Source of the DNA: Candidatus Eiseniibacteriota bacterium
Lineage (GTDB): Bacteria; Eisenbacteria; RBG-16-71-46
Assembly: GCA_031364845.1 (NCBI GenBank)
Contig: JANLWX010000056.1
Coordinates: 1-47,134 of the forward strand
Direction: 5' to 3'
Length of the DNA: 47,134 bases
Shown here: in pieces, positions 1 through 47,134 of the stretch
Numbering within the stretch: position 1 is the stretch's first letter
How the letters are laid out: each line of letters opens with the position of its first letter
The notes under the pieces: model-generated
What the model saw: only the letters and a program-made list of their open reading frames with translations
Told to the model about the DNA's origin: nothing
Databases searched by the model: none
Program-made: the position numbers and the translations under genes

Positions 1-1
1 A

Positions 2-661
2 CGCGTCGCGGGTGATGTGTTCTTCATCGACAACGTCGTGATCCAGAACATCGCTCCGGGCCCGGGTGCGGCGTTGAGCATCCTGAACCCGACCGGTTCG
101 ACCGTGCTCACCGCAGGTGCGTACTGCCTCGCGCGCTGGACACCGCCGGCACCACCCGTCGACTCGACCGTCGTCAGCGCAACGTTCGACGGCGGCGACA
201 CCTGGTCGCTGGTGGGAACCGTCGCGAACGAGAATCTCATCAGCTGGCACCTGCCGGGTTCTCCGGCGCAGGCGGCGCTGTTCGTGAAGGCCTACGCGAA
301 CGGCGTGCTGGTCGGGGACGCCGTGAGCGATGTGCTCGCCATCACCTCGGGGACACTCGCGACCGATGGCGCGAACGATCTGCCGCACGACGTGTACTTC
401 GCCGCGCCGCAGCCGGCGCCGTTCCGGACCCACACCACGCTCAACTTCGGACTGCCCGAGGCGGCGAGCGTTCGCATGCGCGTGCTCGATCTCCAGGGCC
501 GTGTGGTGGCCACGCTTGCCGATGGCGTCATGGGCGCGGGCCGCCACGCCATGACGTGGAACGGCACGACGTCGGGACGGCCGCTCGGCGCGGGCATCTA
601 CTTCATTCGCCTCGATGCGCTCGGACGGCGCTTCGTCCACAAGCTCGCGATCACCCGATAG
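2..661 (+). CDS. Secreted protein with C-terminal FlgD-Ig/T9SS type-A-like sorting domain (5' partial)
   Basis: Frame is open from the window edge. C-terminus reads PQPAPFRTHTTLNFGLP...VLDLQGRVVATL..G...AGRH...WNG...GIYFIRL...KLAITR. Confidence 0.8.
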   Translation, partial: RVAGDVFFIDNVVIQNIAPGPGAALSILNPTGSTVLTAGAYCLARWTPPAPPVDSTVVSATFDGGDTWSLVGTVANENLISWHLPGSPAQAALFVKAYANGVLVGDAVSDVLAITSGTLATDGANDLPHDVYFAAPQPAPFRTHTTLNFGLPEAASVRMRVLDLQGRVVATLADGVMGAGRHAMTWNGTTSGRPLGAGIYFIRLDALGRRFVHKLAITR

Positions 662-683
662 CGGCACGGAGCGGAACGTGAGG

Positions 684-1577
684 ATGCGCGCGATCGATAG
701 AGCCGCCGCCGGAGAATCGGACCGGCGGCTTTCGCGCGCCCGGGGCGCGTGGCTGGCCGCGATCGCCTGTGCAGGGCTCCTTGCCGCCCCGGTCTCAGCC
801 GCGACCGTTGTCTACGACAACACGGGCAATCCCGCCAACACCTATTACACCGGACAGAGCGGGGCCGAGGCGCTCGACGATCTGCATCTGGTGTCGGCGG
901 GAGCGCTCGATACGCTGACGTTCGAGTGCTACGAACCTGCCGCGGCTGCTTCGTTCTCGGCCACGGTGAGGCTCTACGACAATCCGAACGGGCTCGACGC
1001 CGGGATTGCCCCGCTCGCCGGGCCGTTCGTGGTGAGCGGGCTCACAAGCGGGCGGAATCGTGTCTCCGTGCGGATCACCGGCGCTCCCGTGGCGGGGGGC
1101 AGTGTGTGGGTCGGGATTCGGTTCTCGAGCGTGACGGCCGGCCTGATCATCAACAGCGTGCCCGCGGTCGGACACAGCCACGATCTGTATTTCGAGAACG
1201 GCGATCTCTTCTGGTTCGACGGAAATCCCCTGGCCAATTTCGGGCTTCGGCTGGTGCGCGGCTCGGGAACGGTCGACGTGGGAGACGATCCGCGCCGGAG
1301 CCAGGTCGCGCTCACCTCGGCCCGGCCGAATCCGTTTCGGGCGGGATCGACGATCGGCTACACGATCGATCGCCCCGGACACGCGCGACTCGACGTGCTC
1401 GATCTCTCGGGACGCCGCGTGTGCTCGCTGGTGAACGGTGTCATCGAGGCCGGCAACCACACGGCGCGCTGGTCGGGGCGGAACGACGCGGGGCGCCTCA
1501 TGGCCGCGGGGGTGTACTTCGTGCGCCTCGAGTCGGCGAAGACGATCGCAACCCGGCGCGTGGTGTTCACGCCTTAG
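684..1577 (+). CDS. Secreted protein with C-terminal FlgD-Ig/T9SS-like domain
   Basis: Signal peptide (AWLAAIACAGLLAAPVSA) and a C-terminal RPNPF...DLSGRRV..L..G...AGNH...WSGRND.GR....GVYFVRL. Start is ATG 684 or GTG 678. Confidence 0.8.
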   Translation: MRAIDRAAAGESDRRLSRARGAWLAAIACAGLLAAPVSAATVVYDNTGNPANTYYTGQSGAEALDDLHLVSAGALDTLTFECYEPAAAASFSATVRLYDNPNGLDAGIAPLAGPFVVSGLTSGRNRVSVRITGAPVAGGSVWVGIRFSSVTAGLIINSVPAVGHSHDLYFENGDLFWFDGNPLANFGLRLVRGSGTVDVGDDPRRSQVALTSARPNPFRAGSTIGYTIDRPGHARLDVLDLSGRRVCSLVNGVIEAGNHTARWSGRNDAGRLMAAGVYFVRLESAKTIATRRVVFTP

Positions 1578-1654
1578 CCGGGTCAGGCGTCGGGGGCCGG
1601 GCTCATGCGGAACCGGGCCGCTCGAACGCGGCGGTCCGGACCCTCTCGCGATTC

Positions 1655-2362
1655 CTACTTGCGCGGCGGCTGGCTCGGACGCATCTCGACACGGCTGTAG
1701 AGCGCATGCGCCGGGGATCGCAGCAGGTCGAGCACCACGCCCCCGACATCTTCCGGCGTCAGCGCCCACTCCGACTTGGCCGCCGAACCGCGCCCGAACT
1801 CGGTCGCCACGCTGCCCGGCATGAGATAGGAAACCCGGATGCCGTCGTAGCGCACCTCCATCATCAGCGCTTCGCTGAAACCGTTGAGGCCGAACTTGCT
1901 CGCGTTGTAAGCTGCGGCGTTCAGCATCGGGTTCTTCCCGGCGAGCGAACTGATGTTGAAGATGTATCCGCCGCCGCGCTGTTTCATCAGCGGCACGGCC
2001 TCGTGGCAGCAGTAGAAGACGCCATTGAGATTGGTCTCGATCACCGCACGCCAGTCTTCGGGATCCGTGTCGGCGACCGCGCCGAAGATGCCGATCCCGG
2101 CGTTGTTCACGAGGATGTCGACGCCGCCCGCGCGGGCGCGCGTCTCGGCGAACAGACGCTGGACCAGCTCGTAGGATCGCACGTCGCACGCGATCCCGAT
2201 CGTGTCGCCGCCCACTTCCGCCGCCGCCGCCTCTGCGGTGGCGGCGCTGCGCGCGGTCAGCACCACTCGCGCGCCCTCTGCCTTCAGTCCTTCGACGATG
2301 CCGCGGCCGATTCCGCGATTACCACCCGTAACGACCGCGACCTTCCCGTCGAGAAATCCCAT
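1655..2362 (-). CDS. Short-chain dehydrogenase/reductase (SDR)
   Basis: TGGNRGIG, NNAG and YNASK motifs; GGAGG RBS upstream. Confidence 0.92.
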   Translation of the reverse strand: MGFLDGKVAVVTGGNRGIGRGIVEGLKAEGARVVLTARSAATAEAAAAEVGGDTIGIACDVRSYELVQRLFAETRARAGGVDILVNNAGIGIFGAVADTDPEDWRAVIETNLNGVFYCCHEAVPLMKQRGGGYIFNISSLAGKNPMLNAAAYNASKFGLNGFSEALMMEVRYDGIRVSYLMPGSVATEFGRGSAAKSEWALTPEDVGGVVLDLLRSPAHALYSRVEMRPSQPPRK

Positions 2363-2409
2363 CCGTGCGCCTCCCTGCCGATGTTGCGTAAACGCGGTGA
2401 TCGAAATGG

Positions 2410-2943
2410 CTACTGGTTGTCGTCCCACAGCCGTTCGACGCGCTTGAGCACGCTCGGATGGCGCTTCCAGAGGAACAGTGCCATCGAGACGGCGGCGAGC
2501 AGATTTCCCACGACGACCGTCCACGGCTTCAACTGGTTGATCATCTGGGCGCCCAGGATCGCGTCGAGCACGAAGAATCCTGCCTGGAGGCACAGGAACA
2601 GCACCAGCAGCACGAAGAACATGATCGGGAAGCGCTCGAACAGCGTCATCATGTACGACAGGAACACGCCGACCGCGATGAACGTGACGAAGTGGAACGC
2701 GGAATAGGCGGCGACTTCCAGTGCGGAGATGGTGACGATCCCGCTTCCCGCAGTGCCGTGAAGCAGCACGTTGCCGAGCAGCGCGGGGGTTCGCAGCGGT
2801 TGACCCGCGGCGAAGTCGAGCACCAGGAACCACAGGGCGACCACCAGCGCGCCGATCATGCCGGTGAACAGACCGTCGAGCATGATGTCGGAAACGCGGG
2901 CGCGCGGGGCGACATTGGGGCTTGCGACGTCATTCGTGGTCAT
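2410..2943 (-). CDS. Hypothetical integral membrane protein (~4 TM)
   Basis: 177 aa with hydrophobic helices; GAGGAGG RBS; co-oriented with the SDR gene. Confidence 0.75.
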   Translation of the reverse strand: MTTNDVASPNVAPRARVSDIMLDGLFTGMIGALVVALWFLVLDFAAGQPLRTPALLGNVLLHGTAGSGIVTISALEVAAYSAFHFVTFIAVGVFLSYMMTLFERFPIMFFVLLVLFLCLQAGFFVLDAILGAQMINQLKPWTVVVGNLLAAVSMALFLWKRHPSVLKRVERLWDDNQ

Positions 2944-3223
2944 GTGTAACCCTCCTCTGGATGGGGCGGCCGAATCTGCCCGTTTCGAGCCTAACGGCCC
3001 ACTGGGCGAATCACCAGCCATGAATGCATCAAGCCGGCGCGAAATCCTCGCCGGCAACTATGAAATTCATCGCTACCCGGGGTGCCCGGACGTGCTCGGT
3101 TCGCGTCGCCCATGTTTGCGGCACCCCCGCGTGCTCCGATAGTCTTTCCGGTCAATCACAAACCGCGCCGTGCCCGGCCGCCCGGTCGGACCTATTCCCC
3201 GTATTTCCGAGGTAGCCCATCCC

Positions 3224-6708
<3,485 letters not shown>

Positions 6709-6712
<4 letters not shown>

Positions 6713-7311
6713 ATATCGCTCCGGTCACACTCGACGGCACGCGCGTGCGCATGGAGCCGCTGGCACTTGACCGGCACTTCGAAGGTTTGTGCGCGATCGG
6801 TCTCGATCCCGACCTGTGGCGCTGGACGTTGAGCACGATCGCGACGCGCGACGAGCTTCGTAGCTATTTGGAGACGGCGCTCAAGGAGCAGACCGAAGGC
6901 CGCTCGGTGCCGTTTGCGACGATCGATCGCGCGAGCGGAACGGTCGCGGGATGCACGCGCTTCGGATCCATCGACCGCGCGAACCGTCGCGTCGAGATCG
7001 GCTGGACGTGGATCGGTCGCCCGTTCCAGCGCAGCCACATCAACACCGAGGCCAAGTACCTGATGCTCACGCACGCGTTCGAAACCTGGGGCTGCCGGCG
7101 CGTCGAGCTGAAGACCCACGTCCAGAACGAGCGCTCACGCAACGCCATGCTGCGCATCGGCTGCACCTTCGAGGGCGTGCTGCGGAGCTATCAGACCAGC
7201 GACGTCGGTGTGACGCGCGACACCGCGATGTTCAGCATCGTCGATCGCGAGTGGCCGGAAGTGAAGGCGCGGCTGGAGACGATGATGGCCCACGAAGTCC
7301 GCCCGGCGTAG
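6709..7311 (+). CDS. GNAT family N-acetyltransferase (RimJ/RimL-like)
   Basis: EIGWTWI..FQRSHINTEAK, RVELKT, FEGVLR. TTG start overlaps the metH stop (TTGA). Confidence 0.88.
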
Positions 7312-7315
7312 ATAC

Positions 7316-8281
7316 CTAGTCCAGTACTCGCGCCAGCTCGAACAGCCGCGGATCGATTGGCTTCTGGCGTCCCACCACTTCCGCGAGCGGCGTGCGCACG
7401 GTCTTCCCGCCGATCGAGCCGATCAACACGCCGTGCGCGCCTTCACCGAGCGCCTCGATCGCACCCGCTCCGAGGCGGGTGGCGAGCAGCCGGTCGAAGG
7501 CGAGCGGCGCTCCCCCGCGCTGCACGTGACCCAGCGTCGTCACGCGCAGCCCGAAGCCGGTCTCTGCCTTGCGCTCCTTGATGTAGCGCGAGAGCGCATC
7601 GGCATTGAGCCGCGCGCCTTCGGCCACGATCACGATCGCATGCGCCTTGCCGCGCTCGTACGCCTGGCGGAGTGCTGCCATCACGTCTTCTGGCGGGACT
7701 TCGATCTCCGGGATCAGCACGACCTCGGCACCGCCCGCGATGCCGGCCATCAACGCGAGGTAGCCGCAGTTGCGGCCCATCACTTCGATCATGAAGGCGC
7801 GATGATGCGATGACGCCGTCACCTTGATGCGGTCGATCGCCTCGAGCGCGATGTTGAGCGCGGTGTCGACGCCGATCGTGACGTCACTGCCCACGAGATC
7901 GTTGTCGATCGTCGATGCGATTCCCGCCACCGGGAACCCGAGCCGCGAGAGCGCGTGCGCTCCGCTCTGGGATCCATTGCCGCCGATCACGACCAGTCCG
8001 TCGACTCCGCGTTCCCGCAGCCGGGCCACGGCGTCGTACTGTCCGGACTCGACATGGAACTCGGGGCACCGGGCGCTGCCGAGGATCGTCCCGCCCTGCT
8101 GGATGATGCCGCTCACCGAACGCGTCGTGAGCGGCGCCCAGTCGTGGTTGAGGAGCCCCGAGTATCCGTGAGGAACACCCACGACTTCCCAGCCTCGCGC
8201 GATGCCGCAGCGCACGACGGCGCGAATCGCGGCGTTCATTCCCGGGGCGTCCCCGCCCGACGTCAGTACGGCTATGCGCAT
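7316..8281 (-). CDS. pfkA: ATP-dependent 6-phosphofructokinase
   Basis: LTSGGDAPGMN, GGTILGSAR, TIDND, EVMGR and LGHVQRGG motifs. Confidence 0.95.
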   Translation of the reverse strand: MRIAVLTSGGDAPGMNAAIRAVVRCGIARGWEVVGVPHGYSGLLNHDWAPLTTRSVSGIIQQGGTILGSARCPEFHVESGQYDAVARLRERGVDGLVVIGGNGSQSGAHALSRLGFPVAGIASTIDNDLVGSDVTIGVDTALNIALEAIDRIKVTASSHHRAFMIEVMGRNCGYLALMAGIAGGAEVVLIPEIEVPPEDVMAALRQAYERGKAHAIVIVAEGARLNADALSRYIKERKAETGFGLRVTTLGHVQRGGAPLAFDRLLATRLGAGAIEALGEGAHGVLIGSIGGKTVRTPLAEVVGRQKPIDPRLFELARVLD

Positions 8282-8348
8282 CGATGCTCTCCCGTGGCCC
8301 TCATCGTCCGAACGGCGCAGGTTCCGTTCGGTGTGACGCTCGGCACCG

Positions 8349-8693
8349 CTATTCGACGTGAACCGTGCCCTTGTACATGTCCATCGCGCACGCGTAGACG
8401 AGATCGCCCGACTTGGCCGGCGTGAACGTGATCTCCACTTCCTGATTGAGCGGCAGTGGCTGGTTGATGTTGTGTTCCTTCATCACGACTTCGGTGGCGC
8501 ACGTGCGATCGGTCGTGCGCTTCACCAGCATCGTGACCGGCTGGCCGGCTTTGACGTTGACGACGGCGGGCTCGAAGCCCTGTTCGGTGACCGTGATCGA
8601 GACGCGCTGCGCGGTGTCGGTGGCGGGCTTGGAGCCGCACGACGACAGAATGGCGACGAACAGCGTGAGGCAGAGGGCGAGCAGGGTGCGCAT
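8349..8693 (-). CDS. Cupredoxin-domain lipoprotein (CupA-like copper chaperone)
   Basis: Lipobox LSSC; GFEPAVVNVKAGQPV, TCATEV and YACAMDMYKG motifs; GAGGAG RBS; last gene of the cus-like operon. Confidence 0.85.
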   Translation of the reverse strand: MRTLLALCLTLFVAILSSCGSKPATDTAQRVSITVTEQGFEPAVVNVKAGQPVTMLVKRTTDRTCATEVVMKEHNINQPLPLNQEVEITFTPAKSGDLVYACAMDMYKGTVHVE

Positions 8694-8803
8694 GGGATGA
8701 CTCCTCGGTGTAGGTGAAGGATGGAACGGGAACGAGAATAGCGCCGATCGCGCCGCGTCCGAAGTCGCTCGCGGGATCGGTTTGATGGACGGTGTTCGAG
8801 CGC

Positions 8804-11800
8804 TCATGCGGCCTCGCGATTCCGCGCGAGTTCGCGACGCAGCTGCGACCAGCGCCAGTACGTGTAGATGACCGGAATGATCTCGAGCGTCAAGAACGCC
8901 GAGGTGAACAGGCCGCCGATCATGGGTGCCGCGAGCCGTTTCATCACGTCAGCGCCCGAGCCGGTCGCCCACAGCAGCGGCACCAGGCCGATCATCGTGG
9001 TCGCCACGGTCATCAGCTTCGGGCGCACGCGCTGGACCGAGCCTTCGAGCGTCGCATCGATGATGTCGTCGAGGGTGCGGATCAGCCCTTCGCGTTTGCG
9101 CCGCTGGTAGGCGACGTTGAGATACACGAGCATCATCACGCCGGTCTGCGCGGCGAGCCCAACCAGCGCAATGATGCCGACCCACACGGCGGTCGATAGG
9201 TTGTAGTGCAGCAACGCCAGCAGCCACACGCTGCCGACCAGAGCGAACGGCACCGACGCCATCACGATCAACGACTCGGTCAGACTGCCGAAGCTCATGT
9301 AGAGCAGCATCAGGATGACGGCGAGTGCCAGCGGAACTACGATCGCCATGCGGGACTGCATCGCCTGCATCAACTCGTACTGGCCCGTCCAATGGAGCGA
9401 GTATCCGGCGGGCAGTTTCAGTCCGCGCGCGACCGCGCGCTTGGCGTCGTCGACGTAGCCGCCGATGTCGCGGCGCGCGGCATCCATGTCGACATAGACG
9501 TAGCCCGCGAGCATTCCGTTGTCGTCACGGATCATCGGCGGCCCGGTGACGATGCGCAGGTCGGCGACCTGACCCAGCGGAACGTGGCCGCGCACGTTCT
9601 CCTCGTAAGCGGGCACTGCCGGTGCACCGGTCGGTCCGGAACTCAGAGATCCCGATGACGGCATCGCGCCGCCGATCGCGGAGCCGCCGGGTGAGCCGCC
9701 ACCCATCGCGCCGCCGCCCATGGCACCTCCGTCCGCGTTCATGCCATCGCCGCCCGATGTGCCGCTCGCGGCGGCGCCGCGCGGTTGCCCGGCGCCCATC
9801 GCGCTTCCACCCATTGCGCTCCCCTCCATCGAACCCGCGCCGGTCGCGCCGGTTGCCGCCGCCGCGCCGGAGCCGCCGCCACCGCCCGCCGGCAGCGGAA
9901 TCAACGTGCGCCTCAGTTGCTCCAGGTTCTGCCGCAACTCCTGCGGATAGCGCACGCTGATCGTGAACCGGTTGCGGCCTTCGACCGCCACTTCGATCGG
10001 CTCGCCGCCGATCGCGGCTTCGATCACGTCCTGCACGTCACCGACCGTGAGTCCGTGGCGTGCGAGCGCCTGACGGTCGGGAACGATGTCGAGATAGAAG
10101 CCGCCGGTGTTGCGATCGGAGTACACGCTGCGCGTCGCGGGCACGTTCGAGAGCAGCCGTTCCAGATCCATGCCGATGCGCTCGATCGTGTCGAGGCTCG
10201 CGCCCAGCACCTTCACGCCGATCGGAGTGCGAATGCCGGTCGAGAGCATGTCGATGCGTGCTTTGATCGGCATGGTCCACGCGTTGGTCCATCCCGGGAT
10301 CTGCATGCGGCGATTGAGATCGGCGACCAGCTCGTCCCACGTCATGCGCCGCCGATCGGGCCACAGCGGACGCAGGGCCGGTCGCATCCAGCGTGGCAGC
10401 GTGCTCGAATACCAGCGCGGCACGTAGATCGTCCGCCACTCTTCGCGCGGCTTCAACTGCACCACGGTCTCCACCATCGAGAGCGGCGCGGGATCGGTCG
10501 GGGTTTCGGAGCGGCCGGCCTTGCCGAACACGCGCTTCACCTCGGGCACCGCGCGGATCATGCGATCTTGAAGCTGCAGATAGCGCTTCGACTCTTCGAT
10601 CGAGATGTTGGGAAACGTGGTCGGCATGTAGAGCAGGTCGCCCTCGTTGAGCGGCGGCATGAACTCGTTCCCGAGCCGTGCCGCCATCGGGATCGCCGAC
10701 AGCACGGCGGCGAGCCCGATCGCAATCGTGGTCTTCGGGTTCTTGAGTGCCACCCACGCAAACGGGCGATACACCGCGATCAGCGCGCGCGACACCGGAT
10801 GATCGGCCTCGTGACGTATCTTGCCGCGAATCAGCAGCGTCATCAGCGCCGGCGCCACCGTGATCGACACCAGCGCCGCGAAGCCCATCGCGAATGTTTT
10901 GGTCCATGCGAGCGGTGTGAACATGCGCCCGCCCTGTCCGTTCAAGGCGAAGATCGGCAGGAACGCGACCGTGATGATGAGCAGCGCGAAGAATGTCGGA
11001 GGGCCGACCTCCTTCGCCGCCTCGATCAGCACGCGAGCGCGGTTGGCTCCCGGTGGAGCGGTCTCCAAGTGCTTGTGCCCGTTCTCGACCAGCACGATCG
11101 CGGCGTCGACCATCGCGCCGATCGCGATCGCGATGCCGCCGAGGCTCATGATGTTCGAGTTGATTCGCAGGAAGTACATCGGAACGAACGCGAGCCCGAC
11201 CGCGAGCGGCAGCGTGAGCACCGGAACCAGCGTGCTGCGCAGGTGCAGCAGGAACACGAGGATGACCAGACTGACGACGATCATCTCCTCGACCAGCGTG
11301 TGCCTCAGCGTCTTGATCGCGCGATGGATCAGGTCCGAACGGTCGTAGACGATCTGCACCGTGACGCCTTCAGGGAACGACGGCTGGAGCTCGGCGATCC
11401 GTCGCTTCACGCGCTCGATCACGGCGAGCGCGTTCTCGCCGTAGCGCATGACCACGGTGCCGCCGACGGTTTCTCCGATGCCGTCCAGGTCCGAGACGCC
11501 GCGGCGGATGTCGGGCCCGAACGACACCGTGGCGACGTCGCCGATCCGCAGCGGCGTGCCGGTGCGCGGATGCGCGCCCAACCCGATCGAGCGCAGATCC
11601 GCGAGGTCCTTCACGTATCCGCGTCCACGCACGAAGTATTCGCGGCCCGACATCTCGATCACGCGCCCGCCGACGTCGGAGTTGCTGCGGCGGATGGCGC
11701 CGGTGACCTCGCCCAACGTGAGTCCGAGCGCGCGCAGCTTCGCCGGGTCGATCTCGACCTGATATTGGCGCTGGTAACCGCCGACCGAGGCGACTTCGGC

Positions 11801-12322
11801 CACGCCGGGCACGCTCGCGAGCTGATAGCGCAGGTTGAAGTCCTGGAACGTGCGCAGATCCGCCAAGTCGTGCTTGCCGCTGCGATCGACGAGCGCGTAC
11901 TGGAACACCCAGCCCACCGAGGTCGCATCGGGGCCCAACACAGGATTTACGTCCTGCGGCAGGCGCGAGCGGATGGTGCTCATGTATTCGAGCACCCGGC
12001 TGCGCGCCCAGTAGAGATCGGTGCCTTCCTTGAAGATCACGTAGACGAAGCTCATGCCGAACATCGACTGGCCGCGCACGGCTTCGATCCGCGGCGCGCC
12101 CAGCAGTGACGATACGATGGGATAGGTGACCTGGTCCTCGACCAGATCGGGGCTGCGTCCCATCCACTCGGTGAACACGATCACCTGCGGATCGGAGAGA
12201 TCGGGGATCGCATCGAGCGGCACGTTGCGGATCGCGACGAACGATCCCAGCACCGCGAACGCCGTGAAGATGAACACGAGTGTGCGGTGGGTGGCGCAGT
12301 ATTCGATGATGCGCGCGATCAC
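8804..12322 (-). CDS. cusA: CusA-type heavy-metal (Cu+/Ag+) RND efflux permease
   Basis: LDAIPDLSDPQVI and AMVDAAIVLVEN; Met-triad equivalents LYMPT, PLSMVET and RIDMLST. GTG start overlaps the cusB stop. Confidence 0.95.
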   Translation of the reverse strand: MIARIIEYCATHRTLVFIFTAFAVLGSFVAIRNVPLDAIPDLSDPQVIVFTEWMGRSPDLVEDQVTYPIVSSLLGAPRIEAVRGQSMFGMSFVYVIFKEGTDLYWARSRVLEYMSTIRSRLPQDVNPVLGPDATSVGWVFQYALVDRSGKHDLADLRTFQDFNLRYQLASVPGVAEVASVGGYQRQYQVEIDPAKLRALGLTLGEVTGAIRRSNSDVGGRVIEMSGREYFVRGRGYVKDLADLRSIGLGAHPRTGTPLRIGDVATVSFGPDIRRGVSDLDGIGETVGGTVVMRYGENALAVIERVKRRIAELQPSFPEGVTVQIVYDRSDLIHRAIKTLRHTLVEEMIVVSLVILVFLLHLRSTLVPVLTLPLAVGLAFVPMYFLRINSNIMSLGGIAIAIGAMVDAAIVLVENGHKHLETAPPGANRARVLIEAAKEVGPPTFFALLIITVAFLPIFALNGQGGRMFTPLAWTKTFAMGFAALVSITVAPALMTLLIRGKIRHEADHPVSRALIAVYRPFAWVALKNPKTTIAIGLAAVLSAIPMAARLGNEFMPPLNEGDLLYMPTTFPNISIEESKRYLQLQDRMIRAVPEVKRVFGKAGRSETPTDPAPLSMVETVVQLKPREEWRTIYVPRWYSSTLPRWMRPALRPLWPDRRRMTWDELVADLNRRMQIPGWTNAWTMPIKARIDMLSTGIRTPIGVKVLGASLDTIERIGMDLERLLSNVPATRSVYSDRNTGGFYLDIVPDRQALARHGLTVGDVQDVIEAAIGGEPIEVAVEGRNRFTISVRYPQELRQNLEQLRRTLIPLPAGGGGGSGAAAATGATGAGSMEGSAMGGSAMGAGQPRGAAASGTSGGDGMNADGGAMGGGAMGGGSPGGSAIGGAMPSSGSLSSGPTGAPAVPAYEENVRGHVPLGQVADLRIVTGPPMIRDDNGMLAGYVYVDMDAARRDIGGYVDDAKRAVARGLKLPAGYSLHWTGQYELMQAMQSRMAIVVPLALAVILMLLYMSFGSLTESLIVMASVPFALVGSVWLLALLHYNLSTAVWVGIIALVGLAAQTGVMMLVYLNVAYQRRKREGLIRTLDDIIDATLEGSVQRVRPKLMTVATTMIGLVPLLWATGSGADVMKRLAAPMIGGLFTSAFLTLEIIPVIYTYWRWSQLRRELARNREAA

Positions 12323-13689
12323 CGATGGCCTCGATGATCCGGTGCTTGGGATGCGCCCATGCCGGAGATCGCGGCCTTGAGCCGGCTCTCCGAATCGATC
12401 AGGAACGAAGCGCTCGCGACCACCGTGTCGCCGACCGCGACGCCGCGCAGGATCTGCACGTAGTCGCCGTCGTCGAGGCCGATGTCGACCGCGCGCGGCT
12501 CGAACGTGCCGCCGGCGCGTGCGAGGAACACGTAGTTGTGCTCGCCCGCCCGCACCAGCGCTTCCGCGGGCACCGAGGGCACGGCACCTCCGCGGTGCGC
12601 GATCATCACGCGGCCGTACATCCCGGGGCGCAGCGCGCCGTCGCGGTTGTCGAGCGTGAAGCGTACCTTGATCGTGCGGGTCTCGCCCGAGACGGTCGGA
12701 TACAGGAATTCGACCCGCGCCTGAAACGCGCGTCCGGGCAGCGCGTCCGCCGTGAAGCGCGCGACGTCGCCGAGACGCACACGCCCGAGATCCATCTCGT
12801 ACACATCCGCCACCACCCACACGCGCGAGAGGTCGGCGATCGTCATCAGCGGTGTGTCGGGCCCCACGCTCTGACCTTCGGTGACCGTGCGTTCGAGCAC
12901 GGTGCCCGAGACCGGCGACGGCAGCGTGAGCCGCGTCGAGGCTTTGCGCTCGCGCTCGAGACGCCGGATCTCGGCATCGGGAACGCCGAACAACTTCATC
13001 CGTTCGCGCGCCGCGGCCGGCCCAGGTGCTTCGTGATCCATGGCCGTGTTCGCTGCCGACGAGTCGCGCATCGCATGCGGCGCCGAGGTCTCGATCAGGA
13101 ATTCCTGCTCGGACTGGAACAGTTCGGGACTGTAGATGGTGACGAGCGGCGCGCCCGCGCGCACGGCTTCGCCGGTGCGATTCACGTGCAGGCGCTCGAC
13201 CCAGCCTGCAACGCGCAGTTGCACTCGGCGCAGACGGGATTCGTCGGGCGTGATGAACCCGACCAACTCGGCACCGCTGCCGAGCGCGCGCGCCTCGACG
13301 CGCGCGGTGCGCACGCCGATCATCTGGATGCGCTCCGTCGTGAGATGCACGGTCGTGAGCCCCGGCACGTCGCCGACGCCTTCCGGCGCGATACCGCCCG
13401 GTGTGCCGGGCGGGATCGGTTCGAGCGTCATGCCGCAGATCGGACATTCGCCCGGACGATCAGAGGTGTAAGTCGGATGCATCGGGCAATGGAATTTGGC
13501 CACTCCCGTCGTCGTCGCCGATCCCGCGCGCGGCGCGCGCGAGTTGAACCACGCGGCACCCGCGATCACCGCGACCAGCAGCAGGCCACCGAACATCACC
13601 CAGCGCAGCACGTTCATCGCGCCGGCGCCCGGCGGAGGCGCGTGAAGTCCGCTGCCGCGCGCGGGCTCTGGACTTCGATCGTCGATCAT
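12319..13689 (-). CDS. cusB: CusB-type RND periplasmic adaptor with heavy-metal-binding domain
   Basis: N-terminal TM, HCPMHP...CPICGMTL, YSPELFQSEQE, LRPGMY and FLIDSES. Confidence 0.92.
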   Translation of the reverse strand: MIDDRSPEPARGSGLHAPPPGAGAMNVLRWVMFGGLLLVAVIAGAAWFNSRAPRAGSATTTGVAKFHCPMHPTYTSDRPGECPICGMTLEPIPPGTPGGIAPEGVGDVPGLTTVHLTTERIQMIGVRTARVEARALGSGAELVGFITPDESRLRRVQLRVAGWVERLHVNRTGEAVRAGAPLVTIYSPELFQSEQEFLIETSAPHAMRDSSAANTAMDHEAPGPAAARERMKLFGVPDAEIRRLERERKASTRLTLPSPVSGTVLERTVTEGQSVGPDTPLMTIADLSRVWVVADVYEMDLGRVRLGDVARFTADALPGRAFQARVEFLYPTVSGETRTIKVRFTLDNRDGALRPGMYGRVMIAHRGGAVPSVPAEALVRAGEHNYVFLARAGGTFEPRAVDIGLDDGDYVQILRGVAVGDTVVASASFLIDSESRLKAAISGMGASQAPDHRGHR

Positions 13690-15008
13690 CGTGATCCCCC
13701 TTCGTTGGATGCATCGCCGATCGCGACGCTGATCAGGTCGAACCGCCCGGTTACCGTGACCAGCGCGGCTTGCGCGCGGGCGAGTGAGGCGCGCTCGTCG
13801 TTCTCGCGCAGCTCGCTCATATAGAGCGCATGAGCCGTCTGGAACAGCGACAGTAGATCGGAGGCGCCCGCCGAGTAGCCGCTCCATGCCGCATCGAGCG
13901 CGCGGTGCTGCACCGCGAGCACCGTGTCCGCGACCAGACGCACCGAGCGCTCCGCGGCCAGCGATCGCGCGTGGGCGATCGTCACGGTGCGCTCGAGATC
14001 GAGCGTGGTCGCGGCGCGCTCGGCGGTGGCGGCGCGCGCCATCGCATTCATTTCGCGCGCTTCGGCGAATTCGCGCGAGCGCGCGAACAGCGGGAGCATG
14101 AAGCCTGCCGAAGCACTGAACATGTTGTCCTGCTCCGTCGGCCCGAGATGCGCCTGCTCGGGCAACAGGTCGGCGCGGAATCCGTACGACGCCTTCAACT
14201 CGAGATCGGGCCACGCCATGCGCCGCGCGGCCCGTGCCCCGAGTTCGTAGCGCTTCACGTTCGCATCGCGCACGGCGAGCTGCGGGTTTCCGAGCGCGGC
14301 CTCGCGCCACGGCCGCGGATCGGCGCCCACCGTGATCACCGGAGGCGGCTCGAGCGGTCCGAGTGCCACCGATGCCGGAGCACCGCTGAGTGCTGCGAGA
14401 CCGGCATGCGCGGCGGCGCTCTCCGCGGTGAAGTCCGCGGCGTCCACGGCGACGCTCGCGGCTTCGGCCTCGGCGCGCAGCACGTCCTCGAGGCGCCCGC
14501 GTCCCGCGGAATAGCGGGCGCGCGCGGCCTCGACCATGCGCCGCATGACTCCGCGATGCCGCTCGGCCACCGCCATGCGTTCGTCGGCGAAGTACGCGTT
14601 CGCGTACTGCTCCCATGCCTGGCCGAGACGCTCCCAGCGCATCGCCGAGAGCATCGCGGTGTCGGCGCTCGCCGCCGCTTCGCCGGAACGGCGCGAGAGG
14701 CGATTGGCGCCAAACACCGGCACGCGCTGCGTGATGCCCACCATTTTCATCGTCATCGGGTCCATATCAAACCGACGGTTGGTCGGCACGTTCACGACGC
14801 CGAATTCGATCATCGGCGAGCTCCAGCTTCCGGCCCGCACCGCGCGCTCACGCGAGGCGGTGGCCTCCCAGCGCGCCGCACCGAGCTCCGGATTGCGACG
14901 CAGGACATCGCGCAGCACCTCGGGCAGGCCGACCGCGCCCGCGGCCGGCGGCAGCAACAGGCCGAGTGTGAACAGGACGGCCGCGATCTCGCGGACTCGT
15001 GAACGCAT
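13686..15008 (-). CDS. TolC-family outer-membrane efflux protein (CusC-like)
   Basis: Signal peptide, OEP repeats (RNPEL.., ENDERASLARAQAAL) and Met-rich DMDPMTMKM. Stop overlaps the cusB ATG. Confidence 0.88.
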   Translation of the reverse strand: MRSRVREIAAVLFTLGLLLPPAAGAVGLPEVLRDVLRRNPELGAARWEATASRERAVRAGSWSSPMIEFGVVNVPTNRRFDMDPMTMKMVGITQRVPVFGANRLSRRSGEAAASADTAMLSAMRWERLGQAWEQYANAYFADERMAVAERHRGVMRRMVEAARARYSAGRGRLEDVLRAEAEAASVAVDAADFTAESAAAHAGLAALSGAPASVALGPLEPPPVITVGADPRPWREAALGNPQLAVRDANVKRYELGARAARRMAWPDLELKASYGFRADLLPEQAHLGPTEQDNMFSASAGFMLPLFARSREFAEAREMNAMARAATAERAATTLDLERTVTIAHARSLAAERSVRLVADTVLAVQHRALDAAWSGYSAGASDLLSLFQTAHALYMSELRENDERASLARAQAALVTVTGRFDLISVAIGDASNEGGSR

Positions 15009-15224
15009 GAATGGACTCCTCGATGGAGACGGATGGCGTCGCCGGCTCAGCGAGTCGCCGGTGCGTGGCGGACACGGTGGAGCGGAGTACGGCATTCGTC
15101 CAGAGCACGGCGCAAAATGCGCCACGCAAAGGCTAGTCGTCGTGAGTGTCTGGATGGGAATCGCAAACCACCGGAGATTCCGTGATCACACACGTTCGCG
15201 AACCGAACGCGTGAACGACGGAAT

Positions 15225-15683
15225 TCAGATACGCGGTGGAGCGCGCAGCGCGAGCGGGCCTTTGGCAGGAGATGCCAGAGGCCGGGCGCGGAGATCCGTT
15301 CGAGGAGGGTGGGAGGGAATGCGGGCCGGCCCCGACATCGCGACCGGCGCCGTTTCGGCGCACGCGAAAGGAACCGGCGTGACGCACAGATCCTTGGCGA
15401 CGACGGGGACCGAGACTTCAGCGAGGCCCATGCAGCACGGCGAGCCCGGCGCCTGCACGGGATGGTTGCGTTGGTGTCCCGCGGCATTGTTTCCGCAACA
15501 GGACTTGGCCGACGCCTTCGAGGCCGAGGCCGACAGCGGCGCCTCGTGACACATCAGACCCGCGCGGCTCGCCGAGGACGAGGCGTACGCGCTCACGATG
15601 CAGTAGTTGTTGCCGAACAGGAACAGCAACGACGCCAGCACCGTGTAGAGCCGTGAGACCGGTTTGAAGCGGACACGTTTCAT
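15225..15683 (-). CDS. Cys-rich secreted leader protein with C-terminal RAPP arrest motif (CruR/CutF/DUF2946-like)
   Basis: 152 aa: basic plus hydrophobic N-terminus, MCH, SCCG, PCCM, Pro-rich tail ending LRAPPRI-stop. Lies directly upstream of the efflux operon. Confidence 0.8.
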   Translation of the reverse strand: MKRVRFKPVSRLYTVLASLLFLFGNNYCIVSAYASSSASRAGLMCHEAPLSASASKASAKSCCGNNAAGHQRNHPVQAPGSPCCMGLAEVSVPVVAKDLCVTPVPFACAETAPVAMSGPARIPSHPPRTDLRARPLASPAKGPLALRAPPRI

Positions 15684-15908
15684 GTTGATCTCGGTTATCG
15701 GCCTGCGGCGTTCGACCCGTGAGCACAGGAGTCGCCGCCGGCCGATTGTGGCAGGAGCGGGCGCCGTCACCAAGGGGAAGTTGCGAAGCCACGCAAGGAC
15801 TTCGTCAAGGACGAAGCCCCTCGACATCACCAGAGTCCTGAACCCCGCCCCGGGGTCCGGGTGGCCGGGTCCGGTGTCGCTTCCCGGTGCGGGTGTAGGA
15901 TGCTCCCG

Positions 15909-17129
15909 ATGCCCACTCCAACTGCAGCCCCACCCCCGAAGCCGCCCGGGGTGTGGCCCGATCCCTACCGGATCCTGTTTCCGATTGGGGCCGTGTTCGC
16001 CCTATGGGGCGCGATCGTGTGGCCGATCGCCTGGGCGCTTGGATTGCCGCAGGCCGCCGTCACCCATCGAGCGCTCATGATGCAGGGGTTCGAGTTGTCG
16101 TTCGTGCTGGGATTTCTCCTCACGGCGATCCCGGGCTTCACCGGCGGACAACGGTTTCACCCGTTGGAACTGGTCGTCGCCGCGACCCTGATGTGCGGGT
16201 TGGCCGGCTCGGTCGCCGCCGGCACGCCCGCGCCGGCATCGGCGTTCGCCGCCGCCGCCATCGCATGGGCAGCCGCCGCGATCGCGAGGCGCGTGATCGC
16301 CAAACGCGTGCTGCCGCCCGAAGAGTTCGCGTTCGTCGGTCTCGGACTCGCGCTCGGCTTCGCGGGCACGCTGTGGCAGGCGTGGTCGGGCTTCGGCACG
16401 GCTCCGATCGCAGAGCCGGTGCCCTACTTCGCACAGCGACTGGTGTCGCTCGGGATGATGCTGCCGCTGGTGCTGGGTATCGGAGGTCTGCTGGTGCCGG
16501 CGTTCGCCGGCATCCCGAATCCACTCGCGATTCCGGGGGTGGCGAAAGCGCACGAGCGCAGCGGCCGGCGCGGGTTGTACATGATCCTCGCGCTGATCCT
16601 CGGATCGTCGTTCGTCTTCGATGCTCGGGGACAGACGCGCGAGGGCGCGATCGCGCGCGCCCTGGTCGCCACCGTGATGCTGCTGTGGGTGTGGAAACTG
16701 CCGGTGCGCGCGGCCCGCAACGATACGTTCTCGGTGGCGCTGCGCCTCGCGGGCGTGTGCGTGCTCATCGGCGCGTGGCTCGCCGTCGTGCTGCCAGCAC
16801 ACTCGCTCGCGGGATTTCACGTGATGTTCATCGGCGGCTTCGGCTTGCTCACACTCGGGATCGCCACGCGCGTCGTGGTATCGCACGGGCGCCATCCGTC
16901 CGCTCAAGAGCGATCGCTGCTGCGCGGATGGCAGGTCGCCGCACTGCTGCTCGCGGCCGCAACGCGCGCCGCGGCGGAATCGCTTCCGATCTACCGCGCG
17001 CCGCTGCTGGGTGTGAGCGGTCTGCTGTGGACCGTGGCGTGGGTCGCGTGGCTGTGGGGAGCGCTGCCGCTGATCCTGCGCATCGCGCACGCGGGCGTTC
17101 TGATTCCGGTCCCGGCCATCCGCCGCTGA
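15909..17129 (+). CDS. nnrS: NnrS family membrane protein
   Basis: PYRILFP, H.ALMMQGF..SFVLGFLLTAIP.FTG, H..FIGG and ATRVVVSHG; multi-TM. Confidence 0.87.
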   Translation: MPTPTAAPPPKPPGVWPDPYRILFPIGAVFALWGAIVWPIAWALGLPQAAVTHRALMMQGFELSFVLGFLLTAIPGFTGGQRFHPLELVVAATLMCGLAGSVAAGTPAPASAFAAAAIAWAAAAIARRVIAKRVLPPEEFAFVGLGLALGFAGTLWQAWSGFGTAPIAEPVPYFAQRLVSLGMMLPLVLGIGGLLVPAFAGIPNPLAIPGVAKAHERSGRRGLYMILALILGSSFVFDARGQTREGAIARALVATVMLLWVWKLPVRAARNDTFSVALRLAGVCVLIGAWLAVVLPAHSLAGFHVMFIGGFGLLTLGIATRVVVSHGRHPSAQERSLLRGWQVAALLLAAATRAAAESLPIYRAPLLGVSGLLWTVAWVAWLWGALPLILRIAHAGVLIPVPAIRR

Positions 17130-17879
17130 TCAGGTTTCCTCGTCTCGACCCTCGGCGATCTGCTCCAGCGCCGCGAGCGATGGGACCACGAAGCGCTTCT
17201 CGCCCGTGATCAGCACGCCCTCGCGGCCCCACCGTGACATCAGGCGGATCGCCGACTCGACCGTGGTGCCGACCATCTCGGCGATCTCCTGGCGCGAGAG
17301 CTGGAGCGGGATCTCGATGCCTTCGGCGGTGGTGCGCCCCATCCGCTCGGCGAGCGTCAGGAACAGGCGCGCAATGCGGATTTCGACCCGCTGTCCACGC
17401 ATCTCACTGAGTTTGCGGGTGAGCGCGACCGTGAGCCGCGTGAGTTCGCGAATGATCGCGCGCGCGAAGTCCGGATTGCGCTCGAGCAGCTCGAAGTAGT
17501 CCGCGCTCGGGATCCTCACGAGCGTGGTCGGCTCCATGCACGCGGCACTCGCCGGATAGGGAATGTTGTTGTAGACCGCGATTGCGCCGACCGGCTCGCC
17601 GACGCCGAAGATCTCGAGGATCACATCGCCGCTCTCGGTGTGGCGCACGATCTTCACCTGGCCCCGCACGATGAGCGTGAGGTGATCGGCGGGATCGCCG
17701 GCGCGCCACAGGTACTCGCCGCGCTCGTAGTCGCGCAGCACCGCCACTCGTGCGACGCGCTCACGATCCTGGGTCGAGAGCCCGCGAAACATCGGGAGCG
17801 ATCGCAGCGCGGTCGCCAGCCGCTCCGCCGCGACTTCGGCGCGATCGAGTTTGACGGGCGGATCGGGGTGCTCGGCCAC
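17130..17879 (-). CDS. Crp/Fnr family regulator (DNR/NnrR-like, no Fe-S Cys cluster)
   Basis: cNMP-like domain and HTH LSRQEIAEMVGTTVESAIRLMS. GTG start with GGAGG RBS; only one Cys. Confidence 0.9.
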   Translation of the reverse strand: MAEHPDPPVKLDRAEVAAERLATALRSLPMFRGLSTQDRERVARVAVLRDYERGEYLWRAGDPADHLTLIVRGQVKIVRHTESGDVILEIFGVGEPVGAIAVYNNIPYPASAACMEPTTLVRIPSADYFELLERNPDFARAIIRELTRLTVALTRKLSEMRGQRVEIRIARLFLTLAERMGRTTAEGIEIPLQLSRQEIAEMVGTTVESAIRLMSRWGREGVLITGEKRFVVPSLAALEQIAEGRDEET

Positions 17880-18015
17880 CTTTGCCTCCGGGGTCACGCT
17901 TTGCGTGGCGTCCGTGCCGTGTGGCCCGCGGCGCGCGCAATCTCGAGACCAGTGCCCGCGACAATGCACCGCGGAACCGGTTTCAGGAAAGCGCGATCAC
18001 CCAATCGGCACCCGA

Positions 18016-18031
18016 TATGACCCACGTCATA
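18016..18031. promoter_or_regulatory. Putative Crp/Fnr-family binding site TATGAC-N4-GTCATA
   Basis: Perfect 6-4-6 palindrome with FNR-box spacing, between the regulator and the nos operon. Confidence 0.6.
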
Positions 18032-18106
18032 CCCCGCGGTCCGCCACCGGGCGATGCTGTCTTCGAAGGCGGGAGGCATCGGGTCTCCCGCACGCCGGAG
18101 TGCCCG

Positions 18107-18643
18107 ATGTCCGCTGAATCAGCGTTCGAACCCTTCCGCACCGACCACCGCCAGCTCCTGGCGTGGCTCGATGAAATCGAGACCGTGATGCAGGTCGGCG
18201 GACGCTACGGCATCACCCCGCTGACGGCGGGTGCGCTCGATGAGCTGGTCGATTTCGTCGAAGCCCAGTTCGCAACCCATATGAGAGCCGAGGAGGAAGT
18301 TCTCTACCCGGCGCTCGAGGAGCTGCTTCCCGAGGCGGCACCGAGTCTGATTCCGCTGCGCGCGCAGCACGGCGAGCTGCGCGCGATGCTGTTGCGGCTG
18401 CGCGCGGTGCTGCGCGAACCCTCGACCTCCGCCCGCGACGAGCAGGTCGCGGTCCAGGTGCGCGACTTCGTGGACCTGCTTCGCATTCACATTCACAACG
18501 AAGAGGCGGCGGTGTTCGGGGTCGCGGAGCGCGTGCTGTCACCTGCTGAGATCGGCCGCATCGATGCCGGCATTACCGCTCACTTCTGGCGCACACGGCG
18601 CCCGATCGAGGTTCGATCCACGACGAAAGGACGCGCTTCATGA
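18107..18643 (+). CDS. Hemerythrin/HHE cation-binding domain protein
   Basis: DH, HMRAEEEVLYP, QH and HIHNEE motifs; GGAG RBS; stop overlaps the cytochrome c start. Confidence 0.85.
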   Translation: MSAESAFEPFRTDHRQLLAWLDEIETVMQVGGRYGITPLTAGALDELVDFVEAQFATHMRAEEEVLYPALEELLPEAAPSLIPLRAQHGELRAMLLRLRAVLREPSTSARDEQVAVQVRDFVDLLRIHIHNEEAAVFGVAERVLSPAEIGRIDAGITAHFWRTRRPIEVRSTTKGRAS

Positions 18644-19113
18644 CCCTTCGCACCGGAGCACACATGGTCTCGTTCCTCGCTTTGCTTCCGCTGCTGTCCG
18701 GGTGCAGCGGCGGCGCCAAGGAGACGAACGCATCGGGTTCCTCGCCCGCCGCCAGCACGGCAGCCGTGTCGAAGTACGACGCGGGTCCGCGCGCCGGAGA
18801 GCAGCCGATCGACGAACACCTCGCCAAGAGCGGCGAGCAGTTGTTCAAGGACAAGGGGTGTTCGGCGTGCCACGCCTTCGGCGCGAAGCTGTCGGGTCCG
18901 GATCTCAAGGGCGTCTCGATGCGCCGTACGGCGCTGTGGATGGAGAACCAGATCCTTCACCCCGAAGTGATGGTGAAGGAAGACCCGATCTCGCACGAGT
19001 TGTTCGCCAAGTACGCGCTTCAGATGACGAATCAGCACCTCACGCCGCCCGAAGCGAAGGCGGTCATCGAGTACCTCAAGCATCAGGACCACGAGCAGAC
19101 AGAAGTTCATTGA
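18640..19113 (+). CDS. Monoheme cytochrome c lipoprotein (nos-associated)
   Basis: Lipobox LSGC, CSACH heme motif, GPDL and distal Met (LQMTNQ). Confidence 0.9.
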   Translation: MTLRTGAHMVSFLALLPLLSGCSGGAKETNASGSSPAASTAAVSKYDAGPRAGEQPIDEHLAKSGEQLFKDKGCSACHAFGAKLSGPDLKGVSMRRTALWMENQILHPEVMVKEDPISHELFAKYALQMTNQHLTPPEAKAVIEYLKHQDHEQTEVH

Positions 19114-19135
19114 AGGATCAAAGGGGGGAGCGAAG

Positions 19136-21097
19136 ATGAAACGCTGGATCTTGATGTTGGTCGCCATCGGCACTCTGGCAGGGCTCGCATCGCAGTTGCC
19201 GGGTTGCACGACAACCCGCGGCATGACGGGTTCGTCGGCCGCGGAGAAGGTATACGTGAAACCGGGTGAGCTCGATACGTATTACGGGTTCCTCTCGGGC
19301 GGACACCACGGAAATATCTATGTGTACGGGTTCCCGTCCTGCCGGCACATCACGACGATTCCGGTGTTCACTCCCGAGCCCGCGGTCGGGTATGGCTTTG
19401 ACGAGGCCTCGAAGGAGATGCTGGCTGGCAGGAGGTGGGGCGATGCGCATCACCCGGGCCTGTCCGAGACGGACGGCGACTACGACGGACGGTGGTTGTT
19501 CATCAACGACATGGTGAGCGCGAGCATCGCGCGCATCGACCTTGCGGACTTCAAGACCCGTCAGATCTACGGGCCGATCCCGAATCTCTCGGCGGCCCAC
19601 GCCTGCCCGTTCCCGACACCCAACACCGAGTATGTGTTCGCGGCGTCGCGATTCTCGGTGCCGGTGCCCAACCGCGTGGTCAAACTCGAAGACTACGGCA
19701 AGGGGTTCAACGGAATCATCGCCGGCATCAAGGTGGATCCCACGAGCGGCACGATGTCGATGGGCTTCGAGATCCTGATGCCACCGTTCGATTGGGACCT
19801 GGCGGACGCCGGCAAGGGCCCGAGCCACGGCTGGCAGTTCTTCACCTGCTACAACAGCGAGATGGCCTACGACTCACTTGAAGTGAAGGCCTCGCAGCAC
19901 GAGATGGACTTCGTCGCGGCGGTCGACTGGCGCGCCGCCCAGAAGGCGGTCGATGAGGGCAAGGCGACGATGATCGGCGGCGCGCCGGTGCTGGATCCGG
20001 CCACGGTCAAAGGAATCGTCTATCTCGTGCCGGTGCCCAAGAGTCCGCACGGTGTCGACGTGGATCCCTCGGGTCAGTACGTGTGCGCTTCCGGAAAACT
20101 GCAGGCCGAAGTGACCGTGCTCAGCTTCGCCAAGATCCAGGCGGCGATCGCCGCCGGCAAGTTCGACGGCGAGCGCGGCGGCGTGCCGGTGTTGAAGCAC
20201 GAAGACTGTCTCGAAGCGAAGGTCGCCGTCGGGCTCGGTCCGCTGCACACGCAGTTCGACGACAAGGGCAATGCCTACACCTCGCTGTTCTTGGATTCGC
20301 AGATCGCCAAGTGGAAGGTCGGTCCGCCGTGGACCGTCACCGACAAGATCGATGTCTACTATTCGATCGGTCACCTGATGGCATCCGAAGGCGACACGCG
20401 CCACCCGACCGGCGAATACGTGGTCGCGCTCGACAAACTGTCCAAGGACCGCTACCTCAACGTCGGCCCGACGCATCCCGAGGCGTCGCAGTTGATCGAT
20501 CTGCGCGGACCGAAGATGGAGCTGTTGTACGACTTCCCGACCTATCTCGAGCCGCACTACGCGCAGATGATCCGGGCCGAGAAGATCAAGCCGTTCACGG
20601 TCTACCCGCTCGACAAGAACACCAATCCCCGCGCGATCAAGCGCGCCGAGGATGCGCGAATCGAGCGCAAGGGGAACCGGGTCGACGTGTACATGCTCAC
20701 GGTGCGCACGCATTTCACTCCCGATCGGCTGCGCGTGAGCGAGGGCGATGACGTCTACTTCCACGTCACCAATCTCGAGCAGGACGACGACATCGCGCAC
20801 GGGTTCGGAATCCTGTGGTCGAACTGCAACATGCAAATCGAGCCGGGAGAGACGAAGACGATGCACTGGAAGGCCGAAAAGCCCGGTGTGGTTCCGTTCT
20901 ACTGCACCAACTTCTGCAGCGCGCTGCACCAGGAAATGCAGGGCTACATCGAAGTCGGTGCGAAAGGCGCATCGGTTGCGGCGCTGCAGCGTCCTGATCC
21001 GCGCAAGGTGGCCGAAGTCGCGGCTGTGATTCTCGAAACCACCCGTGTCGGCGGCCCGGTCCAGGGCGGTGATCTCGCACCGGAGGGCTCGCGATGA
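19136..21097 (+). CDS. nosZ: Nitrous oxide reductase, clade II (Sec-dependent)
   Basis: CuZ His motifs DAHH, AAH, PHG, GPLH, GH and EPH; CuA IAHG and CTNFCSALHQEM. No twin-arginine motif. Confidence 0.97.
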   Translation: MKRWILMLVAIGTLAGLASQLPGCTTTRGMTGSSAAEKVYVKPGELDTYYGFLSGGHHGNIYVYGFPSCRHITTIPVFTPEPAVGYGFDEASKEMLAGRRWGDAHHPGLSETDGDYDGRWLFINDMVSASIARIDLADFKTRQIYGPIPNLSAAHACPFPTPNTEYVFAASRFSVPVPNRVVKLEDYGKGFNGIIAGIKVDPTSGTMSMGFEILMPPFDWDLADAGKGPSHGWQFFTCYNSEMAYDSLEVKASQHEMDFVAAVDWRAAQKAVDEGKATMIGGAPVLDPATVKGIVYLVPVPKSPHGVDVDPSGQYVCASGKLQAEVTVLSFAKIQAAIAAGKFDGERGGVPVLKHEDCLEAKVAVGLGPLHTQFDDKGNAYTSLFLDSQIAKWKVGPPWTVTDKIDVYYSIGHLMASEGDTRHPTGEYVVALDKLSKDRYLNVGPTHPEASQLIDLRGPKMELLYDFPTYLEPHYAQMIRAEKIKPFTVYPLDKNTNPRAIKRAEDARIERKGNRVDVYMLTVRTHFTPDRLRVSEGDDVYFHVTNLEQDDDIAHGFGILWSNCNMQIEPGETKTMHWKAEKPGVVPFYCTNFCSALHQEMQGYIEVGAKGASVAALQRPDPRKVAEVAAVILETTRVGGPVQGGDLAPEGSR

Positions 21098-21714
21098 ACT
21101 GGCTTGCCGGAAGGTTCGGCGCCGCCGAGCGGCGTCTCATCGCAATCGCCGCGTTGGTGCTGATGCCGGTGTATTTCCTTCCGGTGCTGCCGGTGTGGCA
21201 GATGAGGATGTGGGCCCCTCAGTATCGCGAGGGGCTCACCCTCACCATCTACTCGAATACGATTCGTGGTGACATTCAGAAAATCAACACGCTCAATCAC
21301 TACGTCGGGATGAAGGCGATCACGCCCGACGACTTCCGCGAGTTCACCTACATGCCGCAGCTCCTGTCGCTGTTCGGGGTGATGGCGCTGCTGGCCGTGG
21401 CGTTCAACCGGCGGTGGATCGCCGCACTCGGGTGGCTCGCCTTTACCGCGTTCGCGGTCTACATGTTTCGTGACTATGCGATGTGGCTGTGGCGCTACGG
21501 GCACGAACTCGACCCGCGCGCTGCGATCAAGCTGCCGACCTTCATGCCGCCGATCATCGGCTACTCGCGCATGGCCAACTTCAAGGTGCTGAGCCTGCCG
21601 GGTTTGGGCACTCTGCTGCTCGGCGGAGCCTGGCTGCTCGGCCCGATCATCGTGTGGCTCGATCGTCGGTCCCACGCGCGCTCCGCCGCCGATGCCGCAT
21701 TGAAGGCGAGCTAA
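21094..21714 (+). CDS. nosB: NosB-like membrane protein of clade II nos clusters
   Basis: APQYREGL, INTLNHYVGM, YGHELDP and PPIIG; directly after nosZ. Confidence 0.8.
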   Translation: MNWLAGRFGAAERRLIAIAALVLMPVYFLPVLPVWQMRMWAPQYREGLTLTIYSNTIRGDIQKINTLNHYVGMKAITPDDFREFTYMPQLLSLFGVMALLAVAFNRRWIAALGWLAFTAFAVYMFRDYAMWLWRYGHELDPRAAIKLPTFMPPIIGYSRMANFKVLSLPGLGTLLLGGAWLLGPIIVWLDRRSHARSAADAALKAS

Positions 21715-21717
21715 AGC

Positions 21718-23148
21718 ATGCGTCCGCGATGGATGGCTCGGGTATTCGGACTGTGGATGCTGGCGGCCGTGGTCGCCACGTCCGCCGCGGTCGTGCCGGC
21801 GCTTGCCGCGCCGCGCACGGTCCGCGTGCCCGCGGGAAGCGCCGCCGCCGCGGCGCTCGCGGGTGCCGCGCCCGGCGACACGATCGTGCTCGGGGCGGGA
21901 ACCCACCGCGGGCCACTGCGCATCGCCGCGGCGATCACGTTGCGTGGCGAGTCCGGTGCCATCGTGGATGGCGCCGGCACCGGGAGCGTGATCATCGTGG
22001 CCAGCGATGACGCGGCCATCGAAGATCTCGAAGTCCGTGGCAGCGGTCACGACGTGATGAAGGTGGATGCTGCGTTCCAGGTGCTGACCAGCGCGCGCGT
22101 GCGCATCCGCCGGGTCGTCATTCATGACGTGCTCTACGGCATCTACGCCGAGCGCGCGACCGCGATGATCGTCGAAGACTGCACGATCGCCGGCCGCGTG
22201 AAGCCGTTGGACGAATCCGGCACCGGCAACGGAATCCACCTGTGGTATTGCGCGGGGGGAACGTTGAAAGGCAATCGGGTCGAGCGTTTCCTCGATGCGA
22301 TCTACCTCTCGTTCGCCAACGACATCGTGGTCACCGACAACCTGCTGCAGTGGAACGGCCGCTACGGCCTGCATACGATGTACTGCCAGACCAACCGGCT
22401 CGAACGCAACACGTTCACGTTCAATGTCGCCGGGTGCGCGCTGATGTTCTCGAACGGACTCGTGATCGACCACAACGACTTCGTTCACAACCGCGGCTCG
22501 CGCACCTACGGTCTGCTGCTGCGCGACTGCTCGGCCGGGACGTTCACCGACAACCGGCTCGCCGACAACACCGTTGCCGTGTTCATGGACGGCTCGAATA
22601 GAAACCGGTTCCGCGGCAACCTGATCGAGAACAACGGCTGGGGGCTCTTGATGTTCTCATCGTGCGCCGGCAATGAATTCGCGTCGAACAACTTCATCCA
22701 AAACGACTATCCCGTGGCACTCGACATGCGCCGCACCAACAACCGGTTCGACGACGGCCGCACCGGGAACCATTGGAGCGAGAACGCCGCCTACGATCTC
22801 GACGACGACGGGATCAGCGACATCCCCTATGCGCCGGTGAGCGCGTTCGCATTCGTCTCCAAGCAGTATCCCGACCTCACGATCCTCGCGAAGAGTCCCG
22901 CGGTGGCGGCACTCGCGGTCGCCGAGCGCGTGTTCCCGGCGTTGCGCCCGAGCGAAGCCGTGGATCGGTTTCCGCTGGTGAGCCCCGCGCGCGCGACATC
23001 GTCGGATCGTGCGGGCATTCCGCTATCGACCGGATCGTCGTCGCGGGGTGTGGGCGTCGGATACGTGTTGCTGCTCGGTCTCGGCGTGTTCGGCATGAGC
23101 GCGGGGCGTGGGCGGCTTCCATCGGCCGCGCCGGGAGAGACCTCATGA
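21718..23148 (+). CDS. nosD: NosD copper maturation protein
   Basis: Beta-helix repeats, GNGIHLW, RYGLHTMY and GNHW...YDLDDDGISD.PY. Confidence 0.92.
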   Translation: MRPRWMARVFGLWMLAAVVATSAAVVPALAAPRTVRVPAGSAAAAALAGAAPGDTIVLGAGTHRGPLRIAAAITLRGESGAIVDGAGTGSVIIVASDDAAIEDLEVRGSGHDVMKVDAAFQVLTSARVRIRRVVIHDVLYGIYAERATAMIVEDCTIAGRVKPLDESGTGNGIHLWYCAGGTLKGNRVERFLDAIYLSFANDIVVTDNLLQWNGRYGLHTMYCQTNRLERNTFTFNVAGCALMFSNGLVIDHNDFVHNRGSRTYGLLLRDCSAGTFTDNRLADNTVAVFMDGSNRNRFRGNLIENNGWGLLMFSSCAGNEFASNNFIQNDYPVALDMRRTNNRFDDGRTGNHWSENAAYDLDDDGISDIPYAPVSAFAFVSKQYPDLTILAKSPAVAALAVAERVFPALRPSEAVDRFPLVSPARATSSDRAGIPLSTGSSSRGVGVGYVLLLGLGVFGMSAGRGRLPSAAPGETS

Positions 23149-24095
23149 TCTCCGTGCGCGGGCTCGTGAAGCGCTACGGCGACATCGTCGCCGTCAACGA
23201 TCTGTCGTTCGAAGTCGAGCGCGGTGAGACCTTCGCGCTGATCGGCCCCAACGGCGCCGGCAAGACGACGACACTCAAGCTGTTGCTTGGACTCGCGAAT
23301 CCCGACCGCGGAACGATCGCGATCGGCCGCGACGGACGCCCTCCGCGCGATGCGCGCGCGCGTCATGAACTCGGCTACGTCCCGCAGAGCGTCGAGTTTC
23401 CGTCGGGGCGCACCGTCGCCGAAGTGCTGACGTACTTCTCGGACCTCCGCGGCCTGCCGCGGACCGCGGTGACGCGCGCACTCGAGCGCGTCGGCCTCGC
23501 GCCCACCGCCGCGCGCCGCGCGAGCGAGTTGTCGGGTGGCTACACGCAACGCCTGTCGCTGGCGCAGGCGCTGCTCGGCGATCCCGCGTTGCTGGTGATG
23601 GACGAGCCCACCGCGAGCCTCGACCCCGAGGCGACGTGGGAGTTCCGCACGCTGATCGAGCAGCTCCAGCGCGAAGGAACCACGATCCTCCTGTGCTCGC
23701 ATCTGCTCGCCGAAGTCGAACGCGTTGCCGACCGCGTGCTGATCCTGATGGATGGACGCGGTGCGGCACTGGAACGCATGGATGCGCTGCGCGCGCGGCA
23801 GGCGAACGCCACGCGTCTCGCTGTGGACGTCGGCGATGCCGTCGAACGCACGACCGCGGTGCTCACCGGACGCGGCATCGTCGTGGATCGCGAAGCCTCG
23901 GGGCGCCTCGTGTTCGACGCGGCCGATGGACGCGGACCGCAGGCGCTCGAGTCGCTGCAGCAGGCCGGTGTCGCGGTCCGCGGGTTCGAAGTCATTCGGC
24001 CGACCCTGGAAGAAGTGTTCTTAGAGGTCGTGCGTCGCGATCCTTCGCGACCGGTCGATTCCTCGGTTAACGGCTCGCCTCGGGGGCAGCGATGA
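23145..24095 (+). CDS. nosF: ABC transporter ATP-binding protein NosF
   Basis: GPNGAGKT, LSGG, LVMDEP and SH motifs; nos context. Confidence 0.9.
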   Translation: MISVRGLVKRYGDIVAVNDLSFEVERGETFALIGPNGAGKTTTLKLLLGLANPDRGTIAIGRDGRPPRDARARHELGYVPQSVEFPSGRTVAEVLTYFSDLRGLPRTAVTRALERVGLAPTAARRASELSGGYTQRLSLAQALLGDPALLVMDEPTASLDPEATWEFRTLIEQLQREGTTILLCSHLLAEVERVADRVLILMDGRGAALERMDALRARQANATRLAVDVGDAVERTTAVLTGRGIVVDREASGRLVFDAADGRGPQALESLQQAGVAVRGFEVIRPTLEEVFLEVVRRDPSRPVDSSVNGSPRGQR

Positions 24096-24505
24096 ACCGC
24101 CGCTACGGATGGGTGCTCATCGCAGCGCTGGCCGGCGCCGTGCTGGTCTCGGTGCTGCTGCGGATGCCGCGCCCGGTCACCGCGACCGCGCCGGCGCCGG
24201 CCGCGGCGCAAAGTGTGGAATTCGGGCTCACGGTTTTCGACGGCCGGATCGAGGCGACCGCGGATTCGATCGAAGCCGGGAGCGCCGTCACGTTATCCAT
24301 CACAAACCACGCAAACACATCGCAGCACGTGCGTCTCACAGGTTACGAAGATCGTGTGGACACCGGCGAGATCGCGCCCGGCGCGACGTGGCGTGGCAAC
24401 TTCATTGCCGACCGTCCCGGCGAGCAATTCGCGTGGCTCGTGAACGACCAACCCATGGGGCGGCTCGACATCAAGGGCTCGCATCTGGTGGAAGGACATC
24501 GATGA
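24092..24505 (+). CDS. Membrane-anchored cupredoxin-like-fold hypothetical protein
   Basis: N-terminal TM and cupredoxin-like strand pattern (AGSAVTLSITN..IAPG...F.ADRPG). No Cys. Overlaps both neighbours (ATGA). Confidence 0.7.
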   Translation: MNRRYGWVLIAALAGAVLVSVLLRMPRPVTATAPAPAAAQSVEFGLTVFDGRIEATADSIEAGSAVTLSITNHANTSQHVRLTGYEDRVDTGEIAPGATWRGNFIADRPGEQFAWLVNDQPMGRLDIKGSHLVEGHR

Positions 24506-25374
24506 ACCCTTCGACGATTGCACACCCGACGTCGACCGGTCTGCGGCCATCGTGGTCACGCATGCGCATCGTCGCGCGAGAAGAGTACCGCCGCGCACTC
24601 GAAAGCCGGTGGCTGTTCGGATTCTCAGGCCTGCTCGCGGCACTGATCCTGGGCCTCTCGTTCTTCGGACTCGCGCAGAGCCGCGAGGTCGGCTATCAGG
24701 GCTTCGCCCGCGTGACCCTGAGCCTCATGAACCTCGTGCTGTTCATGGTCCCACTCACCGGTCTCATGCTCGGCGTGACCAGCATCACGAGCGGCACCGG
24801 CACGTTGCCGCTGCTGCTCGCCCAGCCGGTCGCGCGCGGCGAAGTGTTCCTCGGCAAGTTCCTCGGCCTCGCCGCCGCGATCACGATCGCCCAGGCCGTG
24901 GGCTTCGGCGCGGGCGGCGCGGTGGTGGCATTCAACGCCGGCGCGGATCAGGTGCGCGGTTATCTGATGCTCACGTTGCTGTCGTTCGTGCTCGGCTGGC
25001 TCACGGTGGCGGCCGCGATGCTGTTCGCGGTGCTGTGGCCCGACAAGCTCAAGGCCACCTCGGCGGCACTCGGCCTCTGGCTCCTGATGGTCGTCGCCTA
25101 CGACCTCGTGGTGCTCGGGATCACGGCGATCCTGCGCGGCGTGTCGCTGCAGGCGGTGCTGTTCCCGGCGTTGCTCGTGAACCCGGTCGATCTGGTGCGC
25201 GTGCTGACGACGCTGGCGGCAGGATCGGGTGCGTTGTTCGGACCGACCTCGGCGGTGCTCGTGCGGTTCTTCGGGACCACGGGCGGTATGACGCTCGGGT
25301 TTTCCGTGCTGGTCGCCGAACTGCTGGTGCCGCTCGCGCTCGGACTCTGGGTCTTCCGCCGTCGCGATTGGTGA
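24502..25374 (+). CDS. nosY: ABC transporter permease NosY
   Basis: LLLAQPVARGEVFLGKFLG and NPVDLVR; ~6 TM. Confidence 0.9.
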   Translation: MNPSTIAHPTSTGLRPSWSRMRIVAREEYRRALESRWLFGFSGLLAALILGLSFFGLAQSREVGYQGFARVTLSLMNLVLFMVPLTGLMLGVTSITSGTGTLPLLLAQPVARGEVFLGKFLGLAAAITIAQAVGFGAGGAVVAFNAGADQVRGYLMLTLLSFVLGWLTVAAAMLFAVLWPDKLKATSAALGLWLLMVVAYDLVVLGITAILRGVSLQAVLFPALLVNPVDLVRVLTTLAAGSGALFGPTSAVLVRFFGTTGGMTLGFSVLVAELLVPLALGLWVFRRRDW

Positions 25375-25426
25375 AGGTTATGAGGCGCAGATTGTGGTGG
25401 CGTGAGAGGTGCAGTCATTGGCCCTC

Positions 25427-26521
25427 ATGGACACCTCGCTGGCGTCGTTCGCACCTCCGTTCTGCCCCCGATCATCCTGTCGCTACCATCGTTGCGCCGA
25501 TGGTTGGCAATGGAAGCGCCACGGCAGTTTCACACGCCAGTGTGCGCCCCGCGTGATCCCGCGGTTTCGATGTGTCCACTGCGGTGTCACCTTCAGCAGC
25601 CAGACCTTCTCCACCAGCTACTATCTCAAGCGCCCCGAGTTGCTCGAGCCGCTGTTCCACCGCCTGCTTGCGGGCTCCTGTTATCGCCAGATTGCACGCG
25701 AAGCGCGCTGCGCTCCGACCACGGTCATGGGTCAGGCGGCGCGCCTGGGGCGGCATGCGCTGCTCTATCTCACGCTCCACCGGCCCGATCGGGTGCGCGA
25801 ACCGCTCGTGATCGACGGCTTCGAGAGCTTCGCCTACAGCCAGTTCCAGCCCTTGCACCTGAACAACGCGGTGGGATCGGGATCCCACTTCGCCTACGGG
25901 TTCACGTACTCGCCGCTGCGACGCAAGGGCCGTATGACCGCATCGCAGAAGCGAACCCGTGACGCACTCGAGCTGCGCTACGGCCGGCCCAACCCCAAGT
26001 CGATCGAGCTCGAGGTCGCCGAGTTGCTGCGGATCGCAGCGCCCGGAGAACAAGTGCTGACTGTGCGCTCCGATGAGCATCCGGCCTATCCGCGCGCCTT
26101 TATGCGGGTTGAAGGTGTCCGCATTCAGCACGAGCAAACGCCCTCGGTAGCGGCGCGGACCAGCGGGAACCCGCTGTTCCCGGTCAACCTGTTGGACCTG
26201 CTGCTGCGGCACAACAGCCCCAATCACAAGCGCGAGACGATCGCCTACTCCAAGCGCCACCAGAGCGTGATCGAACGGGCGGCACTGCTGATCCTGTGGC
26301 GCAACTTCAACAAGCCCTTCAGCGAGAACCATGGCGGTGGAACGCCGGCCATGCGGATCGGGTTGTGCAGGACACCGCTCAGCCCCAAGGCACTTCTAAG
26401 AGAACGGCTGTTCGCAACGAGGGTCGCGTTACCGCAACGATGGGAGGAGTATTACCGGCGGCTGGTTCCGACGATGGGAATCCGTCGGCCGCGGGTTCAT
26501 GCGCTGAAGCGCGCGTTCTAG
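25427..26521 (+). CDS. IS1-like transposase (single ORF)
   Basis: Zn ribbon CPRSSC...CVHC, HTH RQIAREARC, IDGFES, RSDEHPAY, KRETIAYSK and TPAM. Confidence 0.82.
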   Translation: MDTSLASFAPPFCPRSSCRYHRCADGWQWKRHGSFTRQCAPRVIPRFRCVHCGVTFSSQTFSTSYYLKRPELLEPLFHRLLAGSCYRQIAREARCAPTTVMGQAARLGRHALLYLTLHRPDRVREPLVIDGFESFAYSQFQPLHLNNAVGSGSHFAYGFTYSPLRRKGRMTASQKRTRDALELRYGRPNPKSIELEVAELLRIAAPGEQVLTVRSDEHPAYPRAFMRVEGVRIQHEQTPSVAARTSGNPLFPVNLLDLLLRHNSPNHKRETIAYSKRHQSVIERAALLILWRNFNKPFSENHGGGTPAMRIGLCRTPLSPKALLRERLFATRVALPQRWEEYYRRLVPTMGIRRPRVHALKRAF

Positions 26522-26529
26522 AAGAAGCC

Positions 26530-26557
26530 CGAGCGCCCCGGAAGCCCGGGGCGCTCG
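26530..26557. terminator. GC-rich hairpin inside the IS right end; probable bidirectional terminator
   Basis: CGAGCGCCCCGG-AAGC-CCGGGGCGCTCG, a 12-bp stem. Confidence 0.65.
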
Positions 26558-26587
26558 TCGTTTCCACAACAATCTTCGCCTCATAAC

Positions 26588-29329
26588 CTACGCTTCGCGC
26601 GGCTCCATCGCTTCGGGATCGATGCCGAACTCCTGCATCGCCTTCGTCACGATGCCCGGCGCGACCAGCCCCTGCTGTGACAGCGTCGACAACGTCGCCA
26701 CCACGATGTGCGCGGCGTCGATCTCGAAATGCCGGCGCAGCGCTTCGCGCGTGTCGCTGCGGCCGAAGCCGTCGGTGCCGAGCGGCACGAACGGCGGTTT
26801 GATCCAGCGCGAGATCATGTCGGGAACCGACTTCATGAAGTCGCTCGCCGCGATCACCGGACCCGAAGAATTCGCGAGCGCTTTCGTGACGTAGGGCACG
26901 CGCGGCGCTTCGCCGGGATGCAGGCGGTTCCAGCGCTCGATCGTGAGCGCTTCGTTGCGGAGCTGCTGGTAGCTCGTGATGCTCCACACGTCGGCGGCCA
27001 CGTCGAACTTCTCGGCCAGGATCTCCTGCGCCTTCAGTGCTTCGAGCACGGCGATGCCGCTGCCGAAGATCTGCGCGCGATGCTTCGCCTGCTGCACGGC
27101 GGCTCGATACAGATACATGCCTTGTAGGATTCCGTCCTCGACGCCCGACGGCATCGCGGGCATCGGGTAGTCCTGATTGTAGAGCGTGAGGTAGTAGAAG
27201 ATGTCTTCGCCGTCCACGTACATGCGCTTCAGGCCGTCCTTGATGATGGTGGCGACTTCGTAGGCGAATGCCGGGTCGTAGGCGCGCAGACACGGAACCG
27301 TGGAAGCGAGCACCAGGCTGTGGCCGTCCTCGTGCTGGAGGCCCTCGCCGTTCAAGGTCGTGCGACCGGCCGTGGCGCCCAGCATGAATCCGCGCCCGCG
27401 CATGTCGCCGAACAGCCACGCGAAGTCGCCGGTGCGCTGGAATCCGAACATCGAGTAGAAGATGTAGAACGGAATCATCGGCTGGCCATGCGTCGCGTAG
27501 CTGGTGCCCGCGGCGGTGAACGATGCCATCGAGCCGCCTTCCGTGATGCCTTCCTCCAGCAGCTGGCCGTCCTTCTTCTCGGTGTAGGAGAGCACCAGCT
27601 TGGAATCGACCGGATCGTATTTCTGTCCGCTCGAGGCATAGATGCCGATCTCGCGGAACAGCACTTCGAGCCCGAACGTGCGCGCCTCGTCGGGAATGAT
27701 CGGAACCACGCGCTTGCCCCACTCCGGATCGCGCAGCAGGTTCCGCAGCAGCTTGCCGAATCCCATGGTTGTCGAAGCGGCCTGCGTCTCGCCGGTGCCT
27801 TGCGCGAACTCGGCGAACACCTTGTCGGTGACCGGCGGCAGCGGCTTCGAGTTCACGACGCGCTTGGGCACCGAGCCGCCGTGCGAGCGGCGACGCTCAA
27901 GCATGTAGCGGACTTCCTCGCTGTCAGCACCCGGATGATAGAACGGCGGATCCTCAAGCTTGCGGTCCGAGATCGGCAGCTCCAACAGGTCGCGGAACTT
28001 CTTCAGCTCCTCGATTTTGATCTTCTTCAACTGGTGGGTCATGTTGCGCGCTTCGCCGCCCGGGATCGTCCAGCCCTTCACGGTCTTCGCGAGAATCACC
28101 GTCGGCTGGCCCTTGTGCTGGGTCGCGGCCGCGTAGGCCGCGTAGACCTTGCGATAATCGTGGCCGCCACGGCGCAGGCCGCGGAGCTGGTCGTCGGTCA
28201 GGTTCTCGACCATCTTGAGCGTGCGCGGATCCTTGCCGAAGAAGTGCTCGCGGATGTATCCGCCGGTTTCGACCGCGTACTTCTGCCAATCGCCGTCGAC
28301 GGTGTCGTTCATGATCTCGACCAGCGCGCCTTCGTAGTCCTGCGCGAGCAGCGCGTCCCACTCGCGACCCCAGACGACTTTCACGACGTTCCAGCCGGCG
28401 CCGGTGTACACCGACTCCAGCTCCTGGATGATCTTGCCGTTGCCGCGCACCGGTCCGTCGAGACGCTGCAGGTTGCAGTTGACGACGAACGTCAGATTGT
28501 CGAGTCCTTCACGCCCGGCGACCGAGAGCGCGCCGAGCGCTTCGGGCTCGTCCATCTCACCGTCGCCGAGGAACGCCCACACGCGCGCGGCCGAGGTGTC
28601 CTTGATGCCGCGCGCCGACAGATAGCGGTTGAAGCGCGCCTGATAGATCGCGTTGATCGGACCGAGCCCCATCGAAACGGTCGGGAATTCCCAGAAGTCC
28701 GGCATCAGCCGCGGATGGGGATAGGACGACAGACCCTGGCCGGGGACGACTTCACGCCGGAAGTTCTCGAGCTGCGCCTGCGACAGGCGGCCCTCGAGGA
28801 ACGCGCGACTGTAGATTCCGGGAGCGGCGTGGCCCTGGAAGAAGATCTGGTCGCCGGTGACGCCGTGGTCCTTGCCCTTGAAGAAGTGATTGAATCCGAC
28901 CTCGTAGAGGCTGGCACTCGAGGCGTAGGTCGAGATGTGCCCGCCGATGCCCGCCGCCTTCGCATTGCCCCGCAGCACCATCACGACCGCGTTCCAGCGC
29001 ACGATGCGCCGGATCCGCAGCTCCATCTGTTCATCGCCGGGGAATGCCGGTTCCTGCTCGGGCGAAATCGTATTGATGTAGCGCGACTGCACGAGCCCCG
29101 GCAGGCCGACCTGCAGCTGGCGGGCGCGCTTCAGCACCCGGCGCAGGATGAAATCCGCGCGCTCGGGTCCTTCGGTGCGCACGATGTCGCCGAGCGCATC
29201 GAGCCACTCCTGCGTTTCGACCGGGTCCGAGTCGGGAAGCTGACGCTTGAACGTGTCGAGGTCCACCCGCGCAACGGGGTAGGCGTCGAGGGATTCCGTG
29301 GGCTTGTCGAGGCTCATGTCGGTGCTCAT
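26588..29329 (-). CDS. aceE: Pyruvate dehydrogenase E1, homodimeric type
   Basis: GGHISTYAS, FPTVSMGLGP, GDGEMDEPE..NCNLQRLDGPV and GEGLQHEDG. Confidence 0.97.
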   Translation of the reverse strand: MSTDMSLDKPTESLDAYPVARVDLDTFKRQLPDSDPVETQEWLDALGDIVRTEGPERADFILRRVLKRARQLQVGLPGLVQSRYINTISPEQEPAFPGDEQMELRIRRIVRWNAVVMVLRGNAKAAGIGGHISTYASSASLYEVGFNHFFKGKDHGVTGDQIFFQGHAAPGIYSRAFLEGRLSQAQLENFRREVVPGQGLSSYPHPRLMPDFWEFPTVSMGLGPINAIYQARFNRYLSARGIKDTSAARVWAFLGDGEMDEPEALGALSVAGREGLDNLTFVVNCNLQRLDGPVRGNGKIIQELESVYTGAGWNVVKVVWGREWDALLAQDYEGALVEIMNDTVDGDWQKYAVETGGYIREHFFGKDPRTLKMVENLTDDQLRGLRRGGHDYRKVYAAYAAATQHKGQPTVILAKTVKGWTIPGGEARNMTHQLKKIKIEELKKFRDLLELPISDRKLEDPPFYHPGADSEEVRYMLERRRSHGGSVPKRVVNSKPLPPVTDKVFAEFAQGTGETQAASTTMGFGKLLRNLLRDPEWGKRVVPIIPDEARTFGLEVLFREIGIYASSGQKYDPVDSKLVLSYTEKKDGQLLEEGITEGGSMASFTAAGTSYATHGQPMIPFYIFYSMFGFQRTGDFAWLFGDMRGRGFMLGATAGRTTLNGEGLQHEDGHSLVLASTVPCLRAYDPAFAYEVATIIKDGLKRMYVDGEDIFYYLTLYNQDYPMPAMPSGVEDGILQGMYLYRAAVQQAKHRAQIFGSGIAVLEALKAQEILAEKFDVAADVWSITSYQQLRNEALTIERWNRLHPGEAPRVPYVTKALANSSGPVIAASDFMKSVPDMISRWIKPPFVPLGTDGFGRSDTREALRRHFEIDAAHIVVATLSTLSQQGLVAPGIVTKAMQEFGIDPEAMEPREA

Positions 29330-29669
29330 TTCGGGGTTCGGTCCTTCTGCATGGGAAAAGGGGCACGCCCGGCGGGCGGTCCCTCGAGATTCCATTGCGG
29401 AGCGGGGAGTTCTGTGGAGCGGCCCCCGTGGCTCCCCTGAACCTCGGAGGATACTGCGAGAGGCGCCCGCGGCCAATCGGCCGGACTTGGATGGACTTGG
29501 GCATGCCGCGTCCCGGTGAGTCTGAAAGCCGGGCGCCCTCGCCACCCAACGGCTCCCGGCGCGGGTTTCAAGGGCTGATTACGGGGCTATCGGCGCGCGG
29601 GGGGACCTTGGTATCTTCCGGCCTCGCATGTTCCCGAGCCCGCCCGGCTGCCCCGAACGGAGAACCCCC

Positions 29670-31673
29670 ATGACCGTCGACACGCAACCCGTCACCATGC
29701 TCCATCCGGCCCGCAACGGATCGCGCCTCCTCACCGCTGAAGATCTGTGGGCTCTGCCTCGGGTTGGCGCTCCGGCGCCGGGACCGGACGGGACCTGGTG
29801 CGTGGTTCCCGTGACGACCCACGATCTCGCGAAGAACGCCGGCACCTCCCGACTATGGTGGGTCCCGGCAGAAGGTGGCGAGCCGCGTCCGCTCACCGCA
29901 CCCGACCTTTCGAGCAGCGATCCGTCGGTGTCGCGCGACGGCAAGCAGATCGCGTTCTGCCGCAAGGGCGAGAAGGGCAAGCCCCAGCTCCACGTGATGC
30001 CGCTCGATGGGGGCGAGGCGCGCGTGCTCACGCAGCTGCCGCTCGGCATGTTCAATCCGCGCTGGCTGCCCGATGGTTCAGGCGTCGTGTTTGGGGCAAA
30101 CGTGCTCAAAGGCCACTTCACACCGGAAGCGACCGCGGCCGAGTTGGAGCGCCGCGAGCAGGAGCCGGTGAAGGCGCACGTCACCGAAGACCGCTTCTAC
30201 CGCTTCTGGGATCAGTGGCTCACGACCGGCGAAGTTCCGCACCTGTTCCACTACGAGCTGGCGACCGGCGTGCTGCGCGACCTCACGCCCGACTCGACAT
30301 TGTGGTTCGACTGGATGGAGATGTCGGGTCAGTTCGACATCAGTCCCGACGGCAAAGAGATCGTGTTCGCGGGAGCCGCATGGGACGAGCCCAAGCAGAT
30401 CCTCCGGTCCGCGATTCACACCGTGCCCGTGGCGGGTGGCGTGGTGACGTGTCTCACGCCGGATCATCCGGCCTCGGACCTCAAGCCGCGCTACACGCCC
30501 GATGGATCCGGAATCGTCTACGGCATGCAGCACGATCCCGACTTCTACGCGGACCGCGCGCGCATGATGCGCTACGACCGCGCCTCGGGAACGCATCACG
30601 AGCTGTTCGCGAACTGGGACCGCTCGCCATCGGCATGGGAGGTGGGAGGCGACGGCACGTTGTTCATGGTCGCGGAAGATCGCGGCCGCGTATCGCTGTT
30701 CGCCGGGCGCAGTGAGCCGGAGCCGCAGGCACTCGTGCGAGGCGGCACGGTTTCGGGGCTCGCGCTTGCGGGCGCGCGGCTGTTCTTCACGCACCAGACG
30801 CTCGCGTCGCCTCCCGAAGTCCACCGCTGCGCGCGCGACGGATCGAGCCTGACGTGCATCACTACGTTCACGAAGGACGTGATGAGCCGTGTCGCGACCG
30901 GCGAGGTGCGCGAGATGTACTACGAAGGCTCTCGCGGCGAGATGGTCCAGATGTACGTCGTGCTGCCGCCGGGGCACCGCGAAGGCGAGAGGAAGCCGCT
31001 CGTGCAGGTGATCCACGGCGGCCCGCACGCGATCAGCGGCGACGTGTGGCAGTGGCGCTGGAATCCACAGCTGTTCGCCGCGCCCGGTTATGTGGCCGCG
31101 ATGGTGAACTTCCAGGGCTCGACCTCGTGGGGCGAATCGTTCGCGCGCCGCATTCAGGGCGAGTGGGCGCTGCGTCCGTTCGAGGACGTGATGCGCGCGA
31201 CCGACCTGCTGATCGCCGCGGGGCTCGCGGATGAGAATCGGCTCGCCGCGGCGGGCGGAAGCTACGGCGGCTATCTGGTCGCGTGGATCGCCGGGCACAC
31301 CGATCGCTACCGCTGCCTCGTGAATCACGCGGGCGTCTACGACGCGCTCGCCCAGTACGCGAGCGACTGGACGATGGGCCGCGGCGAAGCGTGGGGCGGC
31401 GAGGCGTGGAACGGGCTCGATTCGATCGACGCCTGCAATCCTGCGCGCTACACCGCGGGCATGAACACGCCGATGCTCGTGCTCCACGGCGAGCGCGACT
31501 TCCGGGTTCCGGTGAACCAGGGCCTCGAGTGCTACGGCGTGTTGAAGGCGAAGGGCGTTCCGGCGCGCCTGGTCTATTTCCCCGACGAGAACCATTGGGT
31601 GCTCAAACCGAAGAACTCTCTGCTGTGGAATCGCGAAGTGCGCGAGTGGCTCTCGCGCTGGCTCGGAGCGTGA
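29670..31673 (+). CDS. S9 family (prolyl oligopeptidase/DPP) peptidase
   Basis: Beta-propeller repeats, IHGGP, GGSYGG, D(FRV) and ENH catalytic triad. Confidence 0.92.
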   Translation: MTVDTQPVTMLHPARNGSRLLTAEDLWALPRVGAPAPGPDGTWCVVPVTTHDLAKNAGTSRLWWVPAEGGEPRPLTAPDLSSSDPSVSRDGKQIAFCRKGEKGKPQLHVMPLDGGEARVLTQLPLGMFNPRWLPDGSGVVFGANVLKGHFTPEATAAELERREQEPVKAHVTEDRFYRFWDQWLTTGEVPHLFHYELATGVLRDLTPDSTLWFDWMEMSGQFDISPDGKEIVFAGAAWDEPKQILRSAIHTVPVAGGVVTCLTPDHPASDLKPRYTPDGSGIVYGMQHDPDFYADRARMMRYDRASGTHHELFANWDRSPSAWEVGGDGTLFMVAEDRGRVSLFAGRSEPEPQALVRGGTVSGLALAGARLFFTHQTLASPPEVHRCARDGSSLTCITTFTKDVMSRVATGEVREMYYEGSRGEMVQMYVVLPPGHREGERKPLVQVIHGGPHAISGDVWQWRWNPQLFAAPGYVAAMVNFQGSTSWGESFARRIQGEWALRPFEDVMRATDLLIAAGLADENRLAAAGGSYGGYLVAWIAGHTDRYRCLVNHAGVYDALAQYASDWTMGRGEAWGGEAWNGLDSIDACNPARYTAGMNTPMLVLHGERDFRVPVNQGLECYGVLKAKGVPARLVYFPDENHWVLKPKNSLLWNREVREWLSRWLGA

Positions 31674-32635
31674 GCGTTCGCGCACTCGGACTCATTTCGG
31701 GCGGGCTCGACAGCGCGCTCGCGGCGAAGCTCCTGATCGATCAGGGGATCGAGGTGATCGGACTGCACCTCGAATCGCCGACCGCGTGCCGCAGCGATGT
31801 GCGCGCCGTTGCGGCCGAGCTGGGCATCGAGCTCGAAGTGCGCGCCAAGGGCGAGGAGTATCTGCGCCTCCTGCGCCATCCGCGCTGGGGCTACGGCAAG
31901 AACATGAACCCGTGCATCGACTGCCGGCATTTCATGTTCCGCATCGCCGCCGCGCGGCTCGAAGAGATCGGCGCTCAGTTCCTGTTCACCGGCGAAGTGC
32001 TCGGCCAGCGCCCGATGTCCCAGACCCGCGATGCCATGCAGTTGATCGATCGCGAGGCGGGGCTCACCGACCGGATCGTGCGTCCGCTGTCGGCGCAGCA
32101 TCTCGATCCGACGCTCGCCGAGCGCGAAGGCTGGATCGATCGCACGCGCTTGCTCGGCATCAAGGGCCGCGGGCGCAACGAGCAACTCGAGCTCGCGGCG
32201 CGCTACGGGCTCACGGCGCATCAGTCACCCGGCGGCGGATGTCTGCTCACCGATCCGCATTTCTCGGGCAAGCTGCGCGATCTGTTCGAACACACACCCG
32301 ACGAGACGGCCGGCATGGACGATCTCGCGCTGCTGCGGGTCGGACGGCACTTCCGCGTGAGCCCCGATCTCAAGATCGTGCTGGGCCGCGATCGCGCCGA
32401 GAACACCGCGCTGGCGAATTTCGAAGATCACGCGCGCTGGCGGGTCGAGCCGGATCAGTTCGCGGGACCGACCGCGCTCGTGTGCGGTGAGCGCAGCGAC
32501 GCGAACGCGCACCGTGCCGCCAAGCTGATCGCAGCGCACGCGAACGTGCCTGCCGGAGCGTTCGTGAGATGGGGAGACGGAGCGCGCGTGGCGCTCGACG
32601 ACCTCGAAGCTGCAGAGGATGTTGTCGCGAACTGA
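31670..32635 (+). CDS. PP-loop tRNA sulfurtransferase-like protein (ThiI/MnmA-like)
   Basis: SGGLDS, NPCIDCR, TGEVLGQRPMSQ, GGGCLLT and GRHFR. GTG start overlaps the S9 stop. Confidence 0.85.
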   Translation: MSVRALGLISGGLDSALAAKLLIDQGIEVIGLHLESPTACRSDVRAVAAELGIELEVRAKGEEYLRLLRHPRWGYGKNMNPCIDCRHFMFRIAAARLEEIGAQFLFTGEVLGQRPMSQTRDAMQLIDREAGLTDRIVRPLSAQHLDPTLAEREGWIDRTRLLGIKGRGRNEQLELAARYGLTAHQSPGGGCLLTDPHFSGKLRDLFEHTPDETAGMDDLALLRVGRHFRVSPDLKIVLGRDRAENTALANFEDHARWRVEPDQFAGPTALVCGERSDANAHRAAKLIAAHANVPAGAFVRWGDGARVALDDLEAAEDVVAN

Positions 32636-32713
32636 TCGCGATGCTTCGAGCTCTACTGCGAGGCTACCGATGCGGGGCGGGGGAAGCCCCCCAATTCGGT
32701 CTGCTCGGCAACA

Positions 32714-32745
32714 AAACGGAGCTCGCTCCCGGGCGAGCTCCGTTT
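32714..32745 (-). terminator. Intrinsic terminator
   Basis: AAACGGAGCTCGC-tcccgg-GCGAGCTCCGTTT with a T-run on the minus strand. Confidence 0.8.
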
Positions 32746-32746
32746 C

Positions 32747-32905
32747 TCAGGCCGCGCGACGGTGTCCTTGCACGACCGTCAGGACCGTCGTCTTGCGCGC
32801 AAGGCGCGAGTCGAAGAAGAACAGCCCGGTCGCCACTGCTGCAATTCCGATGAACAACACAGCCCCGACATTGGCGAGTAAGTCGACAAACCAAACCAGT
32901 TCCAT
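32747..32905 (-). CDS. 52-aa single-TM small protein (below the ORF-track cutoff)
   Basis: MELVWFVDLLANVGAVLFIGIAAVATGLFFFDSRLARKTTVLTVVQGHRRAA. GGAGGAGG RBS, with a terminator directly after the stop. Confidence 0.75.
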   Translation of the reverse strand: MELVWFVDLLANVGAVLFIGIAAVATGLFFFDSRLARKTTVLTVVQGHRRAA

Positions 32906-33133
32906 TGCCCCTCCTCCATGTGTGGGTGTTGCTCGCTCAACCTAGCATTGAGATGACTCGAAATCGCACCGCGATCTGCTGCTGAAGTGTTTGTTTGCAA
33001 TGGCTTGCGTGACCATCCGGGCGCCGACAAGTAATCAACGCGTCACCGATTGCAGATCCTCTTTTCCCACGCGAGTAGTGCAAATGACTCGCGTGTATGA
33101 CGTCGCGCGCTCGCCGAGTGTGTAACGCAGGTC

Positions 33134-33162
33134 TTGAAACGCTCCCGTTACGTGCTCATACT
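33134..33162 (+). promoter_or_regulatory. Putative sigma70 promoter TTGAAA-N17-CATACT
   Basis: Near-consensus hexamers with a 17-nt spacer in an otherwise GC-rich genome. Confidence 0.5.
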
Positions 33163-33186
33163 CCCGCCGGCCGTCGCTGATCGTGA

Positions 33187-33369
33187 CGCCGCGTAGCCCT
33201 CACGGGCGAACTGCGATTCAACGCCGTCGTCGCCGCCGCGGGGGCGCTCCGACCGGATGAGCACGAGATCACGATCGAAGAGTCGCGCCGCGTGCCGCCG
33301 GGTATTTACACCGGTCGCCTCAAGAGCAACGGCAGGACGCTGAACACGCCAGTGTGCGTGGTGCGATGA
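33187..33369 (+). pseudogene. Start-less frame encoding a sorting-domain-like C-terminal remnant
   Basis: ...GALRPDEHEITIEESRRVPPGIYTGRLKSNGRTLNTPVCVVR-stop resembles the C-terminal tails of the CTD proteins in this window. In-frame TGA at 33184 and no ATG. Confidence 0.5.
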
Positions 33370-33376
33370 AATGAAA

Positions 33377-33413
33377 CGCGGGGCCTCGCGTCACAACGCG
33401 GGCCCCGCGCTTT
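33377..33413. terminator. Bidirectional terminator after speA
   Basis: CGCGGGGCC(t)CGCGT-caca-ACGCGGGCCCCGCG flanked by AAA and CTTT. Confidence 0.75.
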
Positions 33414-33427
33414 AGATCGGCCGCGGT

Positions 33428-35461
33428 TCAGGTCTTCGAAGGTAGCGTTGCCGGAGCGTCCGGCTTCTCGCGCGGCGTGGCCCGCCGTTCCACCCCCGTG
33501 AATCCCTGATTCGTCGCAACGAGGCCCGAGGATCCGTTCGTTATCGAGCGGCCCGGATCTTCTTCCTCGAGATACGTGTAGCCCTCGAGACCTTCCTCGT
33601 AGCGCTTCATCAGGAGCGCCGACTCCTCGAACGTCAAGAGCCCGCGGCGCAGCGCCTCTTCGTTCGCCTGGCGCACGCGCTGCATGAGGTACTGCTTCGA
33701 GTACTGGACGTAGCCGAGCACGGCCGTCACCGAATCGCCTTCGACCACGTGATCGATGCGATAACCCTTCTCGTCGATCGTGATGTGGACCGCGTTGGTG
33801 TCGCCGAACAGGTTGTGCAGATCGCCCAGGATCTCCTGATACGCGCCGACCAGGAACACGCCGAGGAAATACGGCGTGCCGTCGAACGGGTGGAGTTCGA
33901 GCGAGCTCTTCACGTCACGCAGGTCGATGAACTGATCCATCTTGCCATCGGAGTCGCAGGTCAGATCGGCGATCACTCCGCGGCGCGTCGGACGTTCGGT
34001 GAGACGGTGCAGCGGCATGATCGGGAACAGCTGCTTCACCGCCCAGTGGTCGGGCGCCGACTGGAACACCGAGAAGTTGCCGTAATACGTGTCGGCGAGC
34101 ACCTTCTCGAGCCCTTCGAGATCGTCGGGCACGTAGTCGAGATCGCGGATGATCTTGAGGATCGCCTCGCAGCAGCCCCAGAACAGCTGCTCGACGCGCG
34201 CGCGTTCGCGCAGGTCGAGCAGGCCGACGTTGAACAAATTCGTCGCCTCTTCCTTGAGCTGCAGCGCGTCGTGGTACGCCTCCTGGAAATTCTTGCGCGA
34301 CACCGAGCGCCAGGTTTCGACCAGCTGCTGGATGACCGGCTGCTCGTCCTCGTCCACCGCCGGCGCGGACTGGCCGGCGAGCACTTCGTTCACATCGAGG
34401 ATGTTGAACACCAGAACGGAGTGGTGCGCGACCAGCGCGCGGCCTGATTCGGTGAGGATGTCGGGATGCGCCAGCTCGACCGTCTCGCACGCTTCCTGGA
34501 TCGCGGCGACGATGTCGTTCGCGTACTCCTGCTGCGTGTAGTTGGTCGAGGAGGACCAGTTGGTGGACGAGCCGTCGTAGTCCACGCCCAGTCCGCCGCC
34601 CGCGTCGAAGAACTTGAGCCCGGCGCCGGCCTTGGCCAGCTCGACGTAGATGCGGCACGCCTCCTTCATCGCGTCCTTGATCGCGCGCACCGATGAGATC
34701 TGCGAGCCGATATGGAAGTGCAGCATCTCGAGGCAGTCGAGCATCTCCGCATCGCGCAGCCGGTCGAGCAGCATCACGATCTCGGTCGAGGTGAGCCCGA
34801 ACTTGGAACGGTCGCCGGTCGATTCCATCCACTTGCCGGCGCCCTTGGTGGTGAGCTTCGCGCGCACGCCGATGTGCGGCCGGATGCCGAGGCGCTCCGA
34901 CACCTGGAGCAGCAGGTCCAGTTCGCGGAAGCGGTCGATCACAATGATCGGATAGCGCCCGAGCTTCTGCGACAGGAGTGCGGTCTCCATGTACTCGGCG
35001 TCCTTGTAGCCGTTCAAGACCAGCAGCGCGTCGGGGCTGTCGAGCAGCACGAGGCCCGCCAGCAATTCGGGCTTGGAGCCGGCTTCGAGACCGAGCCCGT
35101 AGGGCCGGCCGAAGCGCACGAGCTCCTCGACCACCTGGTGCTGCTGATTGACCTTGATCGGGTACACGCCGCGGTAGCGGCCCTTGTAGCCGTACTCGCG
35201 GATCGCGGCGTCGAAGCAGCCGAACAGTGTCTTCACGCGGCTGTCGAGGATGTCCGGGAACCGGATCAGCAGCGGCATGTCGAGGCCGCGACGCTGGAGA
35301 TCGAGCACCAGATCGTGCAGGTCCGCGCTCGGACCGGCGGGGCCGGAGGGAGTCACTTCGACGTGTCCCGCCTCGTTGATTCCGAAATAGCCGCTCGACC
35401 AGCCGGCCACGTTGTAGAGCGAGACGGAATCCTTCGTCGTCCAGGCGCGAATGTCGTTCAA
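33428..35461 (-). CDS. speA: Biosynthetic arginine decarboxylase
   Basis: YPIKVNQ (PLP Lys), EAGSKPEL, HFHIGSQ, TCDSDG and GAYQEILGDLHNLFG. TTG start with GGAGG RBS. Confidence 0.95.
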   Translation of the reverse strand: MNDIRAWTTKDSVSLYNVAGWSSGYFGINEAGHVEVTPSGPAGPSADLHDLVLDLQRRGLDMPLLIRFPDILDSRVKTLFGCFDAAIREYGYKGRYRGVYPIKVNQQHQVVEELVRFGRPYGLGLEAGSKPELLAGLVLLDSPDALLVLNGYKDAEYMETALLSQKLGRYPIIVIDRFRELDLLLQVSERLGIRPHIGVRAKLTTKGAGKWMESTGDRSKFGLTSTEIVMLLDRLRDAEMLDCLEMLHFHIGSQISSVRAIKDAMKEACRIYVELAKAGAGLKFFDAGGGLGVDYDGSSTNWSSSTNYTQQEYANDIVAAIQEACETVELAHPDILTESGRALVAHHSVLVFNILDVNEVLAGQSAPAVDEDEQPVIQQLVETWRSVSRKNFQEAYHDALQLKEEATNLFNVGLLDLRERARVEQLFWGCCEAILKIIRDLDYVPDDLEGLEKVLADTYYGNFSVFQSAPDHWAVKQLFPIMPLHRLTERPTRRGVIADLTCDSDGKMDQFIDLRDVKSSLELHPFDGTPYFLGVFLVGAYQEILGDLHNLFGDTNAVHITIDEKGYRIDHVVEGDSVTAVLGYVQYSKQYLMQRVRQANEEALRRGLLTFEESALLMKRYEEGLEGYTYLEEEDPGRSITNGSSGLVATNQGFTGVERRATPREKPDAPATLPSKT

Positions 35462-35769
35462 CGATCTTCCTCCGGGCGCTCGGCGCCACAAATCCAAACA
35501 CGATTTCGCGAAACGTTTGGTCGTCAACACTACAGGCACGCGACCCGCAATGAAAGCTTTCGCGCGACGATTTCGCGCAGCTCGCCGCGCCCGATTCGTG
35601 GCATCGGCAGCTTGGAGCAGCTTTGCCGCTCCATTCGTTGTCCGATCGAGACCGGCGCCCGCACCACGCCTCCGCACGACGCCTCCGTGCGCCCATCTGG
35701 TATGGTTCCGCCCGACCCCGGCACCCGGGGGTGCTGCGCACGTCGGCCGATCTCGGAGACAATCCCCGC

Positions 35770-36378
35770 ATGAACTCGCCGAACAAACCTGCCGATATCC
35801 ACGATAGCCCGCGACAGGAGCCGCGCCTGCCACCGGGTCAGATCCTCACGGAGAAGTGGCCGGTGCTTCACTACGGCTCGATTCCGAAAGTCGATCTGGC
35901 GCAGTGGGATCTGCGCATCCACGGTCTCGTGGAAGCGCCGATGCGGTGGTCGTGGGATGAGTTCCAGAAGCTGCCGCGCACCCGTTTGCGCAGCGACATT
36001 CACTGCGTCACGCGCTGGAGCCGCTACGACAACGTGTGGGAAGGGGTTTCGATCCGGGAGCTGTTCCGGAACGTCGTCCTCCGGCCCGCGGCGAAGTTCG
36101 CGATCCTCCACGCGGAGCCGAGCTACACGACCAATCTGTCCCTTGCGGAGTTGATCCAGGACGATGTGCTCCTCGCCGACACGCATGATGGGGTTCCGCT
36201 CACCCCCGAGCACGGCTGGCCACTGCGGCTCGTCGTGCCGCGGCGCTATTTCTGGAAGAGCGCCAAGTGGGTCCGGGCGATCGAACTGGTCGACCGAGAT
36301 CATCCCGGATTCTGGGAGCAGAACGGCTATCACAACGACGCCGACCCGTGGAAGGAAGAGCGCTTCTCGGAGTGGTGA
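35770..36378 (+). CDS. Sulfite oxidase-like molybdopterin oxidoreductase
   Basis: RLPPGQ, DIHCVTRWS, EHGWPLRL, KSAKW and GFWEQNGYH. Confidence 0.9.
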   Translation: MNSPNKPADIHDSPRQEPRLPPGQILTEKWPVLHYGSIPKVDLAQWDLRIHGLVEAPMRWSWDEFQKLPRTRLRSDIHCVTRWSRYDNVWEGVSIRELFRNVVLRPAAKFAILHAEPSYTTNLSLAELIQDDVLLADTHDGVPLTPEHGWPLRLVVPRRYFWKSAKWVRAIELVDRDHPGFWEQNGYHNDADPWKEERFSEW

Positions 36379-36405
36379 TGCGCGCAGGCGCGCGGGGATC
36401 GTGTC

Positions 36406-37578
36406 GTGAAGCGCGTGAAGGTCACCCCGGAGGCCGCCTGCACGTGGCTCAAGGACCAACTCGAGGCGCTCGACCAATTCCGTAACGCCAGCACGCGCGA
36501 CGCCAGCTTCAGACAGTGGCGGCAGAGTACTCTCACGGTGATCCAGCGCATCTGGCCTGGCGTCACCGCCCGTTCCAGCCGCTTCCGCCGGATTCCGTTC
36601 AGCCCGCCCTCGACGCTTGCCGACGCGCGACAGTCTCGTGAAGCGTTCGAGCGCGGCTGCTCCGAGGCGACGCTGTTGGTCCGCGCGTGGGTGGCCGAGA
36701 TCGAGGCGAAAGGGATTCTGCTCGAGAATTCGGAGCCTTCGGTGTCGGAAGAGGTCGCCTACGGCGCTCCGGTCTTGTCGCTCGATCAGGAGACGCCGCG
36801 CGGTGACTCGGACCAAGGGCTGCTCGATCCGGGTGTGCCGACGCTCGATCTGCCGAGTTCGGACGCCGCGAGCGACGCGAATGCGCCGCCGAAGACCTCG
36901 AAGTCCAGCAAGGGCAGCGGAGCGAAGGCTCCAAAAGCCGCGCGGGCCCGGACTTCCTCAGCGAAGCCGGGCCGCCTCAAGGACATGCTCGGCCTCGCGC
37001 ACCTTTCGGCTGCGGCGGGAGCCCCCGATGAGTCGGAGCGCTTCCGGGCCGCGATGGAAGAGGCGAAAGCCGTGCTGGCGGACACGTCTGCCGTGGCACC
37101 CGCTGCCGCCGCACCCGCGGAGACGAGGCCCGACCCATTCGACCTCACGGTCCGTACCGATCCCGAGCCGACGGTCATCGTGGAAGTCGTCCCGCCGGCC
37201 ACGCACCCCGCCTTTTCGATGTCCGTGCCGTTCACGCTCACGCCGGCACCGACTTCGATGGAACGACTCGACGTCTCCGATCTCGAGCTGACGTTTGTGG
37301 ACGATCCGATCCTGACGCTTTCGGCCGGGGCTCGCGCTCATGAACTCGAGGGCGCGGCCGAGATGACGCGCATCGCGGGCGACATCGCCGCGTACGACGT
37401 GCCCGCGGCGGAGTTCGATCGCGTGCGCCGCACGCTGCTCGATCTCGCGCACGCGATCGAACGCGGAGACCCGTCATGGGACGCGTTGCGCGCGGCGACC
37501 GCGGTCGTAATGCACTACCCGAAGCTCGGGCGCCGCGCGATGCCGCTCCTGCTGCCGCTCCTCGACCGCACCGGGTAG
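36406..37578 (+). CDS. Hypothetical protein (helical N- and C-terminal domains, low-complexity linker)
   Basis: 390-aa ORF with GC-biased codon usage and a GGGGA RBS before GTG. Confidence 0.7.
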   Translation: MKRVKVTPEAACTWLKDQLEALDQFRNASTRDASFRQWRQSTLTVIQRIWPGVTARSSRFRRIPFSPPSTLADARQSREAFERGCSEATLLVRAWVAEIEAKGILLENSEPSVSEEVAYGAPVLSLDQETPRGDSDQGLLDPGVPTLDLPSSDAASDANAPPKTSKSSKGSGAKAPKAARARTSSAKPGRLKDMLGLAHLSAAAGAPDESERFRAAMEEAKAVLADTSAVAPAAAAPAETRPDPFDLTVRTDPEPTVIVEVVPPATHPAFSMSVPFTLTPAPTSMERLDVSDLELTFVDDPILTLSAGARAHELEGAAEMTRIAGDIAAYDVPAAEFDRVRRTLLDLAHAIERGDPSWDALRAATAVVMHYPKLGRRAMPLLLPLLDRTG

Positions 37579-37735
37579 GCGCCGAAAACACTTCGCATCG
37601 CTGGCGGCGGCCCGATGACCTGCGCCGCGCCGGACCGATGACCCGCCTAAGCGCGTTGCGCCCCCGGAATGCCTTGCGGCATTGTGATCGGGCGCGGCAC
37701 GTGGCCCAGGATTCCGTGCCCGCACGGAGGTCGTC

Positions 37736-40348
<2,613 letters not shown>

Positions 40349-40482
40349 GCGGGGGGCCTCCGGCCCCGGCCGGTTCAGGCCGGCGGGCGACCGCGGCCCG
40401 TCGGATTCGGCACGTGATTCCCGCCCCGTCGCCGTGCTATCGTTGGCCCAGCACCGGGCGCCACCCATTGAAAGGAGCCGCC

Positions 40483-40854
40483 ATGCTCCGCGCCTTCACC
40501 AGCACTCTGCTCCTCGCCCTCATGCTTCCCGCCGCCGCCTCGGCTGCGACCTGGAAGGGACGTTCTGTAGACGGTCCGCGCTTCAACGCGAGCATCGTCC
40601 ACGATGACTTCGGTGCGATCCCGAACGTCGACGTCAAATTCTCGGGCCACGACCTCACGGTCTACCTGCGCAGCACCCAGCTCTATCTGGTGCTCGACGA
40701 CGACGAGATCGCCGATCCCCGCCACATCATGGCGCGCGACAACCGCCGCGGCATCACGTGGGAAGTCGATGTCCGCAACCTCCGCGAAGCCCCGCCCCGC
40801 CGCTCGAGCGGCGGAGGAATCCCCGGCTATCGCCTCGCGCCAGTAAGATTCTAG
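40483..40854 (+). CDS. Secreted hypothetical protein
   Basis: AAAGGAG RBS and a signal peptide ending AAASA. Confidence 0.7.
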   Translation: MLRAFTSTLLLALMLPAAASAATWKGRSVDGPRFNASIVHDDFGAIPNVDVKFSGHDLTVYLRSTQLYLVLDDDEIADPRHIMARDNRRGITWEVDVRNLREAPPRRSSGGGIPGYRLAPVRF

Positions 40855-40861
40855 CGAACGA

Positions 40862-40987
40862 GCTCCGGCCGCTGAGAAGCCCGAGTGCAAGGCGCGAGGG
40901 AAGAGACGAGCGAGACGTGTCCGCAGGACACTTCGCAGCGAGGAACGACCGAGCAACGCAGCAATCGGGTTTCTCAGCGGCCGGAGC
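40862..40987. mobile_element. 126-bp MITE-like element with 23-bp terminal inverted repeats
   Basis: GCTCCGGCCGCTGAGAAGCCCGA ... TCGGGTTTCTCAGCGGCCGGAGC (22/23) with a central GTGTCC-gca-GGACAC hairpin. Confidence 0.6.
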
Positions 40988-42305
40988 CCCATTCGCCGGG
41001 GGGGCGGTAGTAGACCACCCGATTCTTCGGCGGCAGCTTCGCGCGCAACAGCGCCTGATTCGCCGCGCGGAACAGGTCGTAGGGCGTCTTCTCGTCATCG
41101 GGATACATGGCCACACCCATGCTCACCGTGACGCCGACCCGATGGACCTGCCGGTCGAGTGATTCGATGTCCACGATCGTACGCTCGACCAGCGTCCGCA
41201 GACGTTCGCAGATCGTCACCACGTCATCGCCCTGCACGGGTGCGGTGAGCAGCACCGCGAACTCTTCGCCGCCCCAGCGCGCCACCGTGTCGAACGGGCG
41301 CACGGCGTTGCGCAGGATCGAAGCCACATGCTTCAGCACTTGATTGCCCGCCTCGTATCCATAGAGCGTGTTGAAGGCCTTGAAATTGTCGATGTCCGCG
41401 ATGCACAGCGCGAACGACGTCGATTCGCGCTTGGCGCGCGCCATTTCGTTCTGGACCTGGCGGTCGAAGTAGGAACGATTGAAAGCACTGGTGAGCGGAT
41501 CGATGAAGACGATCTGATCGATCCGCGACGATCGCACGAGGGCCGCGCCGCAGAAGTCGCTGAGCAGCGCCAGCAATGCCAGCTCGGCGGTGGCGAACAT
41601 GCGTGGCTCGGGATGCGTGGCTTCGAGATGGCCGAGCGGTGTGCCGGTTTCCGAGAACACGCCGGCGATCGCGATCGAACGCACTCCGCGCGCCGCACTC
41701 TCTTTCGCGAGGCCCGGCGCCGCTGCCGCGTCGGGGCTCGCGATCACGATCCGCGCGTCGGAGCGCGCCTGGAGTGCCAGCGCAGGATCGAACGGTGCCA
41801 CGTCCGGGATGCCTTCCTCGGGCTGGCTGGGGATCAGCCGCACCGAGCTGGCACCCAGCAGCTCGCGTCCGATCTCGTCGATCTCCTCGACCAGCCCCAG
41901 CCGTGCGCTTCCGCGCAGGGGATCGGAACTCACCAGCGGGTCGTCGATCCGCAGCAGCCGCCGGATCGAATCGAGTCCGGTGCGCGTCGAAGCGATCAGG
42001 GCGAGCCGCGGGTGGATCGTGACCCCGCCGTGCTCAATCGTCGGCGGAAGCTCGAGCGCGATGATGTCGAGCGTCGATCGGCTCTGGAACCGCACCGTGG
42101 AGCCACCCGAGCCATTGCGGCCCGGAACACGCGAGATGGCTCCGAGGGCTTCGAGTTGGTGGAGTGCGGCGAGGCCGGCCCGCTCCATTTGGTCGGGCGT
42201 GCCTTCGGCGAGCGCGCGGCGGAACCGTGCGCGATCGGCATTCGGGAGCTGATCGACCGGGAGCAGGCGTTCCAGCTCCCGGAAATCGATGCTCTGGCGT
42301 TTCAT
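40974..42305 (-). CDS. Diguanylate cyclase (GAF-like plus GGDEF)
   Basis: DPLT, DIDNFK, RPFD I-site and RWGGEEF. Confidence 0.9.
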   Translation of the reverse strand: MKRQSIDFRELERLLPVDQLPNADRARFRRALAEGTPDQMERAGLAALHQLEALGAISRVPGRNGSGGSTVRFQSRSTLDIIALELPPTIEHGGVTIHPRLALIASTRTGLDSIRRLLRIDDPLVSSDPLRGSARLGLVEEIDEIGRELLGASSVRLIPSQPEEGIPDVAPFDPALALQARSDARIVIASPDAAAAPGLAKESAARGVRSIAIAGVFSETGTPLGHLEATHPEPRMFATAELALLALLSDFCGAALVRSSRIDQIVFIDPLTSAFNRSYFDRQVQNEMARAKRESTSFALCIADIDNFKAFNTLYGYEAGNQVLKHVASILRNAVRPFDTVARWGGEEFAVLLTAPVQGDDVVTICERLRTLVERTIVDIESLDRQVHRVGVTVSMGVAMYPDDEKTPYDLFRAANQALLRAKLPPKNRVVYYRPPGEWGSGR

Positions 42306-42463
42306 GGGCGACCTGTCTCCCGCCGGGCGGAACGTTCCATCCATGGAACCCGGAATCAAGGTGTCAGACAGTGGGTTCGGGAGAACCCGCAATGAGCGAC
42401 GACGAGTTTATCACACGCCGTGGTGAACGTTCGTGCCGCGGACGGGGCGAATTCGGCAACGAA

Positions 42464-42496
42464 AAACCGCCCGGCGGGAACGGCCGCGGGCGGTTT
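42464..42496 (-). terminator. Intrinsic terminator
   Basis: AAACCGCCCG...CGGGCGGTTT with a T-run on the minus strand, downstream of the 42515 CDS. Confidence 0.7.
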
Positions 42497-42514
42497 CATG
42501 CGTTCAGGATCGGG

Positions 42515-43165
42515 CTATCGCGCTCGAACCACTCTCGTGATCGTACTGCCCAACGGGGTCGCGAAGCGCAGATAGTAAACGCCCGCGCCGAGCGTGTGTC
42601 CGTCGCGATCGCGGCCGTCCCAGTTGAGACGCGTTACGCCGCGCGCCATCGGGCCGCGGTGCAACGTGCGCAGCGCGCGTCCTTGCACGTCGAACAGTTC
42701 GGCCACCGCTTCGAGCCGCGCAGCGTTCGGCGCTCCGGCAAGCAGCAGGTCGATCTGCGTGCGGCCGGACCCGGGATTGGGATACACCGATGCCGAGACG
42801 CGTCGCGCAAGTTCCGCGGAGATCGGCACCGCGTAGGGTCCGAAGCTCACCGACTCACCGGTCGCGAGGGCGAGATCGAAGCGATACCAGTACGTGCTGC
42901 CAGGCTGCGCGTCGAAGTCGTCGATGAAGCACTCGCCGGTGCACAGCACCTCGAGTGAACTCAGCGACTGAAACGGGCCGCTCGCTGAGCTGGCGCGCGA
43001 GATCGTGTAGTAGCTGCCGGTCCAGGTTCCTTCGAGCCGGACTTGCGGGATCCCGGCGTGGTAGTCGACCTGGATCTTGGGATCGGCCATCGCGAGGCCC
43101 GCGACGAGCAGCAGCCCCGAAGTGAGGAGCGTGAGGCGGCGAATGGGCGCGTCGATCAGATTCAT
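42515..43165 (-). CDS. Secreted protein with C-terminal FlgD-Ig/T9SS-like domain
   Basis: Signal peptide, short FN3-like part, and YPNP...FDVQGR..RTL...WDGRDRDG...GVYYLRF...RVVRAR. Confidence 0.82.
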   Translation of the reverse strand: MNLIDAPIRRLTLLTSGLLLVAGLAMADPKIQVDYHAGIPQVRLEGTWTGSYYTISRASSASGPFQSLSSLEVLCTGECFIDDFDAQPGSTYWYRFDLALATGESVSFGPYAVPISAELARRVSASVYPNPGSGRTQIDLLLAGAPNAARLEAVAELFDVQGRALRTLHRGPMARGVTRLNWDGRDRDGHTLGAGVYYLRFATPLGSTITRVVRAR

Positions 43166-43262
43166 GCGGATACCTCCGGGCAAAGTCTCTCCCACACGGT
43201 TGAACCTACGCAACCGCGGTTCGAGCGTGACCAGGCGACATTCCCGAAAAGCTCAATCCCGC

Positions 43263-43292
43263 TTGACACCCGCGCGTGCGGGTCATTAGGTT
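43263..43292 (+). promoter_or_regulatory. Putative sigma70 promoter TTGACA-N18-TAGGTT
   Basis: Perfect -35; the -10 lies ~50 nt upstream of the PTS IIA start. Confidence 0.55.
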
Positions 43293-43340
43293 CGAAACCC
43301 TTGTCTGTCTTTGCATTGCTCGTATGGGGGCGTGACCGCC

Positions 43341-43808
43341 ATGAGGCTTTCGGAACTGCTGAATTCGAGCGCGGTCACCCAGCGGCTCAAGGCGCGCACC
43401 AAGCGCGAGGCGCTGGTCGAGCTGGTCGAAGTTCTCGAAGCCGCTCACGGCTTCAGCAGCCAGGGCGAGATCCTCGACCGCGTGATGCGACGTGAAGCGA
43501 TGATGACCACCGGGATCGGCAACGGCATCGCGATCCCCCACGGCAAGGCCCGCTCCGTCGACCGCATGGCGGCCGCGTGCGCGGTGATTGCCGACGGCAT
43601 CGACTTCGAGTCCGAAGACGGCCAGCCCGTCTATCTGATCGTGATGTTCGTGTCGCCCGAGCAGGCCACCACGCTCCATGTCCGCGCGCTCGCCAATCTG
43701 TCGCGGCTGCTCAAGGAAGAGTCGGTCCGCAACGGTCTGCGCGAGACGAAGACGCCCGAGGAGTTTCTCTCCACGCTGCTCGCCGCCGAGAGCGCCTACA
43801 TCCCCTGA
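43341..43808 (+). CDS. PTS IIA component (Fru/Ntr family, PtsN-like)
   Basis: RE...TTGIGNGIAIPHGK phospho-His motif and H...LA.LSRLL. Confidence 0.9.
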   Translation: MRLSELLNSSAVTQRLKARTKREALVELVEVLEAAHGFSSQGEILDRVMRREAMMTTGIGNGIAIPHGKARSVDRMAAACAVIADGIDFESEDGQPVYLIVMFVSPEQATTLHVRALANLSRLLKEESVRNGLRETKTPEEFLSTLLAAESAYIP

Positions 43809-43884
43809 TCGCGACGGCGCCCGGTGGATGGGCGCCGGACCGTCGGGCGCCGTGGTCTGAGCCGTTCACCCCGGAGCCTGTCCA

Positions 43885-44544
43885 GTGCCCTTCTTCGATA
43901 CCTGGACTCAGCTTCCGCCGGCGGAACTCCTGCGCTGGCTCCTGCCGGTCGGCTTCATGATCGTGCTCGTCCTCATGCCCGGCCGGCGTGTGGCGCGCTT
44001 CACCGCATTCGGCACCGGACTCGCGCTCGGCGCGGTGCCCGAGGTTCTTGCTCCGACGCCGCTGCGGCTCGCGTGGATCATTCTGTGGGCCGCGGTCGCG
44101 TGGGGCGTCACGAGCGCGCCAGCCCCTCGCCGGGGTGCGGTGCTCTCGCGCCGCGTCGGACTGCTCGAGTCGGGGAGCGTCGGGCTGATGCTCGGCGTAG
44201 CGCTGCTGACGCTGCTCCTGATCGCGATCGGCCGCCAGGATCTGCCCGATGACGCGAGCCGGCGCGCGACCTACGGCATCGTTGTGCTGTGTCTCGGACT
44301 GCTCCACCTGATGCTGCGCCGCCATACGGTCCGTGCGGCGATCGCGCTCGCGATGCTCGGGCTCGGCCTCCAGATCGTCGAACGCGTCGCGCGCGAATCG
44401 CTGGTCGCAGCGACCCTGTCACCCGACTACGGCATCGTGCTCGCGACCTCACTCACGTGTGCGCTCGCGGTGCGCATCGGCCACACGCGCGAGCGCGTCG
44501 CGACGAGCCCGTGGGTCGGCGACGCCCACGATCTGCACGACTGA
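43885..44544 (+). CDS. Membrane protein, divergent HyfE/NuoK-like
   Basis: GLLHLMLRRHTVRAAIAL and C-terminal VGDAHDLHD resemble NuoK/HyfE; followed by NuoL/N-like genes. Confidence 0.55.
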   Translation: MPFFDTWTQLPPAELLRWLLPVGFMIVLVLMPGRRVARFTAFGTGLALGAVPEVLAPTPLRLAWIILWAAVAWGVTSAPAPRRGAVLSRRVGLLESGSVGLMLGVALLTLLLIAIGRQDLPDDASRRATYGIVVLCLGLLHLMLRRHTVRAAIALAMLGLGLQIVERVARESLVAATLSPDYGIVLATSLTCALAVRIGHTRERVATSPWVGDAHDLHD

Positions 44545-45938
44545 TGCTTCCGCTGCGCGAGCAACTCCGCCGCCTCGCCGGGCCCCGTATCGTCGGCGTC
44601 GTGCTGTGCGTGAGCGGTGTGGCACTTCTATGGATGCCGTCGCTGTTCGCGGCGGCGGTCGGCGCGGAGTTGCTCGCGGCCGCGTTCTGGTGGTGGGCGC
44701 GTTCGGCCGCCGATGCCGCCGAGCAGGTGCAGCGCTGGGGCTGGGTGCGCCGTCCGGCGACCGCACTGTGGCTTGCGGTCGCGATCCATGCCGCGTTCCC
44801 GATGCTCGATCCCGCGCATGCGCCCGCCGCGGAGGGCGGGCTGCGCGCGTTCGCCGGGCTGCAGACGCGCGGGGCGCTCGCGATGTTCCGGATGGTCGAA
44901 GCGGCCGCAGTCGTGTGGGCGGGACTCGAGATGCTCGCCGCGCTACCGCTCGCGCGCGCGTTCTCGGATCTGCCGGGGCCGTTCCTCGGAATGCGCCCGT
45001 GGCTGCCGGCGCTGTTGCCGGCTGCGGGCTTCGCCGTGTTGTGGCGCCACAGCCGCCATTGGATCGAAGTGCCCGAGGCGCGCAACGTGGCGATCGTCCT
45101 GCTCATGATCACCGCGGTACTCGCGGTGTTGCGGGCCTATGCGCGCCGCGCGTGGACCGCGAGCCTGCGCTGGCTCGTGGTGTGCGACTGCACGCTGGCC
45201 GCACTCGCGGTCGCCGGGCGCGAGATCACGCCGGTCGCGACCCTGCTCATGTGGATCGCGACCTGCGGCGGGCACATGTTCCTGCTCATGGGCGAGCTGC
45301 GCGGCAGCGCGCCGCGCCGCGGCAAGTTGCTCACGCGTCTGTGGCGTGCGGCGACATGGGTGGCGCTCGCCGTGCTCGCGTGGGCGGCGTCGATCGGCCA
45401 TGGCCCGGAGCATCTCGGCCGCGCGAGCGGCTTCGTGCTCACCGGCATCGCGTTCACCACCGCGCTCGCCGCGTGGCTCACCATCGGCCGGCTCGTGCAC
45501 GCCGAAGAGCGACGCAAGGTGATGCGGCCCGATCCTGCGCTCAGCCTGAGCCACATCGCCGCGGTCGCGACACTGGTGCTCGGGCCGTTCGCGCTGATGC
45601 TCGCGTGGTGGGCGGGCTTCGAGCCGCCATGGAGCGTTTCGGTCGTGGCCTTGGCACCGGTCGTTCTCGGTGGCTGGGCCGCGATTCTCGAACGGCAGCG
45701 GCGTCCGGAGCGGCTCTGGGAACGGCTCCAGGGTGTGGGCGATGTTTCGCGCTCCCTCGCGCGGCGCGCGTTCGATCTCGTGGTTCACCTCGAGCGCGGC
45801 GTGGTCGGGTTGTTCGCCCGCGTGTTGCGCGGAATCACAGGGCCGCTGCACGACCTCCACTCAGGCGACGCGCAGGAATATCTGCTGTTCCTGGTCGGCA
45901 TCGGCGTGCTCGCCGTCGTGCTGCCGCTGCTGCGATGA
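44544..45938 (+). CDS. Divergent NuoL/MrpA-like membrane protein
   Basis: Multi-TM with an amphipathic C-terminal helix, then LHDLHSGDAQEYLLFL plus TM, like the NuoL tail. TGATG overlap. Confidence 0.6.
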   Translation: MLPLREQLRRLAGPRIVGVVLCVSGVALLWMPSLFAAAVGAELLAAAFWWWARSAADAAEQVQRWGWVRRPATALWLAVAIHAAFPMLDPAHAPAAEGGLRAFAGLQTRGALAMFRMVEAAAVVWAGLEMLAALPLARAFSDLPGPFLGMRPWLPALLPAAGFAVLWRHSRHWIEVPEARNVAIVLLMITAVLAVLRAYARRAWTASLRWLVVCDCTLAALAVAGREITPVATLLMWIATCGGHMFLLMGELRGSAPRRGKLLTRLWRAATWVALAVLAWAASIGHGPEHLGRASGFVLTGIAFTTALAAWLTIGRLVHAEERRKVMRPDPALSLSHIAAVATLVLGPFALMLAWWAGFEPPWSVSVVALAPVVLGGWAAILERQRRPERLWERLQGVGDVSRSLARRAFDLVVHLERGVVGLFARVLRGITGPLHDLHSGDAQEYLLFLVGIGVLAVVLPLLR

Positions 45939-47134
45939 TCATGAACCCGTTCGATCTCGCCGTGCCCGTGCTGGCGCCGCTGGTGGCGCTCGCTGCGGGT
46001 ATGCTGATGCTGGCGCTCGACCGGCGCGGGCGTGTCGACGTGTTCGAGATGAGCACCGCGGTCGTGCTGGTGCCGCTCGTGGCCGCCGGAGTGCTCGCAC
46101 CCGCCGCGGGTGCGACCGGGCTCGTGATCGTGATCGGACTCGTCGTTGCGCTGCTCGCGCGCGATCGATCGAGTCTGTTGCTGAGCGAATGCGCGCTCAA
46201 GCTGCTGTGGGTGCTGGGGGCAGCACTCGCGCTCTCGTGGACCGGCGTCATGCTGCTGGTGCTCGCGACCGGTACACCGGTGCCGATCGAGCAGTGGGCG
46301 GTGCTCGACCTCGGGCTCGATCCGGACTTCCTGTGGCGCACGGCACTTCCGCTCTCGCTGCTGCTCGGCCTCGTGCTGCTCGGCGGCGCGCCGTTTCACT
46401 TCTGGGCCGCCGATCTGCTGCATGGTGCGCCCACATGGCTCGCGCCGCTCGCGGTTGTGGCGCTGCAGGTGTCGGGCGCCGAATGGCTCGCCTCGCGCCT
46501 GATCGGAATCGAAGCCTTCGGTGACGCCGCGCGCGCGGTCGCGGACCTGCTCGCGATCGCGGCGACGCTCGCGTTTTCGATCGGAGCGATCACGCTGCTC
46601 GTGCAACATCGTCCTGAGCGCCGCGTCGGCACGCTCGCGAGCCTCAACGGCGGCCTCTTGCTCGCGATGCTCGCATTCGCGCGCGAAGGCGCCGGCGGTG
46701 CGGGCGTGATCGAAGGCGTCGTGCCGCGCTGGGCCGCGCACCTGGTGGTGGCGCTCACCGGTGCGGGGATCCTCGCGCGCTTCCTTCCGGTCGCCGATGC
46801 GCGACCCGGCCCTGCACCGGTGCTGTTCCGACGTCACGCGATCGCAGGCATCGCCGGACTCTACGCGCTGTTCTCGCTCGCCGGTGTGCCCGGCACACCG
46901 GGTGCCAGCATGTGGCTCGAAGCCGCGCACGCCGTCACGCGCAGCGGCCGTCCGTGGGTGATGATCGCCTTCGCGATGGCATGGGTCGCTGGGCTGAGCG
47001 TGGCGATGCGGCAGTTGCGCGAGGCGGTCGGCATCGCGACCGACCTGCCGCTGCCGTCGCAGCCGGTGCCGTGGCAGGCGCGTGTGGCGCTCGGAGCGTG
47101 CGCGGCGGGGCTGGTGTTGCAGTTGCGGTGGTGA
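45935..47134 (+). CDS. Divergent NuoN-like antiporter-family membrane protein
   Basis: ECALK, APFHFWAADLLHGAP and FSLAGVP motifs; stop at the window end. Confidence 0.72.
   Translation: MIMNPFDLAVPVLAPLVALAAGMLMLALDRRGRVDVFEMSTAVVLVPLVAAGVLAPAAGATGLVIVIGLVVALLARDRSSLLLSECALKLLWVLGAALALSWTGVMLLVLATGTPVPIEQWAVLDLGLDPDFLWRTALPLSLLLGLVLLGGAPFHFWAADLLHGAPTWLAPLAVVALQVSGAEWLASRLIGIEAFGDAARAVADLLAIAATLAFSIGAITLLVQHRPERRVGTLASLNGGLLLAMLAFAREGAGGAGVIEGVVPRWAAHLVVALTGAGILARFLPVADARPGPAPVLFRRHAIAGIAGLYALFSLAGVPGTPGASMWLEAAHAVTRSGRPWVMIAFAMAWVAGLSVAMRQLREAVGIATDLPLPSQPVPWQARVALGACAAGLVLQLRW

Follow-up and report, generated by a model that had tools for sequence, protein, structure and literature searches.

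The window analyzed here, a stretch of 47,134 nucleotides from a Candidatus Eiseniibacteriota genome, carries on its reverse strand a short open reading frame (15225..15683) that precedes a copper/silver efflux operon; all leader, intergenic, and operon coordinates below refer to this strand. Translation from 15683 to 15225 gave the 152-residue protein (P0001) described in the initial annotation, with a signal-like N-terminus, the motifs MCH (residues 44-46), SCCG (61-64), and PCCM (82-85), and LRAPPRI directly before the stop codon. Its codon bias (third-codon-position GC, 0.79) is similar to that of the adjacent genes, and the reading frame is a real gene. The product is predicted to be secreted, Cys/His-rich, and mostly unstructured; an AlphaFold model of low confidence (mean pLDDT, 60) contains only two helices (residues 10-24 and 27-33), the rest being disordered. 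By eye, the N-terminus consists of a basic N-region, a 12-residue hydrophobic stretch, and A-Y-A at residues 32-34, and the predicted Sec signal peptide read from it (residues 1-34; 15582..15683) includes a conserved motif, F-x-x-G-x-N-Y-C (15600-15623). C28, the last residue of this motif, was ruled out by eye as a lipoprotein cysteine (N-N-Y-C, without a lipobox). Further along lie the candidate metal ligands C45-H46 (15546..15551), a first vicinal cysteine pair, C62-C63 (15495..15500), a second pair within P82-C83-C84 (15432..15440), two additional cysteines, C100 and C108 (15360..15386), and the predicted arrest motif R147-A148-P149-P150 (15234..15245). No CxxC motif occurs in P0001.

After an intergenic region of 216 nt (15009..15224), the leader is followed by genes co-oriented with it, as had been claimed. 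These encode an outer-membrane efflux protein of the CusC/TolC type (13686..15008; PF02321), a CusB-like membrane fusion protein with a heavy-metal-binding domain, HMBD (12319..13689; PF16576 and PF19335), a CusA-type RND pump (8804..12322; TIGR00914, 1070 bits), and, at the operon end, a cupredoxin-domain protein (8349..8807; PF13473). The pump protein scored 975 bits against Escherichia coli CusA, its closest solved relative, and 445 bits against ZneA. Aligned to structure 3t51, three of its methionines match E. coli CusA positions 573, 623, and 672 (assuming a tag offset of 7 that we infer). We take these positions to be the Cu(I)/Ag(I) site, and presume the numbering of the triad likewise. 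Judged by sequence, then, the downstream pump is a Cu(I)-type CusCBA system. The window CusA also has, at query positions 810-911, a Gly-, Ala-, Ser-, and Met-rich insertion of ~100 residues, which is absent from E. coli CusA and is possibly a Met-rich copper-capture loop.

The arrangement is shared by relatives of the leader. In 20 loci fetched up to 15 kb, cusB and cusA were present in all 20, tolC (by tblastn) in 18, and a cupredoxin gene within the fetched stretch in 14; two of the three CusA Met sites were found in 20/20, and the third matched the search pattern in 13/20. Among the 30 loci of the family, the gene after the leader starts 105-383 nt on and is outer-membrane-factor-like by eye in 28, the exceptions being one locus in which the cupredoxin gene comes first and one (L007) whose next gene is too short to identify.

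On the other side of the leader, and divergent from it, lies a nitrous-oxide reduction cluster (15861-24095) composed of nnrS, a Crp/Fnr regulator gene on the opposite strand, and genes for hemerythrin, cytochrome c, a Sec-type clade II NosZ (19136-21097), NosD, and an ABC ATPase. The initial annotation had coupled the leader to this copper-hungry NosZ. We rejected that coupling: nosZ or nnrS occurs in none of the 20 extended relatives within the fetched stretch and cytochrome c in one, and a close relative (L056) has different genes upstream of its leader.

The annotated absence of CusRS and CueR from the window held, in that no CusR, CusS, or CueR was found among the scanned window ORFs (14 + 10 + 27, of 159 listed). 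In addition, in the genome, which is 97% complete, nothing exceeded the cut-off for CueR or that for CusR/CopR, and CsoR was without a match; response regulators of other kinds are numerous, and there is a weak match of the MerR type. Post-transcriptional control is likely to be the form that copper regulation of a CusCBA pump takes in this uncultured phylum, where CueR, CusR, and CsoR are not recognizable. A promoter and terminator scan revealed no intrinsic terminator and no promoter, a weak sigma-70-like candidate noted by eye (TTGGTG, 17 nt, TG-C-CACAAT; 15745..15773), whose -10 part is shared with loci L055 and L056, being below threshold. A separate promoter-like pattern, TT(G/C/T)(A/G)C-N7-G(G/A)ACA, 18-19 nt, CCGATA(C/T)T, was seen in L002-L030 at 10-60 nt upstream of the leader start; it occurred in 14 and 15 of 30 loci, compared with 1 and 5 among 710 background windows, ends a few to ~15 nt before the leader ATG, and is reduced to CCGATAAC in the window (15694-15701). 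It suggests a nearly leaderless mRNA made with an unknown sigma factor or activator.

A phmmer search with P0001 over 1.84 billion representatives returned 18 hits, in the alignment of which F21, G24, C28, C45, C63, C83, C84, R147, P149, and P150 are invariant. In a larger set of 48 aligned rows, collected by similarity to P0001, the residues R147, P149, P150, C83, C84, C28, and G24 (i.e., RxPP, CC, and GxxxC) are invariant in 48/48, F21 and the C62 column are conserved in at least 90%, and C45 is no longer invariant. A first family profile matched 30 of 201 phylum genomes, with 29 of 86 in the family of the window and none elsewhere; the 48-row profile matched 55 of 206, with 50 of 88 in that family and 4 outside. 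The leader family probably belongs to Ca. Eisenbacteria. One alignment (A4) omits L013, L025, L026, L029, and L030; a second match to it in the genome, on contig C31, was dropped as having neither a signal nor RAPP.

As far as sequence searches go, the family is unannotated. Pfam and NCBIfam searches of P0001 and the 18 members gave no family match, and the HMM search against DUF2946 (PF11162) that had been proposed matched 0/18 members and, in the genome, contig C201 and not the leader locus. The atlas recognized P0001 as protein-like, with its 30 nearest clusters unnamed, and listed a DUF2946 cluster only as a far neighbor (23% of members; 110 shared features). The model HYC_CC_PP (NF047658) would by its name have the same order of elements (xYC after a hydrophobic stretch, CC, and terminal PP), a likeness of architecture only, given that it had no match at E<=1 in the genome and none for the 18 members. 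A metagenome scan with P0001 detected no relative among 601 candidate stretches.

Terminal R[AG]PP on its own is at chance level in this GC-rich genome (68 of 33,264 frames, vs 36-74 for five control words), and the case for a leader therefore rests on conservation; together with a hydrophobic stretch and 2 Cys, the word occurred in 5 frames vs 0-2 for the control words. Conservation is indeed what we found. RAPP followed by 2-3 residues to the stop was seen in 29/30 loci, and the vicinal CC proposed to stand in place of CxxC is likewise retained, as the row counts above indicate. The exception to RAPP, L025 (G005:C43), ends in W-P-P-L-S with no Arg, keeps the anti-Shine-Dalgarno (anti-SD) codons CCT CCT CTC, and has a profile match that crosses a TGA; it provides a natural test of the RNA arm against the arrest motif.

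The distance between these elements is also conserved. In all 26 loci having both a CC pair and RAPP (a count from which L025, without RAPP, was omitted), the last CC precedes the Arg by 57-64 residues, and in the three single-Cys loci the Cys does so by 60-61; for stored proteins the spacing is 58-62 in 26/26, one of which is a duplicate of the query, and in P0001 it is 62. The distance from GxxxC to R runs from ~101 to 124, so that the N-terminal part varies by >20 residues. Some 60 residues would span the ribosome tunnel and the SecY channel. From this spacer, we infer that copper would be sensed at the periplasmic face, as proposed for CutF.

Within the family, P0001, P0003, L055, and L056 group in the tree (support 88/96) and are the sole carriers of C100 and C108, the former 46 residues before R147. 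L055 and L056 share 67-68% protein identity with P0001. A protein-level family search found no closer genome than 39%, and the subfamily accordingly rests on three DNAs (the window, L055, and L056) plus P0003, available as protein only. The three DNAs differ at 33/90 synonymous sites and by one in-frame 12-nt indel, as expected for a translated gene.

The leader can be placed next to several known systems. Ozturk 2023 lists 5,334 CutF-like proteins, with RND outer-membrane factors as the first-named and most frequent neighbors (PMC9973294, in excerpt), and the accessible part of Fujiwara 2025 describes small RAPP proteins before metal genes across phyla. The leader fits the CutF-like class in that PP lies within the last 15 residues and same-strand metal-homeostasis genes lie within 1,000 nt (216 nt to the outer-membrane protein gene, then cusB and cusA). 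Its N-terminus looks signal-like by eye (with a modeled helix at residues 10-24), and Cys/His motifs occur in it, whereas its 152 residues (relatives, 131-156) miss the arbitrary <150-residue filter by 3. CutF of Rhodobacter capsulatus and its class share with it a small, probably exported Cys-rich leader, a C-terminal PP, and a same-strand downstream copper gene; CutF has an SD hidden by RNA and a stall proposed to switch expression on, as predicted for part of the present family (PMC9973294; bioRxiv 10.1101/2025.02.05.636593). CutF has CxxxC and a proline run where the window leader has vicinal CC and a true RAPP, and the class has gaps mostly <100 nt in contrast to 216 nt here; the window leader further differs in that its predicted anti-SD is part of the reading frame, 20-23 codons ahead of the stall, and we found no sequence match to CutF. 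The relation to CutF and CruR drawn in the initial annotation thus stands as a kinship of design, while its novelty is less than was implied, as the 2023 class already includes RND neighbors. Clusters of CutF-like proteins in that work (Fig. S6) may include CC-type proteins or the present family.

CruR (Bp2923 of Bordetella pertussis, DUF2946/PF11162) is alike in having RAPP 2-3 residues from the stop, an export signal (predicted for the window leader), a Cys motif at a fixed distance, and a long intergenic region (PMC9426467, in part). It differs, in those excerpts, in its CxxC motif, its spacing of 45 (57-64 in the present family), its role in import (here export), and its Rho termination (here predicted SD masking), besides belonging to PF11162, to which our family had no match. 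Its arrest is shown in PMC12992588, and it works without its signal (PMC9426467). SecM, ApdA/ApdP, and other RAPP-type arrest peptides have the RAPP core and, by prediction, a signal sequence in common with the leader (PMC7897499, PMC10987492, PMC10951233, and PMC12992588, each in part). In SecM and uDF_RQH a stalled ribosome unmasks a downstream SD, as we propose here; so far as these excerpts go, SecM, ApdA/ApdP, and the other RAPP peptides differ in that they monitor secretion and have masking stems local to the stall, and no SD-hiding hairpin is predicted for ApdA/ApdP.

We consider it quite probable that the leader is a metal-responsive arrest leader controlling the pump operon. The gene is real and conserved, and its product is most likely a copper-responsive arrest leader, its stalling and copper response being putative. 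It is very improbable that the signal is not copper itself but the redox state of the envelope, the load on secretion, or a different thiophilic metal (silver, for example): the vicinal CC pairs do differ from the CxxC and CxxxC tested in CruR and CutF, and leaders with RAPP are found in front of sec, dsbA, and thioredoxin genes too (PMC12992588), but the downstream pump is CusA-type with the Met motifs counted above and is often accompanied by a cupredoxin.

Copper sensing would then proceed by steps of which several are modeled on CutF and other arrest peptides. A ribosome would stall with P149 in its P site, as in ApdA, ApdP, and CruR, while the nascent chain would be threaded into SecY, and the fixed spacer of 57-64 residues would, at the time of the stall, position the last CC immediately beyond the membrane. 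In the absence of copper, pulling and disulfide formation would release the stall, as for CutF, and bound Cu(I) would prolong it. Pairing between the 3' end of the leader, when free of ribosomes, and the tolC ribosome-binding site is predicted, and would block initiation. This RNA layer, absent from the earlier reading, likely sets the polarity of the response.

Across the family, the pairing arm is predicted to be the RAPP codons themselves in about half of the loci, where it would lie beneath the stalled ribosome. The first Pro of PP is encoded by CCT in 18/30 loci, compared with 63 of 1,052 other Pro codons, and the duplex between the last seven leader codons and the downstream SD beats synonymous resampling (p<0.05) in 10/30. 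Taken together, the leaders also pair better with their own sites than in permuted combinations (p 0.0024, against 0.047, 0.16, 0.40, and 0.39 for control windows), p values that are overstated, as the related genomes are non-independent; own-site pairing shows visible shifts, for instance in L020 and L002. In folding, a footprint on RAPP lowers the cost of opening the site by >1 kcal/mol in 21/30 loci and raises it in 1, and among 29 loci (L008, with its 383-nt gap, being left out) it is the best 30-nt block in 16, with a mean of 3.1 vs at most 1.05 for other blocks. Foldings with 180 nt of leader pair the tolC site with the footprint in 15/30 loci and further upstream in 8/30, the site being unpaired with the RAPP footprint in 15/30. 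Where the RAPP codons are paired with the tolC site, a stall would switch export on, and the in silico results support this polarity well in about half of the loci.

The window leader belongs to the loci in which the RAPP codons are not so paired. Against the tolC site they score -8.0 kcal/mol (p 0.33; rank 28/30), and a ribosome on RAPP leaves the site closed (-0.7, +1.1, and +0.4 kcal/mol in three foldings). Instead, the tolC ribosome-binding region (15016..15034, with GAGGAG at 15021-15016) is predicted to pair with a relocated anti-SD arm, codons P126-P127-R128-T129-D130 (15294..15308), through a helix joining 15307-15300 to 15023-15016 (p 0.98) and 15299-15294 to 15034-15029 (p 0.85). The arm sits 56-69 nt (20-23 codons) upstream of the stall P site, and a predicted hairpin (codons 134-143; 15257..15283; predicted in 3/3 subfamily DNAs) lies between the two. 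The leader class itself is already known; the displaced arm is a new element.

Sequence comparison of the three subfamily DNAs bears on the arm. It begins with three rare codons, CCT CCT CGA (usage 0.04, 0.04, and 0.06), 7 of 17 rare leader codons being common to all three, and its 14 nt are identical in 3/3 despite the divergence at synonymous sites. Similarly, the L055 and L056 gaps have diverged from that of the window, yet CCGT and GGAG are kept at matching places. Using a 21-nt window picked after the helix had been seen, the arm is the best of 147 windows at the window locus and of 151 in L055, with synonymous p values of 0.001, 0.015, and 0.002; a whole-leader duplex test at the window locus was not significant (p 0.61 and 0.44). 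A consensus fold of the three DNAs retains the helix, with no compensatory changes among the 3 sequences; folded as a single sequence, L056 does not form it (pair probability near 0). Contigs from 4 sequencing runs gave no useful coverage of the helix arms. Anti-SD-like words have been reported to act from hundreds of nucleotides away (PMC12697547).

The gap itself is predicted to be structured, with a strong hairpin beginning at the leader stop codon (15224-15177), although the whole-region folding z-score is only -1.0. This bears on a CruR-like alternative in which the long gap would act through termination by Rho or through decay of the mRNA, with SD pairing secondary. The genome encodes rho, the scan above revealed no intrinsic terminator, the subfamily gaps of 216-237 nt compare with 162 nt in CruR, and the window gap contains more C than G (0.35 vs 0.27). 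A highly structured gap is nevertheless unlike a Rho loading site, and the codon bias points to SD pairing, so that we hold this explanation to be quite improbable. A relay model, in which a duplicated GCTCCACCG in the gap swaps partners, was discarded, the SD remaining in its local hairpin in both states.

With the arm 56-69 nt upstream of the stall site, opening at the window locus and in its two close relatives would require either that a queue extend to a third ribosome or that the stalled ribosome strain the loop. Queued bacterial ribosomes are spaced ~27 nt apart (PMC7544508, in excerpt), which would place the third on the arm. At the window locus, with 100-130 nt of leader, the predicted cost of opening the SD is 9.2-10.9 kcal/mol for the free RNA; one ribosome gives 8.9-10.7, two give 10.3-12.5, and three give 4.3-4.5. 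In L055 the cost drops from 8.0-10.0 to 5.2-6.7 with three ribosomes, and in L056 no ribosome setting opens the site in folding. The gain from three ribosomes shrinks to 1-3 kcal/mol when 175-180 nt of leader are included (~1 kcal/mol with 180 nt, 6.5 to 5.4 and 7.0 to 6.2), and after arm removal a fallback local 4-bp hairpin (15028-15016) keeps covering GGAG. Thus, three ribosomes are predicted to open the tolC site where one or two do not, in 2/3 loci and in a context-dependent manner. SD hiding of the CutF style, opened by the stalled ribosome, is by comparison predicted for about half the family, and one ribosome is insufficient at the window. The alternative opener, strain exerted by a stalled ribosome within the loop, would lie beyond folding programs.

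The insufficiency of one ribosome admits an inverted, CruR-like logic in the window subfamily: a lone stalled ribosome would leave the arm locking the tolC site (off), and copper would release the stall, the resumed flow over codons 126-130 holding the site open. With RAPP occupied by one ribosome, the predicted helix is maintained or gains in strength (0.89 to 0.92 at the window locus; 0.38 to 0.79 in L055), C100 and C108 are exclusive to the subfamily, and the 46 residues from C100 to R147 resemble the 45 of the CruR CxxC, where copper is proposed to relieve stalling (PMC9426467, in part). However, the family CC spacing of 62 residues is unchanged in the subfamily, ribosomes that kept initiating during a long stall would pack the leader and expose the site in the absence of copper, and passing ribosomes would cover the arm only briefly; we judge this logic unlikely.

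A further possibility is that a second, EF-P-sensitive pause on the arm, at S124-H125-P126-P127, is the working switch, with RAPP as a backup or queue-builder. In folding, the site is opened by a footprint at P126 as effectively as by three ribosomes (9.2 to 6.7). The 62 residues by which C63 precedes P126 repeat the register of C84 to R147, H-P-P-R-T-D-L is retained by 4/4 subfamily proteins, and a proline run is where CutF stalls, with EF-P in control (bioRxiv 10.1101/2025.02.05.636593). On the other hand, the Arg of RAPP is missing at the corresponding position, the S124-P127 motif is absent from the wider family, and the amino-acid conservation is equally explained by RNA pairing. The second pause is thus quite an improbable switch, although it and release-driven opening remain live rivals of the queue-dependent switch, which is our preferred reading.

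For the window locus, we lean slightly toward a stall that turns expression on. The overall reading, a co-translational copper sensor in which a prolonged stall frees the pump's ribosome-binding site and export is turned on, appears a little better than even. That a queue of three ribosomes is the actual opener is, in itself, doubtful. The genome encodes MutS2, which in Bacillus subtilis reportedly splits collided ribosomes. This counts against the queue reading, as does the statement that E. coli queues are limited, with none seen beyond disomes (PMC8848927). A literature search, in which subscription journals were thinly covered, found no queue-operated bacterial leader, and one for Eisenbacteria and copper found nothing relevant. 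Slightly more doubtful still is a ribosome-counting metal switch with a time-integrating threshold, in which the pump would be translated only after three ribosomes pile up; if true, a bacterial arrest peptide would here send its signal through collision queues and not through the stalled ribosome itself.

The family bears on the way in which RAPP leaders relay a stall to the gene behind them, and on the opposite effects of copper, which prolongs the CutF stall and releases that of CruR. It offers a compact, testable design, with an anti-SD in the arrest codons and a fixed 60-residue ruler, as well as a naturally occurring version whose arm is shifted 60 nt upstream and which has two new cysteines. 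A comparison of both versions would tell whether queues, strain, or flux couple the stall to initiation and how polarity rewires.

Several other loci were noted along the way. The window contains, at 25409-26521 on the forward strand, a 370-residue ORF whose N-terminus is rich in Cys; it matches nothing in Pfam and by eye resembles a transposase. Elsewhere in the genome (G000), another CusA-type operon, of 54% identity, lies on contig C67 (40188-46000, reverse strand), and upstream of it no leader of the present family was seen. On C36 (stop at 818, forward strand), a leader with a signal, Cys, and RGPP lies 170 nt before a lipoprotein gene and an OEP-MFP-CzcA-like operon and gives a weak family-profile match (E 2e-4). 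The C201 sequence (stop at 5591, forward strand) is a His-rich RAPP leader with a weak DUF2946 match (17 bits) that precedes genes for an outer-membrane protein and a Zn/Mn-type ABC importer. Finally, a Cys-rich leader with a signal and RAPP on C34 (stop at 87004, reverse strand) lies 61 nt before a very small secreted Cys-rich ORF, with the SD of which its end is predicted to pair.
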